The notes beneath the pieces were generated by a model. The model did no database searches. It saw nothing but the letters and a program-made list of their open reading frames with translations, and was not told where the DNA came from. A DNA stretch of 64,000 nucleotides, from positions 19,186 to 83,185 of the forward strand of contig JBNGDI010000002.1 in NCBI GenBank assembly GCA_049975425.1, given 5' to 3'. Below, piece after piece: positions 1 to 64,000 of this stretch. The stretch's first letter is position 1; each line of letters starts with the position of its first letter. The position numbers were made by a program, and so were the translations under genes. Source of the DNA: Bacteroidales bacterium. GTDB lineage: Bacteria; Bacteroidota; Bacteroidia; Bacteroidales; VadinHA17.

Positions 1-339
1 TTGCACTGTCTTTACAAGAAATCAACCATAAACATTGGCAACCATGTTTCCATCGGTCACCATGTAATCATTCACGGCGCTACTGTCCATGACCATGTGT
101 TGATTGGCATGGGCGCCATTATTATGGACCACGCTGTTATTGGTAAAAATTCGATTATTGCGGCAGGGGCCATTGTGCTTGACGGAACGGTTGTGGAACC
201 CGGTAGTATTTACGCAGGCATACCTGCCGTGCGGGTAAAAGATGTGGACCGGGAACAAACCAAAAACATGATTGAGCGCATTGCAGAAAACTATCTGATG
301 TATGCGGGATGGTACCGTGACAGCAACGGACAGGAATGA
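1..339 (+). CDS. gamma-carbonic anhydrase family / hexapeptide-repeat protein (5' truncated by window)
   Basis: Left-handed beta-helix repeats, IGHHVIIHGA His motif, IGMGAII, AGIPA. Confidence 0.85.
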   Translation: MHCLYKKSTINIGNHVSIGHHVIIHGATVHDHVLIGMGAIIMDHAVIGKNSIIAAGAIVLDGTVVEPGSIYAGIPAVRVKDVDREQTKNMIERIAENYLMYAGWYRDSNGQE

Positions 340-1152
340 TCAGCGCCACAGATCTTTCAATTCCAGGAAAATATCTTCATCGAAGAACATGCGGGCTACC
401 TTCCCGAAATAATCGGTGTGATCGGATACAAAAAATTGATGCTCACCTTTTTTATCCGATGCCAGAAGATCCTCACGGGAAAGTGCTTCTTTCAGTTCTT
501 CGGCTACAATCTGTGCCGAATCGATGATATCCACCCTGAAGTCATAATATTTCCTGATCTGGTTCTTGATAATGGGATAGTGTGTGCATCCCAGTATCAG
601 AGTCCGGATATCTTTCAGTTTTTCACTGGAAAGGTATGCCCGGATGATGGCGTTACTGATGTCATCATAAACAAAGCCCTCTTCAATCATAGGAACCAGT
701 AAAGGGGTAGGCATAGAAACAATTTCCATATCAGGCTGCAGTGCCCGGAGCTTTTTCTCATAGGTTCCGCTGTGTATGGTGCCTTTGGTACCAATCACCC
801 CAATTTTCCCGGAAACATGGGAAGAAGCAATGCGGCTGACCACCGGGTCGATTACGTTCATCAGGACAACCCGTTCACCAAACTCCTGTTGCAGGTCTTC
901 GAAAGCAGCGGCTGAAGCTGTATTGCATGCCACCAGCACCACCTTGCATTGTTGATCCAGTAGAAACCGGGTGATTTCCTTCGAATAATGTTGTATAGAA
1001 GCCGCCGATTTATCACCGTACGGAAGGTGAGCCGTATCCCCGAAATAAATCATTCTTTCGTTGGGAAGCAAAGACCGGATGGCCGAAGCAACGGTCAATC
1101 CTCCAACACCGGAATCAAAAATACCTACAGGCTGGCAAGATTCAAGATTCAT
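340..1152 (-). CDS. murI: glutamate racemase
   Basis: GIFDSGVGGLT, PYGDK, VACNTAS, LGCTHYP motifs; ATG at 1152 preferred over TTG at 1164. Confidence 0.95.
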   Translation of the reverse strand: MNLESCQPVGIFDSGVGGLTVASAIRSLLPNERMIYFGDTAHLPYGDKSAASIQHYSKEITRFLLDQQCKVVLVACNTASAAAFEDLQQEFGERVVLMNVIDPVVSRIASSHVSGKIGVIGTKGTIHSGTYEKKLRALQPDMEIVSMPTPLLVPMIEEGFVYDDISNAIIRAYLSSEKLKDIRTLILGCTHYPIIKNQIRKYYDFRVDIIDSAQIVAEELKEALSREDLLASDKKGEHQFFVSDHTDYFGKVARMFFDEDIFLELKDLWR

Positions 1153-1166
1153 CACAACTGGCAATG

Positions 1167-1201
1167 AAAAAAATGACCACTCCCCGGAAGGGAATGGTCA
1201 T
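1167..1201 (-). terminator. intrinsic terminator-like hairpin after skp
   Basis: ATGACCA-c-TCCC / GGGA-a-TGGTCAT stem, followed on the minus strand by T7. Confidence 0.6.
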
Positions 1202-1219
1202 ATCTTTTTATCATTTTTG

Positions 1220-1741
1220 TTATTCAAGGCCCAGTTTCTGTTTCACCAGAGGCAAAATATCCTGGCTGTCCTCTGAGAAATAAATAATGGCCCCTCGGCT
1301 GATATCAAAAATATATGTAAAACCGTTTTCCTCGGCCACATTTCTGACTGCCTGTTCAGCTTTTCTCACAATGGGCTGAAGCAAACGGGCTTCCATTGCC
1401 TGCATGTCTTCCTGGGCGGATACCTGAAAATTCTGTATCCTTTCCTGGAGATCAGCCAACTCCTGTTCCTTATTTCGCCTGATCAGGTCCGTATAATTCT
1501 CCTGTTCAGCCAGGTACTTCTGGACCTTATTCTGGTATTCCACCTGCATATCTTCCAACTGTTCCTGCAGCTGAGTTACATAACGTTCCAGCTGGAGTTG
1601 TGCGCTGTCCCTTTCGGGCATGAGTGACAACAGTTCCTGGCTGTTGATATGGCCGAATTTATATTTTCCGGTCTGGCCATGGAGGGTAGTACCTGCTACC
1701 AGAAAGAGGCAGCAGATCACAAATCGGGTTAATGATTTCAT
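1220..1741 (-). CDS. skp: OmpH/Skp periplasmic chaperone
   Basis: Signal peptide, KFGHINSQEL, long coiled coil, GFTYIFD...DI; downstream of bamA. Confidence 0.9.
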   Translation of the reverse strand: MKSLTRFVICCLFLVAGTTLHGQTGKYKFGHINSQELLSLMPERDSAQLQLERYVTQLQEQLEDMQVEYQNKVQKYLAEQENYTDLIRRNKEQELADLQERIQNFQVSAQEDMQAMEARLLQPIVRKAEQAVRNVAEENGFTYIFDISRGAIIYFSEDSQDILPLVKQKLGLE

Positions 1742-1771
1742 ATACACGATATTCAAATTTTAATTGGTTTG

Positions 1772-1779
1772 CAAATGTA
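1772..1779 (-). promoter_or_regulatory. Bacteroidota sigma-A -7 box (internal promoter for second skp)
   Basis: TACATTTG matches TAnnTTTG. Confidence 0.55.
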
Positions 1780-1784
1780 CTGAA

Positions 1785-2300
1785 TTAATCTTTATAACCT
1801 AGTTTTTCAAGTACTTCATCGCTCCGGTCATACTTCGGATCGGTGTACAGCATGCTCACGTCGGAAGAGGTATCGAAAATCACGGCATAGGCCCCTTCCA
1901 CGGCAATTTCCTTCACGGCATTATAGATCTCGTCCTGTATGGGTTTGATCAGCTCCTGCCTTTTCTTGAACAACTCTCCCTCCGGTCCGAAATACTTGTT
2001 CTGGAGTTCCTTTACCTCTCTTTCTTTGTTAATGATCTCATCCTCACGGGCTCTTTTCATTTCTTCGGTAAGCAGGACCTGTTCCGACTGGTACTTTTTA
2101 TAGAGCCGGTCAACATCTTCATACATGGTTTTGATCTCCTGCTCCCATTCCCTGGAATACTGTTCCAGCTGATCCTGGGCAGCCAGATAAGCAGGAATAT
2201 TATTCAGAATATATTCCGTATCCACGAAGGCATATTTTTGTGCAGACCCGGTTGCTGCAACCAGGAGAAGCACAAGTGTAATGGTTGTTAACTTTTTCAT
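1785..2300 (-). CDS. skp: OmpH/Skp periplasmic chaperone
   Basis: AQKYAFVDTEYIL, ELFKKRQELIKPIQD, D.SDEVLEKLGY typical of Bacteroidota OmpH. Confidence 0.92.
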   Translation of the reverse strand: MKKLTTITLVLLLVAATGSAQKYAFVDTEYILNNIPAYLAAQDQLEQYSREWEQEIKTMYEDVDRLYKKYQSEQVLLTEEMKRAREDEIINKEREVKELQNKYFGPEGELFKKRQELIKPIQDEIYNAVKEIAVEGAYAVIFDTSSDVSMLYTDPKYDRSDEVLEKLGYKD

Positions 2301-2326
2301 GATATTGGTTTTTAGATTTGTTTTGT

Positions 2327-4828
2327 TTAAAATTGCTGACCAATCACAAAATGGAACTGGCTGCCATTCACATCCGGACGACCGGGAACTTCGTCGAATC
2401 CGTATCCCCAGTCAATCCCAAGGAGTCCGAACATTGGCAAATAAGCCCGAACCCCAACACCGGCTGAACGGCGTATTTCAAAAGGATTAAAATCCCTGAT
2501 GCTGTACCATGCATTTCCAGCCTCAAGAAAAGCAAGTGCATACAATGTAGCCTGCGGATCGAGTGAAATGGGATACCGCAATTCAAAAGTCAGTTTTTCA
2601 TATACGTTTCCGGCTTTATTGCCGTTGACGACAGGTGTCAAAGAACCGTTCTCATATCCCCTCAGGGCGATTGTTTCACGACCATAGAGGCTGTAACCCG
2701 ACATGCCGTCACCTCCCAGATCGAATCCTTCAAAGGGGGAAGGTCCGATATCTTCGTTATAATATCCCAGATAACCGAACCTTGCTTTTGTACTTAATAC
2801 CAAATCTCCTGCCAATCTTAAGTAAAATTCGGATTTAAATACCCATTTATGGTATTCAATCCAATTATATTTCTCATTATCAGATACATTTGAATAATCT
2901 TTCCCGTTAATAAATGAATAGGGAGGTGTTATTTGCAGGCTCAGGGAAACCGAAGAACCACGTCGCGGATAGATCAACTGGTCAACTGAATTCCTTCCAA
3001 AAGTACTGGTCACAGAAAAATTATTCGATTTCCCGTTTGAAAAAAGAAAATAGCCTGCCCAGTTATCAAGCACATAATTCTGTAAACTGATCTCATTATA
3101 CAGGGTAAAATAATCGTCGGGCCAGCCCAGGCGGCGCATGGACCCTATGGCAGCCCCGTTAATATCGATCGATTGCCGGCGGGCATCGTCTTTGGGGCGG
3201 CCGTTTGTTTGAATCGTACGGTACAATGTCACAGAAAGTGAATTGGGTTTTTTGCCGCCAAACCATGGCTCCACAAAAGACAGGCTGTAGGCCTGGTAAT
3301 AGCGTCCGTTGGATTGTGCCCTGATGCTCAAGGTTTGTCCGTCACCTGTTGGAATGGGTCTCCAGGCATTTTTCTCAAAAACCCTCCCGATGGAGAAATT
3401 ATTAAAACGAAGCCCTATCGTACCGATCAGCATATTGGCTCCCCATCCGCCGGATATTTCAAACTGGTCATTGGCCTTTTCTTCCAGGTTATATTCCAGA
3501 TCTACCGTTCCTTCGGCCTGGTTTGGGATGGGATTGGGAACGATCTTCTCCGGATCAAAATGACCCAGAACGGCCAGCTCCCTGACCGATCGCATAATAT
3601 CCGACTTGCTGAAAAGGTCTCCCGGGCGGGTACGCAGTTCCCTGCGTATAACATGTTCATTGGTCTTTGTATTCCCCTTGATAATGACCCGGTTGATAGT
3701 AGCCTGTTCGCCTTCCACCACAATCATCTCCAGATCGATCGAATCGTTTTCCACCCTGGCTTCCACAGGATAAATATTGGAAAACAGATACCCGTTGTCC
3801 ATGTAAACCGAGCTTACGGCATCTTCGTCAGAATAAAGCCTCTCATCCAGCAGGGTCTGGTTATAGGGATCTCCTTTTTCAATACCGAGCACAGCCGTAA
3901 GATATTCCGAGGGATATTTTGTATTGCCCACCCACTCAATGTTACGGTGATAATAACGTGGACCTTCCTCCACAGTTATCTCAAGTGCAATGCGGTTTTC
4001 TCCCGCATCATAGGTGCTGTCTTTCAGAATACGGAAATCCCTGTATCCTTCCTCATTGTAAAACGTTACCAGGCTTTCCTTATCTTCCTTGAATTTATCG
4101 GCAATATACTTGGAAGCCTTAAAAATATTCAGGTTTTTCTTTTTCGTATTCTTCATCACCCTCCGTAACCTGCCGTCGGAAAAAACCTCATTGCCTCTGA
4201 ATATTATATCGGCAATTTTCACCCTGTCATTTTTATCCACATCAATATTCAATATCACCCTGTTCTGGGCATCCGGATCATCTGCCTGGGTAATGCTCAC
4301 TTCCGTTTCCAGAAAACCTTTATCCCTGAAAAAATCGAGAATGATCTTTCTGGTATTGTTCAGCACATTTTCCGTTACCTGATTCCCGCTGTGAAGCTTT
4401 ATTTTTTCAATGATATCGTCTCTTTCGGATTTTTTCACGCCGGAAAACTGAATTCGGGAAAGTCTGGGCCTCTCGCCCAGGTGAATGGTAAGATAAACTA
4501 AATCATTCTCAATGTCGGACACGTATATTTTCACATCAGAAAACAGGCCGTTCTTCCATAGTTTTTCCACTGCCTGTGTGAGTGTTTCACCGGGTATTTT
4601 TATACGTTGCCCCACTGCAAGACCTGAAAGCTGAATCAAAATATTTTCATCCAGGTACTGTATACCGGTCACCCTGATACCTCCTATTTCATATTCGCGC
4701 GGATTACTGTAATCAGCCACCCGCATGCTGTTGAAATCCTTTTCTTCCTGAGGAAAAGCGGGAACAACACAAAGACAGGCGATCACCATCAACAGGGTTC
4801 TCAAAGCAATATTCATCTTCATCATCAT
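2327..4828 (-). CDS. bamA: outer membrane protein assembly factor BamA
   Basis: POTRA repeats (GNTKTNEHVIRRE), LRGY motif, C-terminal FHFVIGQQF. Confidence 0.96.
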   Translation of the reverse strand: MMMKMNIALRTLLMVIACLCVVPAFPQEEKDFNSMRVADYSNPREYEIGGIRVTGIQYLDENILIQLSGLAVGQRIKIPGETLTQAVEKLWKNGLFSDVKIYVSDIENDLVYLTIHLGERPRLSRIQFSGVKKSERDDIIEKIKLHSGNQVTENVLNNTRKIILDFFRDKGFLETEVSITQADDPDAQNRVILNIDVDKNDRVKIADIIFRGNEVFSDGRLRRVMKNTKKKNLNIFKASKYIADKFKEDKESLVTFYNEEGYRDFRILKDSTYDAGENRIALEITVEEGPRYYHRNIEWVGNTKYPSEYLTAVLGIEKGDPYNQTLLDERLYSDEDAVSSVYMDNGYLFSNIYPVEARVENDSIDLEMIVVEGEQATINRVIIKGNTKTNEHVIRRELRTRPGDLFSKSDIMRSVRELAVLGHFDPEKIVPNPIPNQAEGTVDLEYNLEEKANDQFEISGGWGANMLIGTIGLRFNNFSIGRVFEKNAWRPIPTGDGQTLSIRAQSNGRYYQAYSLSFVEPWFGGKKPNSLSVTLYRTIQTNGRPKDDARRQSIDINGAAIGSMRRLGWPDDYFTLYNEISLQNYVLDNWAGYFLFSNGKSNNFSVTSTFGRNSVDQLIYPRRGSSVSLSLQITPPYSFINGKDYSNVSDNEKYNWIEYHKWVFKSEFYLRLAGDLVLSTKARFGYLGYYNEDIGPSPFEGFDLGGDGMSGYSLYGRETIALRGYENGSLTPVVNGNKAGNVYEKLTFELRYPISLDPQATLYALAFLEAGNAWYSIRDFNPFEIRRSAGVGVRAYLPMFGLLGIDWGYGFDEVPGRPDVNGSQFHFVIGQQF

Positions 4829-4839
4829 CTGGCTTGTGC

Positions 4840-5589
4840 TTAATGTTGTTTGATCTGCTCACTGATTCTACCAAAACGCCGCTCGCGGCACTGAAAATCG
4901 GCAATGGCCTGGTAAAAATCTTCCTTGCGGAAATCAGGCCACATTTTCTCTGAAAAATACAACTCGGAATAAGCCAGCTGGTACAGCATAAAATTACTGA
5001 TTCGGTATTCACCGCTTGTTCTGATCAGTAATTCGGGATCGGGCATGCCGGCGGTGGCCAGGTTATTGCTAATCGTTGTCTGATCAATGTGTGACGGGTC
5101 CAGTTTCCCTTCGCTTACCTGACGGGCAATTTCCCGGACGGCATGAACCAATTCCCACCTGGCACTGTAACTCAGTGCAAGCACCAGGGTTAAGCCGGTA
5201 AGATGAGCAGTATCATGAATGGTTTCAAGCAACTGTTCGTAAAGTTTCCCGGGCAGACTTTTCAGGTCGCCGATAGCCCGCAACCGAACATTATTTTTCA
5301 GAAGCGTTTTCTTTTCATTATTCAGGGTACTAACCAACAAAGACATCAATGCGTCCACCTCCTCTTTGGGTCGTTTCCAGTTCTCGGTTGACCATGCATA
5401 TAAAGTAAGATACTCCAGACCGATTTCAGCCGCTGCCTCGGTTACCTCCCTTACAGATGTCACCCCGTTCTGGTGCCCGTACACGCGATTTTTCCCCTGC
5501 AATTTTGCCCAGCGTCCGTTTCCGTCCATAATAATGGCTACATGCCTGGGTAGTTTTTCTTTTGATATTTTTTCTTTCAGCGAGTTCAT
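4840..5589 (-). CDS. uppS: undecaprenyl diphosphate synthase
   Basis: HVAIIMDGNGRWA, STENWKRP, RTSGEYRISNF, RRFG. Confidence 0.97.
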   Translation of the reverse strand: MNSLKEKISKEKLPRHVAIIMDGNGRWAKLQGKNRVYGHQNGVTSVREVTEAAAEIGLEYLTLYAWSTENWKRPKEEVDALMSLLVSTLNNEKKTLLKNNVRLRAIGDLKSLPGKLYEQLLETIHDTAHLTGLTLVLALSYSARWELVHAVREIARQVSEGKLDPSHIDQTTISNNLATAGMPDPELLIRTSGEYRISNFMLYQLAYSELYFSEKMWPDFRKEDFYQAIADFQCRERRFGRISEQIKQH

Positions 5590-5608
5590 TTCAGTTTGAT
5601 GCGTTCAA

Positions 5609-6262
5609 TTAATAATCCCAATAAGCCGGACAATCCCTGTTCATGTTATACAAATTATAGGTAATGATCAATCCGGCAAACGAATACCAGTCATTATTAT
5701 GAATCAAAGACCAGGAACCGGGTTCGGTAAGATTAACCACCCCGTCTAAATCGTCGAAGAATGTCTTTCTGAATTCCCATGCTACAGACAGGGCCCATTG
5801 CCGGTTCAGGTTCAGCCTCCATCCCACGCCAAAAGGGAGCACCATCTCATAACCTGTTCCTCCCGGTTTCTGCATCACCGACATGCCCAATCCTCCCCCA
5901 ACATAAGTGGTTTGCTGTAAAAATCGGGTATAGGGCTTAAAAGGGAAAAAGTTAAACTCAAACTGGAGTCCCATATCCACAAATGAAGAACTGAAACGCG
6001 GACTATCATAAAGATAATCAAAAGACGGATTTTCAGCCGAAATTTCTGCATAAACCAGATTCCAGCGTATGCTGTGGTGGGGATTAAAATTGTGCCGGTA
6101 AATCAATCCGAACCCGGGACCTACAGAACGGAAATGTCCGGAAGGGTTTAATTCGCCAAGATAGTAGGATCCTCCCGCAAAAATACCCAGATCAGCGTTT
6201 TTCTGGGCTTTGAGGGAGTATACGTATATAAGACAAACACACAATAAAAGATACTTCTTCAT
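5609..6262 (-). CDS. porG: PorG/DUF6089-type outer-membrane beta-barrel (T9SS-associated)
   Basis: GGSYYLGELN, TFFDDLDG, NNDWY..AG, C-terminal CPAY; sits directly upstream of uppS as in Bacteroidota. Confidence 0.7.
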   Translation of the reverse strand: MKKYLLLCVCLIYVYSLKAQKNADLGIFAGGSYYLGELNPSGHFRSVGPGFGLIYRHNFNPHHSIRWNLVYAEISAENPSFDYLYDSPRFSSSFVDMGLQFEFNFFPFKPYTRFLQQTTYVGGGLGMSVMQKPGGTGYEMVLPFGVGWRLNLNRQWALSVAWEFRKTFFDDLDGVVNLTEPGSWSLIHNNDWYSFAGLIITYNLYNMNRDCPAYWDY

Positions 6263-6285
6263 GAACACAATTTTACCACCCCGGA

Positions 6286-7038
6286 TTATTCTTCCCTCAA
6301 TATCGGCCATCCTTTTCTGGATGTCTTGAATTTCCAGACATAACTTACCACACCAAAATAATAAACGTCATTTGCCCGGGAATATTCTGAAGGATAACCG
6401 TCAATAACATCTGAAGTGGTAAGCCGTCCTCCCACTTCAAGTGTGAGTGAGGCTTTGGGTGATAATCCGTATTTCAGGGCAACCCCAGCGGGAAATACCA
6501 GAGCTGAAGAGGTTTGGATCTCTCCAGCCCGGTCAATCAACTTATCATTCTGCCAGGGATTAAATACCGCCATACCGATCCCGGCAAAGGCATAGGCACT
6601 GAAACTGGAAACAAAATCGGTTACCCCCCGGCCCTTCATCATTAAATAGCTTCGGGAATACTCTTCCCGCCAGAAAGCATATTCTCCCTGGAAAGAAAAC
6701 TCAAACAAACCGGTAGTAAAAGAATAATCACGTCCGATATTGGAACCTTTTTCATCGTTACCACTAAGGAATGCGTAGTTCAGATTTACTTTGGCCGCTA
6801 CTCTTTCCAAAATTTTGTACCTGGCTCCCAGGTGAAAAGTGGGCCGTGTCTGCAGGAACCGGATGTCCTTCAGACCCAGAAGATTCTCTCCCTGGCTATA
6901 CCCTCCGATATCACCGAATTGATTGGCCGTACCTAATCCTGCCATAGCCTCCCATCTTCTGATGCGCCAAACCTGCCCCATGGTTTCCACCGAAGAGATC
7001 AGGCTGATAAAAACCAAAAAGAACAGCGGCTTTTTCAT
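6286..7038 (-). CDS. DUF6089-like outer-membrane beta-barrel protein (PorG paralogue)
   Basis: Signal peptide, FGDIGG, TSDVIDG, NDVYY, alternating beta pattern. Confidence 0.7.
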   Translation of the reverse strand: MKKPLFFLVFISLISSVETMGQVWRIRRWEAMAGLGTANQFGDIGGYSQGENLLGLKDIRFLQTRPTFHLGARYKILERVAAKVNLNYAFLSGNDEKGSNIGRDYSFTTGLFEFSFQGEYAFWREEYSRSYLMMKGRGVTDFVSSFSAYAFAGIGMAVFNPWQNDKLIDRAGEIQTSSALVFPAGVALKYGLSPKASLTLEVGGRLTTSDVIDGYPSEYSRANDVYYFGVVSYVWKFKTSRKGWPILREE

Positions 7039-7060
7039 GCTGGTTGTTTTTTGGTGCGTA

Positions 7061-7068
7061 CAAAACTA
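7061..7068 (-). promoter_or_regulatory. sigma-A -7 box for the DUF6089-uppS-bamA operon
   Basis: TAGTTTTG about 22 nt upstream of ATG. Confidence 0.55.
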
Positions 7069-7225
7069 TAAAATATTGTGTAAACCATGTCCTTGAAACA
7101 AATCAAATTTACACCATCCTGATTCCAGCCTGTTATGTTTATGATCCACACCTAATTTACAAATATTCAATCGGTTTGAAAAGGACCTTGTTAAAAAACC
7201 AGTTATTCATTCACGTTTTTTAACA

Positions 7226-8104
7226 TTAATTCCGTTTATCGACCCCCCACATTAATTTATTTCTCAAGGTATTATAAAAGTTCTGGTTGTTGAATCTTAC
7301 CATTTTTATGGAAAAACCCGCCTTTTCAATCTGGAATGTATGATCCACAGGCATTTCAACAGACTGGTAATCGGCTGACAGGAGAAAATGGTTATCCCGG
7401 CCTGAAACCCTGATCTTCAGAGCCGAATCATCCCTGATCACCAGCGGTCTGACTGTAAGGTTATGCGGGGCGATAGGCGAAATAATGAAATTACTGCAAT
7501 CAGGCACCAGTATGGGTCCCCCAGCACTCATGGAATAGGCTGTCGATCCGGTTGGTGTGGAAATGATCAGGCCATCGGCCCAGTATGCATTCAGAAATTC
7601 ATCGTTCACATAAGTATGAATCGTGATCATTGACGATGCCTTTTTCTGAATAGTGATTTCATTCAGGGCATATTTTTTTTCCAGGGGAAGGAAGGCATCG
7701 GATTTCAGTTCCAGAAGAGATCTTTCCTCCAGACTTATCTGGCCGTTGAACAGGGCGTCGAGGGCCACCGGGATCTCGGGCCCGGAAATATTCGCAAGGA
7801 AGCCAAGCCTTCCCGAATTGATCCCTATCAGGGGAATCGATTTTTGCCATACATAGCTTACGGCTTCCAGAAAGGTGCCATCACCGCCTATACTAAAAAG
7901 AAAATCGTAATGACCAGACAGGTCTGCCTTTTCCCTGAAAATCTTTACGGGTCGCATTTTCAGATCAGGATGGCCGGAAAGCAATTCCATGAATTTTTCA
8001 TGCACTGCATATTCCACTTCCCCGCGATGAAACCTGCTGAACATTTCCCGGATATGGGGAAGAAAAGCAGTTTCAAACTGCCTGCCGTAAATGGCTATTC
8101 TCAT
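7226..8104 (-). CDS. nadK: NAD kinase
   Basis: GGDGTFL, GINSGRLGFL, LNE, DGLIISTPTGSTAYSMSAGG. Confidence 0.96.
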   Translation of the reverse strand: MRIAIYGRQFETAFLPHIREMFSRFHRGEVEYAVHEKFMELLSGHPDLKMRPVKIFREKADLSGHYDFLFSIGGDGTFLEAVSYVWQKSIPLIGINSGRLGFLANISGPEIPVALDALFNGQISLEERSLLELKSDAFLPLEKKYALNEITIQKKASSMITIHTYVNDEFLNAYWADGLIISTPTGSTAYSMSAGGPILVPDCSNFIISPIAPHNLTVRPLVIRDDSALKIRVSGRDNHFLLSADYQSVEMPVDHTFQIEKAGFSIKMVRFNNQNFYNTLRNKLMWGVDKRN

Positions 8105-8121
8105 ACTCTCTGGTTCAAAAC

Positions 8122-8787
8122 TTACATGCTAAGGTATTTCATGAACTCTTCGAACCGGTTATTATAGAAGACATCCATTTCCTCATCCACCATAAATGTG
8201 CTTTTGATGATATAATTGTACCGCTCAAAAGTTTGAATGATGGATGACAGATCGGTCCGGTTAATTTTCAGGGTCAATTCCATCTTCATTGATTCACTGG
8301 GAGAACTGATATAAAGACTTAAAATCTTGGCATCGTTCCCTTCCACAATCTGTGCAATCTGCGATAGGCTGTAATCATTCTCATGAAGTTCCAGAACCAG
8401 AATGCCACCGGGATTTTTCATGGCAGTCAGTTCGGCAAAGTGTCCCATGAGATCGGTCATGGTAACCAGACCCAGGTACTCCTTCCGGGCATTCAGAACA
8501 GGAACCACAGTAATCTTCAGCCGTGAAACTATCTCGATCACGCCGTAAATATGGGTATCTGCTACCACATAAGGACTGAACAAAGAAAGTTTGTGGTTAC
8601 CAATGGGTTCATTGGCCATGTTCAGATCATAAATATCCGTATCGGATATCAGTCCCAGAAAATCTTTGTTATTCACAATAGGCAGATGCGATACACGGAA
8701 AATCTCCATCCAGTTCAATGCCCTGAGGCCGGTATCGGAAGTCCTGAGTGCAGGTACCACATCTGATATCAAGTCCTTCGCCAGCAT
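8122..8787 (-). CDS. CBS domain-containing protein (AcuB-like)
   Basis: Two CBS repeats (SHLPIV, TVVPVL) plus ACT-like C-terminus. Confidence 0.85.
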   Translation of the reverse strand: MLAKDLISDVVPALRTSDTGLRALNWMEIFRVSHLPIVNNKDFLGLISDTDIYDLNMANEPIGNHKLSLFSPYVVADTHIYGVIEIVSRLKITVVPVLNARKEYLGLVTMTDLMGHFAELTAMKNPGGILVLELHENDYSLSQIAQIVEGNDAKILSLYISSPSESMKMELTLKINRTDLSSIIQTFERYNYIIKSTFMVDEEMDVFYNNRFEEFMKYLSM

Positions 8788-8875
8788 AACGATCGTGTTG
8801 ATTGAAGGAAAAGGTTTATTTTTGTAGCTAAGTTACAAATTTTAAGCCACAGATAAACCTCCGAAACTGAATAAT

Positions 8876-9589
8876 ATGACTCGACTCAGCGTTAACATCA
8901 ATAAAATAGCCACTCTGAGGAATGCCCGGGGTGGGAATATCCCCGACGTACTGAAAGCTGCCGTTGACTGTGAACGTTTCGGGGCTCAGGGAATCACGGT
9001 TCATCCCCGTCCTGATGAGAGGCACATCCGTTACCAGGATGTACTGGACCTCAGACCCCTGATCAAAACGGAATTCAATATTGAGGGTTATCCTTCCCGC
9101 CGGTTCCTGGATCTGGTTAAAAAAGTAAAACCACACCAGGTAACACTGGTCCCCGATGCCCCCGATGCTCTTACCTCGAACCAGGGTTGGGATACCCGTA
9201 AGCACCTGAATTTCCTTACCGGGGTCATCAGCGAATTGAAAAAGACCGGCATCCGTACCTCGCTTTTCACTGATACAAAAAGGGAAACAATTGAATACGC
9301 CGCAAAGACCGGAACCGACCGGATTGAACTCTATACCGAACCCTATGCTTCGGCCTACAGGCACAATCCTGCCAGAGCGGTCAAACCTTTTGCCGAAGCA
9401 TCGCACCTGGCCCATTCCCTCGGTCTGGAAGTTAATGCAGGCCATGACCTGAACCTGGAGAACCTGAAATTTTTCTGTCGTAGTGTGCCTTATCTGGAAG
9501 AGGTATCCATAGGGCATGCCCTGATCAGCGATGCGTTATATTTCGGCCTGGAAAATACCATTCAACTGTATCTGAGACAACTCAGATGA
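8876..9589 (+). CDS. pdxJ: pyridoxine 5'-phosphate synthase
   Basis: [43 protein letters not shown]. Confidence 0.96.
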
Positions 9590-9660
9590 ACAACCCGTAT
9601 TTAAAAACTTTTACAGAAAGAATGGCTATGGCTTACCGGCTCCTCAAATGACAGAACCTT

Positions 9661-10473
9661 ATGAAACTGTTTTACAGAACATTCGGGGAAGGACCCGCAC
9701 TCATCATTGTTCACGGGTTGTACGGATCATCAGACAACTGGGTAACCATTGGCAAAGCCCTGTCTGACCGCTTCGAGGTATTTCTGATCGACCAGAGGAA
9801 TCATGGACGGTCCCCGCACAGCCGGCAGCATGATTACCCTTCCATGAAGGAAGACCTGAGGGAATTTATGGACGACCGTGGCATCGAATCGGCGGTATTG
9901 CTGGGTCATTCCATGGGAGGAAAAACCATCATGTATTTTGCAGCTGATTATCCTGAAAGGGTAAACGGGCTGATCGTTGTGGATATGTCTCCCCGCTCCT
10001 ACCAGGATAACCAGGATTCCGCCACGCGATCAGTTGACCATACCACCATTCTGAAAACCATGCTCTCCCTGGAACCTGAAAAATACACCGAAAGAAGCGA
10101 AATTGACAGAGCATTCGCCAGAAACATTCCGGCGCCCCGTGTAAGGCAATTCCTTCTGAAAAACCTGCGCAGAAACAGGGACCATACTTTTTCGTGGAAA
10201 CTCAATGTTCCTGTCATCCACAACAACCTCGACAGGATACTGGAAGGCATGGATGCAGGGCGCTTTGAAAACGGACACGGCATTACGGGCTTTCCCGTAC
10301 TTTTCATCAAAGGAGAAAAATCCGATTATATCAGAAAAACAGATGAACCCATTATTCGCACCATATTCCCCTATGCCGAAATATTCAGCATTCCTAACGC
10401 AGGCCACTGGATTCATGCTGAACAACCCGAACGGTTGCTGCAAAAAGTGGAAGAATTCATTCTGGAAGTTTAA
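9661..10473 (+). CDS. alpha/beta hydrolase (YbfF-like esterase)
   Basis: HGLYG, DQRNHG, GHSMGG nucleophile elbow, AGHWIH. Confidence 0.9.
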   Translation: MKLFYRTFGEGPALIIVHGLYGSSDNWVTIGKALSDRFEVFLIDQRNHGRSPHSRQHDYPSMKEDLREFMDDRGIESAVLLGHSMGGKTIMYFAADYPERVNGLIVVDMSPRSYQDNQDSATRSVDHTTILKTMLSLEPEKYTERSEIDRAFARNIPAPRVRQFLLKNLRRNRDHTFSWKLNVPVIHNNLDRILEGMDAGRFENGHGITGFPVLFIKGEKSDYIRKTDEPIIRTIFPYAEIFSIPNAGHWIHAEQPERLLQKVEEFILEV

Positions 10474-11192
10474 CCGGATGAATGCTCTACATGTTCCGGC
10501 AAAATAACAGATTCACCCCGGTATTTAAGAAAAAGCTGCGCAACGGCCAGCACATCTTTTTCGCAGTACTCCACAATTTTTTCAAGGTTTTTCTCCAGGT
10601 AATATACTTCATATACCTGCGAACCATCCATATCATCCTTCGGCGAAGGGATATGAAACAGCCTGGCCAGCAGGTTCAGTGAAGTATAGTGTTTGAAATC
10701 ACCAAACTTCCACAGTTCCAGCGTATCAAGAAAAGTTACTTCCCATGGTTTTTTCCCGGCAACATCCAGAACAGGTGGAAGCTTTAGTTCGTTAAGCAGA
10801 ATCCGGCGGGCCAGATAAGGAAAATCAAATTCTTTGCCGTTATGGGCGCACAGGTACAGGTTCCGCTTGCGGGTGGAACTGTTCAGCATGGCAATAAATT
10901 CTGTCAGCAGTTCCTTTTCATCTTCCCCGTAAAACGACTTCAGCCGAAAATATTTATCCCCGTCGCGCAAGAAAACAAATCCTGCAGAAATACATACGAT
11001 TTTGCCAAATTCTGCGTAAATACCGGCCCGCGGATAAACATCGGCGGGGGTTTCATTTTCCTTTCGGAAGAAACCTGATTTTTTTTCCCAGAAATCCTTG
11101 AAATCTGGATCCAGGCTTTCAAAATCGGGAGAAGCCGGTACGGTTTCGATGTCGAGAAAAAGAATGTCCTGTAAATAAATAGTATCAAGCAT
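10470..11192 (-). CDS. 3'-5' exonuclease, PolB-like (DEDD family)
   Basis: LDIETV, HNGKEFDFP, YCEKDV; ATG overlaps the udk stop. Confidence 0.85.
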   Translation of the reverse strand: MLDTIYLQDILFLDIETVPASPDFESLDPDFKDFWEKKSGFFRKENETPADVYPRAGIYAEFGKIVCISAGFVFLRDGDKYFRLKSFYGEDEKELLTEFIAMLNSSTRKRNLYLCAHNGKEFDFPYLARRILLNELKLPPVLDVAGKKPWEVTFLDTLELWKFGDFKHYTSLNLLARLFHIPSPKDDMDGSQVYEVYYLEKNLEKIVEYCEKDVLAVAQLFLKYRGESVILPEHVEHSSG

Positions 11193-11820
11193 GTCGGGTT
11201 GAATTTTCCGATTGGTCAAGATTCTTTTCAATGATCGACGTCAGTATATCAATAGCAACCTTGTTCTCCCCTCCCTGCGGCACAATAATGTCGGCATATC
11301 TTTTGGTCGGCTCGATAAACTGCAGGTGCATGGGTTTCACTGTTTTTTCATACCTTTCCAGCACCTGCCCCACATGCCGGCCCCGTTCTTCCAGGTCACG
11401 ATGGATCACCCGGCCCAGACGGTCGTCAGCATCGGCATCTACATATACTTTAATATCAATCATATCCCTGAGGGGAGGATGGGTGAGGATGAGGATCCCT
11501 TCCAGGATAATTACCTGCTGGGGTTCAACTGTCACTGTTTCAGACAACCGGGTGCATGTAAGGTAGGAATACACGGGCTGCTCAATGGCTTTCCCCATCT
11601 TCAGTTTTTTAATATGTTCCACCAGAAGTGAAAATTCTACGGAATCGGGATGATCGAAATTGATTTCCTGTCTTTTCCCGGGAGGGATATGTGAATTGTC
11701 TCGATAATACGAATCCTGCGGAATGACGGCTACAGATCTTCCCGACAGATTCTCGACAATTTTTTTCACCACGGTGGTCTTTCCCGAGCCGGTTCCTCCG
11801 GCAATGCCAACAATCAGCAT
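11185..11820 (-). CDS. udk: uridine kinase
   Basis: GIAGGTGSGKTT, DSYY, NFDHP, EGIL, HLQFIEP; real start MLIVG at 11820. Confidence 0.95.
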   Translation of the reverse strand: MLIVGIAGGTGSGKTTVVKKIVENLSGRSVAVIPQDSYYRDNSHIPPGKRQEINFDHPDSVEFSLLVEHIKKLKMGKAIEQPVYSYLTCTRLSETVTVEPQQVIILEGILILTHPPLRDMIDIKVYVDADADDRLGRVIHRDLEERGRHVGQVLERYEKTVKPMHLQFIEPTKRYADIIVPQGGENKVAIDILTSIIEKNLDQSENSTRHA

Positions 11821-11850
11821 ATTTGAACCATTATTTGAGGTTAAAATTAA

Positions 11851-11858
11851 TATATTTG
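11851..11858 (+). promoter_or_regulatory. sigma-A -7 box for manA
   Basis: TATATTTG. Confidence 0.6.
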
Positions 11859-11881
11859 TCCGGAAAATGGCATTTTTACCC

Positions 11882-12862
11882 ATGAACACTTTATATCCGC
11901 TGAAATTCAAACCTATTCTGAAGGAAAGGATATGGGGCGGCAATCTCATGCAAGTTCGACTGCAGAAAAAGTTCAACGGTTTACAATCGGTCGGGGAAAG
12001 CTGGGAATGCTCGGGTGTTGATGGGAATTTTTCGGTTGTTGAAAACGGATTTCTGGCCGGCAACAATCTACAGGAACTGATCGGGGTATACATGGGAGAT
12101 TTGGTGGGTGAACGTATATTCAGTCATTACGGAATCCATTTCCCCCTTCTGATCAAGTTCATTGACGCCCGCGAGAACCTGTCGGTACAGGTTCACCCGG
12201 ACGACAAGCTGGCGGCTGAAAGGCACGGATCATTGGGGAAAACAGAAATGTGGTATATTATCGATGCCGTTCCCGGGGCAGTTATCTATACGGGATTCAA
12301 CCGCGAACTGGACCGGAAAACATTTCTTGAGTTTCTGAAAAACGGAAAACTCAAAGAAATTCTGAACCGGGAAGAAGCCCTGCCCGGCGATGTGTTTGAT
12401 ATCCCGGCCGGACGGGTACACGCCACGGGAGCCGGCATTCTGCTGGCTGAAATACAGCAGGCATCGGATATTACGTACAGAATCTATGACTGGGACCGGG
12501 TAGATGCACAGGGGAAAAGCCGTGATCTGCATATCAACCTTGCTCTGGATGCCATTAATTTCAAAAAGCCGGCCTCGTTCAAACATCATCCGCAGGGACC
12601 TGATAATGTGCCGGTAAAATTGTCAGCCAACAGTTATTTCCATGTTTCACGGCTGACATTGACCACCCCGTATGAAAGGGATTTTCACAGGCTTGACTCT
12701 TTCATGATTTATATGTGCCTGGATGGCCAGGTTACGTTCTATTTCCAGGGTGGAAAAGAAAATTTAAGCACCGGGGAAACAATCCTTGTTCCTGCCTCCC
12801 TTGAAACAGTAAACCTTGTACCCTCTCCTTCCACTACCCTGCTTGAAATATATCATCCCTGA
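11882..12862 (+). CDS. manA: mannose-6-phosphate isomerase, type I
   Basis: WGG, GESWE, PLLIKFIDA..LSVQVHPD, KTEMW, HA, EIQQ.SD.TYR.YD. Confidence 0.92.
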   Translation: MNTLYPLKFKPILKERIWGGNLMQVRLQKKFNGLQSVGESWECSGVDGNFSVVENGFLAGNNLQELIGVYMGDLVGERIFSHYGIHFPLLIKFIDARENLSVQVHPDDKLAAERHGSLGKTEMWYIIDAVPGAVIYTGFNRELDRKTFLEFLKNGKLKEILNREEALPGDVFDIPAGRVHATGAGILLAEIQQASDITYRIYDWDRVDAQGKSRDLHINLALDAINFKKPASFKHHPQGPDNVPVKLSANSYFHVSRLTLTTPYERDFHRLDSFMIYMCLDGQVTFYFQGGKENLSTGETILVPASLETVNLVPSPSTTLLEIYHP

Positions 12863-13013
12863 GAAATTTACCTCCTTCGAAAAGCATCGGAAAGGGAAAT
12901 ATTTCGTCCATACAATTACTTTTTGCAAAATATTTGTGATACATCGAATTACTTATTTGATATACAGCCTGTTACAAATATTCTTTCAGGAGTGTTTTTT
13001 TTCATGAAAAAAG

Positions 13014-13043
13014 GTTGTATAATTATTTTTTTTTCTAATATTG
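13014..13043 (+). promoter_or_regulatory. probable promoter of the polyamine operon
   Basis: GTTG (-33-like) and TAATATTG (one mismatch to TAnnTTTG) followed by CA. Confidence 0.45.
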
Positions 13044-13067
13044 CAACCCGAAAAAAGGAAAAACTGT

Positions 13068-13121
13068 ATGGGATTTACCAACAGCAAGGTCCCGCGCCAT
13101 TCACGATTCAGGCCTGATTAG
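13068..13121 (+). CDS. candidate leader peptide MGFTNSKVPRHSRFRPD
   Basis: ATG after an A-rich stretch just past the promoter; three Arg codons (CGC, CGA, AGG) near its end; overlaps a hairpin. Confidence 0.35.
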   Translation: MGFTNSKVPRHSRFRPD

Positions 13122-13159
13122 GTAGTGAATCGTGGAGCAGATATGTCGCATGGACCTGC
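13084..13159 (+). promoter_or_regulatory. structured 5' leader RNA (long imperfect hairpin)
   Basis: AGGTCC/GGACCT, GCG/CGC, CAT/ATG, CACGATTCA/TGAATCGTG and CCT/AGG nested stems. Confidence 0.55.
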
Positions 13160-13295
13160 CATTAAATTTCATGCCATGAAAAAATTTCATACATATCTGC
13201 TTCAGCGTAAAGTCCCGGTTCTTTACCTGTTTTCCTTTTTCAATCTTTTTGTACTTTACTCGTTACAGAGTACCTACCTGCCCCGCCGCATTTGA
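13143..13295 (+). CDS. second candidate uORF (50 aa; 39 aa from ATG 13176), ends YLPRRI
   Basis: Open frame 13143/13176 to TGA 13293-95; hydrophobic middle; may be non-coding. Confidence 0.25.
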   Translation: MSHGPAIKFHAMKKFHTYLLQRKVPVLYLFSFFNLFVLYSLQSTYLPRRI

Positions 13296-13397
13296 TGGAC
13301 TGATCCAGTGACGGCATCAACCTGTCTGCATCCAGCTTTCGGTTTCAGACAGGATTCTGAAATTATTTCAATCCATTACCCCAAAATTCTTACAATA

Positions 13398-13988
13398 ATG
13401 ATCACAAAAGTCAAAAAACAAAATATCATTGCCCGGGGCAGGAAATCCAGGGGCATTGTTATCGGGAACCGTATTCCCATGGATTATTTTGAAACCAGCG
13501 GCATCGGGCAGAGCGACATCACGGTACATGCCGGCTCATACCACCTGGCTCTGAAAGACGCCGGCATTGAGCAGTATAACATTATGACCTATTCCTCCAT
13601 ACTTCCGGGTATTGCCAGGAAGGTGGAAAAACCCGAAAAAATTGAGCACGGTTCCGTGGTGGAATCCATCATGGCGGTATGTACCAGCCAAAAAGGAGAA
13701 CGTGCCACGGCCGGCATCATTTACGGCTGGCTTTACGACAAATCCACCGGAAGCAAATTCGGAGGTCTGGTGTGTGAAAATTACGGAAATGAAACGGAAG
13801 AAGAGATCTCTCTGAAACTCCGTGCCAGTCTTGATGAATTGTATTACAACGGGTTTTCAGAAAAATACCTTCTCAAAGACATTCATACCATTACCCGAAG
13901 TTTTATTCCCGAAAAAACCCACGGGACAGCGCTGGTAGCCCTCTGTTTCACCAGCTATTATTATCCAATTATTGAAGGCGCGGCGTAA
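13398..13988 (+). CDS. pdaD: pyruvoyl-dependent arginine decarboxylase
   Basis: SYHLALKDAGIEQYNIMTYSSILP containing the Ser-Ser self-cleavage site; GLVCE; adjacent to agmatinase. Confidence 0.85.
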   Translation: MITKVKKQNIIARGRKSRGIVIGNRIPMDYFETSGIGQSDITVHAGSYHLALKDAGIEQYNIMTYSSILPGIARKVEKPEKIEHGSVVESIMAVCTSQKGERATAGIIYGWLYDKSTGSKFGGLVCENYGNETEEEISLKLRASLDELYYNGFSEKYLLKDIHTITRSFIPEKTHGTALVALCFTSYYYPIIEGAA

Positions 13989-14869
13989 TGAGCTTCATTT
14001 ACGGAGGTTTACCCGATTCTTATTCCCGGCCCGATTCCAGCAGAATCGTCATCCTTCCTGTGCCCTATGACGATACCAGCACCTGGATCAAAGGGGCTGA
14101 CAGGGGCCCTGACGCCATTTTGGAAGCATCGGCCAACATGGAACTGTACGATATTGATACCGATAGTGAAGTGTACCGGCTGGGCATTCATACGGCCCCG
14201 CCGCCCGGAGGGTTTCCTTCTCCTGAAGAAATGGTGAAAGAGGTTGAGAAATCTGTTGAATATTACATCCGGAAAGGAAAATTTGTTGTCACCCTGGGTG
14301 GGGAACATTCCATCAGTATCGGCTCCATCTTCGCACACGCAAAAGCACACGGGAACCTGACCGTTCTGCAAATCGATGCTCACGCCGATCTCCGGCAGGA
14401 ATACATGGGCAGCCGCTTCAATCATGCCTGTGTCATGGCACGTGCCCGCGAAGTGGCACACTGTGTGCAGGTTGGTATCAGAAGCATGGATGTCACTGAA
14501 AAGGAATTTGCCGAAAAATCTGATCTGTTTTTTGCAAGTGAAATCCATAAATTCCAGAAATGGCAGCAAAAAGTTATTGGAAGACTTCGGCAAAATGTTT
14601 ATATTACTTTCGATCTGGATGCACTGGACCCGTCAATCATGCCCAGTACAGGAACTCCCGAACCCGGCGGCCTGGGATGGTATGAGGTGCTGGATCTGAT
14701 AGGCATGGTGATTGAACAGAAAAACCTGGTGGGAATGGATGTAGTGGAATTATGCCCCAATCCCGCCAACCGGGCGCCTGATTTTCTGGCGGCCAAACTG
14801 ATCTACCAGACACTCTCCATGCGTTTTGCAGGAGAACTGTCACGGTTGAATAAAAACAATCCGTCATGA
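13988..14869 (+). CDS. speB: agmatinase (ureohydrolase)
   Basis: GGEHS, DAHAD, HAC, GIRS, DLDALDPS, GTPEPGG; TAATG coupling to pdaD. Confidence 0.92.
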   Translation: MSFIYGGLPDSYSRPDSSRIVILPVPYDDTSTWIKGADRGPDAILEASANMELYDIDTDSEVYRLGIHTAPPPGGFPSPEEMVKEVEKSVEYYIRKGKFVVTLGGEHSISIGSIFAHAKAHGNLTVLQIDAHADLRQEYMGSRFNHACVMARAREVAHCVQVGIRSMDVTEKEFAEKSDLFFASEIHKFQKWQQKVIGRLRQNVYITFDLDALDPSIMPSTGTPEPGGLGWYEVLDLIGMVIEQKNLVGMDVVELCPNPANRAPDFLAAKLIYQTLSMRFAGELSRLNKNNPS

Positions 14870-15885
14870 GTAAAAAGGAATTATTGAAAAACACAGTAGA
14901 ACACATCGACATAACCTCCTTTGATGCAAGGCCCATTATTGATGCCATGAGGAAAATGTCGTTTTCATCACGTGCCACGGCTCATGCCACCGATATTCTC
15001 AGCCGTATGATCAGGGATAAAAAATGTACCAGCATTCTGACCCTGGCCGGCAGCACCAGCGCAGGAGGCTGCATGCAGGTGTACGTGGATATGATCAAGA
15101 ACAATATGATTGATGTGGTCGTCGCCACCGGAGCTTCCATTGTGGATATGGATTTCTTTGAAGCACTGGGATTCAGGCACTACCAGGGAAGTATCCATGT
15201 CAATGACAGGCAGCTGAGAAATCTGTATATTGACAGGATTTACGATACATATATTGACGAAGACGAGTTGCAGGTATGTGACAATACCATCAAAGAAATT
15301 GCCGACAGCCTGGAACCGCGTCCTTACTCCTCACGCGAATTTATCCGCGAAATGGGTAAATACCTTGCAAAAAACAGCGTGAAAAAAAATTCTCTTGTGC
15401 AAACAGCCTACGAACAGGATGTTCCCGTTTTTTGTCCGGCATTCAGCGACAGCAGTGCAGGGTTCGGGCTGGTTATGCACCAGTGGGAAAATCCATCCCG
15501 GCATCTGTCCATCGACTCGGTAAAAGATTTTCTTGAGCTAACCCGCATCAAGATTGCTGCTGAAACAACCGGTCTGTTCATGATCGGCGGGGGTGTTCCG
15601 AAAAATTTTGCCCAGGATACGGTGGTCTGTGCAGAAATGCTTGGGAAACCGGCGCCCATGCATAAATATGCCGTTCAGATCACAGTGGCCGATGTACGCG
15701 ACGGAGCCTGTTCTTCTTCCACCCTGAAGGAAGCCTCTTCATGGGGCAAGGTAGACACCGTTTATGAGCAGATGGTTTATGCCGAAGCCACCACGGTTCT
15801 TCCTCTTATGGCCAGCTATCTCTATCATCAGGGAAACTGGCGTAAACGGCCGGTGCACCGTTGGAACAAACTTTTCGAACAATAA
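14866..15885 (+). CDS. deoxyhypusine synthase-like protein (probable homospermidine synthase, SpeY-like)
   Basis: DRIYD, PAFSDSS, GGGVPKNF, DGACSSSTLKEASSWGK with the catalytic Lys; ATGA overlap with speB. Confidence 0.88.
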   Translation: MSKKELLKNTVEHIDITSFDARPIIDAMRKMSFSSRATAHATDILSRMIRDKKCTSILTLAGSTSAGGCMQVYVDMIKNNMIDVVVATGASIVDMDFFEALGFRHYQGSIHVNDRQLRNLYIDRIYDTYIDEDELQVCDNTIKEIADSLEPRPYSSREFIREMGKYLAKNSVKKNSLVQTAYEQDVPVFCPAFSDSSAGFGLVMHQWENPSRHLSIDSVKDFLELTRIKIAAETTGLFMIGGGVPKNFAQDTVVCAEMLGKPAPMHKYAVQITVADVRDGACSSSTLKEASSWGKVDTVYEQMVYAEATTVLPLMASYLYHQGNWRKRPVHRWNKLFEQ

Positions 15886-15901
15886 GTTATTACATCATGT
15901 C

Positions 15902-16051
15902 ATGAAAGGGAAAAAGGAGTTCAAGAAACGCAGAAAGAATTTTGACACTTCGGAAGATCTCTATTCAAAAAAGAAACCCGGGAAAAAACACGACCAGAAA
16001 CAGGGCAAAAAGTTTTCCATTTACGATACATGGGATGAAGAAGAGGAGTAA
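15902..16051 (+). CDS. small Lys-rich protein with acidic tail (49 aa), not listed at this start in the ORF track
   Basis: MKGKKEFKKRRKNFDTSEDLYSKKKPGKKHDQKQGKKFSIYDTWDEEEE; fills the gap 16 nt after dhs and 8 nt before engB. Confidence 0.65.
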   Translation: MKGKKEFKKRRKNFDTSEDLYSKKKPGKKHDQKQGKKFSIYDTWDEEEE

Positions 16052-16059
16052 TAAATCCC

Positions 16060-16680
16060 ATGACAAAGGAAATGATCATACATTCAATCAGGTTTACAGG
16101 AAGCAGTGCAGATCTGGCCCATCTGCCGTCGCCCGATAAACCTGAATATGCCTTCACGGGGCGATCGAATGTGGGAAAATCCTCCCTTATCAATATGCTG
16201 ACAGGAAGGAAAAACCTGGCCAGGATCTCTTCAACCCCCGGAAAGACACGGATCATCAACCACTACCTGGTCAATGAACAATGGTATCTTGTTGATCTGC
16301 CCGGCTATGGATACGCAAAAGCCTCAAAAACAAACAGAACCGAATGGAACCTGCTGCTGAAGCAGTACCTGCTGAAACGACCCAATCTGCTTTCGGTATT
16401 CGTGCTGATCGATTCCCGCATCCCCCCTCAGAAGATTGACCTGGATTTTCTGGAATTTTTGGGAACGAATCAAATACCTTTCTGCCTTGTGTTCACCAAG
16501 ACCGATAAGTTAAGCTCCAAAAAACTCAAAACCGCCATTCAGGAATACAAGAAAGGACTGCTTCTGGTGTGGGAAACCCTCCCGCCCTGGTTTGTCACTT
16601 CCTCGGTCACTCGTGCCGGAAGGGAAGAAATACTGGGATTTATTGATGAAACCAACCGGTTTGATCATCAAAATGTATGA
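16060..16680 (+). CDS. engB: ribosome biogenesis GTPase YihA/EngB
   Basis: GRSNVGKSS, TPGKT, DLPGYG, TKTDK. Confidence 0.96.
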   Translation: MTKEMIIHSIRFTGSSADLAHLPSPDKPEYAFTGRSNVGKSSLINMLTGRKNLARISSTPGKTRIINHYLVNEQWYLVDLPGYGYAKASKTNRTEWNLLLKQYLLKRPNLLSVFVLIDSRIPPQKIDLDFLEFLGTNQIPFCLVFTKTDKLSSKKLKTAIQEYKKGLLLVWETLPPWFVTSSVTRAGREEILGFIDETNRFDHQNV

Positions 16681-16767
16681 ATTTACCCGCACCGGCAGCG
16701 TTTTTTCTTTTCAGTTTTACTAATTTTACAGTCAGAATGATCATTCGGTAAATGTAATAACCCCTGT

Positions 16768-17706
16768 ATGCCAGCGAAATCCAGTATTAAATTCTTTTCC
16801 GGAAGAAGCTCCCGTTATCTGGCTGAAAAAATAGCCAAAAGTTTTGGTTCTGAGCTGGGCAAAACTTCCATTCTTGAATTCAGCGACGGAGAATTTCAGC
16901 CCTCCTATGAAGAATCGGTACGCGGTGCCACCGTTTTCATTATCCAGTCTACCTTCATGCCGGCCGAAAATCTATTTGAACTCCTGCTAATGATTGATGC
17001 CGCCAAAAGAGCCTCCGCCTACAAAATTGTTGCAGTGATGCCTTATTTCGGATTCGCCCGGCAGGATCGCAAGGATAAGCCCAGGGTCTCTATCGGGGCC
17101 AAGCTTGTGGCTAACCTGCTATCTGCAGCAGGAGCCGACCGGGTCATGACCATGGACCTGCATGCTGATCAGATTCAGGGTTTTTTCGATTTCCCTGTTG
17201 ACCACATCTACGCTTCCACCGTATTTGTCCCTTATTTCAAAAGCCTTGATCTTGATAATCTGGTTATTGCCTCCCCGGATATGGGCGGAAGCAAAAGGGC
17301 CAACGCCTATTCCCGTTTCCTGAATGCCGAAATGGTCATTTGCTATAAGCAACGTGAAAAAGCCAATGCTGTGGGTAAAATGGTGGTCATTGGCGATGTA
17401 ACCGGGAAAAATGTGGTCATAGTGGATGACATGATCGACACGGCCGGGACCATCACAATGGCAGCCAATATGATGAAGGAACAGGGTGCCCTCAGCATAC
17501 ATTGCGCTGCCACACATCCTGTTCTTTCAGGTCCGGCCTACGAAAGGATAGAAGAATCGGCCCTGGAAGAAGTGGTGGTTACCGATTCCATTCCCCTTAC
17601 CCGGGAAAGCCCGAAAATCAAGGTGTTATCAATTGCCGATATTTTTGCCGATGTAATCAACAAGGTATACAATTATCAATCGATCAGTTCCACATTTATT
17701 GTATAA
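16768..17706 (+). CDS. prs: ribose-phosphate pyrophosphokinase
   Basis: FSDGE, ARQDRK, DLHADQIQGFF, VDDMIDTAGT. Confidence 0.97.
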   Translation: MPAKSSIKFFSGRSSRYLAEKIAKSFGSELGKTSILEFSDGEFQPSYEESVRGATVFIIQSTFMPAENLFELLLMIDAAKRASAYKIVAVMPYFGFARQDRKDKPRVSIGAKLVANLLSAAGADRVMTMDLHADQIQGFFDFPVDHIYASTVFVPYFKSLDLDNLVIASPDMGGSKRANAYSRFLNAEMVICYKQREKANAVGKMVVIGDVTGKNVVIVDDMIDTAGTITMAANMMKEQGALSIHCAATHPVLSGPAYERIEESALEEVVVTDSIPLTRESPKIKVLSIADIFADVINKVYNYQSISSTFIV

Positions 17707-17711
17707 TTCAC

Positions 17712-17719
17712 TATATTTG
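17712..17719 (+). promoter_or_regulatory. sigma-A -7 box for rplY-pth-hslR
   Basis: TATATTTG(CA). Confidence 0.7.
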
Positions 17720-17748
17720 CACCCTCTTTAAAACAATCAATTATTAAC

Positions 17749-17793
17749 GTGTGATGGGAAGCTGGAAACTCATATTCCGGCTTCAGGTAGCAC
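17749..17793 (+). promoter_or_regulatory. candidate L25 ribosomal leader (5S loop-E-like internal loop)
   Basis: GUGU-[GAUGG]-10 bp stem-7 nt loop-[AGGUA]-GCAC, 15 nt before the rplY ATG. Confidence 0.55.
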
Positions 17794-17808
17794 ATAAAGG
17801 AATTCACT

Positions 17809-18468
17809 ATGAAAGAGGTAGAAATTAAGGGTAAACTACGACAGCAAACCGGAAAAAAAGATGCAGCACGACTGAGAAAACAGGGGTTTGTGCCCTGTGT
17901 TATGTACGGAGGAAAAGAAAATATTCATTTCTGTGCTCCCACAGGAGATTTTAAAAAAATCATTTATTCCTCTCATATCTACCTGGTTAATCTTGATCTG
18001 GAGGGAAACCATTATCAGGGTCTGATCAAAGATATACAGTTTCATCCGGTTACCGACGAGATCCTTCATATCGATTTTATCGAAGCTCTCCCCGGGAAGG
18101 ATGTCATTGTCAACACCCCCATTCACCTGGTGGGTGATTCGGTCGGGATCAAAGCCGGCGGAAAACTTCGCCAGAGAAGAAGGTACCTGAAGGTGAAGGG
18201 TAAGGCCGAAAAAATGCCCGAATACCTGGAAATTGATATTACCGACCTGGATGTGGGTAAGAAAATCAAGGTTGGGGATCTTTCCTTTGAGGACCTCGAA
18301 TTGCTTGATACTCCGCGCGCCCTGGTGGTTCAGGTCATTTCTTCCCGACTGGCTGCCAAAGGCATGATTATTACTGAAGAAGCCGGGGAAGCACCTGCTG
18401 AAGAAGAGTCTGTTGCAGCTGAAGAAGCCGCAACTGAAGAAACCGGAGAGGAATCAACAGAAGCGTAA
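17809..18468 (+). CDS. rplY: 50S ribosomal protein L25/Ctc
   Basis: GK..ARLRKQGFVPCVMYG, IQFHPV, HIDF; acidic tail. Confidence 0.95.
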   Translation: MKEVEIKGKLRQQTGKKDAARLRKQGFVPCVMYGGKENIHFCAPTGDFKKIIYSSHIYLVNLDLEGNHYQGLIKDIQFHPVTDEILHIDFIEALPGKDVIVNTPIHLVGDSVGIKAGGKLRQRRRYLKVKGKAEKMPEYLEIDITDLDVGKKIKVGDLSFEDLELLDTPRALVVQVISSRLAAKGMIITEEAGEAPAEEESVAAEEAATEETGEESTEA

Positions 18469-18483
18469 ACCAAATCTGCTGGA

Positions 18484-19083
18484 TTGAAGTATCTGATAAC
18501 CGGACTCGGAAATCCCGGGCGGGAATATGAAAACACCCGCCATAACATTGGATTTTCAATATTGGACGCCCTGGTAAAAGCGTCCAATATTGCTTTTGAG
18601 GACCGCCGGTATGGATGGATTTCAAGGCTTTCTCACAGGGGAAGAATTTTTGTTCTTCTGAAACCCTCTACATATATGAATCTGAGCGGAAGTGCGGTTC
18701 ATTACTGGCTGAAGAAAGAAAAAATTCCCCTCGAACGTTTGCTGGTTGTGGTAGACGATGTGGCTCTTCCCTTCGGAGTCTTGCGACTCCGGGCTAAAGG
18801 AAGCGATGCGGGACACAACGGCCTGAACCATATCAGCACCATTCTGGGCACACAGAACTATGCGCGCCTGCGTTTCGGAATAGGAGACAATTATGGGCCG
18901 GGACAAAAAGCAGAATACGTGCTTGGTCCCTGGTCGGAAGAAGAAAAAAAACTGTTGCCCCAAAGGATCGAACTGGCAGGAGAAATCATTCTGCAGTTCG
19001 GTGTGCTGGGAGTGGAAAGAACCATGAACCTGTATAATAAGCACGGTAACAATCTGTTGCAGAAAAATGAAGGAAAAACCTGA
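18484..19083 (+). CDS. pth: peptidyl-tRNA hydrolase
   Basis: GLGNPG..Y..TRHNIG, KPSTYMNLSG, GHNGL; TTG start. Confidence 0.96.
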   Translation: MKYLITGLGNPGREYENTRHNIGFSILDALVKASNIAFEDRRYGWISRLSHRGRIFVLLKPSTYMNLSGSAVHYWLKKEKIPLERLLVVVDDVALPFGVLRLRAKGSDAGHNGLNHISTILGTQNYARLRFGIGDNYGPGQKAEYVLGPWSEEEKKLLPQRIELAGEIILQFGVLGVERTMNLYNKHGNNLLQKNEGKT

Positions 19084-19462
19084 AGAAGAAAAGGTTCGTA
19101 TTGATAAATGGCTGTGGGCCGTTAGAATATACAAAACCAGAAGTCAGGCTACCGAAGCATGCCGCAGCGGAAAAGTCTTCGTAAACAATGAACCGGCCAA
19201 ACCCGGCCGGACGATACGGCCCGGTGAGATTGTCGTGGTTAAAAAAGTGCCCGTATGGTACACCTATGAAGTAAAAGCCCTGACTGAAAAAAGGCTTCCG
19301 GCTCCCCTGGCAGCAGAACATTACCGGAACCTTACCCCCGAAGAAGAACTGAACAAATTGAATATTACCAGATTATCGGGATTCGAATACAGGGAAAAAG
19401 GCAGGGGCCGCCCCACAAAACGAGAAAGAAGAGAAATCAACCGCCTCAAGAAGCTCCCCTGA
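19067..19462 (+). CDS. hslR: ribosome-associated heat shock protein Hsp15 (S4 domain)
   Basis: RIDKWLWAVRIYKTRS, GRPTKRERR. Confidence 0.92.
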   Translation: MKEKPEEEKVRIDKWLWAVRIYKTRSQATEACRSGKVFVNNEPAKPGRTIRPGEIVVVKKVPVWYTYEVKALTEKRLPAPLAAEHYRNLTPEEELNKLNITRLSGFEYREKGRGRPTKRERREINRLKKLP

Positions 19463-19476
19463 AAAGAAGATAGTTT

Positions 19477-20022
19477 ATGCTGATAGCCCAACACAAACGA
19501 AAGGAAAACCTTGCCGAATACATCCTGTATTTATGGCAGGTGGAAGACATGATCCGCGCCCATGACTTCTCGATGGAAAAAATCAAAAAAAACATCATTG
19601 GACCCTTTGGTTTGCCTCCCGATATTCAGCAGAAAACGGAGGAATGGTACAGCCAGCTGGTTCATCTGATGAAGAAGGAAAAAATTGAAGGCACCGGACA
19701 CTGCCGTTTCCTCATTAATCTGGTAAACGATCTGCACCAGCTTCACCTAGAGCTACTCGACCGGCCGGAAGAAACCACCTACAGGCATCTTTACCGGCAG
19801 GCCGAACCACATATCAGGGCCCTGGAAGAAAAAAGCCTCCACAGGTATATGCATGAAACCGACACATGCCTGCATGGCCTTTATGGTTTGTTGCTACTGA
19901 AACTGCAAAAACGCAAAGTACATCCTGAAACACAGGATGCGTTTCAGCATATCGGGAAAATGATTTCCTACCTGGCAGCCCGATACAAAGCCCGCGAAGA
20001 AGAGGAAGAATACCTGGAATAA
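19477..20022 (+). CDS. DUF4924-like Bacteroidota protein
   Basis: MLIA..KRKENLAEYILYLWQVEDMIRA N-terminus. Confidence 0.75.
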   Translation: MLIAQHKRKENLAEYILYLWQVEDMIRAHDFSMEKIKKNIIGPFGLPPDIQQKTEEWYSQLVHLMKKEKIEGTGHCRFLINLVNDLHQLHLELLDRPEETTYRHLYRQAEPHIRALEEKSLHRYMHETDTCLHGLYGLLLLKLQKRKVHPETQDAFQHIGKMISYLAARYKAREEEEEYLE

Positions 20023-20025
20023 AAC

Positions 20026-20054
20026 AATCCCCGGCCTGCTGCTGAGCCGGGAAT
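20026..20054. terminator. hairpin between convergent genes
   Basis: CCCGGC/GCCGGG stem. Confidence 0.4.
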
Positions 20055-20078
20055 CTGTTCCTGGTTCCGAACTCCCTG

Positions 20079-20966
20079 TCAGAACTTACAGGAAAACCCT
20101 AACCCGAATACTTCCTTGAACTGGACCTTCGGCCTTTTTATCCCATCATCGTCAATCAATCTGATGTTGTCATCATAAATCAGATGGGTATTGATATTGG
20201 CACTGATATACTGGTTTATTGTCATGGTGATCAGCACCTCCCAGTTAACATCCACATTCTGGGGTTTATCGAGGTAATTGGAGAAAAGATCCAGTTTGGT
20301 AAGCAGATCCACATTGGTAACCACCGGAGTTTTGAAAGCCATTTTATAATAGCCTCCGAATTCGCCCCTGATTTTTTTTCCTGGCTCAAGCCCGAATCCC
20401 GTGGCAAGTTCCGGGTCGATTACTATGGTCGTCTTTGAAGTGAGCGGTGATAAAAACAATGTGAAATTGTCACCAGGCTTGTAATCCATACCAAGGGAAG
20501 CAGTAATATAGGCCGGTGCAAAGAAAGATGAAATAACAGTTGAATCATTGGGATAGTCATACCCGTCAGCGAACTGTGTCTTAAAACCGACCATACCACT
20601 GTAGTACCATTTCCCCGGTGCTTTCCGGCCATATTTCGAGGAAAACTCGAGCCTGTCATCACTTTTCCGAACACCCTGACCCTCATTATTCAGCAACCCA
20701 TATCCCATGTCCAGGTTATTGTCCCAGGTCATTTGTCCTTTCTTCAAATTTGCAAACATGTTCACAAAAGCATTCCCGGCAATAGAATTGGCCCCACCGG
20801 AAGCCCAGTTTACAAGGGAAACCTGGGAAAATGCAAGAGAACCGGCACCTCCTGTCTTCCATCCTTCCAGTGAATCCGTTGATTCCTGTCCATGGGTAGT
20901 GAATGGGAACCAAACCAGCAAACCTGCCAGTATTATGTACTTTTTCATCTTATCTTTTATTTTCAT
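20079..20966 (-). CDS. DUF3078 outer-membrane beta-barrel protein
   Basis: WKTGG, NWASGG, KSDD, FKTQF, YDDN, terminal Phe. Confidence 0.8.
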   Translation of the reverse strand: MKIKDKMKKYIILAGLLVWFPFTTHGQESTDSLEGWKTGGAGSLAFSQVSLVNWASGGANSIAGNAFVNMFANLKKGQMTWDNNLDMGYGLLNNEGQGVRKSDDRLEFSSKYGRKAPGKWYYSGMVGFKTQFADGYDYPNDSTVISSFFAPAYITASLGMDYKPGDNFTLFLSPLTSKTTIVIDPELATGFGLEPGKKIRGEFGGYYKMAFKTPVVTNVDLLTKLDLFSNYLDKPQNVDVNWEVLITMTINQYISANINTHLIYDDNIRLIDDDGIKRPKVQFKEVFGLGFSCKF

Positions 20967-21180
20967 ATTTTTTCTGTAAATAGATGCACATCGGTCTGTG
21001 GAAAAAGGGATTAAACGTTAAAGCTACACAATTCTTTCATTATTATTTGTTTTGTTCAACAAGATCGTATGAATAACTGACAAATAACCGGTACCGGGAT
21101 CCCGGCGAGAGAGCCTGTTGCTCATGATAAAACAAATTATTTTTTTATCTTGTCCGGGCTAACCATCAATACTGCATGTA

Positions 21181-22146
21181 ATGCTGGAATCACTCAAAGT
21201 GCTCGATGAGTTGAGGCTGAATTTTTCCCAGAGCGGACTCTTCATCCTGAACCTGACACTGGCGTTTATTATGTTTGGTGTTGCTCTGGAAATAAAACTC
21301 GAACATTTCAAGAAAGTAATACTGAATCCCGTTTCTACCCTGGTAGGAGTATTTTCCCAGTTTTTTCTTTTACCTCTGGTCACATTTCTCATCACCATCC
21401 TGCTGAGGCATTACATTACCCCCACCATCGCCCTGGGCATGATTCTGGTAGCTTCATGCCCGGGTGGGAATATCTCCAATTTCATGTCTTCTCTTGCCAG
21501 AGGCAACGTGGCACTTTCAGTAAGCCTTACTGCCATTGCCACTCTTTCTGCCATTTTTATGACTCCGCTGAATTTCTCTCTGTGGGGGGGATTGTTTACT
21601 GAAATCTACAGCAGAACCGATGCCTCCGGCCTGGTCAGGCCCCTGGAGATTGATGTAATGCAAATGTTTCAAACGGTTTTCATCCTGCTGGGCATCCCCC
21701 TGGTTCTGGGAATGTGGTTCAACCATCGCTTCCCCGACCTCACAAAAAAAATTGTGGTTCCCATAAAGCGGCTGTCCGTTGTGTTCTTTATGGGAATGGT
21801 GGTAATGGCATTTATGAACAATTTCGACTATTTTAAAGCCCATATAAAATACATATTCCTGCTGGTACTTATCCATAATACCGTGGCACTTACAACAGGT
21901 TATTCCATAGCCTCTCTGTTCAGGCGCAACGCCACTGACAGAAAGACCATATCCATCGAAACCGGAATACAAAATTCCGGTCTGGGCCTGGTTCTTCTTT
22001 TCAACCCCAAAATATTCCCGCCCGATCTGGCCATTGGAGGGATGGCTTTTATTACGGCGTGGTGGGGCATATGGCATATCCTGTCAGGACTTGGAATCGC
22101 CGGCCTGTGGGGGCGCAGGCGAAAAAGGGTTGTCGCAATCCAGTAA
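21181..22146 (+). CDS. bile acid:sodium symporter (BASS) family transporter
   Basis: MFGVAL, CPGGNISN, ETGIQNSGL. Confidence 0.92.
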   Translation: MLESLKVLDELRLNFSQSGLFILNLTLAFIMFGVALEIKLEHFKKVILNPVSTLVGVFSQFFLLPLVTFLITILLRHYITPTIALGMILVASCPGGNISNFMSSLARGNVALSVSLTAIATLSAIFMTPLNFSLWGGLFTEIYSRTDASGLVRPLEIDVMQMFQTVFILLGIPLVLGMWFNHRFPDLTKKIVVPIKRLSVVFFMGMVVMAFMNNFDYFKAHIKYIFLLVLIHNTVALTTGYSIASLFRRNATDRKTISIETGIQNSGLGLVLLFNPKIFPPDLAIGGMAFITAWWGIWHILSGLGIAGLWGRRRKRVVAIQ

Positions 22147-22161
22147 TAGAAACACGGCCAT

Positions 22162-23553
22162 ATGATGGAACACATTAGATGGAAAAATCTTGAGCGCGAA
22201 TCAATCAGATATGCCCTGCTGAAGATAGGGGTCAAATTGTGGCACAATTTGTTTTATTACCGGAAGGTAACTGCGCTGAACACACATAAAATTCCCGAAA
22301 ACCGGCCTCTTATATTTGCCCCCAACCATGAAAACGCCGCTATGGACGGACTGGCAGTACTGTGTACCACCCGTGGCCAGCCGGTTTTTCTGGCACGTTC
22401 TGATATATTCAAAAAGAAACTGCCCGCCCTGTTGCTGACTTTCCTCAAAATCATGCCCATTTACCGTATTCGCGACGGGATCAGCAGCCTGCAGAAAAAT
22501 GACAGGGTATTCCAGAAAACGGTCGAAATCCTGAAAAGAAAACGACCCCTGGTCATACTGCCCGAAGGAAACCATGCTGAATTCAAAAGACTTCGCCCAT
22601 TGAAGAAGGGTATTACGCGTATCGCTTTTCAGGCAGAGGAAGCCTCAGGATATAACCTGGGAATAAATATCGTTCCGGTTGGGATTGATTACCGCGATAT
22701 TTACAAATTCAATACCGATGTACTGGTGAATTACGGCGATCCCATTGATGTATCAGAATATTTCGATCTCTACAGGGAAAACGCTCAGAAAGGAATGCTG
22801 GCCCTGCGGGAACACCTGGCTTCTGCCATTCGGAAATTGATGGTACATATTCCCACGGAAAAATATTATCATGGGTATATGGGATTACTCGATCTGTATT
22901 TCCATCGGATGAAAACACGGATGCAACTTTCCGGGAACACGCATGCCAATAAATTCCAGTCCGACCGGAAACTAGTGGAAATTCTGAATCGTTTTCTGGA
23001 AAAAGATCCTGAGACTGTAGCCGAGCTGAGCTGTAAAGCAGAAAAATTTTTCGCCCTCATGAAAAAGCTGAGGCTCAGAAACTGGCTTTTTGAAAAAGAC
23101 AGGATTTCTTTTACGGGTATTTTCCTTCACGGATTACTGCTGGTAATCGGTTTTCCGGTGTTCCTGACCGGTCTCCTGACCAACTACATCCCCTGGCACA
23201 TTCCCGTAAAAGTTACTGAACAGTTTGAGGATAAGGTCTTTATTTCAACTGTTAAGTTTGTGGTCTCTTTCCTCCTGTTTCCCCTGTATTATCTTCTTTT
23301 ATTCATACTCTTCTGGATCATTTCCGGCAATCTTCTGATAGCTCTTGGCGGATTTACCCTTTGTGCTTTTACCGGGTGGATTGGATTCAAATATTTCATT
23401 TCATGGAAAAAATGGTTGGGGAAATACCGTTATCGCAGGTTCATGAGAAAGAAAAACAAAACCTTTAATGAAGCAAAAAACCTCAGAAATGAATTGATCT
23501 CCAGGATGGATGAACTGGTGGCTTCCGTCTTTCCCATGCCGGAATCTTCCTGA
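22162..23553 (+). CDS. PlsC-like lysophospholipid acyltransferase with C-terminal TM region
   Basis: NHENAAMD, FLAR, PIYR, PEG, IVPVG motifs. Confidence 0.85.
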   Translation: MMEHIRWKNLERESIRYALLKIGVKLWHNLFYYRKVTALNTHKIPENRPLIFAPNHENAAMDGLAVLCTTRGQPVFLARSDIFKKKLPALLLTFLKIMPIYRIRDGISSLQKNDRVFQKTVEILKRKRPLVILPEGNHAEFKRLRPLKKGITRIAFQAEEASGYNLGINIVPVGIDYRDIYKFNTDVLVNYGDPIDVSEYFDLYRENAQKGMLALREHLASAIRKLMVHIPTEKYYHGYMGLLDLYFHRMKTRMQLSGNTHANKFQSDRKLVEILNRFLEKDPETVAELSCKAEKFFALMKKLRLRNWLFEKDRISFTGIFLHGLLLVIGFPVFLTGLLTNYIPWHIPVKVTEQFEDKVFISTVKFVVSFLLFPLYYLLLFILFWIISGNLLIALGGFTLCAFTGWIGFKYFISWKKWLGKYRYRRFMRKKNKTFNEAKNLRNELISRMDELVASVFPMPESS

Positions 23554-23576
23554 TGTGCCGGAAACCTTTCAAACGG

Positions 23577-24800
23577 TTAGTTTCCGGCCGCTGCTTCCAC
23601 CTCCCGGAAAACCCGCATAAAATTTCCTCCCCAGATTTTTCTGATCTCTTCTTCCGAATAACCCCTTTTTACCAGTTCCATGGTTATGCTGTGCATTTCA
23701 CTCACATCAAAACAATCCTTCAGCCCCCCGCCACCGTCGAAATCACTTCCTATCCCTACATGATCGATACCGGCAACCTCAACCACATGATCAATATGTT
23801 CCACCATGTCTGACACGGTGGGCAGAACGGGTGGATATTTCCGGTCCAGTGCATACCATTCCTGACGTACTTTTTCCATGGTTTCCTCGTCAAGTTCTGA
23901 GAAATTCCCGTATTTCTCCCTGAGTGCCACCCGGGCAGAGTCGCGCTGGGGATTGGATTCCATGTCAGCCACATAGGAAGGAACAAAACAGATTTGCACC
24001 ACTCCTCCATTGGTTGCCAGAGCCTTCAGCATATCATCGTCCAGATTTCTCGGGCTTGTACACAGGGCGCGGGTACATGAATGGGAAGCAATCACCGGGG
24101 CGCGGGTTATCTTAAGCACATCATAAAAGGCTTCATCACTGATATGCGAAACATCAATCATCATTCCCAGCCGGTTCATTTCTTTTACTACCTCTTCACC
24201 AAAGGGTGAAAGGCCATAATGCTCCGGTCCGCCAGGATCAGTCGATGAATCACAGATATCATTGTTGCTGCTGTGGCAAAGCGTTATATACCTGGCGCCC
24301 AGGCGGTAATATTCCTCCACCATTTCAAGATCCGTTCCAATAGGGTATCCGTTTTCCAGACCGATATACACAGCCCGTTTCCCCGTCTTTTCGATCCGGT
24401 ATCCGTCATCGGGGGTATAAGCCAGTTCAGCCTGTTCACTGTTACTCTCCACTGCATCCTTCAATACCGAAAAAATCTCATCTGTTGTTGCCCTGGCTTT
24501 CCTGATACTTTCCGGAGTTCGTTCTCCCTGCCCGATAAAAACAGCAAAAAATATGGCATCCAACCCCCCTTCCTTCATGCGGGGAAAATCAACTTTACTG
24601 CCGTTTTCATAGGGATCATTCCGTTTCCCAATATCAAAATATTCCCCTCCGATTCGTAACGGAGTATCTGTGTGTGTATCCACAGTAAAAACCTTTTCAT
24701 GGATTTTTTCTGCCTTTCGCTGTATCCGATATTCGTTCTTTGTACTTTGACAACCCGAAAAAAGAAGACCGGAAATCAGGACTAAATAATTCAGTTTCAT
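23577..24800 (-). CDS. membrane dipeptidase (M19), lipoprotein
   Basis: Lipobox FSGC, DTHTD, ENG, DVSH, ASHS, GSDFDG, GGN. Confidence 0.92.
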   Translation of the reverse strand: MKLNYLVLISGLLFSGCQSTKNEYRIQRKAEKIHEKVFTVDTHTDTPLRIGGEYFDIGKRNDPYENGSKVDFPRMKEGGLDAIFFAVFIGQGERTPESIRKARATTDEIFSVLKDAVESNSEQAELAYTPDDGYRIEKTGKRAVYIGLENGYPIGTDLEMVEEYYRLGARYITLCHSSNNDICDSSTDPGGPEHYGLSPFGEEVVKEMNRLGMMIDVSHISDEAFYDVLKITRAPVIASHSCTRALCTSPRNLDDDMLKALATNGGVVQICFVPSYVADMESNPQRDSARVALREKYGNFSELDEETMEKVRQEWYALDRKYPPVLPTVSDMVEHIDHVVEVAGIDHVGIGSDFDGGGGLKDCFDVSEMHSITMELVKRGYSEEEIRKIWGGNFMRVFREVEAAAGN

Positions 24801-24868
24801 TTTTTTAAACAGTTTATTTACAGTGTAAAAAAATCTTTTCTTTTGAATTAATCAGACCCTGAAATTAT

Positions 24869-24902
24869 AAAAAAATAAGAGGTTGTTCGCAAACAACCTC
24901 TT
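24869..24902 (-). terminator. intrinsic terminator after the YceI gene
   Basis: 11-bp AAGAGGTTGTT/AACAACCTCTT stem, T-run on the minus strand. Confidence 0.75.
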
Positions 24903-24923
24903 CATTTATTCTCTTTCAGCAGA

Positions 24924-25601
24924 TTAATCAGTAACAATACTAATCTTCAACCCCATTTCATCGTAAATAAATTGATCTTTCAGGTTGTCAAATATTTTCT
25001 GTGAACCATAATTCACTCCCCATGCCGTACGGTCAATGGTGAATGAATTGGTTTCGCCAACATAAATCTCACCTTCGCGGTAAACCCGTCCTGGAAATGA
25101 AATTCCTCTGATAATTCCCTTCATCGTTAAATTTCCTGTGATCAGATGAGTGGATTTAAATTCACCCTCCACCCCGGGTATGTCATCTTTTTTTTCCACG
25201 CGGGTAATGACAAATGTGGCCACTGGAAAGGAATCCACATGAAAAAAATCTGACGATTTCAAATGTCCAACAAGCTGGGCGTTCATATCCGGATCATCAA
25301 GGTCTTCATTCACAATGGTCTGAAGATCGATCACAAATTCTCCTCCGTTGATTTCACCATTCTTCACTGTAACATAACCCTCACGAATCATCACGGTACC
25401 ATGGTGATTGCCGGTAGGCTTGGAGCCCGTCCATTCAATCCGGCTCTTCTCCGTGTTAACAGGAATCTGTGTCCCATCTGTAATCTTTAGTTCTGTGGCT
25501 TCTTTTGTTTCTGCTCTTGTCCCGCCGGGACCCTGATTGCATGATGACAATGCAAGGGCAAACCCCATAAGTATGATCATGCCTGATCTGATTGTTTTCA
25601 T
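24924..25601 (-). CDS. YceI family lipoprotein
   Basis: Lipobox LSSC, S.IEW.G.K, HLKSSDFF, GNLTMKG, IDRT.WG. Confidence 0.9.
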   Translation of the reverse strand: MKTIRSGMIILMGFALALSSCNQGPGGTRAETKEATELKITDGTQIPVNTEKSRIEWTGSKPTGNHHGTVMIREGYVTVKNGEINGGEFVIDLQTIVNEDLDDPDMNAQLVGHLKSSDFFHVDSFPVATFVITRVEKKDDIPGVEGEFKSTHLITGNLTMKGIIRGISFPGRVYREGEIYVGETNSFTIDRTAWGVNYGSQKIFDNLKDQFIYDEMGLKISIVTD

Positions 25602-25701
25602 ATTTTCAATTTTAGTCTATCCAACATAGTAAACAGAAAAACAATCCCTCAACCGGAATGTTCATTGCATTAATCAATAAAAGGAAAGGAGCTGGCAGAA
25701 A

Positions 25702-26331
25702 CTAGTGGGGAAAGAAAAGGCTGATGATCACAATGGATCCTACCAGTACCAGAAAACCTCCAGAAATTCGGTTTACCCAGAGCAATCCTCTCAAGCGCAG
25801 GTGTGTACGGAAACTGTAAACCAGTGAACTGAGAAAAAACCACCATAGAGAAGCACCAACAAACACTCCCGTAAAAAGAATAATATTCTGTAACAGGCTG
25901 GTCTGGTCAAGTACCACGTTCAAGGCTGTAAAAATACCAAGAAACAACAGGATGGCCATGGGATTGGAAAGAGTGAACAGCAACACGGAAACAAAATCCT
26001 GTACCAGGTTGTTTTTTGACACCTTTTTGTTTCTGAATTTTTTCACCGGATTTGTGCTGAAAAGACGCCAGCCGAAATACATGATAAATATTCCTCCCAG
26101 GATCTGAAAATAGAGTTCCTGCTGGTGGATGAAATTGATAACAAAAGTAATTCCAAATCCGGTGACCAGCGCAAAAATGGTATCGGCTGTAGCAGCCCCT
26201 AATCCTGAAAAAAAACCGCTGTATCTTCCGTGGTTCAGAGTACGTGTTACACAAACCATCCCCATCGGTCCGATAGGCACAGAAACTGCCAGCCCAATAA
26301 GCAAACCCTTCAATAACAAAATTGTATTCAT
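25702..26331 (-). CDS. LysE/RhtB family exporter
   Basis: PIGP, GAATAD, LSNP, six TM segments. Confidence 0.88.
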   Translation of the reverse strand: MNTILLLKGLLIGLAVSVPIGPMGMVCVTRTLNHGRYSGFFSGLGAATADTIFALVTGFGITFVINFIHQQELYFQILGGIFIMYFGWRLFSTNPVKKFRNKKVSKNNLVQDFVSVLLFTLSNPMAILLFLGIFTALNVVLDQTSLLQNIILFTGVFVGASLWWFFLSSLVYSFRTHLRLRGLLWVNRISGGFLVLVGSIVIISLFFPH

Positions 26332-26505
26332 GCTTTACTCAATCCCTCGTAAATTCCCCGTTTTCAATCCCATATACCTGTGCAGAGTAAATTTTAAGGG
26401 GTGAAAATAAGAAAAATTAATGAACAATTACCTTAATGGCACAAAAAATCCAATACCAGATGCACAAATATTGCACCAAAGTCTTCATTCAGGATAAAAT
26501 ATATT

Positions 26506-27930
26506 CTAAATCAAACGGGAACGTACCAGCAACCGGGGTTCCATCATTTCGGCAATGGCATATTTCAACCCTTCCCTGCCGAATCCCGAATCTTTTACTC
26601 CTCCGTATGGCATGTGATCGACACGAAATGTGGGCACATCATTCATGATCACTGCGCCGGTACGGGTATATTCAAAAGCATATTGTTCCTCTGCCAGGTC
26701 GTGCGTAAAAACTCCCGCCTGTAACCCGTATCTCGAATCGTTGATCCTCCCGATAGCTTCAGAAAAATCATTAAAGGGTTCCACACTCACCACCGGCCCG
26801 AATACCTCCAGGGCACATACTTTCATATCGGGAAGAGTTCCGCTGAGAATCGTCGGTTCCACAAAGCTACCCCTTCTTTTTCCTCCGCTCAGGACTTTTG
26901 CACCCCCATTCTCCGCTTCTCTTATCCATTCCTCCACCCTCATGGCATTTTCTTCATCAATCATCACGGAAATATCGGTATCAGGATCAAGTGGGTCTCC
27001 GTATTTCAGTTTTCCCGCACCGGCCGCAAATTTCTCAATAAATGAATCAAACAGGTTTGTATGTACAAAAATCCTCTGCACATGGATGCACACCTGACCG
27101 GAATAGGCAAAACCACCCGTCAGGCATTTGCTCACAGCTGTATCCAGATCGGCAGAACGGGATATCACCACACCTGCATTCCCGCCCAGTTCCAGCAGCA
27201 CTTTCTTCTTCCCTGCCTGGTTTTTCATAGCCCATCCAACTTCCGGGGAGCCGGTAAATGACAGCATATGGATCCGTTCATCGGTCACCAGCTGGTTCCC
27301 TGCCTTCCGGTCCATGGGCAGGATAGAAACACCGCCGGCAGGCCATCCGCTCTTTTGAATAAGCTTTGCAAGTTCAAGAACCGATAGCGGAGTTGACCGG
27401 GCAGGTTTCAGAATAATGGCATTCCCGGCAGCCATAGCAGGCGCAATTTTATGAACCGCCAGGTTCAGAGGGAAATTAAACGGAGCAATACCGGCCACCA
27501 GCCCCAGTGGAAAATGTTTAACCAGTCCTTCCTTTCCCACACCTGCAGGAGTCCAGTCCAGACTGAGATATTCACGTGGCAGTCGCCTCGATTCTTCCGC
27601 CGCCACATGAAAAACCTGGATGGCGCGATCAATTTCTGCCAGAGCATACTTCAGCGGTTTCCCCGATTCCATAGCCAGCACTCTGGCAAGCCGTTCCCGT
27701 TCAGCTGAGATCATGGAAGAAATGCTTTCCAGAATATTGTATCTGTAATATCCTGGCAACGCCTGTAACTCTCCTGATACCTCCTCTGCTTTCCTGACAG
27801 CATCTTCCAGCTCAGATTTCCCGGCCAGGTATGTCCCGGCAATGACCTCCCCTGAATAAGGGTTCATTACCGGAAGGTCGGTAGCGGTTTCCCGGAATAT
27901 ACCTCCCACAAATATCGGATATGTTTCCAT
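26506..27930 (-). CDS. NAD(P)-dependent aldehyde dehydrogenase
   Basis: PFNFP, FTGS, LELGGN, GQVC, EVFGP, YGL. Confidence 0.93.
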   Translation of the reverse strand: METYPIFVGGIFRETATDLPVMNPYSGEVIAGTYLAGKSELEDAVRKAEEVSGELQALPGYYRYNILESISSMISAERERLARVLAMESGKPLKYALAEIDRAIQVFHVAAEESRRLPREYLSLDWTPAGVGKEGLVKHFPLGLVAGIAPFNFPLNLAVHKIAPAMAAGNAIILKPARSTPLSVLELAKLIQKSGWPAGGVSILPMDRKAGNQLVTDERIHMLSFTGSPEVGWAMKNQAGKKKVLLELGGNAGVVISRSADLDTAVSKCLTGGFAYSGQVCIHVQRIFVHTNLFDSFIEKFAAGAGKLKYGDPLDPDTDISVMIDEENAMRVEEWIREAENGGAKVLSGGKRRGSFVEPTILSGTLPDMKVCALEVFGPVVSVEPFNDFSEAIGRINDSRYGLQAGVFTHDLAEEQYAFEYTRTGAVIMNDVPTFRVDHMPYGGVKDSGFGREGLKYAIAEMMEPRLLVRSRLI

Positions 27931-28006
27931 GCTTTTTTTTATTAAAGATAAGAAATCAAAGCTTTTTATCTTAACGGTTACCTTCCCGATATTCTTTTCA
28001 AATTTC

Positions 28007-28014
28007 TATCTTTG
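28007..28014 (+). promoter_or_regulatory. sigma-A -7 box for the EamA gene
   Basis: TATCTTTG. Confidence 0.6.
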
Positions 28015-28029
28015 CCCAAATTTTGGGTT

Positions 28030-28914
28030 ATGCTCGAGAAGAAAAGATGGCAATGGGCTGTTCTCCTGGTACTTTCATTAATCTGGGGATCCTCCTTCAT
28101 TCTGATGAAACGTGGACTGGAATCATTCAATCCCTACCAGGTAGCTGCTTTCCGCATCTTCCTTTCCTTTGTTTTCCTCCTGCCCCTGATTTTACAGCGA
28201 TTGAAACGATTGAACCGGAAAAATCTGAGATCCATTCTGATCGTTGGTTTTATCGGGAACTTTTTCCCGGCATTTCTTTTCACCACGGCCCAGACCCAGA
28301 TCAACAGTTCCCTGGCCGGTATTCTCAATTCCTGTACACCGCTGTTCACCCTGCTCGTAGGGATCCTGATCTATAAAACCAGGTTCCTGATGATCAATGT
28401 CATCGGATTATTCCTCGGGTTTATCGGGGCCATCGGTTTAATATACAACGGAGGACTCATATTGAACGGCGGGAATCCCTGGTTCGCCCTCTTCATAATT
28501 CTGGCTACCCTGTTCTACGCCATCAGCGTAAATGAAATCAGGAATTATTTGCATCAGATGGACGGAGCCACCATCTCATCACTGGCATTCCTGTTCATTG
28601 GGCCGGTTGCGGGCATCTACCTGATCTTTTCCGATTACAGTACAGCCATGGCTACACCCAACCACTGGAAAAATTTCGGATACATTGTTCTTCTGGCTTT
28701 TTTCGGATCCTTTATCGCCACCATCCTGTTCAATGAACTGGTGAGAAGGACATCGGCCATTTTCGGAGCATCGGTTACCTATCTCATACCGGCTTTTGCC
28801 ATTATGTGGGGAATTTTCGACGGTGAATCATTCGGGTTCGAACAATTCCTATGGGTTCTGGTCGTACTGGCAGGCGTATATCTGGTCAATAAGAAAAAGC
28901 TTGTCATGCTCTGA
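28030..28914 (+). CDS. EamA/DMT family transporter
   Basis: IWGSSF, two EamA repeats, ten TM segments. Confidence 0.92.
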   Translation: MLEKKRWQWAVLLVLSLIWGSSFILMKRGLESFNPYQVAAFRIFLSFVFLLPLILQRLKRLNRKNLRSILIVGFIGNFFPAFLFTTAQTQINSSLAGILNSCTPLFTLLVGILIYKTRFLMINVIGLFLGFIGAIGLIYNGGLILNGGNPWFALFIILATLFYAISVNEIRNYLHQMDGATISSLAFLFIGPVAGIYLIFSDYSTAMATPNHWKNFGYIVLLAFFGSFIATILFNELVRRTSAIFGASVTYLIPAFAIMWGIFDGESFGFEQFLWVLVVLAGVYLVNKKKLVML

Positions 28915-28935
28915 GAAATATGCCCTGTCTGTTCC

Positions 28936-30984
28936 TCAGCGCGACCTCCTTTTGAATTCGGCTACCCCGCGATCCAGAAAATCCCTGAATGCCCCGGCAT
29001 CCAGGTTGTATCCTATGGGGGTGGTGAGCAATTCCCCGTTGTGATCCACCGGAGCGTAAAATGGCTGGGTATTGGCCCCGAAACGGGTAATTTGCAGATC
29101 GGTATTTTTCTTGCCGATACGATCTTTTACTTTGCCGTCATATTCGGAAATGATCCACTCGTCTTCAGGAAGTTTTGTCTTGTCATCGGTGTACAGAGCA
29201 ATGATCACATAATCATCCTTCAATCTTTGCAGCACTCCCGGATCCGACCATACCTTTGCCTCCATTTCCTTGCAATTACTGCAGGCATGACCCTTAAAGT
29301 CAAGCAATACCGGCTTGTTCAATTCCCTGGCACAGGCCATTCCCTGTTCGTAATCAAAATATCCCTGCAAACCATGAGGCAATGAAAACAGGTCGTTGTA
29401 CCGTGGAACATCACAAAGGGTGCCTCCACCGGCAACCTGTTTGCCTGGGTCTCCGGTATATTCAGTAAGATCAAATTGCTGGGCTTTCTGAGGAGGAAGA
29501 ATTCCTGATATTCCGCTCAAAGGTGCACCGAACAATCCCGGCACCATGTACAGGGCAAAGCTGAACGAAGCAACGGCCAGGATAAGACGCGGCACTCCTA
29601 CAAACGGCACGTCACTGTCGTGGGCAAGCCTGATCTTCCCCAGCAGATAAAAGCCCAGGATAGTAAATAGCACAATCCATATGGCCAGATACAGATCGCG
29701 GCTCAGGATTCCCAGGTGATAAGCCTGATCGATATTGGAGAGGAATTTAAAACCGAAAGCCAGAATAATAAAGCCCATTACCACTTTGACTGAATTAAGC
29801 CAGCCTCCTGATTTCGGCAAACTTTTCAGCAACGACGGAGAAAAAGCCAGCAGCGTAAAAGGCAGAGCAAATGCCACAGAAAAGCCGAACATCCCCACCA
29901 GGGGTTCAAGCACTTCGCCAGTAGCCGCCTGCACCAGCAAATATCCCACAATGGGGCCAGTACAGCTGAAAGATACCAGGGTCAAAGTAAGGGCCATGAA
30001 GAAGGAGCCCAGAAAACCGCCGCGATCGGCCTGGCGGTCCACCTTGCTGGTCAAACTGCCCGGAATGACTATCTCGAACATTCCCAGAAAGGATGCGGCA
30101 AATACCAGGAATAAAAGAAAGAAAATCAGATTCGGGATCCAGTGTGTACTCAGGACATTGGCAAAATTCGCACCAGCACTGGTAAGGGAAATGATCAGCC
30201 CGATCAGGGTATAGATGGCTACAATGGAAAACCCGAATACAAGCGCCTGGAACAGAGCTCTGCGCCGGCTTTCACTTCCCCGCATGAAAAAAGTAACCGT
30301 CATGGGAATCATGGGATAGACACACGGGGTAAGCACTCCGGCAAAACCAAGCAGGAAAGCCACCAAGAACAATCCCCACAACGATTTTCCCTGAAAGTCA
30401 CCCTGACTTGCGGCCTCCGTATCTCCGGCACTCAGTTCAACAGCAGGGGTCATAATGCCGGGAGCCTCACCTGATGATGTAACTGTTTCTTCCCCGGCTG
30501 CCTCTTCTTCAGCAGATTCATCCCCAGGCGGGATCAAGATGCTGAAAGCCTCCTCCCTCGGGGGCAGGCAACGTTCATCGTCACAACTCATAAACTCCAC
30601 TGTTCCGCTTACTTCAAATGATCCGGGAACAAGCGAACGGATTACCTGCCTGAATACCGCCTGAACGCTGAACATCTTCAGGTCCATCTTAAAGCTTTCG
30701 TCATATTTTACTTCCGGATCAATGGTTTCCACCACCTCCCCAATACGCTCGTAATTGTCTGATGGATGAAATGTAAATGTGGTGGGAATAGGCCCCCCCG
30801 GCGGTATGTCCTGTGAATAAAGATGCCACCCCTGATCTATGCTGGCCGTAAGCAAAAGGGCATATTCCGATTCATTGATTTTCTCAGCACTGAATTTCCA
30901 GATAACGGGATCTACTATCTGGGCCGTCCCTTGAGTGGCATTCAGCAAAAGAGTAACAACCAGTACAAAGGCAGTTCTTTTCAT
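28936..30984 (-). CDS. dsbD: DsbD-like thiol:disulfide interchange protein
   Basis: N-domain CDDERC, TPCVYPM and SCTGP TM cysteines, C-terminal thioredoxin CSNC. Confidence 0.92.
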   Translation of the reverse strand: MKRTAFVLVVTLLLNATQGTAQIVDPVIWKFSAEKINESEYALLLTASIDQGWHLYSQDIPPGGPIPTTFTFHPSDNYERIGEVVETIDPEVKYDESFKMDLKMFSVQAVFRQVIRSLVPGSFEVSGTVEFMSCDDERCLPPREEAFSILIPPGDESAEEEAAGEETVTSSGEAPGIMTPAVELSAGDTEAASQGDFQGKSLWGLFLVAFLLGFAGVLTPCVYPMIPMTVTFFMRGSESRRRALFQALVFGFSIVAIYTLIGLIISLTSAGANFANVLSTHWIPNLIFFLLFLVFAASFLGMFEIVIPGSLTSKVDRQADRGGFLGSFFMALTLTLVSFSCTGPIVGYLLVQAATGEVLEPLVGMFGFSVAFALPFTLLAFSPSLLKSLPKSGGWLNSVKVVMGFIILAFGFKFLSNIDQAYHLGILSRDLYLAIWIVLFTILGFYLLGKIRLAHDSDVPFVGVPRLILAVASFSFALYMVPGLFGAPLSGISGILPPQKAQQFDLTEYTGDPGKQVAGGGTLCDVPRYNDLFSLPHGLQGYFDYEQGMACARELNKPVLLDFKGHACSNCKEMEAKVWSDPGVLQRLKDDYVIIALYTDDKTKLPEDEWIISEYDGKVKDRIGKKNTDLQITRFGANTQPFYAPVDHNGELLTTPIGYNLDAGAFRDFLDRGVAEFKRRSR

Positions 30985-31061
30985 CTTTCTTGATTTATGA
31001 AAGGTCACTGATTACAAAATCTTTTCTGTAAATATTCGTAAGTATAAACAAGAAAAACCGT

Positions 31062-32612
31062 TTACAGTTCAATCTCCTCGCCGGAAGGAAGGAAAAAATG
31101 GTATTCCATGAATGAATAGGCATAAGAAGATTCAATGATAATACGGCATCCGAATTCCCGGTTCCATTTTTTCCTGATCGACCGGAAACCGTGGGTCAGG
31201 TATGCCGCAATGTAAGGATGTAAGCGCAGGATAAATTTCTTTATTTTTTTCTCTTCCACCAGGGTACGGATATGTATTTTCAGCTCATCCTCCAGCAGGG
31301 CGCTGGATGATATTTTCCCGGTACCTTTGCAGGAAGGGCAGGTTTCTTCTGTAAGGATATGCATTTCAGGCCGCACCCTTTGCCGGGTAATCTGCATCAA
31401 ACCGAATTTGCTGAGCGGTAAAATATTATGTTTGGTGCGGTCCGATTCCATAATCTCGCGCATCCGGTCGTAGAGTTTCTGTTTGTGCTCGTTGGAATGC
31501 ATATCGATGAAATCGACTACGATGATTCCGCCCATATCCCGCAACCTCAGCTGCCTGGCAATCTCTTCAGCAGCGGCCAGGTTAACTTCCAGGGCATTGG
31601 TTTCCTGATCCTTAAAACTTTTCGACCGGTTCCCGCTGTTCACATCAATCACGTGCAGGGCCTCCGTATGCTCAATGATCAGGTAGGACCCGTCTTTCAA
31701 TGAAACGGTCTTTCCAAACGACGACTTAATCTGTTTGTTCAGGTTCAGGTAATCGAAAATCGGTTGCCCCCCTCTGTACAGTTTGACAATTTTTTCCTGG
31801 TCGGGAGAAATCGAGGCAATGTATTCGCGGGTTTCCTGATAAACCCCTTCATCATTCACCCAGATCCGGTTGAAACTGGTATTGAAAATATCACGGAGCA
31901 AAGCCGAAGCCCTGTTCATTTCGCTGATAACCAGCCGGGGCGGATTGCCTTCCTTCACAGCCTGAAATCCGTATTCCCATTTCCTCACCAATCCACGTAA
32001 CTCCTGATCCAGCTCGGCCACCTTTTTGTTTTCGGCCACCGTACGGACAATAACCCCGTAATTTTTTGGCCGGATACTCATCAACAGGTTTTTCAACCTC
32101 GCCCGTTCTACATTCGATTCAATTTTCTGTGAAACGGAAACCTTATCGGAAAACGGAATCAGCACCAGGTTCCTTCCGGCAATCGAGATTTCCGATGTAA
32201 GGCGGGGACCTTTGGTGGATATGGGTTCCTTGGCAACCTGCACCAGAACCGGTTGCCCGGGCTTCAGCACATCGGTTATTTTTCCGTCCTTGTCAATATC
32301 CGGCTCGCGTTTAACTCTTCCGAAGGATATGGATTTGGTCTTCTTCTGTAGAAGCTGATGCAAAAATTTGCTAAGCGAGCTGAACTGCGGGCCCAGATCG
32401 AGATAATGCAGGAAGGCATCCTTTTCGTAGCCTACATCAATGAATGCCGCATTCAAACCCGGCATAACCTTCTTCACCCTTCCCAGATAGATATCTCCAA
32501 CGGCAAACTGAAGATTACTCTTTTCCTTTCTTAGTTCAACCAGTCTCTTATCTTCAAGAAGGGCAATCGTAATTTCTGAAGAAGATACATCAATTACCAG
32601 TTCTTTTTCCAC
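31062..32612 (-). CDS. rng: Rne/Rng family ribonuclease (RNase G-sized)
   Basis: S1 domain, KGPRLT, TEALHVIDVNSG, GGIIVVDFIDM, CPSC.G.G Zn link; GTG start. Confidence 0.94.
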   Translation of the reverse strand: MEKELVIDVSSSEITIALLEDKRLVELRKEKSNLQFAVGDIYLGRVKKVMPGLNAAFIDVGYEKDAFLHYLDLGPQFSSLSKFLHQLLQKKTKSISFGRVKREPDIDKDGKITDVLKPGQPVLVQVAKEPISTKGPRLTSEISIAGRNLVLIPFSDKVSVSQKIESNVERARLKNLLMSIRPKNYGVIVRTVAENKKVAELDQELRGLVRKWEYGFQAVKEGNPPRLVISEMNRASALLRDIFNTSFNRIWVNDEGVYQETREYIASISPDQEKIVKLYRGGQPIFDYLNLNKQIKSSFGKTVSLKDGSYLIIEHTEALHVIDVNSGNRSKSFKDQETNALEVNLAAAEEIARQLRLRDMGGIIVVDFIDMHSNEHKQKLYDRMREIMESDRTKHNILPLSKFGLMQITRQRVRPEMHILTEETCPSCKGTGKISSSALLEDELKIHIRTLVEEKKIKKFILRLHPYIAAYLTHGFRSIRKKWNREFGCRIIIESSYAYSFMEYHFFLPSGEEIEL

Positions 32613-32649
32613 ATTCGCTTCATTTACTCGCGGCCGAATGGTTTCCCCG

Positions 32650-32715
32650 TGTGGTATTTGAATGATAATGAACCTAAAGGCCCGGGCGGGCCTTTAGGTT
32701 CATTCTTATACCACA
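32650..32715. repeat. long inverted repeat between bS22 and rng
   Basis: Perfect 17-bp stem 32667-83/32688-704 plus outer TGTGGTAT/ATACCACA. Confidence 0.8.
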
Positions 32716-32730
32716 AAGCTTTCAGGAATA

Positions 32731-32823
32731 CTATTTCTTCTTCTTATGCCTGTTTTTGCGCAAACGCTTTTTGCGTTTGTGGGTAGCCATCTTATGTCTC
32801 TTTCTTTTCTTTCCGCTTGGCAT
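32731..32823 (-). CDS. 30S ribosomal protein bS22 (AURKAIP1/COX24-like), 30 aa, below the ORF-track cutoff
   Basis: MPSGKKRKRHKMATHKRKKRLRKNRHKKKK read from the reverse strand. Confidence 0.88.
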   Translation of the reverse strand: MPSGKKRKRHKMATHKRKKRLRKNRHKKKK

Positions 32824-32856
32824 GGTATAAATATTGTATCAAAAAATTAAGGAACC

Positions 32857-33144
32857 CTACCGCTTGACGTTAGCTTTTACCCGGTTAATGAATGATTTGG
32901 CAGGCTTGAAAGAAGGAATGAAATGTTCCGGAATAATGATGGTAGTATTTTTTGAAATATTACGGGCAGTTTTTTTCGCACGTTTTTTCACGATAAAACT
33001 GCCGAATCCCCTCAGGTAAACGTTTTTATCCTTTACCAGGGATTCTTTTACCGTTTCCATGAAAGCTTCCACTGTTTTTTGAACAGTTACCTTTTCAATT
33101 CCCGTGTTTTTGGAAATTTCATTTACAATATCAGCCTTAGTCAT
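32857..33144 (-). CDS. hup: HU/IHF family DNA-binding protein
   Basis: MTKADIV, LRGFGSF, ARNI, PSFKP. Confidence 0.95.
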   Translation of the reverse strand: MTKADIVNEISKNTGIEKVTVQKTVEAFMETVKESLVKDKNVYLRGFGSFIVKKRAKKTARNISKNTTIIIPEHFIPSFKPAKSFINRVKANVKR

Positions 33145-33197
33145 TTTTAAAATCTTTAATTATCAGTTAATTAGAATAAGTTTTCGCTTATGAATTG

Positions 33198-33205
33198 CAA
33201 ATATA
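33198..33205 (-). promoter_or_regulatory. sigma-A -7 box for hup-bS22-rng
   Basis: TATATTTG(CA) on the minus strand. Confidence 0.7.
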
Positions 33206-33279
33206 AATGTTTTATGTTTATAAATGAAATCTGCATTGATTATTTTTGAATCGGTGATATTTTATTTTCAGGTCATTAT

Positions 33280-34362
33280 ATGGAGATGAATGTTGGAAGT
33301 GTGTTGCAGACCTGGTATGAAAAAAACGGAAGAGAACTTCCCTGGAGGAATACAGGCGATGCATACCATATCTGGGTTTCGGAAATTATTCTTCAGCAAA
33401 CCAGGGTCAGCCAGGGTATTGCCTATTACCACCGGTTCATGAAAAATTTTCCCCGGCTGGAAGATCTGGCCCGAGCCCGGCCCGACGAGGTGATGCACGC
33501 ATGGAAAGGCCTGGGATATTACAGCCGGGCCAGAAACATGCATGCCACAGCCATCCGCATCCTGAATGAATACGGGGGAAAATTCCCTTCGGGTTATGAA
33601 AACCTGCTCCGCCTCAGTGGAATAGGCCCATATACAGCCGCCGCCATTGCCTCATTTGCTTTTAATGAACCGGTCCCCGTGATCGATGGCAATGTGTACC
33701 GCTTCCTGGCCCGTTTATTCGGTATTGTCGATTCTATCAGCACGGCTGCAGGGAAAAAATCGGTAACCGAAAAAGCCGGAAGGGTTATGAACCAAAAAAA
33801 TCCTGCGCTTCATAATCAGGCCGTAATGGAATTCGGTGCCCTGCAATGCACCCCGTTCCGCCCTTCCTGCCAGGCATGTCCTTTCCGTAAGGATTGCCTT
33901 GCATATATTACCGGCAGGGTGAATGAACTACCGGTCAAACATAAAAAACCGGCATCCGTAGAGCGATATTTCAATTACGTGCTGTTGACAGGTGGACTGG
34001 ATATGCTGCTGAAAAAGAGGGAAAAGCAGGATATCTGGCAGGGCTTGTATGAATTTCCCCTGTTTGAATCGACCTTCCCAATTGAACCGGGCCAGCTTAC
34101 CGGAAACGAATGGTGGAAAAAACTGGAAAAACGGACCGGCCCCCTGTTCCTGAAATATCATTCAGGTATTATAACACATAACTTATCACACAGGAGAATC
34201 CGCGCCGTATTTTACCATGCGGAAACCCCGGGGGCCCTGCCCGCTCTGTGGCCAGGAGAATCTGCCGTTTCCGTAACGAGCTGGGAATCCGTTGCTTTCC
34301 CTGTGCTGATCGATAAATTCCTGTCGCAATACCTGCCGTTATTTTTCAACGGTAACACTTGA
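33280..34362 (+). CDS. mutY: A/G-specific adenine glycosylase
   Basis: WVSEIILQQT, GLGYYSRARN, HhH, DGNV, CX6CX2CX5C cluster. Confidence 0.96.
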   Translation: MEMNVGSVLQTWYEKNGRELPWRNTGDAYHIWVSEIILQQTRVSQGIAYYHRFMKNFPRLEDLARARPDEVMHAWKGLGYYSRARNMHATAIRILNEYGGKFPSGYENLLRLSGIGPYTAAAIASFAFNEPVPVIDGNVYRFLARLFGIVDSISTAAGKKSVTEKAGRVMNQKNPALHNQAVMEFGALQCTPFRPSCQACPFRKDCLAYITGRVNELPVKHKKPASVERYFNYVLLTGGLDMLLKKREKQDIWQGLYEFPLFESTFPIEPGQLTGNEWWKKLEKRTGPLFLKYHSGIITHNLSHRRIRAVFYHAETPGALPALWPGESAVSVTSWESVAFPVLIDKFLSQYLPLFFNGNT

Positions 34363-34416
34363 TACTGGCATGAAAATTTACTACTTTTACAGGCTGATTT
34401 CAAACCAACCATAATT

Positions 34417-34845
34417 ATGTCGGTAAACAAGGTAATCCTGGTAGGCAATGTGGGAAAAGATCCCGAGGTAAACTATATCCGGGAAGACGTGCCTGTGGCA
34501 AAATTCCCCCTTGCTACCAGTGAAACATACACCAAGGACGGAGAAAAGATAACCCAGACCGAGTGGCATAATATCGTACTCTGGAGGGGACTGGCCAGGG
34601 TGGTAGAAAAATATGTCAGAAAAGGCTCATTATTATATATCGAAGGAAAGATCAACACCCGCTCTTATGAAAAAGACGGGGAAACGAAATATATTACTGA
34701 AATAGTGGCCGATAATATGCGCATGCTCGGAAAAAGACCCGACGATTCAGGCCAGTCCTCTTCCCGTCCGTCAGAACAAAATGAACAGGCTCCTGAAAGC
34801 GACGCAACAGGGATATCCCAGGAAGACGATGATCTTCCTTTCTGA
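34417..34845 (+). CDS. ssb: single-stranded DNA-binding protein
   Basis: NKVILVGN.GKDP, TEWH, C-terminal DDDLPF. Confidence 0.97.
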   Translation: MSVNKVILVGNVGKDPEVNYIREDVPVAKFPLATSETYTKDGEKITQTEWHNIVLWRGLARVVEKYVRKGSLLYIEGKINTRSYEKDGETKYITEIVADNMRMLGKRPDDSGQSSSRPSEQNEQAPESDATGISQEDDDLPF

Positions 34846-34875
34846 TGTTATACAGATTCTTTTAGATCGCAGACT

Positions 34876-36207
34876 GTGGAAGCAGACGACCCTCTCCCGT
34901 ATTTATCGATCCTTGCCGATTTGAACATCAGTTTTTATCAGCCCGGCCCATCACTGTTCCTGGGCCTGGGTGTTCTGATCATTCTGCTGGCCTGCTCTGC
35001 CATGATCTCGGCATCGGAAACCGCCTATCTGTCATTAACATCCCCCGATCTGCAAAAGATCAGGGATGGAATAAGCCGTTCGAACCACATCCTGCTGAAA
35101 TTGCTTGAAATGCCGGAAAGGTTGCTCACAACCATCCTGATTGCCAATAATCTATTCAATATGAGCGCGGTGGTGCTTGCCGTCTTTCTGCTTAACAGCA
35201 CCCTGCAACCAACCGGATATCCGGTAGCCACTCTGCTCATCGAAGTGATCGTGATAGTCTTCTTCCTGCTTGTTTTTGCAGAGATCCTGCCAAAAATTTA
35301 TGCCGGAAGCCACACGGTAAAGATCAGCATGCTCATGGCCACGCCCCTGTTTTACATGGAAAAATTGTTCCGCCCCTTCAGCCGTTTACTGATTTTTTCA
35401 GGTCACTTTTTTACCCGGCGAAACCTACCCGCCAATTCGAATATTTCCATGGATGACCTCTCGGAAGTCCTCAGCAAAACCCCACCCGATCTGAGAAAAG
35501 ACGAAAAAATGCTGCAGGGTATTGTCAATTTCGGAAATATCAATGTTAGTGAAATTATGACGGCACGGGTGGATGTGGTGGCCGTGGATATATTCACCGG
35601 ACTGAAAAAACTGCTGCATATTATCGTCGAGTCGGGGTACTCGCGAATACCGGTATACAAAGATTCATTCGATAACGTAAAAGGAATCCTCTATATCAAA
35701 GACCTGCTGCCTTACATCAATTATCCCGACGATTTCAAATGGCAGGATCTGATCAGACCTCCCTATTTCGTTCCTGAAACAAAACGTATCAACGACCTGC
35801 TGGCAGAATTCCAGAGTAAAAAGATCCATATGGCCATTGTGATTGATGAATACGGCGGCACCCAGGGCATTGTAAGCCTGGAAGACATTCTGGAAGAAAT
35901 TGTGGGCGAAATATCCGACGAATTTGATGAGGATGAATCAACCTATACACGTATCGATGAAAACAATTACATTTTCGAAGGAAAAACACAACTGAACGAT
36001 TTTTACAAAATCATGGGGGTTTCTCCCGATGTTTTCGACAAGGTAAAAGGAGATGCCGACACACTGGCCGGGCTGATTCTCGAAATCAGAGGGGAAATAC
36101 CCGGCCAAGACGAAATCATCACAATAGGTAAGTACATTTTCCGTATAGAGTCGGTAGATAAGCGAAGAATCAGAAAAATTAAAGTGACAGTGAATGAACC
36201 GGAGTAA
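34876..36207 (+). CDS. gldE: GldE / CNNM-CBS-CorC hemolysin-like membrane protein
   Basis: SASETA, EILPK, YSRIPVY, DEYGG, EEIVGEI.DE; ssb-gldE-gldD synteny. Confidence 0.88.
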   Translation: MEADDPLPYLSILADLNISFYQPGPSLFLGLGVLIILLACSAMISASETAYLSLTSPDLQKIRDGISRSNHILLKLLEMPERLLTTILIANNLFNMSAVVLAVFLLNSTLQPTGYPVATLLIEVIVIVFFLLVFAEILPKIYAGSHTVKISMLMATPLFYMEKLFRPFSRLLIFSGHFFTRRNLPANSNISMDDLSEVLSKTPPDLRKDEKMLQGIVNFGNINVSEIMTARVDVVAVDIFTGLKKLLHIIVESGYSRIPVYKDSFDNVKGILYIKDLLPYINYPDDFKWQDLIRPPYFVPETKRINDLLAEFQSKKIHMAIVIDEYGGTQGIVSLEDILEEIVGEISDEFDEDESTYTRIDENNYIFEGKTQLNDFYKIMGVSPDVFDKVKGDADTLAGLILEIRGEIPGQDEIITIGKYIFRIESVDKRRIRKIKVTVNEPE

Positions 36208-36796
36208 CAAACCCCTTTTTTCGAACCACATCCTGATTACAGCTTGCATGGTAATGGCGGTCATGACCGCCGGTGCCTGCAGGCGAAATTATACACCAAA
36301 GCCCCGGGGGTATTTCCGTATCGATCTTCCTGAACACGCTTACCGTGAATACCGGTCCGATTGTCCGTTTTCCTTTGAATTTCCGGTGTATGCAAACGTA
36401 CAACCCGACCGGAGCCGCATGGCCCGGCCCTGCTGGTTCAATATCGTTTACCCCGGTTTCAACGGCACGATCCATCTGAGCTACCAGACAGTAAAAAAAA
36501 ACCTGGAAGAACTTACCGAAGATGCCAGAACGCTGGTTTACAAACATTCCATCAAGGCCGATGCCATTGGGGAACAATTGTTCACGCATCCTGATAAAAA
36601 AGTATACGGCATTCTTTATGACATTAAAGGAAACGCAGCTTCATCGGTCCAGTTCTTTCTTACCGACAGCTCCCGGCATTTTATCAGGGGGGCATTATAT
36701 TTCAATGCCAGTCCCAATGCCGATTCACTGGCTCCAGTCATCCGTTTTTGCAGGCAGGATATCATCCACCTGATCGAAACATTCTCCTGGGAGTAA
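36194..36796 (+). CDS. gldD: gliding motility lipoprotein GldD
   Basis: Lipobox AGAC, PKPRGYFRI, GNAAS..QF..TDS..HF.RGALYF, N.DSL.P. Confidence 0.9.
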   Translation: MNRSNKPLFSNHILITACMVMAVMTAGACRRNYTPKPRGYFRIDLPEHAYREYRSDCPFSFEFPVYANVQPDRSRMARPCWFNIVYPGFNGTIHLSYQTVKKNLEELTEDARTLVYKHSIKADAIGEQLFTHPDKKVYGILYDIKGNAASSVQFFLTDSSRHFIRGALYFNASPNADSLAPVIRFCRQDIIHLIETFSWE

Positions 36797-36895
36797 ATGC
36801 CCGGTTTACCCCGGCAAAATGAAAACGTGTGGGAAAAAATATGTAAATTCGTGCCTCGTACGTGTAACCATCTGGTTTAAACCCCAAACCTGTTC

Positions 36896-37531
36896 ATGGG
36901 TGTAATCTACAAGAACGAATACAGAGATGAATGCATCCTGGGTATCTGGAAAATCACGGAAACCTATGATGAGCTAAGGCAGTTGCTTACACTCGACCGA
37001 CGGCAACAGAAAACACTCAACGGGTTCGGCAGTCTCAACAGAAAAATTGAATGGCTCAGCGTACGTGCCCTCCTTTCGGAACTGACCAACTCTTCAACCC
37101 GCATTGTCTACAACGGGGAAAGGAAACCCCTGCTGGAAGACGGATCATACAATATCAGCATCTCCCATTCCGACGAACTCACATCTATTCTTCTGAGCCG
37201 TAACCGGCGGGTGGGAATTGATCTGGAACATATGACTCACCGCATTGAATTGCTGGCCAGCAAGTTTCTTAATGATTCGGAAGAAGTAACCTATGATCCC
37301 TTTCTGCAGCGATATCACCTGTATATACACTGGTGTGCCAAAGAAGCTCTTTTTAAAATATGCGACAAGAAAAACATCAACTTCCGGGAGAATCTCATTA
37401 TCCACCCGTTCGAACTGAAAGACGAAGGAAAGATCCTGGGAACCGTGTGGAATGAACATATCCATGAAACGTTCAACCTTCAGTACTTCAAACTTGAGAA
37501 CTACAGCATTGTATGGTGCTGCAAGGAATAG
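36896..37531 (+). CDS. 4'-phosphopantetheinyl transferase (Sfp-like)
   Basis: KP, ISISHS, VGIDLE, WCAKEA. Confidence 0.88.
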   Translation: MGVIYKNEYRDECILGIWKITETYDELRQLLTLDRRQQKTLNGFGSLNRKIEWLSVRALLSELTNSSTRIVYNGERKPLLEDGSYNISISHSDELTSILLSRNRRVGIDLEHMTHRIELLASKFLNDSEEVTYDPFLQRYHLYIHWCAKEALFKICDKKNINFRENLIIHPFELKDEGKILGTVWNEHIHETFNLQYFKLENYSIVWCCKE

Positions 37532-37534
37532 ACC

Positions 37535-38269
37535 ATGAATATCTACCGGAAGATACAGGAAAGCAGGGATAAGCAAAAGCTCTTTGCTGTTTTGATCGAT
37601 CCCGACAGATACCAGCAAAGGGATTTGCTGAAAATGATCGATCAGTCGGTTGAAACAGGGGTGGATTTCTTTCTGGTTGGAGGGAGCCTGATCTCCCATC
37701 CCATCGAACCGGTCATCTCGCTGATCAAATCACACGGCAACATTCCGGTCCTGCTTTTCCCGGGCAGTTTACTCCAGATCAGCCCTGCAGCCGATGCTAT
37801 CCTCCTGCTGTCCCTGATTTCGGGGCGCAATCCCGAATTCCTGATCGGCAATCATGTGGTGGCAGCTCCCCTGCTGCACCGAAACCGGATGGAAATCATA
37901 CCCACCGGTTACATGCTGATCGGCAACCAAACATCCACTTCGGTTGAATACATCAGCAACACACGACCCATCCCATCTGAAAAAACAGATATTGCAGTTG
38001 CCACTGCCCTGGCCGGCGAGATGCTGGGTCTGAAACTCATTTACCTGGAAGCCGGAAGCGGTGCACCCGGTACGGTACCCGGCGAAATGATCCGCCAGGT
38101 TAAAAATGAAATTTCTGTTCCTCTGATAGCGGGAGGTGGAATCCGGAGTGTCAAAACACTTGAATCGGTTTACCGGGCAGGGGCCGATATGGCGGTGGTG
38201 GGAAATGCTTTCGAAAACAAACCGGGCCTGCTGAAAGAAATGGCTGCCGTTAAACGCGATTTTCACTGA
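37535..38269 (+). CDS. geranylgeranylglyceryl/heptaprenylglyceryl phosphate synthase (PcrB family, group II)
   Basis: LIDPD, VGGS, LFPG, SLISGRNP, YLEAGSG, GGGI. Confidence 0.92.
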   Translation: MNIYRKIQESRDKQKLFAVLIDPDRYQQRDLLKMIDQSVETGVDFFLVGGSLISHPIEPVISLIKSHGNIPVLLFPGSLLQISPAADAILLLSLISGRNPEFLIGNHVVAAPLLHRNRMEIIPTGYMLIGNQTSTSVEYISNTRPIPSEKTDIAVATALAGEMLGLKLIYLEAGSGAPGTVPGEMIRQVKNEISVPLIAGGGIRSVKTLESVYRAGADMAVVGNAFENKPGLLKEMAAVKRDFH

Positions 38270-38327
38270 TCGCCGGCAGCCACTGATGTTTTCTTTGTGC
38301 CGGGACTTCCAGCGTACCGGTTATTTT

Positions 38328-39317
38328 TTATCCGTCACATTTCAGCACGTTCTCCACCTGGTATTTGGCATTCTCCAGATAGGGACCGTGCATGGCCTTA
38401 CGGTATGCCTCACAGGCTTTGGTCTTATCCCCCTTGGCCTGGTATGCGTTTCCCATATGGTAATAAAATCCGGCCCGGGCAGCAGCATCATCAGCCGACA
38501 ACCCAATGCCTCTTTCCAGATACTGTATGGCCTTGTCAGGATCCCCCAGCTCATTGTTAATCTCACCCAGTTTCAGGTAAATATCGGGGTCATTGTTTCC
38601 ATACTCAATACTTACATCAAAATAATCCTCCGCCTTGCTGTAATCTTCATCCTGAAGAGCAATTACACCGGCATTGTAATAGCTGTTCCTGACCGCTTCC
38701 TCAGCCTCCCTCATGGTTTCGGCATCCCTTCCGGCACTCACCGTCATGGCCTGGTCCATGGATTCCCTCATTTTCGTCAGGTCGTCCAGCCCTTTGTATG
38801 CCAACCCTTTTGCCAGGTATGCTTTTCCGTAATTCGGATTTAATCCAATGGCTTTATCAAATAGGAGAATTGCCCCTTCAAAATCCTGTTTTTTATACGA
38901 ATCAATTCCTTTGGCATAATATAACTGAGGAACAGCTGCCCTGGCTTTCCGGCCGGTTTCTTCATCGCCGTATTTTGAGGCGGCTTCTTCAGCCTTTTCA
39001 AACGCCTGGATAGCGCCGTCGAAATTCCTTTCCCTGTAGTGGGTCATGGCCTGACTGAAGTATACTCCGGGAACCCTGGCCAGAGCCGCCAAAGCCTTTT
39101 CCCGGGTTTCGGACCCTTCAGCCCCTATTTGATCGGCAATCTCAATACACCTTTCAAAATGCATGGCTGCCAGATCGGGATCCGTTTTCAGTATCTGAGC
39201 ACCCTGATTGTATTCATTGATGGCATCGCTGAGGGATTGTGCACTCAAACCACCCGCTATACATAGTAACAAGCTCAGTGTGGTAATTCCTTTCAGCATA
39301 ATCCTTGCTTTTTTCAT
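38328..39317 (-). CDS. exported tetratricopeptide-repeat protein
   Basis: Signal peptide and multiple TPR consensus repeats. Confidence 0.88.
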   Translation of the reverse strand: MKKARIMLKGITTLSLLLCIAGGLSAQSLSDAINEYNQGAQILKTDPDLAAMHFERCIEIADQIGAEGSETREKALAALARVPGVYFSQAMTHYRERNFDGAIQAFEKAEEAASKYGDEETGRKARAAVPQLYYAKGIDSYKKQDFEGAILLFDKAIGLNPNYGKAYLAKGLAYKGLDDLTKMRESMDQAMTVSAGRDAETMREAEEAVRNSYYNAGVIALQDEDYSKAEDYFDVSIEYGNNDPDIYLKLGEINNELGDPDKAIQYLERGIGLSADDAAARAGFYYHMGNAYQAKGDKTKACEAYRKAMHGPYLENAKYQVENVLKCDG

Positions 39318-39360
39318 CTTTTTTCAGTTTGTTATTGTTTATCTGTGTATGAACAGCCAG

Positions 39361-39368
39361 CAAATATA
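39361..39368 (-). promoter_or_regulatory. sigma-A -7 box for the TPR gene
   Basis: TATATTTG on the minus strand. Confidence 0.6.
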
Positions 39369-39425
39369 GAAAGATATTGCAAAAAATGAAATTATTGCTC
39401 TTTCATGCCGAAAACCACCCCCCGT

Positions 39426-40592
39426 TCATTCCATGTCCAGAATAAACCTGTATTGCGTGGTTGATTCGGCCAGTTTTCCATATTCTCTGGCCAATGATCT
39501 ATCCCCCTCCCGGCGGCTGATCCTTGCCAGCCCGGCATATGCCACCGCCAGATATGTATTTACCCATACTCCAAATACCTTGCCATTTTCTATGCCGGTA
39601 AGATATTTATCACGCGACATGTCCGGGTCGTTGAATACTTTCTCGTAAATATACCCGTCGAAAATGTTCAGCACCATGGTTACAAAGGGATGATGCGGAT
39701 ATTGCCGCCTCAGCACATTCAATTCTTCAGCACACTCACGGGTTTGCCCGGTGGCCATAAGATTCAGCAGTAGACGGCTGCGGTAAAAATAATTATCCGG
39801 ATAATCGTCTACCAGTTTTCTGATATACTTCAGTGAACGGTCCGGATCATCCTCGTAGTTCAGACAGAGATGATTAAGAAACAGCAGGGCTTCGTTTTTC
39901 AGGTAAATACCCTGCTCAGCCACAGTTTCAAGCATCCTTAGCCCCCGTTGCATATCCCCCCCGGGAAACAACAGCGCCAGCGGCCGGTAAACGGGGTACA
40001 TTCTGGGATACGCTTCGATATAATAATTATATAACCCGGTGGCGAACATGAACTCACCAAATTGCTCCTGCAGTTCAAATCCCTTTTTAAGCGACCGGTA
40101 GGAAGGGGAAAGATAAGGAATTACTTTCCCGGTAAGTCCATTATCGGCATAATACATCATCAGCATACCCTGCCCCACCAAATCGAAAAACACCCCTTCC
40201 ACATCCATGGGATCATCGGCCATTCTTTCTCCGGCCAGTTCTACAGCCTCTTTCAGTTTTACCTGGTAATTCTCCGATTCCGCATGATCCGGGGTCAGCG
40301 GCAAATTCTTCCAGTAAATGATCAGGGCTTCAAGAAAAGGGCCGGCAGGATGCTGCGGGTGTTCCTTCCGGAATGAAACAGCATATTCAAAGGCACGGTC
40401 AAACCGGAAACTATAAATATCATCCAGACATTGCTCCATAGCTGCCATGGTGGCGGAATCGCCCAGAATACCATACCGGGCATGAACCGAACCTGTCAGC
40501 ATAAACCAACCGGCCAACCATACCCACACCCTGAACAGGCCCGAAAAACCCTTTCTCCCCTTCTGTTTGGTTATTTTCCTCTCCAAAACCAT
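39426..40592 (-). CDS. exported alpha-helical/TPR-like hypothetical protein
   Basis: Hydrophobic N-terminus, helical repeats (GLYNYY, YPDN); start uncertain. Confidence 0.65.
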   Translation of the reverse strand: MVLERKITKQKGRKGFSGLFRVWVWLAGWFMLTGSVHARYGILGDSATMAAMEQCLDDIYSFRFDRAFEYAVSFRKEHPQHPAGPFLEALIIYWKNLPLTPDHAESENYQVKLKEAVELAGERMADDPMDVEGVFFDLVGQGMLMMYYADNGLTGKVIPYLSPSYRSLKKGFELQEQFGEFMFATGLYNYYIEAYPRMYPVYRPLALLFPGGDMQRGLRMLETVAEQGIYLKNEALLFLNHLCLNYEDDPDRSLKYIRKLVDDYPDNYFYRSRLLLNLMATGQTRECAEELNVLRRQYPHHPFVTMVLNIFDGYIYEKVFNDPDMSRDKYLTGIENGKVFGVWVNTYLAVAYAGLARISRREGDRSLAREYGKLAESTTQYRFILDME

Positions 40593-40693
40593 AAAATATT
40601 CTTTTATTTTATTGATTTTTATTTGAATAATCAAAATTATTTTTTTTACTTTGTTAAAATAAATGTAAATTATTTTTAATTACTTTTTTCTGC

Positions 40694-40978
40694 ATGGATA
40701 AGAAATTACCGGTATCCTGTCCTGCCTGTGGGAACGAGCTGGAGGTAAAAACTTTATTCTGCCCTGCCTGTGAAACCACGGTATCGGGATTGTATGAGCT
40801 ACCTCTGCTGTCCAGTTTGCGGGATGAAGATCAGCTTTTCATCATTGATTTTATAAAAAACAGCGGCAATCTGAAAATAATGGCAAAGAACATGGGGCTC
40901 AGCTATCCTACGGTCAGGCATTTACTCGACGGGATTATCCGCCGGATCAAGGAACAGGAAACACACCATAAAATCTGA
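40694..40978 (+). CDS. DUF2089-like Zn-ribbon/HTH protein
   Basis: CPAC...CPAC, SGNLK.MA..MGLSYPTVR. Confidence 0.8.
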   Translation: MDKKLPVSCPACGNELEVKTLFCPACETTVSGLYELPLLSSLRDEDQLFIIDFIKNSGNLKIMAKNMGLSYPTVRHLLDGIIRRIKEQETHHKI

Positions 40979-41022
40979 GCGACACCTTTCAGCTTTCCAA
41001 GGTTAAGAACTGTGCTCTGCTT

Positions 41023-41739
41023 TCAATAAATTCCTATCTGCAATCCATAAGTCCACCGGGGAAAATCAGGATATGCCGGATAATCTTTTCCTGTAAGCGT
41101 GGATAACCGGTACCGGACCGTTAGCAGATACCTCTTCCATCCAACACGGGCATTTGCCCCGTAAAAAAATGAATTCAGATATTTCAGTTTTTTATATACG
41201 GTTTTACTCCTCACCGCTTCATAGGCCGGATCGATGCCGGTATCAAACACCACATGTTTCCCCTCAACCAGCCATGCCGCATCGGCTCCCAGGTCTATAA
41301 AGGTTCCCATATAATCGCCGCGTTTCCCGGAATTAATCCGGAAATACAAACCGGCCACCGCCTGATGGAGAATAAGTAATTCCTTTTCATGAAGCCGATT
41401 ATTTGGAAATATTTTCCCCGGGTTCTGGTCCAGGTCAAAACTGGTTTTACGATACTCCAGATCATATCCTCCGGAAAGGATTTCGGTGAATTTATACTTA
41501 TATCTCCTTCCCGCTACAAGCTGTCTCGATCGTATATACCTGATGTCGGCCCCTTCAAACCCGGAGGGTCCGGCCGGAAACCCGTACCCCAGGTAAAAAT
41601 GGCTGAAACGGAGGCTGTTTCTCCCAAAATCCGTACGTTGGGGTAGTTCCACTTCTTTCTCCAGCAGCACTTCCTGGGAAAATGCCTCCGGAACCGGATA
41701 AAGAAAAATGATGATAAGGATGAAAATCAGAGGTTTCAT
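41023..41739 (-). CDS. outer-membrane beta-barrel protein
   Basis: Signal peptide, amphipathic beta strands, C-terminal GLQIGIY. Confidence 0.65.
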   Translation of the reverse strand: MKPLIFILIIIFLYPVPEAFSQEVLLEKEVELPQRTDFGRNSLRFSHFYLGYGFPAGPSGFEGADIRYIRSRQLVAGRRYKYKFTEILSGGYDLEYRKTSFDLDQNPGKIFPNNRLHEKELLILHQAVAGLYFRINSGKRGDYMGTFIDLGADAAWLVEGKHVVFDTGIDPAYEAVRSKTVYKKLKYLNSFFYGANARVGWKRYLLTVRYRLSTLTGKDYPAYPDFPRWTYGLQIGIY

Positions 41740-43328
41740 AGATCGGAATTTTCTGCGCACAGGCATCTGGTTTGTCCTCCGTAATAAACACGCAAAATAT
41801 CATCGGGGTTCAGTTCCTGTGCGGGAATTACCAGGGGGATGCTGTCGGTTACCTCAATTACAGCATATTTTTTCAGCAAACCGCCGGGGTATGCAATGTG
41901 ATAATACAGATAGGGACGGATTCCCACGGCTGAATCCCCCGGCATTTTCCTGATCTGCACAGCCAGTTTTTCTTCGTCTGCCGATATCGTGAACAACGGT
42001 TCATCGTCTTTTTTCTTCGCTGTAAAATACGAAGCTTGAGGAATACCATACCCGTGAGCATAATCATAATATGGATATAAATGACCCGATCGTTCGATGG
42101 CATGCAACAGTTCCAAATTGTTCCACTCGGGGTGCATTTGCCTGACGCAGGCGGCAAAACCGGTCACCAGCGGAGTAGAAAAACTGGTTCCATAAGCCGT
42201 TTTCACTTTCTTTTTCCCCGCTACGGCAGCCTGTGCAGGGGCACATACATTGGGCTTGAGTCGGCCGTCGGCAGAAGGCCCGAAAGAACTGAATGCCATA
42301 TGCCGGCCGGTAAAAGGATCGACACCTCCCACCGACAGGATACTGTCGGCATCGGCCGGTGCTCCGAGGATTTCCCATCGGGACGCACCGGAATTGCCCA
42401 TGGCGTTCACTACCAGGATGCCCTTTTTTGCAGCCAGGGTGGCAGCCCGTGACACCATGGCCACCCTTCCATTCATTTCATCAGGAAAATACCGGTGATA
42501 AGTGTAACCCAGCGAGCTGCTGATAATATCCGCCCCATAACGGTCTGCCCATTCCATGGCACACACCCAGTTTTCTTCCTCAGAAAAAGGTTCGCCCCAC
42601 TGTTCTGTCCGTGCCAGAAGAAATTCAGCACCGGTTGCCAGCCCCAGGGTCCATTCACTGTTTATTCCCGCTATACAGGAAAGAACCATGGTGCCGTGAA
42701 CATTCCCTGCAAAAACATCATCCTTCCCCTTTATAAAATCATGGGTGGCCACAATGCGTCCTTCTTCTCTGATATGGGCAAACAGGGGGTGGTTATCCAC
42801 TTCCGGAAATCCGGCATCAAATACCGCAATGCGCACACCCCTACCGTCCAATCCCAGGCTGTCGAAAACATCTCCCTCCAGCATGGCAAGCTGCAACTCT
42901 GCCAGTTCTTCTTCTTTCCCCAACCACGGAACCTCCTGCCGGAACGTTTTCAGGGAAGGTGCCGGGACACGCAGCACAGGCTCTATGGAAGTAACAAAGG
43001 GCAATCTGGACAGTGCCTCCTGTTCCTTTCTTCCGGCATATACCGTAACGGCATTCAACCAGCGGCTCACCTTTACCACACGGCCAGCGACCGCCTCCAC
43101 CCGGCGAATGTAGTCGACCGAAACCGGCAGATCGGTTTCGTCATACAGGGGCAATTCCTGCCTGACCCGCCTTTGCACGGAATGCGGGTCAAAATATTCC
43201 CCGGGATCAAAATATCCGTAGGGTTTGTCGGAAAATACCACCCATACCTTTTCTTTCCCCTGGGCAAACAATGATACGGATAACAGAAGAAAAAGCAAGG
43301 GAATCAATATACAGACCACCTGTTTCAT
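41736..43328 (-). CDS. S8 subtilisin-like serine peptidase
   Basis: Catalytic D (AVFDAG), H (HGTMV), N (AMGN), S (GTSFS); signal peptide and propeptide. Confidence 0.92.
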   Translation of the reverse strand: MKQVVCILIPLLFLLLSVSLFAQGKEKVWVVFSDKPYGYFDPGEYFDPHSVQRRVRQELPLYDETDLPVSVDYIRRVEAVAGRVVKVSRWLNAVTVYAGRKEQEALSRLPFVTSIEPVLRVPAPSLKTFRQEVPWLGKEEELAELQLAMLEGDVFDSLGLDGRGVRIAVFDAGFPEVDNHPLFAHIREEGRIVATHDFIKGKDDVFAGNVHGTMVLSCIAGINSEWTLGLATGAEFLLARTEQWGEPFSEEENWVCAMEWADRYGADIISSSLGYTYHRYFPDEMNGRVAMVSRAATLAAKKGILVVNAMGNSGASRWEILGAPADADSILSVGGVDPFTGRHMAFSSFGPSADGRLKPNVCAPAQAAVAGKKKVKTAYGTSFSTPLVTGFAACVRQMHPEWNNLELLHAIERSGHLYPYYDYAHGYGIPQASYFTAKKKDDEPLFTISADEEKLAVQIRKMPGDSAVGIRPYLYYHIAYPGGLLKKYAVIEVTDSIPLVIPAQELNPDDILRVYYGGQTRCLCAENSDL

Positions 43329-43337
43329 GAATACATC

Positions 43338-44990
43338 TTAACGGGAAATAAGGCCGGGTATAGGTTCTTCCATATTTCCGTTCGGATAGGAAATATTCAT
43401 CAGAAAAGCCATGGTGGAAGCTATCCCTGTCATATCCACCGGGTCGGAGATCACAGTGCGCGGGATCTTCCACCCGTACCACACGAGGGGCACATGGGAA
43501 TCATACCGGTAGGCCGAGCTGTTTCTTGACACATCCCCGTTCCGGAAAATCCAGCCCGGTTCCAGACTCAGGATCACATCCCCCGAACGTTTTTGGTTAT
43601 ACCCGTTCTGGATTCGCTGCAGCATTCCGCTGCCGAAATAATTGCTTTCGAGTGTTGTGGAGGTAACAGCCTGCGCCACACCCGAAATCTGGACCATAAA
43701 CCTGGCTACGCGGTTCTGTACTTCTTCGAGCGATAATTTTGAATCCTCAATCAGCTGCCGGTTGAGGAATATCTGCTGGTCAACCACCGCATCCACCCAG
43801 TTGCCGTTTCCATACATTACATTCAGGTATGCTCTGAGCAGGGCAACCGCCCCGTTCAGATTTAAAAAACCACCTGGTACCCTGAGAGTTTCCAGGTAGG
43901 CCGGGCTGGCTGACACGCCGTGATTAGAAGTAAGGTAAACAAGCACGTTCTTTTTGCCGACCTGCCGGTCGAGAAACTCCAGAAAATGTTCCAGGTCGCG
44001 GTCAAGCCTCAGGTATACATCCTGCATTTCCATTGAATTGGGGCCGAATAGTTTACCCACTTCTCCCGGGGGATTAAATGCCACTGTCAGCAGATCGGGA
44101 AATTCATCCTCACCAAGCTGTTCGGAAACGATCAGTGAAACAGCAAAATCTTTTGTATAGGTATTTCCAAACGGCACGCAGCCAAGCAAACTGTAATCCC
44201 TTTCCCTTCGTCTGACCCGGCTGAGGCGGTCCAGATCATAGGGGAAAACATTCCTGCCTCCCAGGCCCGTTTCATAACTACACGAATCGGGAAGGCTTTC
44301 CGTATAGCTTTCCGCAGAATACAGGGGTTCCCATTTCCTTTCGAGGTACAGGCGGGGAAACTCCTTTTCATTGAATTCGCTCACCCATTCCGGCAGTGAA
44401 TCGAGATACCAGGTACTGCTCATCCATGTACCGGTAGACGCGTCGAACCAGTATGCCGCATTGGCCGTATGACCTGCCGACAGGATGGCGGCATGCTCTT
44501 TCATACCCACCCCGAATACCTTCGACCGCATATTGAAGTACATTCTCAGCTCATCACCCAGTGTGGTAGCCACCAGATGCACCGGTGAATGCATTCCGTT
44601 TTCATAGCTCCCTCCCACAGCTCTCACCCCATCATCCTGTGTACAGTAAATTCTTTCTTTCTGCAAGCGCCTGTACCATTCGTCAGCGATTATTCCGTGA
44701 GAGGCCGGCATGGAACCGGTGGATATGGTAGCATAGCCGGTAGCCGAATAGGTATTCAGATAACTGAACCGGGCATTTTTGCAAAAAGTTCCCTCGTCGA
44801 TCAACCGGCGAAATCCTCCTTCACCAAATTTATCCCAGTAACGGTAAATATAATCATACCGCATCTGGTCCACCACAATGCCCACGATCAGCTTCGGCCG
44901 GCCGGGAGGTACTGTGAGAGAAGACTGTGAAAAAAGCGGGATGAAAGAAGGCAAACAAAACATCAACACGGAAATAATCCCTCTGAGCAT
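43338..44990 (-). CDS. PafA-type alkaline phosphatase family protein with degenerate active site
   Basis: PKLIVGIVVDQMRYDY, GGFRRL, RSGD, YD.HVPL; several metal ligands substituted. Confidence 0.85.
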   Translation of the reverse strand: MLRGIISVLMFCLPSFIPLFSQSSLTVPPGRPKLIVGIVVDQMRYDYIYRYWDKFGEGGFRRLIDEGTFCKNARFSYLNTYSATGYATISTGSMPASHGIIADEWYRRLQKERIYCTQDDGVRAVGGSYENGMHSPVHLVATTLGDELRMYFNMRSKVFGVGMKEHAAILSAGHTANAAYWFDASTGTWMSSTWYLDSLPEWVSEFNEKEFPRLYLERKWEPLYSAESYTESLPDSCSYETGLGGRNVFPYDLDRLSRVRRRERDYSLLGCVPFGNTYTKDFAVSLIVSEQLGEDEFPDLLTVAFNPPGEVGKLFGPNSMEMQDVYLRLDRDLEHFLEFLDRQVGKKNVLVYLTSNHGVSASPAYLETLRVPGGFLNLNGAVALLRAYLNVMYGNGNWVDAVVDQQIFLNRQLIEDSKLSLEEVQNRVARFMVQISGVAQAVTSTTLESNYFGSGMLQRIQNGYNQKRSGDVILSLEPGWIFRNGDVSRNSSAYRYDSHVPLVWYGWKIPRTVISDPVDMTGIASTMAFLMNISYPNGNMEEPIPGLISR

Positions 44991-45053
44991 GCTTTCGTAT
45001 TTACGGGTTTGCAAATCAGGAAGGCAGGCAAAAATCCCCGGGTCCTTCCCCTG

Positions 45054-45061
45054 CAAATATA
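45054..45061 (-). promoter_or_regulatory. sigma-A -7 box for the pafA-like/S8/barrel unit
   Basis: TATATTTG(CA) on the minus strand. Confidence 0.6.
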
Positions 45062-45105
45062 ATCATTGCATGTATTCAAATTTTCAAACGCAGATATTCT
45101 CCGGT

Positions 45106-46824
45106 TTATTTCAGGAATATTTTCATGGAAAAATTCCCTTCCGGCCCGCTAATCACCATAATATACATTCCTTTCATATCCGGAGGCAAGGGAAATTCAA
45201 TATCTCCTTCCCCCTGTTCAAGAAATGCCTCTCCCACCATTTGTACCGGCTGGCCTGTCATAGAATACAGGATAAACCGATAACTGCCCCGTTTCCCGAT
45301 ATGGTACTCAAACCGCAATGCTTCTCGGGGCGGATTTTCCACCAGCCTGAAACAGAATGAGGAATCAGGAGGTGGAGGTAATTGAACCGGGACCATACGG
45401 ACATCCAGTCTGGCCTGCTGCCGGTTCCACACCTGCACGGGAATTTCAACCGGTTCATATCCCTCTGCAGTAAATACCATATTCCAGCTATCTTCCGGCA
45501 GTAACCTGACAAAGAATCCGTTGAGTGAATCGCTGAATACATGGGAACCCAGACTGTCATGCCCGGTAATGGTAATTTGGGCGGCCACCGGATCACCTGT
45601 AAATGCATCGGTTACATAACCATGTACCCCGAAATATGCCTGCTCCAGGTAATTCAACAGGGAACGACGGTTATATTCCCAGTACAGCGGTAGAGTGGCC
45701 GGATCAGGGAATTTTGTGTTCGAAAGTTCAATGGTCACCTCCCGTCCATGCAGGAAGTAAGTCACGTAATCCTGCCTGCCTCCGGTAATGGAGTACCATT
45801 CGGCCCCGTTGGTAATTCCGTTATCCGACCAGGAAGGGTTCATGTATCCTTCCGTGCTGTACAGGTGAACGGTATCGGCATATTCATGGCCGATATATTG
45901 AAACCACAACTGGTCGGGATGGACCTTGACAGACGGGTACCAGGTATCCCACGGATAGTTCACCACTTCAACCCCCCCGTGAAAATTGGCTGATATACAG
46001 ACTTTCAGGGTATCCATAAACGCCATCATTGCCAGGGTCTCCTCCTGATAGGGACCACCCGGATTTTCCCCTACCCGCGGATCAGGAAAATTCCGGTTCA
46101 GATCGTAGCCGTTGTCGTTGTACCTGCGGGGATTGGTGATCTCGCCCGAGGGAGAATTGTAATAGGTTCCGTCGGGGTTTGCCAGGGGATTGATCCATAT
46201 CTCCAGGCTGTCAACCAGGGCAGTAATCTGAGGATCGTGGCCGTAGCCCGTAAGCAGGGTGTCAATCAAACGCAGCATCAGTGCATATCCCACGGTTTCA
46301 TCCCCGTGCATGGAGGAGGAATACAAAACAACGGGCTCAGCTTCCTTTTCCCCCACATGATCGGAAATTTTTACGAACAGAATGTCACGGTTACCAACCG
46401 ATTTCCCTGCATTTACCAGGCGGCACAGCGAGGGATACCCGGTTTCGAATGCCTGCATCATATCCAGGTATTCCGCATAGGAGGGATATGATTCCCAGGC
46501 GACCAGGTTTTTTGTTTTCGGAACCGGCCGAATCACCGGAGGGATGACCCGGAAAGGCAGATCCAGGGTTAAGAATTCACGGAATTGCTGAGGATTGGCA
46601 TAAGCCCTTACCGTATTTCCTGTCACAGCGTCGATGGAAAGGATACCTGACAGGCGTTCCGGTAATCCGGGCCCGGGCACCTCAAATTCGATACATACCT
46701 CATTTCTTGTCTCCAGCATATTGATGGCCTGTCTGAGCGAAGTGTCCCTATCCTGTGCACTCATCCGGGCATTCAGGATAAGCAACATACAGAGACAGAA
46801 TACAAATGAAGATCGAAATATCAA
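45106..46824 (-). CDS. M14 zinc carboxypeptidase with regulatory-like domain and probable T9SS C-terminal domain
   Basis: HGDE, NPDG, DLNRNF, FHGG, TIEL; C-terminal NP..., G.Y..., KIFLK. Confidence 0.9.
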   Translation of the reverse strand: MIFRSSFVFCLCMLLILNARMSAQDRDTSLRQAINMLETRNEVCIEFEVPGPGLPERLSGILSIDAVTGNTVRAYANPQQFREFLTLDLPFRVIPPVIRPVPKTKNLVAWESYPSYAEYLDMMQAFETGYPSLCRLVNAGKSVGNRDILFVKISDHVGEKEAEPVVLYSSSMHGDETVGYALMLRLIDTLLTGYGHDPQITALVDSLEIWINPLANPDGTYYNSPSGEITNPRRYNDNGYDLNRNFPDPRVGENPGGPYQEETLAMMAFMDTLKVCISANFHGGVEVVNYPWDTWYPSVKVHPDQLWFQYIGHEYADTVHLYSTEGYMNPSWSDNGITNGAEWYSITGGRQDYVTYFLHGREVTIELSNTKFPDPATLPLYWEYNRRSLLNYLEQAYFGVHGYVTDAFTGDPVAAQITITGHDSLGSHVFSDSLNGFFVRLLPEDSWNMVFTAEGYEPVEIPVQVWNRQQARLDVRMVPVQLPPPPDSSFCFRLVENPPREALRFEYHIGKRGSYRFILYSMTGQPVQMVGEAFLEQGEGDIEFPLPPDMKGMYIMVISGPEGNFSMKIFLK

Positions 46825-46827
46825 TAG

Positions 46828-47925
46828 TTACACATTAAATCGTATATGCAGGATATCCCCGTCTTCCACCATGTAATTTTTCCCTTCAACAAAAAATTTC
46901 CCTTTTTCCTTACAGGCCTGCTCCGATCCCAGTTCGGTGAAATCGGCATATTTCATTACTTCAGCCCTGATAAAACCTCTTTCCATGTCGGAATGGATCA
47001 CACCGGCAGCCTGCGGAGCGGTCATCCCCTCGCGGATGGTCCAGGCTCTGATCTCTTTGGGGCCTACCGTAAAAAAAGTCCTCAATTTCAACAAATTGTA
47101 TGCACTTCTGATGAGTTTGTTCACCCCGGGTTCAGAAAGCCCCGCGTCTTCCAGGAAAACCCGCCGGTCGTTTTCATCCTCCAGTTCGGCAATCTCGGCC
47201 TCCAGGGCAGCAGCGATCACCAGCACTTCTGTGTCTTCATCTTTTACCGCTTCCTTTACCTGTTCCACATAGTGGTTCCCGTTAACTGCCGAAGCAGCAT
47301 CCACGTTGCACACATACAAGACGGGCTTATCGGTCAGCAGAAAAAGATCCGACATCCATTTTCTGTCATCAGGGGAAGCCTGAAAAGTACGGGCAGGCTG
47401 AAATTCTTCGATATGTGCCCGCAGCGCCTGCAATACCGACATTCCATGTTTTGCCTGCCTGTCACCCGAACGGGCCATTTTTTCCAGGCGCTGGATTTTT
47501 TTTATCACCGATTCCTGGTCTTTCACCTGCAACTCCAGGTCAACCGTTTCCTTATCCCTTACCGGATCAACCGAACCGTCTACATGGGGCAGGTTCTCAT
47601 CATCGAAACAGCGTAACACATGGATCAGGGCATCCGTATTCCGTATGTCAGCAAGGAACTGGTTCCCCATTCCCTCCCCCTGGCTGGCACCGCGTGTCAG
47701 GCCGGGAATATCAACAAACTCCACCGTGGTGGAAACCACCTTTTCTGTGGGCTGATACTTTTCCAGCTGTTTCAGGCGCGGATCAGGAACATTCACCATT
47801 CCGATATTCGACCTGTTGCTGCTGAACGCAAAAGAAGTCACTTCGGCCCTGGTATTTGAAATACAGTTAAAAAGGGTGGTTTTGCCCGAATTGGTGATTC
47901 CGATAATCCCGCAATGCAATGGCAT
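46828..47925 (-). CDS. ychF: Obg-like ATPase YchF
   Basis: VPDPRL, DIPGL..GASQGEG.GNQFL, FFTVGPKE.RAW, IHSD..RGFIRAE. Confidence 0.93.
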   Translation of the reverse strand: MPLHCGIIGITNSGKTTLFNCISNTRAEVTSFAFSSNRSNIGMVNVPDPRLKQLEKYQPTEKVVSTTVEFVDIPGLTRGASQGEGMGNQFLADIRNTDALIHVLRCFDDENLPHVDGSVDPVRDKETVDLELQVKDQESVIKKIQRLEKMARSGDRQAKHGMSVLQALRAHIEEFQPARTFQASPDDRKWMSDLFLLTDKPVLYVCNVDAASAVNGNHYVEQVKEAVKDEDTEVLVIAAALEAEIAELEDENDRRVFLEDAGLSEPGVNKLIRSAYNLLKLRTFFTVGPKEIRAWTIREGMTAPQAAGVIHSDMERGFIRAEVMKYADFTELGSEQACKEKGKFFVEGKNYMVEDGDILHIRFNV

Positions 47926-47945
47926 AATAATCGTTTTTTCCGGCA

Positions 47946-47953
47946 CAAAATTA
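47946..47953 (-). promoter_or_regulatory. sigma-A -7 box for ychF
   Basis: TAATTTTG on the minus strand. Confidence 0.55.
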
Positions 47954-48064
47954 CACTTTTACCGTGTAAAACGAATGGAAAACATGAAATTCGGAGGTCA
48001 CCCCCTACGCAACCAACATCACTTCCCATAATTTTCTTATTTTAGCATACAATTGCGGTAAAGT

Positions 48065-49450
48065 ATGAACATATCACTACGTATTCTTTCCGTCACTTTG
48101 TTTCTGTTGTATGCCGGCACATACGCTCCGGCGCAGATTCCCCGGGAGCAGGAAGCCCATCTGACACGTATCCTGTTTATCCTTGATGCATCGCAGAGCA
48201 TGACAGGCGAATGGCAGGGCGACAGAAAAATCAACATTGCCAGGAATTTCCTGATCCGTACCGTTGACAGCCTTGAACAGCTGCCCCAGGTGGAGATTGC
48301 TCTCAGGGTTTACGGGCACCAGAGTCCGGTACCTCCACAGGACTGCAACGACACCCGCCTGGAAGTTCCTTTCAGAAAAGGCAATGCAGGAGAGATCCGG
48401 CAGAAGCTCCGTTTCCTGAATCCAAAGGGGACCACGCCCCTGGCCAGGTCGTTGCAGCTCAGTGCCTCTGATTTCCCTGCCTGTGAAAGCTGCAGAAACA
48501 TTGTTATCCTGATCACCGACGGCATCGAAGCCTGCGACGGCGATCCCTGTGAGGTTTCCCGGGAACTTCAACGAAAGGGGATCATTCTCAGGCCATTCAT
48601 AATCGGTATCGGACTGACCGATGATCTGAAGGAAAGCTTCAACTGTGTGGGAGAATACTTCAATGCGAACAATTCACAGCAGTTCCAGGAAGTGCTGGGT
48701 GTAGTGATCTCGCATGTCCTTGACCAGACATCAGCCCAGGTCAATCTTCTGGATATCAAAGGCATTCCATCGGAAACGGATGTTGGAATGACCTTTTATG
48801 ACCAGCTTTCGGGCAAGGTGATGTATAATTTCATTCATACCATCAACCACAGGGGTAACCCTGACACCCTGTATCTGGATCCACTGGTCACCTACAGGCT
48901 GGTAGTTCATACCCTGCCAAATGTAACGGTAGAAAACATTGTCCTTAACCGCGGAAAACATAACCTGATTGCAGCCGACGTGCCCCAGGGGAAACTTCAG
49001 GTTATCAGTGAAAGTCCCGGCCAATACCGTGACCTGCAATTTCTTGTCAGACAAGCCGGTAAAAGCGGTTCCCTGAACTGGCAAAAGATTAACCGGGAAG
49101 AAAAATATCTGGTGGGGAAATACGACCTCGAAATACCAGTGCTGCCAAAAATTGAACTGAAGAACGTAGAGATCAGGCCGCAGGAAACCACTACCATCAC
49201 CATTCCCAAACCCGGCCTTGCCACCCTGATCATTAACGGTACAGGTATCGGAAACCTGTTTGTGATTCGCAACCAGGAAATGGAATGGATTTATAATACC
49301 GAGCTGACCACAAGGACCGAATCGCTGGTACTGCAACCCGGAACTTACCGGTTCCTCTATCGTCCGCTCAATGCGCGGAAGAGTGTGTATACCTTCGACA
49401 AGATTTTTACCATCAAACCGGGAGGTTCGGAAACTATCAGGCTTTACTGA
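48065..49450 (+). CDS. exported von Willebrand factor A domain protein
   Basis: Signal peptide, MIDAS DASQS, GTTP, ITDG; beta-rich C-terminus. Confidence 0.88.
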   Translation: MNISLRILSVTLFLLYAGTYAPAQIPREQEAHLTRILFILDASQSMTGEWQGDRKINIARNFLIRTVDSLEQLPQVEIALRVYGHQSPVPPQDCNDTRLEVPFRKGNAGEIRQKLRFLNPKGTTPLARSLQLSASDFPACESCRNIVILITDGIEACDGDPCEVSRELQRKGIILRPFIIGIGLTDDLKESFNCVGEYFNANNSQQFQEVLGVVISHVLDQTSAQVNLLDIKGIPSETDVGMTFYDQLSGKVMYNFIHTINHRGNPDTLYLDPLVTYRLVVHTLPNVTVENIVLNRGKHNLIAADVPQGKLQVISESPGQYRDLQFLVRQAGKSGSLNWQKINREEKYLVGKYDLEIPVLPKIELKNVEIRPQETTTITIPKPGLATLIINGTGIGNLFVIRNQEMEWIYNTELTTRTESLVLQPGTYRFLYRPLNARKSVYTFDKIFTIKPGGSETIRLY

Positions 49451-49460
49451 GCCCGCCCGA

Positions 49461-49489
49461 TTAAACCTTTTTGGCCGGAGGTTATCCAA
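49461..49489 (+). promoter_or_regulatory. candidate ECF-sigma promoter upstream of the sigma gene
   Basis: TTAAAC-N17-ATCCAA; first 11 nt identical to the motif at 50071. Confidence 0.4.
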
Positions 49490-49525
49490 TAATCGTATCA
49501 TCAAAATCCTCAGGACCGGAGAATA

Positions 49526-50074
49526 ATGGAAATCAGTGACAGCGAACTGCTGGATCTTCTGCAGGAGAAACGGGGAGATCCCCATTATGCCTTCCGGATT
49601 CTGGTAAAGAAGTATCATCAGAAAATCTACTGGCATATCAGGCAAATAGTGATTGACCACGAGGATGCAGACGATGTGACACAAAACACGTTTATAAAAG
49701 CATGGGAAAATCTACCCGGATTCAGGGGTGAGTCGAGCTTATACACATGGTTGTACCGGATTGCCACTAACGAAGCCCTGGGGTTTCTGAAAAGGAAAAA
49801 CAAAAGGCACCTGTTTTCCATCGATCAACATGAACAGCTTCTGGTCGGACAGATTGAAAACGATCCACTTTTTGACGGAGACGAAATACAAAAACTGCTT
49901 CAACAGGCCATACTTTCGCTTCCCGCAAAGCAACGCCTGGTGTTTCAAATGAAATATATGCAGGAAATGAAATACGAAGATATATCACAAATTCTGAATA
50001 CCTCGGTGGGAGCATTAAAGGCATCTTACCATCATGCAGTGAAAAAGATCGAACAGTACATGGAGAAATTTTAA
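49526..50074 (+). CDS. ECF RNA polymerase sigma factor
   Basis: DADDVTQNTF, TWLYRIATN (region 2), LP.KQR.VF, YE.I..IL...VG..K (region 4). Confidence 0.95.
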   Translation: MEISDSELLDLLQEKRGDPHYAFRILVKKYHQKIYWHIRQIVIDHEDADDVTQNTFIKAWENLPGFRGESSLYTWLYRIATNEALGFLKRKNKRHLFSIDQHEQLLVGQIENDPLFDGDEIQKLLQQAILSLPAKQRLVFQMKYMQEMKYEDISQILNTSVGALKASYHHAVKKIEQYMEKF

Positions 50075-50099
50075 ACCTTTTCCCGGCAAATCAGTCAAA
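50071..50099 (+). promoter_or_regulatory. candidate ECF-sigma promoter upstream of the anti-sigma
   Basis: TTAAAC-N17-GTCAAA, AAC/GTC ECF architecture, overlaps the sigma stop codon. Confidence 0.5.
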
Positions 50100-50106
50100 G
50101 CAACAA

Positions 50107-50550
50107 ATGGATAACAAAAATAACACCCGCAGAAAGCTCACAGATATTCCGAAAGCAAACCCCTTTCGGGTACCGGAAGGATATTTTGACGAGCTTCAGG
50201 ACAAGATTGACAAAGCAGTGGCCTTCCGGCAGGTAACTCCTTACGGGAAACGCGGCTTTTCAGGTCTTCTCCGCCCACAGCTCGCCCTTGCCGCCGGTTT
50301 TGCGGGGCTGGTGCTGCTGGGATTTTTTACCGTCAAGCTCATTTTGAAGCCGGAAAGCGAAACAGCAAAGAACGGTCTGGCCGAATACATTGAATTCTAT
50401 ATGGACGATTTCGATGAATCACAAATTATTGATGCCCTGGGAAATCTGGACCCGGGAATGCCCGAGCCGGCTTACACGGATGATGAAATCATTTATTACC
50501 TGGTCACCGAAGACATTGATGAAACAACCATAATGGAAGAACTGCAATAA
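50107..50550 (+). CDS. single-pass membrane protein, probable anti-sigma factor
   Basis: NPFRVPEGYFD motif, one TM, directly after the ECF sigma. Confidence 0.75.
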   Translation: MDNKNNTRRKLTDIPKANPFRVPEGYFDELQDKIDKAVAFRQVTPYGKRGFSGLLRPQLALAAGFAGLVLLGFFTVKLILKPESETAKNGLAEYIEFYMDDFDESQIIDALGNLDPGMPEPAYTDDEIIYYLVTEDIDETTIMEELQ

Positions 50551-50561
50551 TATCTACCGCC

Positions 50562-51047
50562 ATGAAAAAACATCATATTGCAGCACTGATAATGCTCACA
50601 CTCGCAGGAATTCTGCAGGCCGGAGCACAGCAGCCGGATGAATTTCCGGACATGGACCGTATGGACCGGTTAAATGCCCAGAAAATTGCGTTTTTTACCA
50701 ACCGGTTGCAACTGACACCCGAAGAATCAGAGAAATTCTGGCCTGTATACAACGAATATCAGAAAAAGCGCACTGATATTCAGGAACAGCGTCGTCAGTT
50801 GCAGGTGAGGTATAACCGCGAACAGTCGAAACTGAACGATGCAGAAATTCTTCAGATGACCGATCAGTTCATCGAACTGCAGGTGGAAGAAACCGAACTG
50901 GCCCGTGAATACCATGAAAAATTCAAACAGGTGCTTCCCATTCGCAAGGTATTACGCCTGTATCATACTGAAATACAGTACAAAACATTCCTGTTACGGC
51001 AATTACGTGAAAGGGCGGCCAATATCAGGCAAGGTCCGAGAAGATAA
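50562..51047 (+). CDS. periplasmic Spy/CpxP-like helical protein (ECF-associated)
   Basis: Signal peptide, KIAF.T..LQLTPEE..KFWPVYN.Y. Confidence 0.75.
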   Translation: MKKHHIAALIMLTLAGILQAGAQQPDEFPDMDRMDRLNAQKIAFFTNRLQLTPEESEKFWPVYNEYQKKRTDIQEQRRQLQVRYNREQSKLNDAEILQMTDQFIELQVEETELAREYHEKFKQVLPIRKVLRLYHTEIQYKTFLLRQLRERAANIRQGPRR

Positions 51048-51064
51048 AATAAAATTTCTTCAGA

Positions 51065-52576
51065 CTATTCATCGGGAAGGGACATCTTCACGTTACGCAG
51101 AAACTCCACCGACCGGAAGATATCCTGATACATTGTTTTGTCATTCTCAACGAAGTGTACCTGCCTGCGGTATTCAGCCACAAAATTCTCTAGCCAGGGA
51201 GATGTTTTCAGGGGCCTTCTGAAATCAAGCGCCTGGGCTGCATTGTACAATTCAATAGCAAGGATCCTTTCCAGGTTTTCCATAATCTGATAGGCTTTCA
51301 GGGCGGCGGTGGCTCCCATACTAACGTGATCTTCCTGCCCCTGGGAAGTTTCGATGGAATCGACTGAGGCAGGAGTTGACAGCTGTTTGTTATAGCTTAC
51401 CATGGCGGCCGCTGTGTATTGAGGAATCATGAACCCGGAATTCAACCCCGGATTGGCAACCAGAAAAGGAGGCAACCCCCTTTTCCCTGAAAGCAATTGA
51501 TAAATTCTCCTTTCAGAGATATTTCCCAGCTCGGCCATGGCGATACACAGGTTATCCAGGGCCAGAGCCAGGGGTTGCCCGTGAAAGTTGCCCGCTGAAA
51601 TGATCATATCCTCTTCGGGGAAAATGGTAGGGTTATCAGTCACTGAATTGATCTCATTCCTGAATACGCCGGCCACATAAAGTATGGAATCTTTCGAGGC
51701 TCCGTGCACCTGGGGGATGCAACGGAATGAATAGGGATCCTGCACGGCTTTCCCTTCCCGGGCGATCAGTTCACTACCCTCAAGCAGCCATCTGATCCGG
51801 CGGGCAGTCTCGATCTGACCGCTGTGAGGCCTGATTTTCTGTACCAGGTGATGAAAAGGTTCGATACGCCCATCGTATACATCGAGGGACAGCGCCCCGA
51901 TCACATCGGCCAGCAAGCTCAGCCTCGATACGTTCAGGGTAAGGTAAACCCCGTAAGCGCTCATAAACTGGGTTCCGTTCAGCAGGGCAAGGCCTTCCTT
52001 TGACTGAAGTTCTACAGGCTGCCATCCCATTTTTTTCAATACTTCCCGGCTGCTCACCTTCCGGCCTTCCGCATATACCTCCCCCAGACCGATCAGTGGA
52101 AGGCTCAAATGAGCCAGTGGCGCGAGATCGCCGGATGCCCCCAGTGATCCGTACTGGTAAACCACGGGAATGATATCATGGTTGAAAAAATCGATCAGGC
52201 GCTGAACAGTGGCTATCTGCACTCCTGAATTTCCGTAAGCCAACGACTGTATTTTAAGAAACAGCATGAGGCGCACCAGTTCAGAAGGCACTTCCGGCCC
52301 GGCGCCACAGGCATGAGATTTCACCAGGTTTTCCTGCAGGGTTCCCAGTTCTGCCCTGGAAATACTCCGGTCACATAAAGACCCGAAACCGGTTGTAATC
52401 CCATAAAGAGGCTCCGATGAGCGTTCAATCCGTTGATCCAGGTATTTCCTGCACCGGTTGATTCTTTTCCGGCATTCATCGGATAATTCCAGTTTTGTGG
52501 CAGGATTCAGAATGGTCTGTATGGTATCGAACCCGATTTCACCGGGGGATATGACATGGACCGAAGGTTTTTTCAT
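51065..52576 (-). CDS. hutH: histidine ammonia-lyase
   Basis: YGITTGFG, GSLGASGDLAPL (MIO), QDPYSFRC, GNFHG, QEDHVSM. Confidence 0.95.
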   Translation of the reverse strand: MKKPSVHVISPGEIGFDTIQTILNPATKLELSDECRKRINRCRKYLDQRIERSSEPLYGITTGFGSLCDRSISRAELGTLQENLVKSHACGAGPEVPSELVRLMLFLKIQSLAYGNSGVQIATVQRLIDFFNHDIIPVVYQYGSLGASGDLAPLAHLSLPLIGLGEVYAEGRKVSSREVLKKMGWQPVELQSKEGLALLNGTQFMSAYGVYLTLNVSRLSLLADVIGALSLDVYDGRIEPFHHLVQKIRPHSGQIETARRIRWLLEGSELIAREGKAVQDPYSFRCIPQVHGASKDSILYVAGVFRNEINSVTDNPTIFPEEDMIISAGNFHGQPLALALDNLCIAMAELGNISERRIYQLLSGKRGLPPFLVANPGLNSGFMIPQYTAAAMVSYNKQLSTPASVDSIETSQGQEDHVSMGATAALKAYQIMENLERILAIELYNAAQALDFRRPLKTSPWLENFVAEYRRQVHFVENDKTMYQDIFRSVEFLRNVKMSLPDE

Positions 52577-52606
52577 GATACAAGACAGATTAGGCAAACA
52601 AAAAAA

Positions 52607-52614
52607 CAAAGCTA
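52607..52614 (-). promoter_or_regulatory. sigma-A -7 box for hutH
   Basis: TAGCTTTG on the minus strand. Confidence 0.55.
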
Positions 52615-52646
52615 ACAGGTTTGCCCGGATAACCATATGTCGTATA

Positions 52647-54014
52647 TCATCTTCTGAGTTCGGAAATCAATGCAGTAAGCGATAGTTTGCTCTGATCACC
52701 TGTAGCCATATTTTTCAGGGTCACCGACCCCACTTTCATCTCTTCCTCTCCCACCAGGGCAACAAACGGGATTCCCCTGTTATGGGCATATGTCATCTGT
52801 TTCTTAATTTTCGCAGCATCGGGATACAATTCTGCCTGAATGCCTGTCCGTCGGATTGTTTTCAGCAGGTTCAGACAATAGGCTGCTTCTCTTGCACCAA
52901 AATTGATGAACAACAAACGGGTAGAATGAACCGCCTCATCGGGAAACAGGCTGAAATGTTCCATCACATCGTAAATGCGATCGGCGCCGAAAGAAATCCC
53001 CACACCCGACATGCCTTCCATTCCAAACACTCCTGTAAGGTTGTCGTAGCGGCCACCCCCGCACAAACTGCCCATTTCCATGTTGTCGGCCACCACCTCA
53101 ATAATGGCACCGGTATAATAATCCAGGCCGCGTGCCAGGGTTATATCCACTTCCAGCCGGGAAACAATATCCAGGGGCTTCAGAAAATCCAATACTTGCT
53201 CTGTTTCCTTTATCCCCTGCACACCCGTTTCCGAAGCTGCAAGAAATTCCTTCATTGTCTTCAGCTTCATGGCAGAGGATCCTTTCAAATCCCACACCGG
53301 TTTCAACTTTTCCACTGAAGCAGCAGGAATTCCTTTTGACAGCAATTCCTGTTTCACTTTTTCTACGCCTATTTTCTGCAACTTGTCAAGCCCCACCGTA
53401 ATATCGGTCAGTCTTTCCGATTGTCCTATCACTTCGGCCAAACCGGCCAGGATCTTCCGGTTGTTCAGTTTTACCGTAACGGAAATTCCCAGACAGGTAA
53501 AAACCTCATCAATAATCTGGATCATTTCCACCTCATTCAGCAGGGAATCGCTTCCCACCACATCCACATCACACTGGTAGAACTCACGGTAACGGCCACG
53601 CTGGGGTTTGTCGGCCCTCCATACGGGCTGTATCTGATACCTTCTGAACGGAAAAGGGATTTCACTCCTGTGCTGCACCACGAAGCGGGCAAAAGGCACG
53701 GTCAGGTCATATCTTAATCCCCGGTCGCATATTTTCATGGAAATGGAAGCCGGGTCCGGATCCTCCCAATCAGCCTCATCCAGTGCCTTCAGAAAATCGC
53801 CTGAATTCAGTATTTTGTAAAGCAGCCGGTCGCCTTCCTCTCCGTATTTACCCAGCAGGGTATGCAGGTTTTCCATAGCCGGGGTTTCAATGGGAAGAAA
53901 ACCGTACCGCTTAAAAATTTCAGTAATGGTATGGAAAATATAATTCCGCCTGATCATCTGATCAGGAGTGAAATCACGCGTTCCTTTCGGAACAGATGCC
54001 TTTTCCTTGCTCAT
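52647..54014 (-). CDS. hisS: histidine--tRNA ligase
   Basis: PKGTRD, LRYDLT, GRYREFYQCD, RGLDYY, GGGRYD. Confidence 0.97.
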   Translation of the reverse strand: MSKEKASVPKGTRDFTPDQMIRRNYIFHTITEIFKRYGFLPIETPAMENLHTLLGKYGEEGDRLLYKILNSGDFLKALDEADWEDPDPASISMKICDRGLRYDLTVPFARFVVQHRSEIPFPFRRYQIQPVWRADKPQRGRYREFYQCDVDVVGSDSLLNEVEMIQIIDEVFTCLGISVTVKLNNRKILAGLAEVIGQSERLTDITVGLDKLQKIGVEKVKQELLSKGIPAASVEKLKPVWDLKGSSAMKLKTMKEFLAASETGVQGIKETEQVLDFLKPLDIVSRLEVDITLARGLDYYTGAIIEVVADNMEMGSLCGGGRYDNLTGVFGMEGMSGVGISFGADRIYDVMEHFSLFPDEAVHSTRLLFINFGAREAAYCLNLLKTIRRTGIQAELYPDAAKIKKQMTYAHNRGIPFVALVGEEEMKVGSVTLKNMATGDQSKLSLTALISELRR

Positions 54015-54031
54015 ACCTTCTGATTTGGGCA

Positions 54032-54039
54032 CAAAGATA
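54032..54039 (-). promoter_or_regulatory. sigma-A -7 box for hisS
   Basis: TATCTTTG on the minus strand. Confidence 0.6.
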
Positions 54040-54064
54040 AGAGAAATTCCGCCAGGCTGAAATC

Positions 54065-54421
54065 CTACTGTATAAACCGGATGCTGAGGGGATATTCAAA
54101 ATACTCTCCGCTATTGGCCCTGACCGAGGCAATGATCACCAAAATCAGATTCAATACTCCCAGGGCAATCAGTATGAATATACCGATCAACAGGATAATC
54201 AACATAGCCGCAAGAATAAGATAGAGAGTCATGGATATCTGAAAATTCACGGCGGCTTTTCCATGAAAATCAACAAAAGATGATTCTTCCCTCTTCAGCA
54301 CCCAAACGATCAGAGGGCCAATAATATTCCCGAAAGGAATAATATAACCCGCCAGCGCTGCCAGGTGGCAGAACATGGCCCAGTTTCTTTCCTCGTTAGT
54401 TCGGGGATCAATTACTTCCAT
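54065..54421 (-). CDS. DUF4870 / Tic20-like membrane protein
   Basis: WAMFCHL, GPLIVW, HGK.AVNFQ, YP...RF. Confidence 0.88.
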   Translation of the reverse strand: MEVIDPRTNEERNWAMFCHLAALAGYIIPFGNIIGPLIVWVLKREESSFVDFHGKAAVNFQISMTLYLILAAMLIILLIGIFILIALGVLNLILVIIASVRANSGEYFEYPLSIRFIQ

Positions 54422-54449
54422 AGCAACCGGATTTTAATTCATTTGTACA

Positions 54450-55304
54450 TCAGTATCGACCGATCCGCCGGAAGTCGCTCTTCAGAAATCCGTCGGAATT
54501 TCTTCTGTTAATGGTGTGGTAATTGAAATAGTATACCCTCGCATCATCGCAACCGATCAGCACTTTATAGGTACGTCCTGTATTGCTCGTATTTTCTGGC
54601 CCAACCTTGTGAAGAATCACGGTATGAGGTCGTTTTTCTGCAATGGCTGCTTCAATTTCATCCCTGGCGACTATCCGGAAAGTGTGATCAATCAGTTCCC
54701 GTATTTCCTCTTCTGTGTTGACATCTTCAGCCAGATCATCCGCTTCCAGAAGCAGGGTTTTGTCCACCAGTTCGGAAGTGTTTTTATTATAATAGGTAAG
54801 AAACTGCAAAGCGGTAACGGAAGGGTCTTTCAAGATCATTTCAGCATGCTGTTGCATAAACCGGATGACCAACTCCAGCTTGTACACATACTCTTCCTCA
54901 TCGGCTTCTGAATATGAAAGGGGAAAAGAACAGAGTTCGGGCATTTCTTCGATTTCCCTGACATCTTTCCCCAGAAGGAAATTCAGGAAGTTGTAATATA
55001 CATGCCCTTTATCCTGTTCAAAACTGGTTCCGGTAAGGACCAGAAATCCGTAATCGGGATCTTTCCGCAGATTTTCGAATTCCGCAGTTGAAATAAATTC
55101 AAAGGGGGTCAGCTTCCAGTGCTTCTCCATCGCATCTTTCACGTAAATATTGTATGAGGAAAACATATCGTTTTCCAGCACCACCATGGTTGTGATTTGC
55201 GGGATCCTGCCGGCTTCTTCGGGCGTGGGAAATGGTGCCTGTGAAAAAGAGATACCAAAACAGAGCAGCAAGAACGGGAAAAACAGATAATACAATTTAT
55301 TCAT
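54450..55304 (-). CDS. exported hypothetical protein
   Basis: Signal peptide, long ORF in operon context. Confidence 0.7.
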   Translation of the reverse strand: MNKLYYLFFPFLLLCFGISFSQAPFPTPEEAGRIPQITTMVVLENDMFSSYNIYVKDAMEKHWKLTPFEFISTAEFENLRKDPDYGFLVLTGTSFEQDKGHVYYNFLNFLLGKDVREIEEMPELCSFPLSYSEADEEEYVYKLELVIRFMQQHAEMILKDPSVTALQFLTYYNKNTSELVDKTLLLEADDLAEDVNTEEEIRELIDHTFRIVARDEIEAAIAEKRPHTVILHKVGPENTSNTGRTYKVLIGCDDARVYYFNYHTINRRNSDGFLKSDFRRIGRY

Positions 55305-55352
55305 AACAAATTGGTTAAAGGATTCATAAAAAAGTACCAGGTCTTCTGTTGG

Positions 55353-56051
55353 TTAATCTACCGCCGGCAGATAAATGGGATTTCTTTCATTAAAACGCCG
55401 GATGAAAAGAAATTTCTGTTGTTTTTTTTTCCTGCGCCGGAGAGTGGCATATTCATCATGCAGCTCCGGATCCTTCATCAATAACACTTCCAGATTGGTC
55501 ACGTCGTAATCAACCACCTCACCGGTTTCAAAATCCAGCAGGAACTGCCTTACTTCCGTTTTCGTATAAGTGTTCGGCCTGCGGTTATAGTAATAATAAT
55601 CATAAAAGGCGTAGCGATTGTAATACGGATCATAGTACTGTCCGTCATATGAAATGATGGATGCCAGAAAATGGCAGATTGAACCGATCACCGTAATGCG
55701 ATGAAACCCTCCACCGATACCGATATATAACACTCCGTTTTTTGAGTAACCCCATATATCCTCTGTTTCCACTTCTTTCCGCATGCCGAAATCATCAAAA
55801 TACTGAATGGTCTCCTCCGCGAGTAACTTCTGGAAAAAATCCCTGTCGGAATAATCCACTGATGTCAGAATCCTCGATTTGGGAAGGGGATTGTTGTTCC
55901 TTACCTGTTCAAAATTCAGAAAAATACCTTCCCGGAACTGATAATCGGGAGTGTATTTAACCATCTTATAGACACTGTCACTCTCCTGTGCCTCACATAT
56001 TGCGACGCTCACCAGCATTGCCGCAATGCAGTGAACCATAAACTTCCTCAT
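55353..56051 (-). CDS. exported hypothetical protein with Tyr-rich segment
   Basis: Signal peptide, long ORF in operon context. Confidence 0.7.
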   Translation of the reverse strand: MRKFMVHCIAAMLVSVAICEAQESDSVYKMVKYTPDYQFREGIFLNFEQVRNNNPLPKSRILTSVDYSDRDFFQKLLAEETIQYFDDFGMRKEVETEDIWGYSKNGVLYIGIGGGFHRITVIGSICHFLASIISYDGQYYDPYYNRYAFYDYYYYNRRPNTYTKTEVRQFLLDFETGEVVDYDVTNLEVLLMKDPELHDEYATLRRRKKKQQKFLFIRRFNERNPIYLPAVD

Positions 56052-56245
56052 AGCTAATTCCCTCCTCTTTAATCACGAAAATATAACAATTTTCACAAAG
56101 ATTCTCAATATTTTCTTGACCACAGGTTCATACGGCGAAATCTCCGGAACATTCCCAATACAGACCGATTAAATAATGAGCTTTCTCTTTCAATTTTTTT
56201 GAATATCTTTATATTTTTCGGTTATCGGGAAGAACCTGCAAAAGG

Positions 56246-57973
56246 ATGAAAAATCTTCGACCAAGGATAAACGATTATCTGTACAGGAAAATGGCTGAGG
56301 CGCAGGTGGGTCATTCCAGGCGTTCCGCCGGTCAGTTGATCCTGATCCTTCTCAGCATCTGCATTCTCATTCTGCTGGGAGTCTATTCCATCTATTCTTA
56401 CATAAAGGGTTACTACCTGAACGCAGCAGTGGATCTGGCAGGTTTTATACTGATGGGTGGCAACCTGCTGCTGACCCGCACACACCCTTCTTACCGGTAT
56501 GGGAGAGTGGTTTTCAGCGCTATCTTAATGGCGCTGGGTATTTTCCTGTTTGTTCAGGGAGGAATTCATCATCTGGGATATCTCTGGTCGCTGCTTGTCC
56601 CCGCCATGCTCCTCCTGCTTCTGGGCACAGGAACAGGAACCGTTCTTACTTTCGCATATCTTGGATTGCTGATCGTTGCCATGTTGCTGCCGTCAGACTT
56701 TGTCCTTTCATCCACCTATCCGTCCAGTATAGAATTCCGCTTTGTGATAATATACCTCTGCCTGCTGATCATCACTTATGCATACGAATATCTTAATTTA
56801 CTGTCTGTCAGCAAGCTGGAAGAATCCATGGAGGAAGTAAAAAAATCAAAGCGGAACAGGGATGAATTCATCTCCAAACTTTCTCATCAGATCAGGACCC
56901 CCCTGAATAATATTGTGGTGCTGGGAAATATTCTTTCTGAATCGAATCTGGGAGAGAAACAGAAAGAGCTGCTTGACACCCTGATTGCCAGCACCAACAA
57001 CCTGGTTGATATTGTCAACAACATTGCCAAGGTTTCGAGCATTGAGATTACGGAACCTGGTAAGCAGGATGCGGTGTTTGACCTGCAGAAAAGCCTGGAA
57101 AACACCGTGGAATTTTTTACCGGCCGCGATCCTCATAAGGTCAGGATCCATATTAAGGTTTCTCCGGAACTACCCTCCCGGCTGAAGGGAAATGCCATTC
57201 GCCTGCGGCAGATCATTCTGAACCTTATCGAGAATATGATCCAGGGGTGGGGCGACGGAGAACTACAGTCTTCAATACAGGCCATTCCGGGAAACAGTGA
57301 CCAGAGCCGGCTCACTGTAAATTTTGAAGTAACAGCGGGAAAAAGACTGAACCTTTCTCTGTATTCACTGCCTGTGGAGGATACTAACTCCAGAATGATT
57401 GACCTGGGAGTGGCCAGAAGACTGGTTGAGTCAGGAAACGGAAAAATTGACGTAGAGACCGGGAAGGATCAAACCCATATACGGTTCAGCCTGCCTTTTC
57501 AGAAGGTTGTTCAGGAAAAAGTGTCCGGAGCAGAGCGCGAAAAAGTATCACACCTTTACCTGGTGAAGCACCCCGGCCAGACCAAAACCGAACTCAAAGA
57601 CGCCAATGTGCTGCTGGTGGAAGACAACCTGATCAATCAAAAAATTGTTCAGCTCAGCCTGCAAAAAGTTGTACGTAACATCGATGTTGCCAATAACGGA
57701 AAAGAAGCCCTTGATAAGTTCGGGACCTCGAAATACGATATCATTCTCATGGACATCCAGATGCCTGTGATGGACGGCCTGATCGCCACACAGAAAATCA
57801 GAGAACTGGAATCAAGTACCCATTCGCATGTTCCCATCATTGCCATAACGGCTAATGCTCTGCTGGGCGACAAGGAAACCTGCCTTACTTCGGGCATGGA
57901 TGAATACATCAGCAAACCCTTCCAGATGGAAGAGCTGATTGAAAAGATCGAAAACCTGCTTTCGGGCAATTAG
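56246..57973 (+). CDS. membrane hybrid sensor: TM bundle + HisKA + degenerate HATPase + receiver domain
   Basis: SHQIRTPLN, RLRQIILNL, intact REC (VEDN, MDIQMP, TAN, SKP); no DxGxG. Confidence 0.85.
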   Translation: MKNLRPRINDYLYRKMAEAQVGHSRRSAGQLILILLSICILILLGVYSIYSYIKGYYLNAAVDLAGFILMGGNLLLTRTHPSYRYGRVVFSAILMALGIFLFVQGGIHHLGYLWSLLVPAMLLLLLGTGTGTVLTFAYLGLLIVAMLLPSDFVLSSTYPSSIEFRFVIIYLCLLIITYAYEYLNLLSVSKLEESMEEVKKSKRNRDEFISKLSHQIRTPLNNIVVLGNILSESNLGEKQKELLDTLIASTNNLVDIVNNIAKVSSIEITEPGKQDAVFDLQKSLENTVEFFTGRDPHKVRIHIKVSPELPSRLKGNAIRLRQIILNLIENMIQGWGDGELQSSIQAIPGNSDQSRLTVNFEVTAGKRLNLSLYSLPVEDTNSRMIDLGVARRLVESGNGKIDVETGKDQTHIRFSLPFQKVVQEKVSGAEREKVSHLYLVKHPGQTKTELKDANVLLVEDNLINQKIVQLSLQKVVRNIDVANNGKEALDKFGTSKYDIILMDIQMPVMDGLIATQKIRELESSTHSHVPIIAITANALLGDKETCLTSGMDEYISKPFQMEELIEKIENLLSGN

Positions 57974-57978
57974 CGTGA

Positions 57979-60900
57979 TCAGGAGGTTTGATTTAAACCC
58001 GGCCTGAAACCGATCACCAGGATATCATCTACCTGTTCATTATCTCCTTTCCAGTGTTCAATAGTTTCGTTCAGGATCATGTGCTGTTCCTCCATAGGCA
58101 GCTTGTGTATGGTAAGCAATAGATGCCTGAAACGCCGATACATAAATTTTTTCTCGCGTGGTCCTCCGAACTGGTCAACGTAGCCGTCAGTAAACATATA
58201 GATCACATCATTGGGTTCGATGGGGATAATATGATTTCTGAATTTGTCCTTCTCGGGATCTTCGGCCAGTCCGACAGACAAACGGTCTCCTTTCAGTTCG
58301 GTAATGGTATCGTCCCGTATCAGATACACCGGATTAAAAGCCCCGGCAAACTGAAGCAAATGGTTTCTGGTATCAATGGCGCAAAAAGAGAGGTCCATGC
58401 CATCTTTCAGGGTGATTCTTTCCACTTCCTTATTGAATGCCTCTGAAATACCCTTGTTCAGCTTGTGGAGTATCTGGGCAGGTTCGATAATATTTTGCAC
58501 ATTGATAATATTTCTGATCAGTTCAAATCCGATCATCGACATCAGGGCCCCGGGTACTCCGTGACCGGTACAATCCACCGCTGCAATGAATATATGATCA
58601 CCCTTTCTGTTCACCCAGTAAAAATCACCCGAAACAATGTCTTTTGGTTTGAACAGAATAAAAGAATCGGAAAGAATCTGTTTGAACAGCATAGCTGAAG
58701 GAAGCATGGCCTCCTGAATTTTCTGGGCATAACTGATGCTGTCGGTAATATTTTTGTTCTTGATGCTGAGTTCTTCTTTTTGCCTGCTCAGCTCAATACC
58801 CGCCAGTTCTTTTTCTTTCAGGTACTGATTGGCTCTTCGCAATTCGCGCGTACGTAATCTGAAAAACATATACAGCCAGAACATACCCGTCAGGATATAA
58901 AGGGTAATGGCAGTACGCGTACGAAACACCGATGTCCTGACCACTACCTGCAGCGACTCCCCTTCCTTGTTCCACAGGTGATCACTGTTTGACCCTCTTA
59001 CCCTGAAAACATATGTTCCATACGGGAGGTTGGCATAAGTAACCTCCGGTCTGCCCTGTAATCTTATCCATTCTTCGTCGTATCCTTCCAGTTTGTATTC
59101 AAACAGGTTTTTCGATGGGTTTGTCAGATCAAGGGAAGTAAAATAAAGGGTGAATGATGTATGCCGCGGACTCAGTGTCAGTAATTCCGGAACATCCAGA
59201 ATGGTTTCCACCCACCTCCCCGAGGTAAAAAGATCCACCCGCGTGATCACTACGTCGGGAATATGGGTGTTGACATGGATGGAATCAGGGTAAAAAGAAT
59301 TAAATCCGAGTACCCCGCCGAAGAATATTTCACCCGAGGCAGAGCGGTACCCTGCTCCAAGATTGAATTCATTGCTCTGCAACCCGTCGGTGGAATCAAA
59401 ATGTTTCCATTGCCCTTCAGAAGGCTCATACATGATCAGTCCCCGGTTGGTACTCAGCCACAGGCAACCCTTTTTATCCTGTAAGACATTGTATATCAGA
59501 TCGTTTGATGTAAGATTCAAATCCTTTACCATCACAAAAGGCATGGCCTGCATATCCAGGCGGTACAATCCCAGGTGGGTGCCTGCCCAGAGCACACTGT
59601 CTCCTGAAACATTAAGGCTCAGCACCTGCACCTGATGCGAAAGGTCCATGCCTTCGGTACCCGATATGGCTATATGATCCAGCCTTGCCGACTGAAAATC
59701 AAGACGGTACAACCCCTGTCCTGTGCCGAACCATATGTTCCCTCCGTGATCCTCAGCCAGGCTGAACACATGTTCTTCCCATTCCTCTGTGCCTTCACCG
59801 GCAGGAGGAAAAATCTTCACCAGTTTTCCGCTTTTCGGAGAATACCTGAAAACTCCCCTGTCGGCCCCCATCCATATCATCCCGTTACTGTCTTCCATCA
59901 TGCTGTGGATCATCTTACCAGACATGGTTTCAATCCCATGATCCTGCACAGGAACGTTAAACGGGATAAAATTCCGGCTTTCCCGGTAAGATACTTCCAG
60001 TCCCAGGTCAGATCCCAGCCATATATTCCCGCTGCTGTCCATCCAGAGCACCCGTACGTCGTTACTCTGTATTCTCCGTCCTGATCCGGTTCCGTAATGC
60101 CTCACAATCCTGTTCTGCTTTCTGTCAATCACATCCACTCCATTTCCGTAGGAAGCCACCCATATGCGCCCTTCCGTATCTTCCAGGATGGAAGAAATAT
60201 TCAAGCCGCACATACCGGGATAACTCTGTGGAGAGCGGTTGTACTTTTTAAATTTTCCGGGTTTCATATCATATTTTGCAATCCCCCCCCGCACTGCAAA
60301 CCACAGAATCATCGATTGGTCGTATACAATATCATACACATTCATGATATCGAGCTGATTTCCCCCGTAAGATATCTGATAAAAAGGAATCGTCCGGCTC
60401 CGTGAAGCATCCACCCGGAACAAACCGTGCCGTGTTCCCACCCACATTCGACGTGCCGTATCCATACACAGTGTCAGCACGTCTGTGATTTTCTCTTTTA
60501 TTCCGATACTCTCCAGTCGCCGGTTTTCAAATATGTAGCGATACAATCCGCCGTATGTGCCGATCCAAAGAATGCTGTCTCCTTCCGGATACAGGGAAGT
60601 TACCTGACGGACCGGGCATTCCGGGATCATTTCCCATGTATTGCTTTCAGGCTTTAGAAGATATACTCCATTCCCGGCACCGATAAAAAAGCGACCATCG
60701 GAACATTCTGCCATTGCCTCCGGAACTTTTCCCTTTGTGTATACATATGCTTCAGCTGGAAGGCGGTAGGTTTCGAAATCACCGGTTCCGGGCTGGTAAC
60801 GCTGTATATGCTCGGAGGTACGCACCCATACGTATCCGCGGGGAGAAACCCTGACGGCATATACCTTTTCTCCTGCCAGGCCTTTGTTCTCCTGTTCACC

Positions 60901-61275
60901 GGGCAACAGAACGGAAAATTTACCGGTTTTTTCATGGTAAATGTTCAGGCCGTTCCGGGTACCCAGATAAAGGGTCCCTTCTTCAGAAGAAGAAAGGGAA
61001 TAGATATAGTTGCTTGAAACCGACTGGCTGTCGGCCACAGAATGCCGGTAGATTCTGAAATCATAACCGTCGTAGCGATTCAGGCCATCTTCCGTGCCCA
61101 CCCACAGAAATCCATGGTGGTCGACCTCCACGGCATTAACACGTGACTGCGATAAACCCTCGTTTACGGAAAACAGATGTAAATTCTCCGTTCCTGGTAC
61201 CTGTCCCCGGACCACCTGGCTGATCAAAAAAAATCCCAGCCGGACATACTTCAGGTAAATGCCGCTTCTTCCCAT
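57979..61275 (-). CDS. Reg_prop beta-propeller + Y_Y_Y sensor fused to a SpoIIE/PP2C phosphatase
   Basis: Repeated W.GT..GL, DGLQSNEF, YKLEGYD..W, TM, SGDFY, DCTGHG, DGMD, TDG, DDI. Confidence 0.92.
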   Translation of the reverse strand: MGRSGIYLKYVRLGFFLISQVVRGQVPGTENLHLFSVNEGLSQSRVNAVEVDHHGFLWVGTEDGLNRYDGYDFRIYRHSVADSQSVSSNYIYSLSSSEEGTLYLGTRNGLNIYHEKTGKFSVLLPGEQENKGLAGEKVYAVRVSPRGYVWVRTSEHIQRYQPGTGDFETYRLPAEAYVYTKGKVPEAMAECSDGRFFIGAGNGVYLLKPESNTWEMIPECPVRQVTSLYPEGDSILWIGTYGGLYRYIFENRRLESIGIKEKITDVLTLCMDTARRMWVGTRHGLFRVDASRSRTIPFYQISYGGNQLDIMNVYDIVYDQSMILWFAVRGGIAKYDMKPGKFKKYNRSPQSYPGMCGLNISSILEDTEGRIWVASYGNGVDVIDRKQNRIVRHYGTGSGRRIQSNDVRVLWMDSSGNIWLGSDLGLEVSYRESRNFIPFNVPVQDHGIETMSGKMIHSMMEDSNGMIWMGADRGVFRYSPKSGKLVKIFPPAGEGTEEWEEHVFSLAEDHGGNIWFGTGQGLYRLDFQSARLDHIAISGTEGMDLSHQVQVLSLNVSGDSVLWAGTHLGLYRLDMQAMPFVMVKDLNLTSNDLIYNVLQDKKGCLWLSTNRGLIMYEPSEGQWKHFDSTDGLQSNEFNLGAGYRSASGEIFFGGVLGFNSFYPDSIHVNTHIPDVVITRVDLFTSGRWVETILDVPELLTLSPRHTSFTLYFTSLDLTNPSKNLFEYKLEGYDEEWIRLQGRPEVTYANLPYGTYVFRVRGSNSDHLWNKEGESLQVVVRTSVFRTRTAITLYILTGMFWLYMFFRLRTRELRRANQYLKEKELAGIELSRQKEELSIKNKNITDSISYAQKIQEAMLPSAMLFKQILSDSFILFKPKDIVSGDFYWVNRKGDHIFIAAVDCTGHGVPGALMSMIGFELIRNIINVQNIIEPAQILHKLNKGISEAFNKEVERITLKDGMDLSFCAIDTRNHLLQFAGAFNPVYLIRDDTITELKGDRLSVGLAEDPEKDKFRNHIIPIEPNDVIYMFTDGYVDQFGGPREKKFMYRRFRHLLLTIHKLPMEEQHMILNETIEHWKGDNEQVDDILVIGFRPGLNQTS

Positions 61276-61379
61276 GGTTATGTGACGAAATTAGCATTAT
61301 TTGGGATTATTCCCAACCCATGGGGAAGTCCCTTCACCATGATTTATATCACCGAGCGGGAGAATAAAAGAGGTTCTGA

Positions 61380-62687
61380 TCAATTTTTTTCAGCCTGTTC
61401 CAGAAACCATTCAAGAGTTTGAGATGAGGGTCTTTCAATGGGAAGGCCAAAAACCCGGTCCCACACCAGCTGAGAAAGCACCCCCAGAGCCCTTGAAACA
61501 CCGAACAGCACTGTATAGAAATCGTATTCCTTTATACCGTATGCCAGCAACAGGGCCCCGGAATGAGCATCTACATTGGGCCAGGGATTTTTGATTTTCT
61601 GATAGGTTTTCAATACCTCGGGCACTACTTCATACAAACATCCCACCGCCTGGATCAGGGGATTGTTAGGCAGGTATTTCAGGGCAAATTCACGCTGCAC
61701 CAGAAACCGCGGATCGGTCTTTCTCAACACCGCATGTCCGTAGCCCGGCACCACTCTTCCGGATTCAATGGTCTTCACCACATATTCACGTATCCTTTCC
61801 TTGGAATCGCACACATAGCCTATTTCTTCTATCATTTTCTGCAACCACCTGATTACTTCCTGGTTAGCCAGTCCGTGCAGGGGGCCTGCCAGTCCGGCCA
61901 TTGCGGCCCCGAAAGCATAATAGGGATTGCTGAGTGCCGATCCCACCAGATGGGTTGTATGGGCCGACACATTCCCTCCTTCGTGGTCGGCATGTATGTA
62001 CAGATACATACGAAACAACCGTTTCACTTCTTCATTGTCGTACCCCATCATGTGTGCAAAATTACCGGCCCAGTCGAGGTAATGGTCGGCCTCTATCTGC
62101 ATATTCTGATGGTACAGCCTTCGGTAGATATAAGAAGCAATGCGAGGTAACCGGGCCACCAGATTCATCACATCTTCAAAGGCAGGTTCCCAGATGTCTT
62201 TTTTGCTGATCCCCTCACGATATGCCTTCTGAAAACGTGATTCTGTGGCCATGGCTATGATAGCTGCGCTGAATATGGTCATAGGTTTGGCTGTCAGGGG
62301 CATGGCATCGATCACATCGAAAACATGCTTGGGCACCTGTGACCGCATATTCAGTTCCCGGCTTACCATATCCACCTGTGCTTTATCGGGTAATTCACCC
62401 ATCAGCATTAAATAGAACAGTCCTTCGGGCAGAGGTTCCCCTTCAGGGTGCAGTTTGGGAAGGTTTTTGTGGAGTTCGGGAATGGAGTATCCCCTGAAAC
62501 GTATACCCTCTTCGGGGTCAAGCTTGGAGGTAAGGGTAAGTAAGCTGACCACTCCCTTCATTCCTGAAAGGACATTTCCAATGGTCACTTCACCGATGAT
62601 TTTGTCACCATGTTCCCGGGCAAGTTCTTTCACTTTGTCAGCCTGCGGCAGAGCTATCCGTGCAAATTTATCCTTTAATGATTCCAT
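61380..62687 (-). CDS. gltA: citrate synthase (eukaryotic/type I-like)
   Basis: GIRFRG, DHEGGNVSAH, GPLHGLANQE, GYGHAVLR.TDPR, WPNVDAHSG. Confidence 0.95.
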   Translation of the reverse strand: MESLKDKFARIALPQADKVKELAREHGDKIIGEVTIGNVLSGMKGVVSLLTLTSKLDPEEGIRFRGYSIPELHKNLPKLHPEGEPLPEGLFYLMLMGELPDKAQVDMVSRELNMRSQVPKHVFDVIDAMPLTAKPMTIFSAAIIAMATESRFQKAYREGISKKDIWEPAFEDVMNLVARLPRIASYIYRRLYHQNMQIEADHYLDWAGNFAHMMGYDNEEVKRLFRMYLYIHADHEGGNVSAHTTHLVGSALSNPYYAFGAAMAGLAGPLHGLANQEVIRWLQKMIEEIGYVCDSKERIREYVVKTIESGRVVPGYGHAVLRKTDPRFLVQREFALKYLPNNPLIQAVGCLYEVVPEVLKTYQKIKNPWPNVDAHSGALLLAYGIKEYDFYTVLFGVSRALGVLSQLVWDRVFGLPIERPSSQTLEWFLEQAEKN

Positions 62688-62770
62688 AAGGCAGGGAAGA
62701 TTAAACTACAGTATTACATAAAGTTACTAATGATTGATCATATTTCCTATGGTAACGGACAGTATACACC

Positions 62771-62799
62771 AAAAAAAAGGATGGCTGCCTGCCATCCTT
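62771..62799 (-). terminator. intrinsic terminator after eno
   Basis: AAGGATGGC/GCCATCCTT stem with a T8 run on the minus strand. Confidence 0.8.
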
Positions 62800-62825
62800 A
62801 CTAACAACCCGGTACTGAGAATTGT

Positions 62826-64000
<1,175 letters not shown>

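Follow-up and report, generated by a model that had tools for sequence, protein, structure and literature searches.

The window analysed here, a 64,000-nucleotide stretch of a Bacteroidales genome (VadinHA17 lineage; G000 below), contains a three-gene operon consisting of pdaD, encoding a pyruvoyl arginine decarboxylase, a speB-type ureohydrolase gene and speY, encoding a deoxyhypusine-synthase homologue. Its pathway context is provided by the agmatine/SpeY path to homospermidine, recently worked out (accessible part of PMC13625781). The gap 5' of pdaD is 535 nt long, and the segment 13036-13397 is most probably transcribed as the leader of the operon, which would lead from agmatine to homospermidine (Table 1). 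A structured leader had been predicted ahead of these genes, and the calculations agree: 13045-13410 folds with -104.4 kcal/mol (z -5.29), a stability that none of 100 shuffles reached. The fold signal is located in 13050-13135 (z -3.7) and 13100-13215 (z -5.0), with weaker folds in the sORF described below (z -1.6), in 13280-13400 (z -2.4) and in 13290-13365 (z -1.3).

Table 1. Features of the pdaD leader and operon (positions are those of the window).
Feature	Position	Strand	Basis or remark
Promoter-like element: T-run, then TAATATTG (-7-type box)	13024..13043	+	sequence and cross-clade recurrence
uORF1, 17 codons, MGFTNSKVPRHSRFRPD	13068..13121	+	translation; genus-specific
Hairpin P1, CACGATTCA (13102-13110) / TGAATCGTG (13126-13134)	13102..13134	+	MFE and centroid structures
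Domain P2, helix 13135-13146 / 13191-13202 around two small hairpins	13135..13202	+	predicted fold
Conserved sORF, 39 codons + TGA, MKKFHTYLLQRKVPVLYLFSFFNLFVLYSLQSTYLPRRI	13176..13295	+	homologues before pdaD, pN/pS
Pyrimidine-rich, G-poor tract inside sORF	13214..13262	+	base composition
Peptide core in this genome, codons 21-27, FFNLFVL	13236..13256	+	peptide alignments
Stem H1, TTGATG/CATCAA (13292-13297 / 13315-13320)	13292..13320	+	predicted; spans sORF stop codon
Hairpin H2, CCTGTCTG (13321-13328) / CAGACAGG (13346-13353), 17-nt loop	13321..13353	+	predicted fold
Proximal conserved segment before pdaD ATG	13354..13397	+	1/44 positions changed in genus
Operon pdaD-speB-speY	13398..15885	+	Pfam matches
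pdaD	13398-13988	+	Pfam PvlArgDC 2.6e-26
speB-type ureohydrolase gene	13988-14869	+	Pfam Arginase 7.5e-69
speY, deoxyhypusine-synthase homologue	14866-15885	+	Pfam DS 1.8e-96

Homologues of the 39-codon sORF are found in 30 of the 185 pdaD loci fetched, on the same strand and 80-220 nt 5' of pdaD. All 30 loci are of Bacteroidota type and come from about 12 clades of one Bacteroidota order; no other gene lies between the two reading frames, and the sORF is always directly upstream on the pdaD strand. An in-frame ATG at 13143 would extend it to 50 aa, and the second upstream ORF of the original prediction (uORF2), opening with this ATG and ending in PRRI-TGA (13293-13295), was confirmed as a 50-codon ORF, with 13176-13295 as its conserved part. 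Among 46 order-level loci, ORFs of 34-45 codons at -360 to -75 occur in 14 on the plus strand and in 6 on the minus strand, the mean for shuffled sequences being 5.2. In five comparisons from four clades, pN/pS in frame was 0.41 (L043-L095), 0.30 (L045-L046), 0.36 (L168-L172), 0.35 (L168-L174) and 0.38 (L179-L187); in the two other frames, it ranged from 0.61 to 2.0. Synonymous changes involving several bases occur as well (CGA/AGA, CTT/TTA, AGT/TCA and TCG TTA to TCA CTT). Non-synonymous sites of the sORF evolve 2-4 times faster than those of pdaD, conservation falling mainly on a short core and on the C-terminus, and in two genera the synonymous sites are more conserved than those of pdaD (pS 0.07 vs 0.13, and 0.04 vs 0.21). 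The sORF peptide is under purifying selection, and its reading frame keeps its place and orientation ahead of pdaD in about 12 clades.

A profile built from peptide alignment A2 (19 aligned sequences) gave 13 matches with E <= 7.9e-8 in 401 order-level genomes, all 13 immediately 5' of pdaD and in its orientation; the next match (1.5e-4) contained stops. As the strong matches are training members or near-identical to them, they demonstrate specificity rather than independent discovery. In 401 class-level genomes (E <= 1e-5), G000 alone was matched, and no copy of the sORF away from pdaD was found in either genome set. A recognisable sORF is present in only 13 of the 49 pdaD-bearing genomes of the order sample, and L158, the nearest outgroup locus, shares the promoter and has a long leader whose ORF is no longer than 15 codons. 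The peptides match nothing in Pfam or NCBIfam at E <= 10, and only 4 proteins in a collection of 5.8 billion sequences match the family, which suggests that the gene has been missed by annotation. The sORF shows no clear link to the presence of speY: no recognisable sORF accompanies speB and speY in L158, L166, L173 and L175, and L167, L176 and L049 possess the sORF with neither gene within 2 kb. A preference for TGA stops (8 of 12 sORF clades, compared with 20 among the 51 long ORFs of the window) is not clearly above the window background and was judged unconvincing.

The family core defined by the 19 aligned peptides is F-[RK]-x-[FY]-[IV]-L, located 13-21 residues ahead of the stop. Its Arg/Lys position, occupied by Asn in this genome, lies 16 residues before the C-terminus, and the same spacing is found in g1, L043, L095, L159, g6 and L168/172/174, so that the core stands at a fixed distance in six G000-side clades (8 of the 19 sequences). 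The peptides frequently end in [IV]-R-x-[IV]-stop, and the codon 2-3 positions ahead of the stop repeatedly specifies Arg (IRLI, VRQI, PRRI, KIRV, IRL). Tandem Arg codons (CGC CGC, sORF codons 37-38) occur in the G000 genus only, the other members having one Arg close to the end or lacking it there (L095 with IILI, g6 with KIVI, L176, L047, L049 and L153). The G000 peptide also contains an 18-residue hydrophobic run, VPVLYLFSFFNLFVLYSL, where L043, L159 and L168 have charged residues; judged by eye, the sORF peptides share no conserved transmembrane segment.

The -7 box of Bacteroidota promoters has the consensus TAnnTTTG, which TAATATTG at 13036-13043 matches at 7 of 8 positions, and a putative transcription start would lie near 13048-13051. 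A T-run followed by TAnnnTTGC is present 48-156 nt 5' of the sORF ATG in 19 of 19 sORF loci examined (about 12 clades), the distance being only about 48-50 nt in L179/L187; the promoter-like box proposed at this place is thus present and, with its T-run, kept across clades at a similar distance from the sORF. Within the genus, none of its 8 positions changed, and 2 of 45 did so in 12991-13035. A scan for sigma-70-type promoters returned 3 sites where 2.4 were expected, with a model uninformative for this phylum. It is plausible, judging from the position and recurrence of the box, that a long regulatory leader begins there.

Between the box and the sORF lies uORF1, in which three of the last eight codons specify Arg. 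Each within-genus comparison shows 2 changes in 54 positions (His to Asn, and AGG to CGG or AGA, with Arg kept), and in other clades this position is occupied by unrelated ORFs of 3-15 codons or by none. The coordinates and translation given for uORF1 and its Arg codons were correct, while both the ORF and these codons are confined to this one genus, and a sensing role for them is not supported; the broader claim of a peptide-encoding uORF before a polyamine operon, analogous to SpeFL, fits uORF2, which is conserved, bears a coding signature and is pdaD-specific. The predicted loop of P1 contains the uORF1 stop codon, and in comparison with L090, 0 of 18 stem positions and 4 of 15 apical positions changed. 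Of a hairpin of about 75 nt suggested here, the inner helix CACGATTCA/TGAATCGTG was recovered, and the outer AGGTCC/GGACCT pairing is absent from both MFE and centroid structures. The ATG at 13143, thought to pair with the 3' arm of that hairpin, instead falls in the 5' arm of the second helix (13135-13146/13191-13202), which encloses the conserved sORF start at 13176. This P2 region (z -4.5 to -5.0, 0 of 200 shuffles equally stable) is predicted to hold both candidate starts, the first in its 5' arm and the second in a hairpin AUGAAA/UUUCAU. P1 and P2 sequences are restricted to one genus in a leader search of 41 relatives, and an equivalent of the P2 helix across clades was not supported. 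A family-wide helix between a 5'UTR box and the early sORF codons was rejected, since cognate duplexes did not surpass non-cognate ones in stability (1357 of 5000 permutations did equally well); G000 alone stands out (-39.9 kcal/mol, rank 1). By eye, a purine-rich box (GGTATA.AAGAGAG-like) can be seen 35-55 nt before the sORF in several clades.

The sORF is poor in G (C 26%, G 13%, T 38%), and the largest C-minus-G 78-nt window of the leader covers its positions +38 to +116. C exceeds G in 15 of 17 members, which may merely follow from Phe, Leu, Ser and Tyr codons. The C/U-rich tract noted earlier at about 13214-13262 is indeed present, inside uORF2, and could serve as a Rho loading site; a rho gene is present in the genome (642.8 bits). 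Both stems predicted downstream have their complementary arms at the stated positions, yet TTGATG/CATCAA (H1) decays within the genus: no part of the leader varies more than 13296-13320, where 8 of 25 positions differ from L090 and GATG/CATC alone is kept. In H2, no stem position changed (0 of 16) and 6 of 17 loop positions did. H2 lacks a U-run and was not called as an intrinsic terminator; in 12700-13600, 0 such terminators were found where 1.0 was expected, and the leader revealed no terminator/antiterminator pair. A hairpin over or just after the sORF stop is not supported as a family feature, as z values range from -4.1 to +2.1, mostly near 0, and stability in most members is not above that of shuffles.

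The proximal segment 13354-13397 looks, by eye, like a degenerate copy of a widespread element, (A)GTATTAACCAAT ... TTTTATG, found in 16 of 46 order-level pdaD loci, and lacks the upstream ATG of that element. In L179/L187, the sequence TTTCCCATTT(T), which follows the sORF stop immediately, can pair with AAATGGGAAA at the ATG of pdaD; a single U-A to G-U change occurs in this pairing. The predicted unpaired fraction of the pdaD start region in G000 is 0.76, and 0.79 with a ribosome footprint masked at the sORF stop; such masking raised this fraction only in L179 (0.33 to 0.51) and L020 (0.22 to 0.51). Start-site unmasking was therefore dismissed as a general mechanism and retained for L179/L187. 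In g1, g6, L043/L095/L159, L168-174, L176 and L179/L187, the sORF and pdaD have no canonical -7 box between them. L045/L046, L047 and L167 do have such a box, canonical or near-canonical (TATATTTG or TATCTTTG), in this interval, so that the sORF could form a separate transcription unit there.

As a whole, the leader DNA has a full-length match among 41 relatives only in G001 of the same genus (95%), 8 others giving short AT-rich matches. In comparison with L090, 4 of 120 sORF positions and 1 of 68 P2 positions (A-U to G-U) changed, against 24 of 133 further upstream, and the sORF, P2 and the H2 stems are conserved above their flanks. Rfam 15 gave no plus-strand match in 13014-13397 when 12000-14500 was scanned at E <= 10; five weak eukaryotic snoRNA/miRNA matches in the scanned region were all far under gathering scores. 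In 10 related loci (E <= 1), the sole match was a weak MicX outside the leader. The riboswitch reading raised in the original prediction thus found no backing: the leader matches no Rfam family, here or in these 10 loci, and no 5'UTR structure conserved across clades was detected.

We propose, giving the idea about an even chance, that the sORF encodes a new cis-acting, arrest-type leader peptide controlling the pdaD-speB-speY homospermidine operon. In mode of action it would resemble SpeFL and TnaC, without being related to either. The functional core of the leader would be the translated 39-codon ORF, whose nascent product would act in cis within the ribosome tunnel as an arrest (sensor) peptide. 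A pathway metabolite, whether arginine, agmatine or homospermidine, would trigger a ribosome pause at or near the sORF stop, and the paused or released state of the ribosome would set the expression of the downstream genes. In G000, the read-out would most likely be Rho gaining access to the RNA of the sORF and spacer, which is poor in G and rich in pyrimidines; this is favoured because the fold prediction already leaves the pdaD start region open. In L179/L187, the read-out would be the unmasking of the pdaD start region, complementary to the 10-12 nt that directly follow the sORF. Initiation at the sORF would be gated by P1/P2 and uORF1, both peculiar to the genus.

The coding signature and conservation would also fit any other translated sORF, including an independent small-protein gene whose product of about 39 aa acts in trans, e.g., by modulating PdaD or a transporter, with no control in cis. 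The hydrophobic run of the G000 peptide and the -7 boxes of L045/L046, L047 and L167 are in line with such a protein. However, the run is not conserved, the non-synonymous sites evolve faster than those of pdaD, with conservation mainly in the core and C-terminus, the sORF is always tied to the 5' side of pdaD with no second copy in the 401 + 401 genomes, and no canonical -7 box stands between the two genes in the G000 genus or in seven other loci or clades; we consider a trans-acting product rather unlikely. Classical attenuation, in which ribosome speed at the Arg codons of uORF1 or of the sORF end would report arginyl-tRNA supply and set downstream folding, could explain the Arg-rich end of uORF1, the retention of Arg in both within-genus changes at its AGG codon and the recurrent Arg before the sORF stop. 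It appears improbable, given that uORF1 is not conserved beyond the genus and that the marks of a classical amino-acid attenuator are missing: conserved tandem Arg codons are absent, and so is an intrinsic terminator between leader ORF and pdaD, with 0 terminator-like sites in 12700-13600.

The very stable predicted structure of 13050-13215 (z -3.7 to -5.3), the slow synonymous sites in two genera and the recurring purine-rich box (seen by eye) could be accounted for by an RNA-only element, a riboswitch or small RNA binding a ligand, with the ORF incidental. Against this stand the frame-specific substitution pattern, which implies selection on the peptide, the absence of an Rfam family, the restriction of P1/P2 to one genus, the indifferent 5'UTR:sORF duplexes and the short interval between promoter box and sORF in L179/L187, and we regard the reading as highly improbable. 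That the gap is decayed intergenic DNA without regulatory function, with ORFs and hairpins arising by chance, seems scarcely credible: ORFs of this size do appear in 5.2 of 46 shuffled and 6 of 46 opposite-strand regions, but homologous peptides under purifying selection in about 12 clades and within-genus conservation greater than that of the flanks speak otherwise, and the coding signature, the pdaD-specific profile matches and the genus footprint already contradict it.

Returning to the arrest peptide, we tentatively extend the proposal, as a possibility we hold with less confidence, to the whole sORF family: it may represent an undescribed Bacteroidota class of metabolite-sensing arrest peptides, in which a ribosome that has reached the stop codon would hold F-[RK]-x-[FY]-[IV]-L near its tunnel constriction. 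This core would trap a compound of guanidino or polyamine type, be it arginine, agmatine or homospermidine, tuning the agmatine/SpeY pathway, with read-outs diversified by clade between Rho access and start-site unmasking. To our knowledge, metabolite sensing has been described for very few bacterial leader peptides, TnaC and SpeFL being examples, and translation initiation in Bacteroidota is unusual. Searches of openly available full texts found no description of a leader ORF before pdaD, nor of an arrest peptide or metabolite-sensing leader peptide in Bacteroidota. A pdaD-specific leader ORF offers a concrete and cheap test system for the sensing of small molecules by nascent peptides, and its study could show how the agmatine/SpeY homospermidine route (PMC13625781) is regulated.

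Among known systems, SpeFL of Gammaproteobacteria is a 34-codon leader ORF directly before speF, a decarboxylase gene of polyamine synthesis, with a conserved mid-peptide sensor motif HIRRXXH, arrest at the stop codon, and a hairpin at the 3' end of the ORF, which also overlaps a rut site (10.1101/604074). The sORF resembles it as a co-oriented short ORF directly before a polyamine decarboxylase gene (30 of 185 loci, 13 of 13 strong matches), with a mid-peptide core, the predicted H1 over the stop and a G-poor tract within the ORF. However, the peptides have no sequence likeness, H-I-R-R-x-x-H being absent from 19 of 19 aligned sORF peptides; the phylum differs, a pyruvoyl arginine decarboxylase stands in place of a PLP-dependent ornithine decarboxylase, and a biosynthetic homospermidine operon in place of an acid- and ornithine-inducible one. 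H1, moreover, is not conserved even within the genus. In the tnaCAB operon of Escherichia coli, ligand-dependent arrest of TnaC at a UGA stop blocks Rho (10.1101/604074 and PMC8450073, accessible parts). The sORF shares the TGA stop in 8 of 12 clades, a frequency not clearly above background, whereas its peptide is unrelated and the operon of TnaC is catabolic.

In translational attenuation of the ErmCL type, a ribosome paused on the leader ORF frees the downstream start region. The complementarity of the segment after the sORF stop to the pdaD start region in L179/L187 is similar, although the masking helix is clade-specific, most of the G000 start region is predicted to be unpaired, and antibiotics play no part. 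In eukaryotes, uORFs of polyamine genes (MAGDIS of AMD1; the tiny and small uORFs of plant SAMDC) set enzyme expression by peptide-dependent ribosome pausing. These rely on scanning, there is no homology, and G000 itself has no tiny upstream ATG; in many relatives, however, a tiny upstream ATG or mini-ORF precedes pdaD, reminiscent of the tiny-plus-small pair of plants.

The leader of pdaD, the pyruvoyl arginine decarboxylase gene, lies in a gap of 535 nt between a phosphomannose-isomerase-like gene (end 12862) and three co-oriented, overlapping genes (table). According to a 2026 paper (PMC13625781), ADC-SpeB-SpeY clusters make homospermidine by a route in which two agmatines are joined and the resulting bis-guanidino intermediate is hydrolysed; on this basis, pdaD-speB-speY is a polyamine biosynthetic operon. 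At the DNA level, similarity to the leader was confined to its own genus (same-genus genome G001, 95% identical), the other 8 of 41 genomes giving only short AT-rich matches. Loci were therefore gathered by the pdaD protein, from 24 of 81 family genomes, 49 of 401 order-level genomes plus 17 further regions, 47 genome-collection loci and 69 metagenome loci.

Features of the leader and operon, with positions changed between the source genome (G000) and the same-genus locus L090
Feature	Coordinates	Strand	Pfam match	Changed positions
Far upstream				24/133
Distal promoter-like box TAATATTG (copy of the T-run/TAnnnTTGC element)	13036-13043	+		0/8
uORF1	13068-13121			
Hairpin P1	13102-13134			stems 0/18; apical part 4/15
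P2 domain	13135-13202			1/68 (A-U to G-U)
sORF	13176-13295	+		4/120
H1 stem	13292-13320			8/25 (3' half, 13296-13320)
Hairpin H2	13321-13353			stems 0/16; loop 6/17
Last 44 nt before pdaD	13354-13397			1/44
pdaD	13398-13988	+	PvlArgDC, 2.6e-26	31/591
speB-type ureohydrolase	13988-14869	+	Arginase, 7.5e-69	
Deoxyhypusine-synthase homologue (speY)	14866-15885	+	DS, 1.8e-96	

The ORFs listed upstream of pdaD included a recurrent one of 36–43 codons on the pdaD strand, ending 81–220 nt before the pdaD ATG. In G000 it is the portion of uORF2 (the ORF from ATG 13143) that begins at the third in-frame ATG, 13176, and encodes the 39-aa peptide MKKFHTYLLQRKVPVLYLFSFFNLFVLYSLQSTYLPRRI; this portion is referred to here as the sORF. 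Its length is exactly 39 codons in six clades. The aligned peptides share the core F-[RK]-x-[FY]-[IV]-L, and many terminate in [IV]-R-x-[IV]-stop (IRLI, VRQI, KIRV and, in the window, PRRI). The core's basic position stands exactly 16 residues from the C-terminus in g1, g6, L043, L095, L159 and L168/172/174, despite differing N-terminal lengths; in other members, the spacing is 13–21.

In five comparisons from four clades, pN/pS was 0.30–0.41 in the sORF frame versus 0.61–2.0 in the other two frames. Multi-base synonymous replacements (CGA/AGA, CTT/TTA, AGT/TCA) were also observed, including TCG TTA to TCA CTT inside the genus of G000. Non-synonymous sites evolve 2–4 times faster in the sORF than in pdaD, which is typical of short regulatory peptides and is not diagnostic. 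Among order-level loci, ORFs of 34–45 codons between −360 and −75 occurred on the plus strand in 14 of 46 and on the minus strand in 6 of 46, with shuffles averaging 5.2. A profile of 19 sORF peptides, searched in six frames against 401 order-level genomes, gave 13 matches at E <= 7.9e-8, each lying immediately 5' of pdaD and sharing its strand, while the next-best match (1.5e-4) had stop codons inside; as all 13 are training members or near-identical to them, this is evidence of no second copy elsewhere rather than independent discovery. In a class-level sample of 401 genomes, G000 was the sole match at E <= 1e-5. The family matched no Pfam or NCBIfam entry, and only four predicted proteins in a 5.8-billion-protein collection match it, one of them named 'hypothetical protein'. 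We are highly confident that the sORF is conserved, pdaD-specific and under selection.

The general idea of the original prediction, a regulatory SpeFL-like uORF in the leader, is partly right, the ORF that matters being uORF2 rather than the Arg-rich uORF1. uORF1 is genus-confined, and other clades carry unrelated ORFs of 3–15 codons or none at its position. Its three substitutions, two of them at one codon with Arg kept and the third turning His into Asn, are too few to interpret. Judged by the within-genus counts, P1, P2, the sORF, the H2 stem and the segment proximal to pdaD are constrained and H1 is unconstrained.

The sORF was found in 30 of 185 fetched pdaD loci, none of them titled Desulfobacterales, archaea or other non-Bacteroidota groups, and, within the order sample, in recognisable form in 13 of the 49 genomes with pdaD. 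On the midpoint-rooted pdaD tree, one large clade holds most carriers with a few non-carriers interspersed (L158, L165, L166, L171, L175); L176, and L179 together with g6, are placed elsewhere. This pattern is consistent with the sORF having been inherited together with pdaD and lost repeatedly. L158, whose pdaD is the nearest one beyond the genus (72% identity), shares with G000 the distal promoter and the initial bases of the leader (TTTTTTTTAATATTGTACCCCGAAAAAA), and its leader is ~360 nt long. As only a 15-codon ORF (MKSDVDFLYYLHKFR) occupies the sORF place there, its sORF may have decayed.

All sequence features named in the original prediction were located, in place or a few bases off. 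The fold of 13045-13410 is unusually stable (z −5.29; 0 of 100 shuffles equally stable), with the signal centred on P1 and P2 (z −3.7 to −5.0), the latter formed by helix 13135-13146/13191-13202 and two inner hairpins; the sORF alone (−1.6) and the leader 3' part (−2.4 and −1.3) do not stand out. The predicted structure lacks the outer pairing AGGTCC/GGACCT that was proposed; it places ATG 13143 in the P2 5' arm and buries both candidate sORF starts in P2, a G000-specific domain. The end of uORF1 falls in the loop of P1, shortly before P2; one can conceive of a relay whereby translating uORF1 would open P2, though this is pure speculation. The riboswitch reading found no support, Rfam giving no match inside the leader of G000 or of ten related loci.

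All 19 members examined carry a T-run followed by TAnnnTTGC at a distance of 48–156 nt ahead of the sORF ATG; this conservation supports the predicted promoter box and a putative TSS near 13050. Where the sORF is missing, pdaD is in many loci preceded by a canonical TAnnTTTG box, ~45–70 nt from the ATG. A proximal box also lies between sORF and pdaD in L045/L046, L047 and L167, which is the main argument for regarding the sORF as a separate small gene. None was seen in g1, g6, L043/L095/L159, L168-174, L176 and L179/L187, where pdaD would therefore rely on read-through from the distal promoter. The best explanation, to which we give about an even chance, is that the sORF peptide would act in cis as a sensing leader peptide. 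This is suggested by its strict linkage to pdaD, its placement between the conserved promoter and pdaD, the lack of conserved transmembrane or globular character, sequence conservation focused on the C-terminus and on a mid-peptide core, at a constant spacing to the stop, and the precedent of SpeFL and TnaC.

As the downstream step of such cis action in G000, Rho-dependent attenuation would be favoured, because in predicted folds the pdaD start region did not generally open when the footprint of a ribosome was masked over the sORF stop (unpaired fraction already 0.76 in G000), no intrinsic terminator was called in the leader, and hairpins at the sORF stop were not significant in most members. 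The genome contains rho, and the leader's C-over-G excess peaks in a window inside the sORF, a skew that codon content alone may explain. The open frame of the rho gene (G000:C29:1376-3259) spans 643 aa and the model 415 positions, implying a long extra segment.

In the L179/L187 clade, ErmC-like unmasking of the pdaD start may occur, since 10–12 nt that begin 5–7 nt past the sORF stop (TTTCCCATTT) show perfect complementarity to the start region of pdaD (AAATGGGAAA, followed by TC and then ATG), with one compensatory change (U-A to G-U) between the two loci; a stable hairpin lies between the complementary segments. By eye, L168, L172 and L174 show a spacer hairpin ~45–80 nt past the sORF stop whose arms differ yet stay complementary (GTAATTC/GAATTAC, AACTCC/GGAGTT, AATTTTCTC/GAGAATT); as a U-rich stretch follows, it may be a clade-specific terminator.

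In its logic, the arrangement comes closest to SpeFL-speF. The sORF peptides lack the HIRRXXH motif that defines SpeFL and there is no homology, so membership in the SpeFL type was rejected, while the sORF may work like SpeFL. Full-text searches of the openly accessible literature returned no account of a leader ORF preceding pdaD or of Bacteroidetes arrest peptides.

Several further elements were observed. A promoter-like string, TTTTTGCAAAATATTTG (12915-12935), lies ~110 nt upstream of the distal box; within the genus it is conserved in part. Several clades (L043, L095, L159, L019-L022, L176, L045, L046, L167) have, in the 5' UTR of the sORF, a purine-rich box (GGTATA.AAGAGAGG-like) that precedes the ATG by 35–55 nt; there is no clear copy in G000. 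Right before pdaD, a second, more widespread element, (A)GTATTAACCAAT, then 6–10 nt, then TTTTATG, occurs in 16 of 46 order-level loci (L158, L159, L160, L165 and L168 among others) and has no Rfam entry; the corresponding G000 segment, 13354-13397, holds no more than what looks like a degenerate copy, which lacks the upstream ATG. In 21 of 46 loci, versus 10 of 414 control windows, such an additional ATG precedes that of pdaD, at −9, −10 or −13, and other loci have ATG-NNN-stop or ATG-stop mini-ORFs at this place. Finally, L052, L054-L060, L064, L067, L068, L096-L105, L107 and L112, of which the titled ones are Desulfobacterales, Desulfobacteraceae, Desulfatibacillum or delta proteobacterium, share a conserved block before pdaD, GGATTTTTTATG-N8-AAGGGGAAC-N-GGGAGTG, with an out-of-frame upstream ATG ~25 nt before the assumed pdaD start.

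Follow-up and report, generated by a model that had tools for sequence, protein, structure and literature searches.

The homospermidine operon and its surroundings

The window analyzed here, a 64,000-nt stretch of a Bacteroidales genome, carries on its forward strand three consecutive polyamine genes, a very small open reading frame (ORF) and the GTPase gene engB. Operon gene 1, pdaD (pylADC; 13398..13988), encodes a pyruvoyl-dependent arginine decarboxylase (Pfam PF01862 PvlArgDC, 92.9 bits, E = 2.6e-26); its product scores under the cut-offs of the NCBIfam equivalogs, and an in-frame GTG at 13308 offers an alternative start. The second gene is speB-like and encodes an agmatinase-family ureohydrolase (13988..14869; Pfam PF00491, 232.7 bits; TIGR01230 agmatinase, 226 bits, above the cut-off of 174). 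Its stop codon overlaps the start codon of operon gene 3 (14866..15885), a homologue of deoxyhypusine synthase (DHS; Pfam PF01916 DS, 323 bits) that we assign to SpeY/CdmS, the agmatine homocoupling enzyme (1,9-bis(guanidino)-5-aza-nonane synthase). The product clearly exceeds the cut-off of the NCBIfam equivalog NF002699 (596.1 vs 500 bits) and stays below those of the true DHS models (298 vs 434 and 235 vs 364), while its best PDB relatives, 8put and 7cmc, are both archaeal 'probable DHS' entries. The DHS-type lysine motif pointed out in an earlier note on this DNA is present (EASSWGK), and K295, the lysine of SWGK, is invariant across 16 aligned relatives; from the DHS literature, we take it to be the catalytic lysine. 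On these sequence criteria, the DHS-like gene is shown to be speY, whose product is predicted to couple two agmatines in an NAD-dependent reaction to bis-guanidino-homospermidine (G44G).

Passages of PMC13625781 report that SpeY homologues of diverse phyla, one Bacteroidota species among them, form G44G, that SpeY descends from archaeal DHS, and that the agmatinase homologues associated with SpeY use G44G and not agmatine as their substrate. From this context, the speB-like product is probably a G44G ureohydrolase. Together, pdaD, the speB-like gene and speY form a complete arginine-to-homospermidine operon, and pdaD lies upstream of speB-speY in the same order at loci L041-L045. Operons of the type arginine decarboxylase/agmatinase-like/SpeY, with agmatine as substrate, are already described in passages of PMC10981699 and PMC13625781. 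The three enzyme families and the retained catalytic lysine are shared with known homospermidine systems, for example those of Caldilinea aerophila (pylADC-speB-speY cluster) and Thermus thermophilus (CdmS pathway); in contrast to these, the Bacteroidales operons considered here add a conserved fourth gene for a micro-protein directly after speY. The passages of PMC13625781 cited here mention no such gene. The downstream neighbour engB (ysxC; 16060..16680, forward strand; TIGR03598, 212 bits) lies outside the operon unit, and in the window's genus (g1) the genes engB-prs-L25-pth adjoin the micro-protein gene.

The 49-aa ORF and its predicted product

The micro-protein gene (15902..16051, forward strand) starts with an ATG at 15902 and ends with a TAA whose last base is 16051, leaving 16 nt to the stop codon of the DHS-like ORF (14866-15885) and 8 nt to engB. 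Its product, MKGKKEFKKRRKNFDTSEDLYSKKKPGKKHDQKQGKKFSIYDTWDEEEE, comprises 49 aa; coordinates, spacers and translation agree with those in the earlier note, as do the motifs SKKKPGKKH and KQGKK. The charge is distributed unevenly, with a basic head (residues 1-37, net +11) preceding an acidic tail (residues 38-49, net -6). In an AF2 model (pLDDT 68.7, pTM 0.25), the sole helix is C-terminal, and the micro-protein is predicted to be disordered. The peptide yielded no match in Pfam, NCBIfam or PDB, and its top matches in the ESM Atlas (scores 0.86-0.88) all belong to clusters labelled 'hypothetical protein'. The 24 sequencing runs listed for the locus are all DNA metagenomes.

The ORF consists of 69% purine and 45% A; purine-rich tracts such as this one easily keep frames open, and a second open frame (15942-16139) covers the same stretch. 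The micro-protein frame itself extends upstream to an ATG at 15764, giving a 95-aa version that overlaps the 3' end of speY. This extension is not kept in relatives, and in genus g6 the frame is closed back into speY. A fusion of the micro-protein frame with speY, open from 15764 in genome G000 and not in g6, was considered and rejected as a by-product of the lysine codons. The same holds for a programmed frameshift at A_AAA_AAG (15967-15973), where the -1 frame ends at a TGA before engB. An Rfam scan at the locus gave nothing above noise, its best result being a frameshift-site model at E = 0.99.

A micro-protein family linked to speY

A profile search recovered 25 family proteins of 49-70 aa, all unnamed or labelled 'hypothetical', with the named ones coming from Bacteroidales MAGs; among 1.84 billion cluster representatives, five belong to the family. 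In each member, a strongly basic N-terminal half (net +10 to +11) is joined to an acidic tail (net -6 to -15) through a hinge with the conserved pattern [FY]S[IL]Y[DE]-acidic. They fall into a short subfamily, which includes the window's peptide, and a long one, and the two align as homologues (hhalign E = 4e-5). An ORF of this family lies at the corresponding place in three genera and on six metagenome contigs, and indels between the subfamilies preserve the reading frame. Within the long subfamily dN/dS ranges from 0.08 to 0.47, from which it follows that the micro-protein ORF is coding. Between lineages, synonymous sites are saturated at a pN of 0.2-0.28, and synonymous change far exceeds non-synonymous change in two inter-lineage pairs (Fisher p = 1.6e-8 and 3.2e-7). 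The window's genus contributes only two sequences. They are separated by 3 changes, all non-synonymous; this number is too small to test, but a relaxation of constraint on the short form would agree with it. As judged from these substitution patterns, the 49-aa ORF is shown to be a genuine protein-coding gene, the terminal fourth gene of the operon.

Within the taxonomic family, speY was found in 10 of 301 genomes, seven of which carry the micro-protein ORF (genera g1, g6 and g19); none of the 291 family genomes without speY has it. Family members were recognised by reading the DNA downstream of speY. A single-sequence search of 41 relatives with the 49-aa peptide was significant in G000 and G001 only, the eight other matching genomes remaining at chance level (E ≥ 0.03), and a degenerate-pattern search of genome contigs yielded at least one confirmed locus (L039, a same-genus MAG). 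An order-level scan matched one of 401 genomes, G000 itself, with only three other genomes of the taxonomic family included, which shows that the micro-protein is rare outside that family. At all 13 loci with DNA context (seven genomes and six metagenome contigs), the ORF starts no more than about 30 nt past the end of speY. The genes on its 3' side vary and comprise engB, a Gfo/Idh/MocA oxidoreductase, GH130, a convergent MacB/FtsX permease and a convergent aldo-keto reductase. Downstream of speY, engB occurs only in G000, G001 and G005, and it follows the micro-protein ORF only in the window's genus; in G005, speY is followed by an AT-rich spacer and then engB, without the ORF. We therefore conclude that the micro-protein ORF travels with speY and not with engB. 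The earlier note had considered both partners: linkage to the DHS-like gene holds at 13 of 13 loci and, across the 301 family genomes, the ORF never occurs without speY, whereas linkage to engB is confined to the window's genus. Its suggestion of a basic small protein of the engB unit does not agree with a downstream neighbour that changes five ways, nor with G005. A leader peptide of the downstream gene was also considered and is ruled out by the differing downstream genes, two of them convergent; the ORF-free speY-engB arrangement of G005 likewise shows that it is not an engB leader.

The micro-protein ORF is missing from 3 of 10 speY loci in the taxonomic family, from 5 of 10 among relatives and from all 29 further loci inspected in the phylum. 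In the order-level speY clade, each of the two deep branches includes ORF-bearing speY genes, a distribution that implies ancestral presence followed by at least three losses. The gene is thus strictly linked to speY and patchily retained, and its family is very small and lineage-restricted.

The KPGK motif and the proposed role of the micro-protein

The earlier note had read the KPGK of the window's peptide, next to a DHS homologue, as a sign of an enzyme-substrate pair modelled on the hypusination-type loop of IF5A/EF-P; the EF-P of the same genome carries the loop HVKPGKGG. In composition-matched shuffles, KPGK arises in 0.5% and K[PT]GK in 1.6% of cases. Among 29 distinct members, however, the motif reads PRK in 21, PVK in 3, PRQ in 2, PGK in 2 and VKK in 1, and the extra cluster representatives show PRK and GPK. 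PRK stands in place of PGK already in a genome of the same genus, and in the profile alignment the short-subfamily PGK lies opposite IKD of the long subfamily. Homologues lacking PGK, which the earlier note had named as evidence against its reading, are therefore the rule, and KPGK is not conserved. What the 29 members do share is an invariant KK and a near-conserved Pro-x-Lys (Pro in 28, Lys in 26). Because PGK occurs in only two of 29 members, the aligned sequences show that the resemblance to IF5A/EF-P is not a family trait. The x-G-K loop tip that is conserved in the IF5A consensus is not conserved in the family (Gly-Lys in 2/29). Unlike IF5A/EF-P, the micro-protein has no KOW/OB fold and is predicted to be disordered, and none of 22 family members matched the EFP_N or eIF-5a families, even at E ≤ 1. 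Of the proposed pair, the linkage to the DHS-like gene stands and the conservation of KPGK does not. Moreover, since SpeY belongs to a published operon type with agmatine as its substrate, such a pair is not needed to explain the enzyme.

Could the micro-protein nevertheless be a dedicated protein substrate of SpeY, accepting a 4-guanidinobutyl group from agmatine on a conserved lysine (e.g. the invariant K24/K25 or the lysine of P-x-K)? The adjacent ureohydrolase could then trim the adduct to a deoxyhypusine-like 4-aminobutyl-lysine. Strict adjacency to speY (13/13 loci), the invariant KK and a conserved Pro-x-Lys in a lysine-rich stretch beside an enzyme of lysine-modifying type are compatible with this, as is the retention of the DHS catalytic lysine in an enzyme that descends from archaeal DHS according to passages of PMC13625781. 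A related proposal appears in passages of PMC5178350, where a published but unproven archaeal model, backed by aIF5A-agmatinase-DHS gene clusters, has DHS move an agmatine moiety to the aIF5A lysine, followed by agmatinase. We nonetheless judge a substrate role to be quite unlikely: besides the scarcity of Gly-Lys, the lysine is replaced by Gln in two members and the proline is missing in one, the predicted disordered peptide lacks an IF5A/EF-P fold or family match, SpeY enzymes form G44G without such a partner, and most speY loci have no ORF. Fused SpeY-peptide forms, or other fused or longer forms of the micro-protein, were not found among the sequences searched, which is weak evidence. The stronger version, in which SpeY kept or regained the ancestral DHS activity of protein-lysine modification and the micro-protein receives on a conserved lysine a guanidinobutyl group from agmatine that the adjacent ureohydrolase shortens, leaving a deoxyhypusine-like residue, appears highly improbable. 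If it were true, it would give bacteria their first example of a DHS homologue that modifies a protein with a polyamine, in parallel to the agmatine-dependent aIF5A model proposed for haloarchaea (passages of PMC5178350).

A putative nucleic-acid- or ribosome-binding micro-protein, acting alongside homospermidine (for instance in charge buffering) and leaving the enzymes untouched, would suit the basic head, acidic tail and predicted disorder, the terminal place of its gene in an operon for polycation synthesis, and the engB-prs-L25-pth genes next to it in the window's genus. Yet this translation-gene neighbourhood is limited to g1 and no ribosomal or nucleoid protein family was matched, so that we assign this role a rather low probability. 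The tiny size of the family, its repeated losses, the lack of a known domain and the 8 nt that separate the ORF from engB in the window would also fit an unrelated small gene that hitchhikes at the operon's 3' end, or a member of the engB unit, in either case functionally unconnected with polyamines. This is unlikely given that the ORF was never met away from speY in 301 family or 401 order genomes, that its position stays constant with five different kinds of downstream neighbour, and that speY and engB in G005 are separated by an ORF-free spacer. That the stretch is not a gene but a frame open by chance, lying in a purine-rich spacer or 3' UTR whose conservation is that of an RNA, is hardly credible: its purine content and second open frame would allow it, but amino acids are conserved where synonymous sites are saturated (the p-values above), indels between the subfamilies keep the frame, and Rfam offers no match.

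From its gene position and charge pattern, we tentatively propose that the SpeY pathway uses the micro-protein as a dispensable accessory, most likely a regulator. The polycationic Lys/Arg head, which is agmatine- or polyamine-like, may dock onto one of the three operon enzymes, so that the micro-protein would resemble in its action a bacterial 'antizyme' or one of the small enzyme partners that biosynthetic clusters encode, and not an IF5A-type acceptor. The repeated loss of its gene indicates that the homospermidine pathway does not need it. A complex prediction for the SpeY dimer with the micro-protein scored 0.02 (mark 0.32), a value that speaks neither for nor against binding. Eukaryotic antizyme, which inhibits polyamine biosynthesis, is a protein of ~200 aa whose synthesis involves +1 frameshifting. 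The likeness to antizymes would lie in the concept of a small pathway-linked protein that possibly feeds back on the enzymes; it is a functional analogy only, with no sequence relationship. MbtH-like proteins of NRPS clusters, which are small, folded enzyme partners with a Pfam family, are likewise ~50-70 aa long, with genes that lie within biosynthetic clusters and a patchy occurrence, whereas the micro-protein family is predicted to be disordered, highly charged and unannotated. Taken as a whole, a SpeY operon whose genuine fourth gene encodes a dispensable, probably regulatory, pathway accessory is the account that we favour on balance.

The SpeY route to homospermidine was elucidated only in 2024-2026, and to our knowledge neither regulation nor protein partners of it are known. 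The micro-protein occurs in just three genera plus metagenome relatives and has been lost repeatedly, which limits its general importance. It represents a new, unannotated small-protein family of the kind that is often overlooked or left without a name by ordinary annotation, and its gene, directly attached to speY on the 3' side, provides a concrete and cheap handle on the regulation of the SpeY pathway.

A homospermidine operon followed by a micro-protein gene

The open reading frame (ORF) begins with an ATG at 15902 and runs to a stop ending at 16051 (+), encoding the same 49-aa lysine-rich product, here termed the micro-protein, that the earlier note had placed there. It starts 16 nt past the stop of the deoxyhypusine synthase (DHS)-like gene speY (14866-15885, +) and ends 8 nt ahead of engB (16060-16680, +); SKKKPGKKH and KQGKK in the peptide and EASSWGK in the enzyme are likewise present as claimed. 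The frame stays open for 46 codons further 5', from an ATG at 15764 within speY (15764-16051, +), and runs, in the +1 frame, across the final 120 nt of that gene. Since this extension is not kept in the relatives compared (loci of g6, a genus of the same taxonomic family), a frameshift fusion of speY and the micro-protein is unlikely. An A_AAA_AAG heptamer (15967-15973, +) lies in the ORF's zero frame at codons S22-K23-K24, and the -1 frame entered from it reaches a TGA ahead of engB; it is probably a mere by-product of the lysine codons.

The DHS-like protein matches Pfam DS (323 bits). Against the NCBIfam equivalog NF002699 ('1,9-bis(guanidino)-5-aza-nonane synthase', cut-off 500) its score is 596 bits, and it stays below threshold for the NCBIfam models of deoxyhypusine synthase proper. 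Directly 5' lies an agmatinase-family gene (speB-like; 13988-14869, +; TIGR01230, 226 bits), preceded by a pyruvoyl-dependent arginine decarboxylase (ADC) gene, pdaD (13398-13988, +; PF01862), with stop and start codons overlapping among the three genes. These ADC, agmatinase-family and SpeY genes agree with the SpeY/CdmS route as described in PMC10981699 and PMC13625781, in which ADC yields agmatine, SpeY couples two agmatines to bis-guanidino-homospermidine (G44G, caldomycin) and a ureohydrolase frees homospermidine from G44G. According to PMC13625781, SpeY of diverse phyla, one Bacteroidota species among them, makes G44G, a pylADC-speB-speY cluster is on record, and SpeY-associated agmatinase homologues use G44G, not agmatine, as substrate. 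The NF002699 match and an operon of this published type together indicate that the window's enzyme has a known small-molecule job. Across the phylum speY is common (142/401 genomes sampled), and it is patchy in the order (10/41 relatives) and in the taxonomic family (10/301).

Elsewhere in the window, a 139-aa ORF (11212-11628, +) with no Pfam family sits between exonuclease-like and mannose-6-phosphate-isomerase-like genes; a 302-aa minus-strand ORF overlapping it contains a GGTGSGKT P-loop-like motif, as read from the sequence alone.

Distribution and linkage to speY

Used as a single query, the peptide found matches restricted to its own genus (41 relatives searched). When the DNA 3' of speY was inspected at ten relatives' loci, a similar ORF appeared in five (the window's own genome G000, G001, G024, G007 and G020), representing three genera. 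A profile of these micro-protein sequences retrieved 25 proteins of 49-70 aa from a 5.8-billion-protein set, all unnamed or 'hypothetical', the named ones coming from Bacteroidales MAGs; when 1.84 billion representatives were scanned exhaustively with HMMER, only 5 micro-protein clusters emerged, including the more divergent member P0027. By profile, the micro-protein is present in 7/301 genomes of the taxonomic family (2/3 of g1, the window's genus, G000 included; 4/5 of g6; 1/3 of g19), and when the order was sampled evenly G000 alone had it (1/401).

All 7 carriers fall within the 10 speY-bearing genomes of the family, and the profile search found the micro-protein in 0/291 family genomes without speY. 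Its start lies no more than ~30 nt from the speY end in 7/7 genomes and in 6/6 metagenome contigs fetched with a profile of the long subfamily (13 linked loci, 11 distinct DNA sequences), and the gene order is pdaD-speB-speY-ORF wherever the contig extends that far. engB follows in g1 only; elsewhere the 3' neighbour is a Gfo/Idh/MocA oxidoreductase, GH130 or, convergently oriented, a MacB/FtsX permease or an aldo-keto reductase, and in genome G005 speY is followed by engB across an AT-rich spacer with no ORF. The micro-protein gene therefore travels with speY, not engB, the adjacency to the DHS-like gene that the earlier note had seen recurring at all 13 loci, and it does not act as the leader of any one 3' gene.

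The G005 spacer (L016; ~175 nt, strongly AT-rich, repeat-like) occupies the site of the micro-protein gene in g1 and may be a loss scar or a promoter region. Next in the window comes a translation-related string (16060-19459, +; engB, prs, ribosomal protein L25/TL5, peptidyl-tRNA hydrolase, S4-domain protein, DUF4924); in g1 the homospermidine operon directly adjoins it, and no terminator-like site separates the two. In G453, a single-contig genome 68% complete, speY lies in two pieces ~108 kb apart (L037, L038), one adjoined by runs of N and the 3' piece followed by the micro-protein gene; the split looks like an assembly artefact.

In a quick speY tree (SH-aLRT support only), ORF-bearing genes occur on both deep branches of an order-level clade, g6 and a g19-like contig on one and g1 on the other, with the ORF-less lineages G031/G026, g18 and G005/G028 interleaved. 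The simplest reading of this pattern would be one origin in the clade ancestor and at least three losses. Nothing comparable lies downstream of speY at any of 29 further loci of the phylum; 4 of them have some nearby ORF of at least 25 aa, none like the micro-protein family. Such repeated loss and the 29 loci lacking the gene indicate that it is dispensable for the pathway. At the GC-rich g18 loci L032 and L033 (G458, G450), pdaD-speB-speY is followed by a different gene overlapping the speY 3' end, with no micro-protein; the open frame around speY in G450 measures 548 aa.

Coding evidence and family anatomy

The family comprises a short (49-51 aa; window, G001, P0023-25) and a long subfamily (58-67 aa), homologous by profile-profile comparison (E 4e-5) and by position, which share an MK.K start, an invariant KK and an [FY]S[IL]Y[DE] hinge. 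The head of the protein is basic, at a net charge of +10 to +11, and its tail acidic (net charge -6 for the window's peptide, -15 for one long-subfamily protein). AlphaFold2, run on the long-subfamily alignment, predicted at low confidence (pLDDT 68.7, pTM 0.25) an extended chain whose single helix is C-terminal. Neither Pfam, NCBIfam nor PDB gave a match, and no named Atlas cluster was found.

That the ORF is a non-gene might be argued from its composition (69% purine), as purine-rich sequence easily keeps frames open; moreover, the sole two g1 sequences show 0 synonymous and 3 non-synonymous differences, too few for a test. Between long-subfamily lineages, pS is 0.7-0.98 (synonymous sites saturated) and pN 0.2-0.28. 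Pairwise dN/dS is 0.08-0.47 where computable, with 1.10 in the near-identical pair L024/L041 (1 synonymous and 5 non-synonymous changes). Fisher tests were significant in three pairs (p = 1.6e-8, 3.2e-7, 0.0017) and not in two close pairs, indels between the subfamilies preserve the frame, and Rfam has no match at the locus. On these comparisons the ORF is a real, conserved coding gene.

The earlier note had seen in KPGK a likeness to IF5A and EF-P, and the motif is not trivially expected, arising in 0.5% of composition-matched shuffles. It did not hold up as a conserved feature: of 29 distinct members, 21 have PRK as the tripeptide, 3 PVK, 2 PRQ, 2 PGK and 1 VKK, a genome of the same genus has PRK in its place, and hhalign sets the short-subfamily PGK opposite a long-subfamily IKD. 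KPGK is thus incidental and not a family trait. Of the outcomes that the earlier note said would refute its pairing, homologues lacking PGK did turn up, whereas the 13 loci yielded none unlinked to the DHS-like gene. The genome's genuine EF-P, by contrast, is a separate gene on another contig (L075:1501-1671, -; G000 contig C22, outside the window), unlinked to the speY operon and bearing the canonical loop HVKPGKGG (HVKPGKGGAF).

A possible role in the homospermidine pathway

The comparisons above show identity, coding status, linkage and dispensability; as to function we favour, by inference, a role as an accessory of the homospermidine pathway, probably a regulatory one. Agmatine is decarboxylated arginine, and a predicted disordered Lys/Arg head chemically resembles the pathway's own cationic substrates; it could dock where SpeY, the ureohydrolase or ADC has an acidic entrance for its substrate. 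That proteins may inhibit polyamine enzymes is a long-standing idea for bacteria (PMC1784093).

The enzyme-substrate pair of the earlier note, now a rival reading in which the micro-protein would be a lysine acceptor for SpeY, is partly supported: it retains strict linkage in its favour and loses the IF5A-like motif, and SpeY's substrate is already known. It becomes less far-fetched in light of the haloarchaeal model outlined in PMC5178350, where DHS moves an agmatine moiety to aIF5A and agmatinase completes the reaction. The charged head and tail might instead belong to a nucleic-acid- or ribosome-binding protein co-expressed with the polyamine, and a hitchhiker gene would have to be set beside repeated loss on one side and the strict linkage on the other.

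The abstract and text passages of PMC13625781 do not mention such a gene. As far as these sources go, a lineage-restricted, previously undescribed micro-protein gene is thus added to the known SpeY homospermidine operon, one that could be tested cheaply and cleanly, a striking outcome being possible though unlikely.
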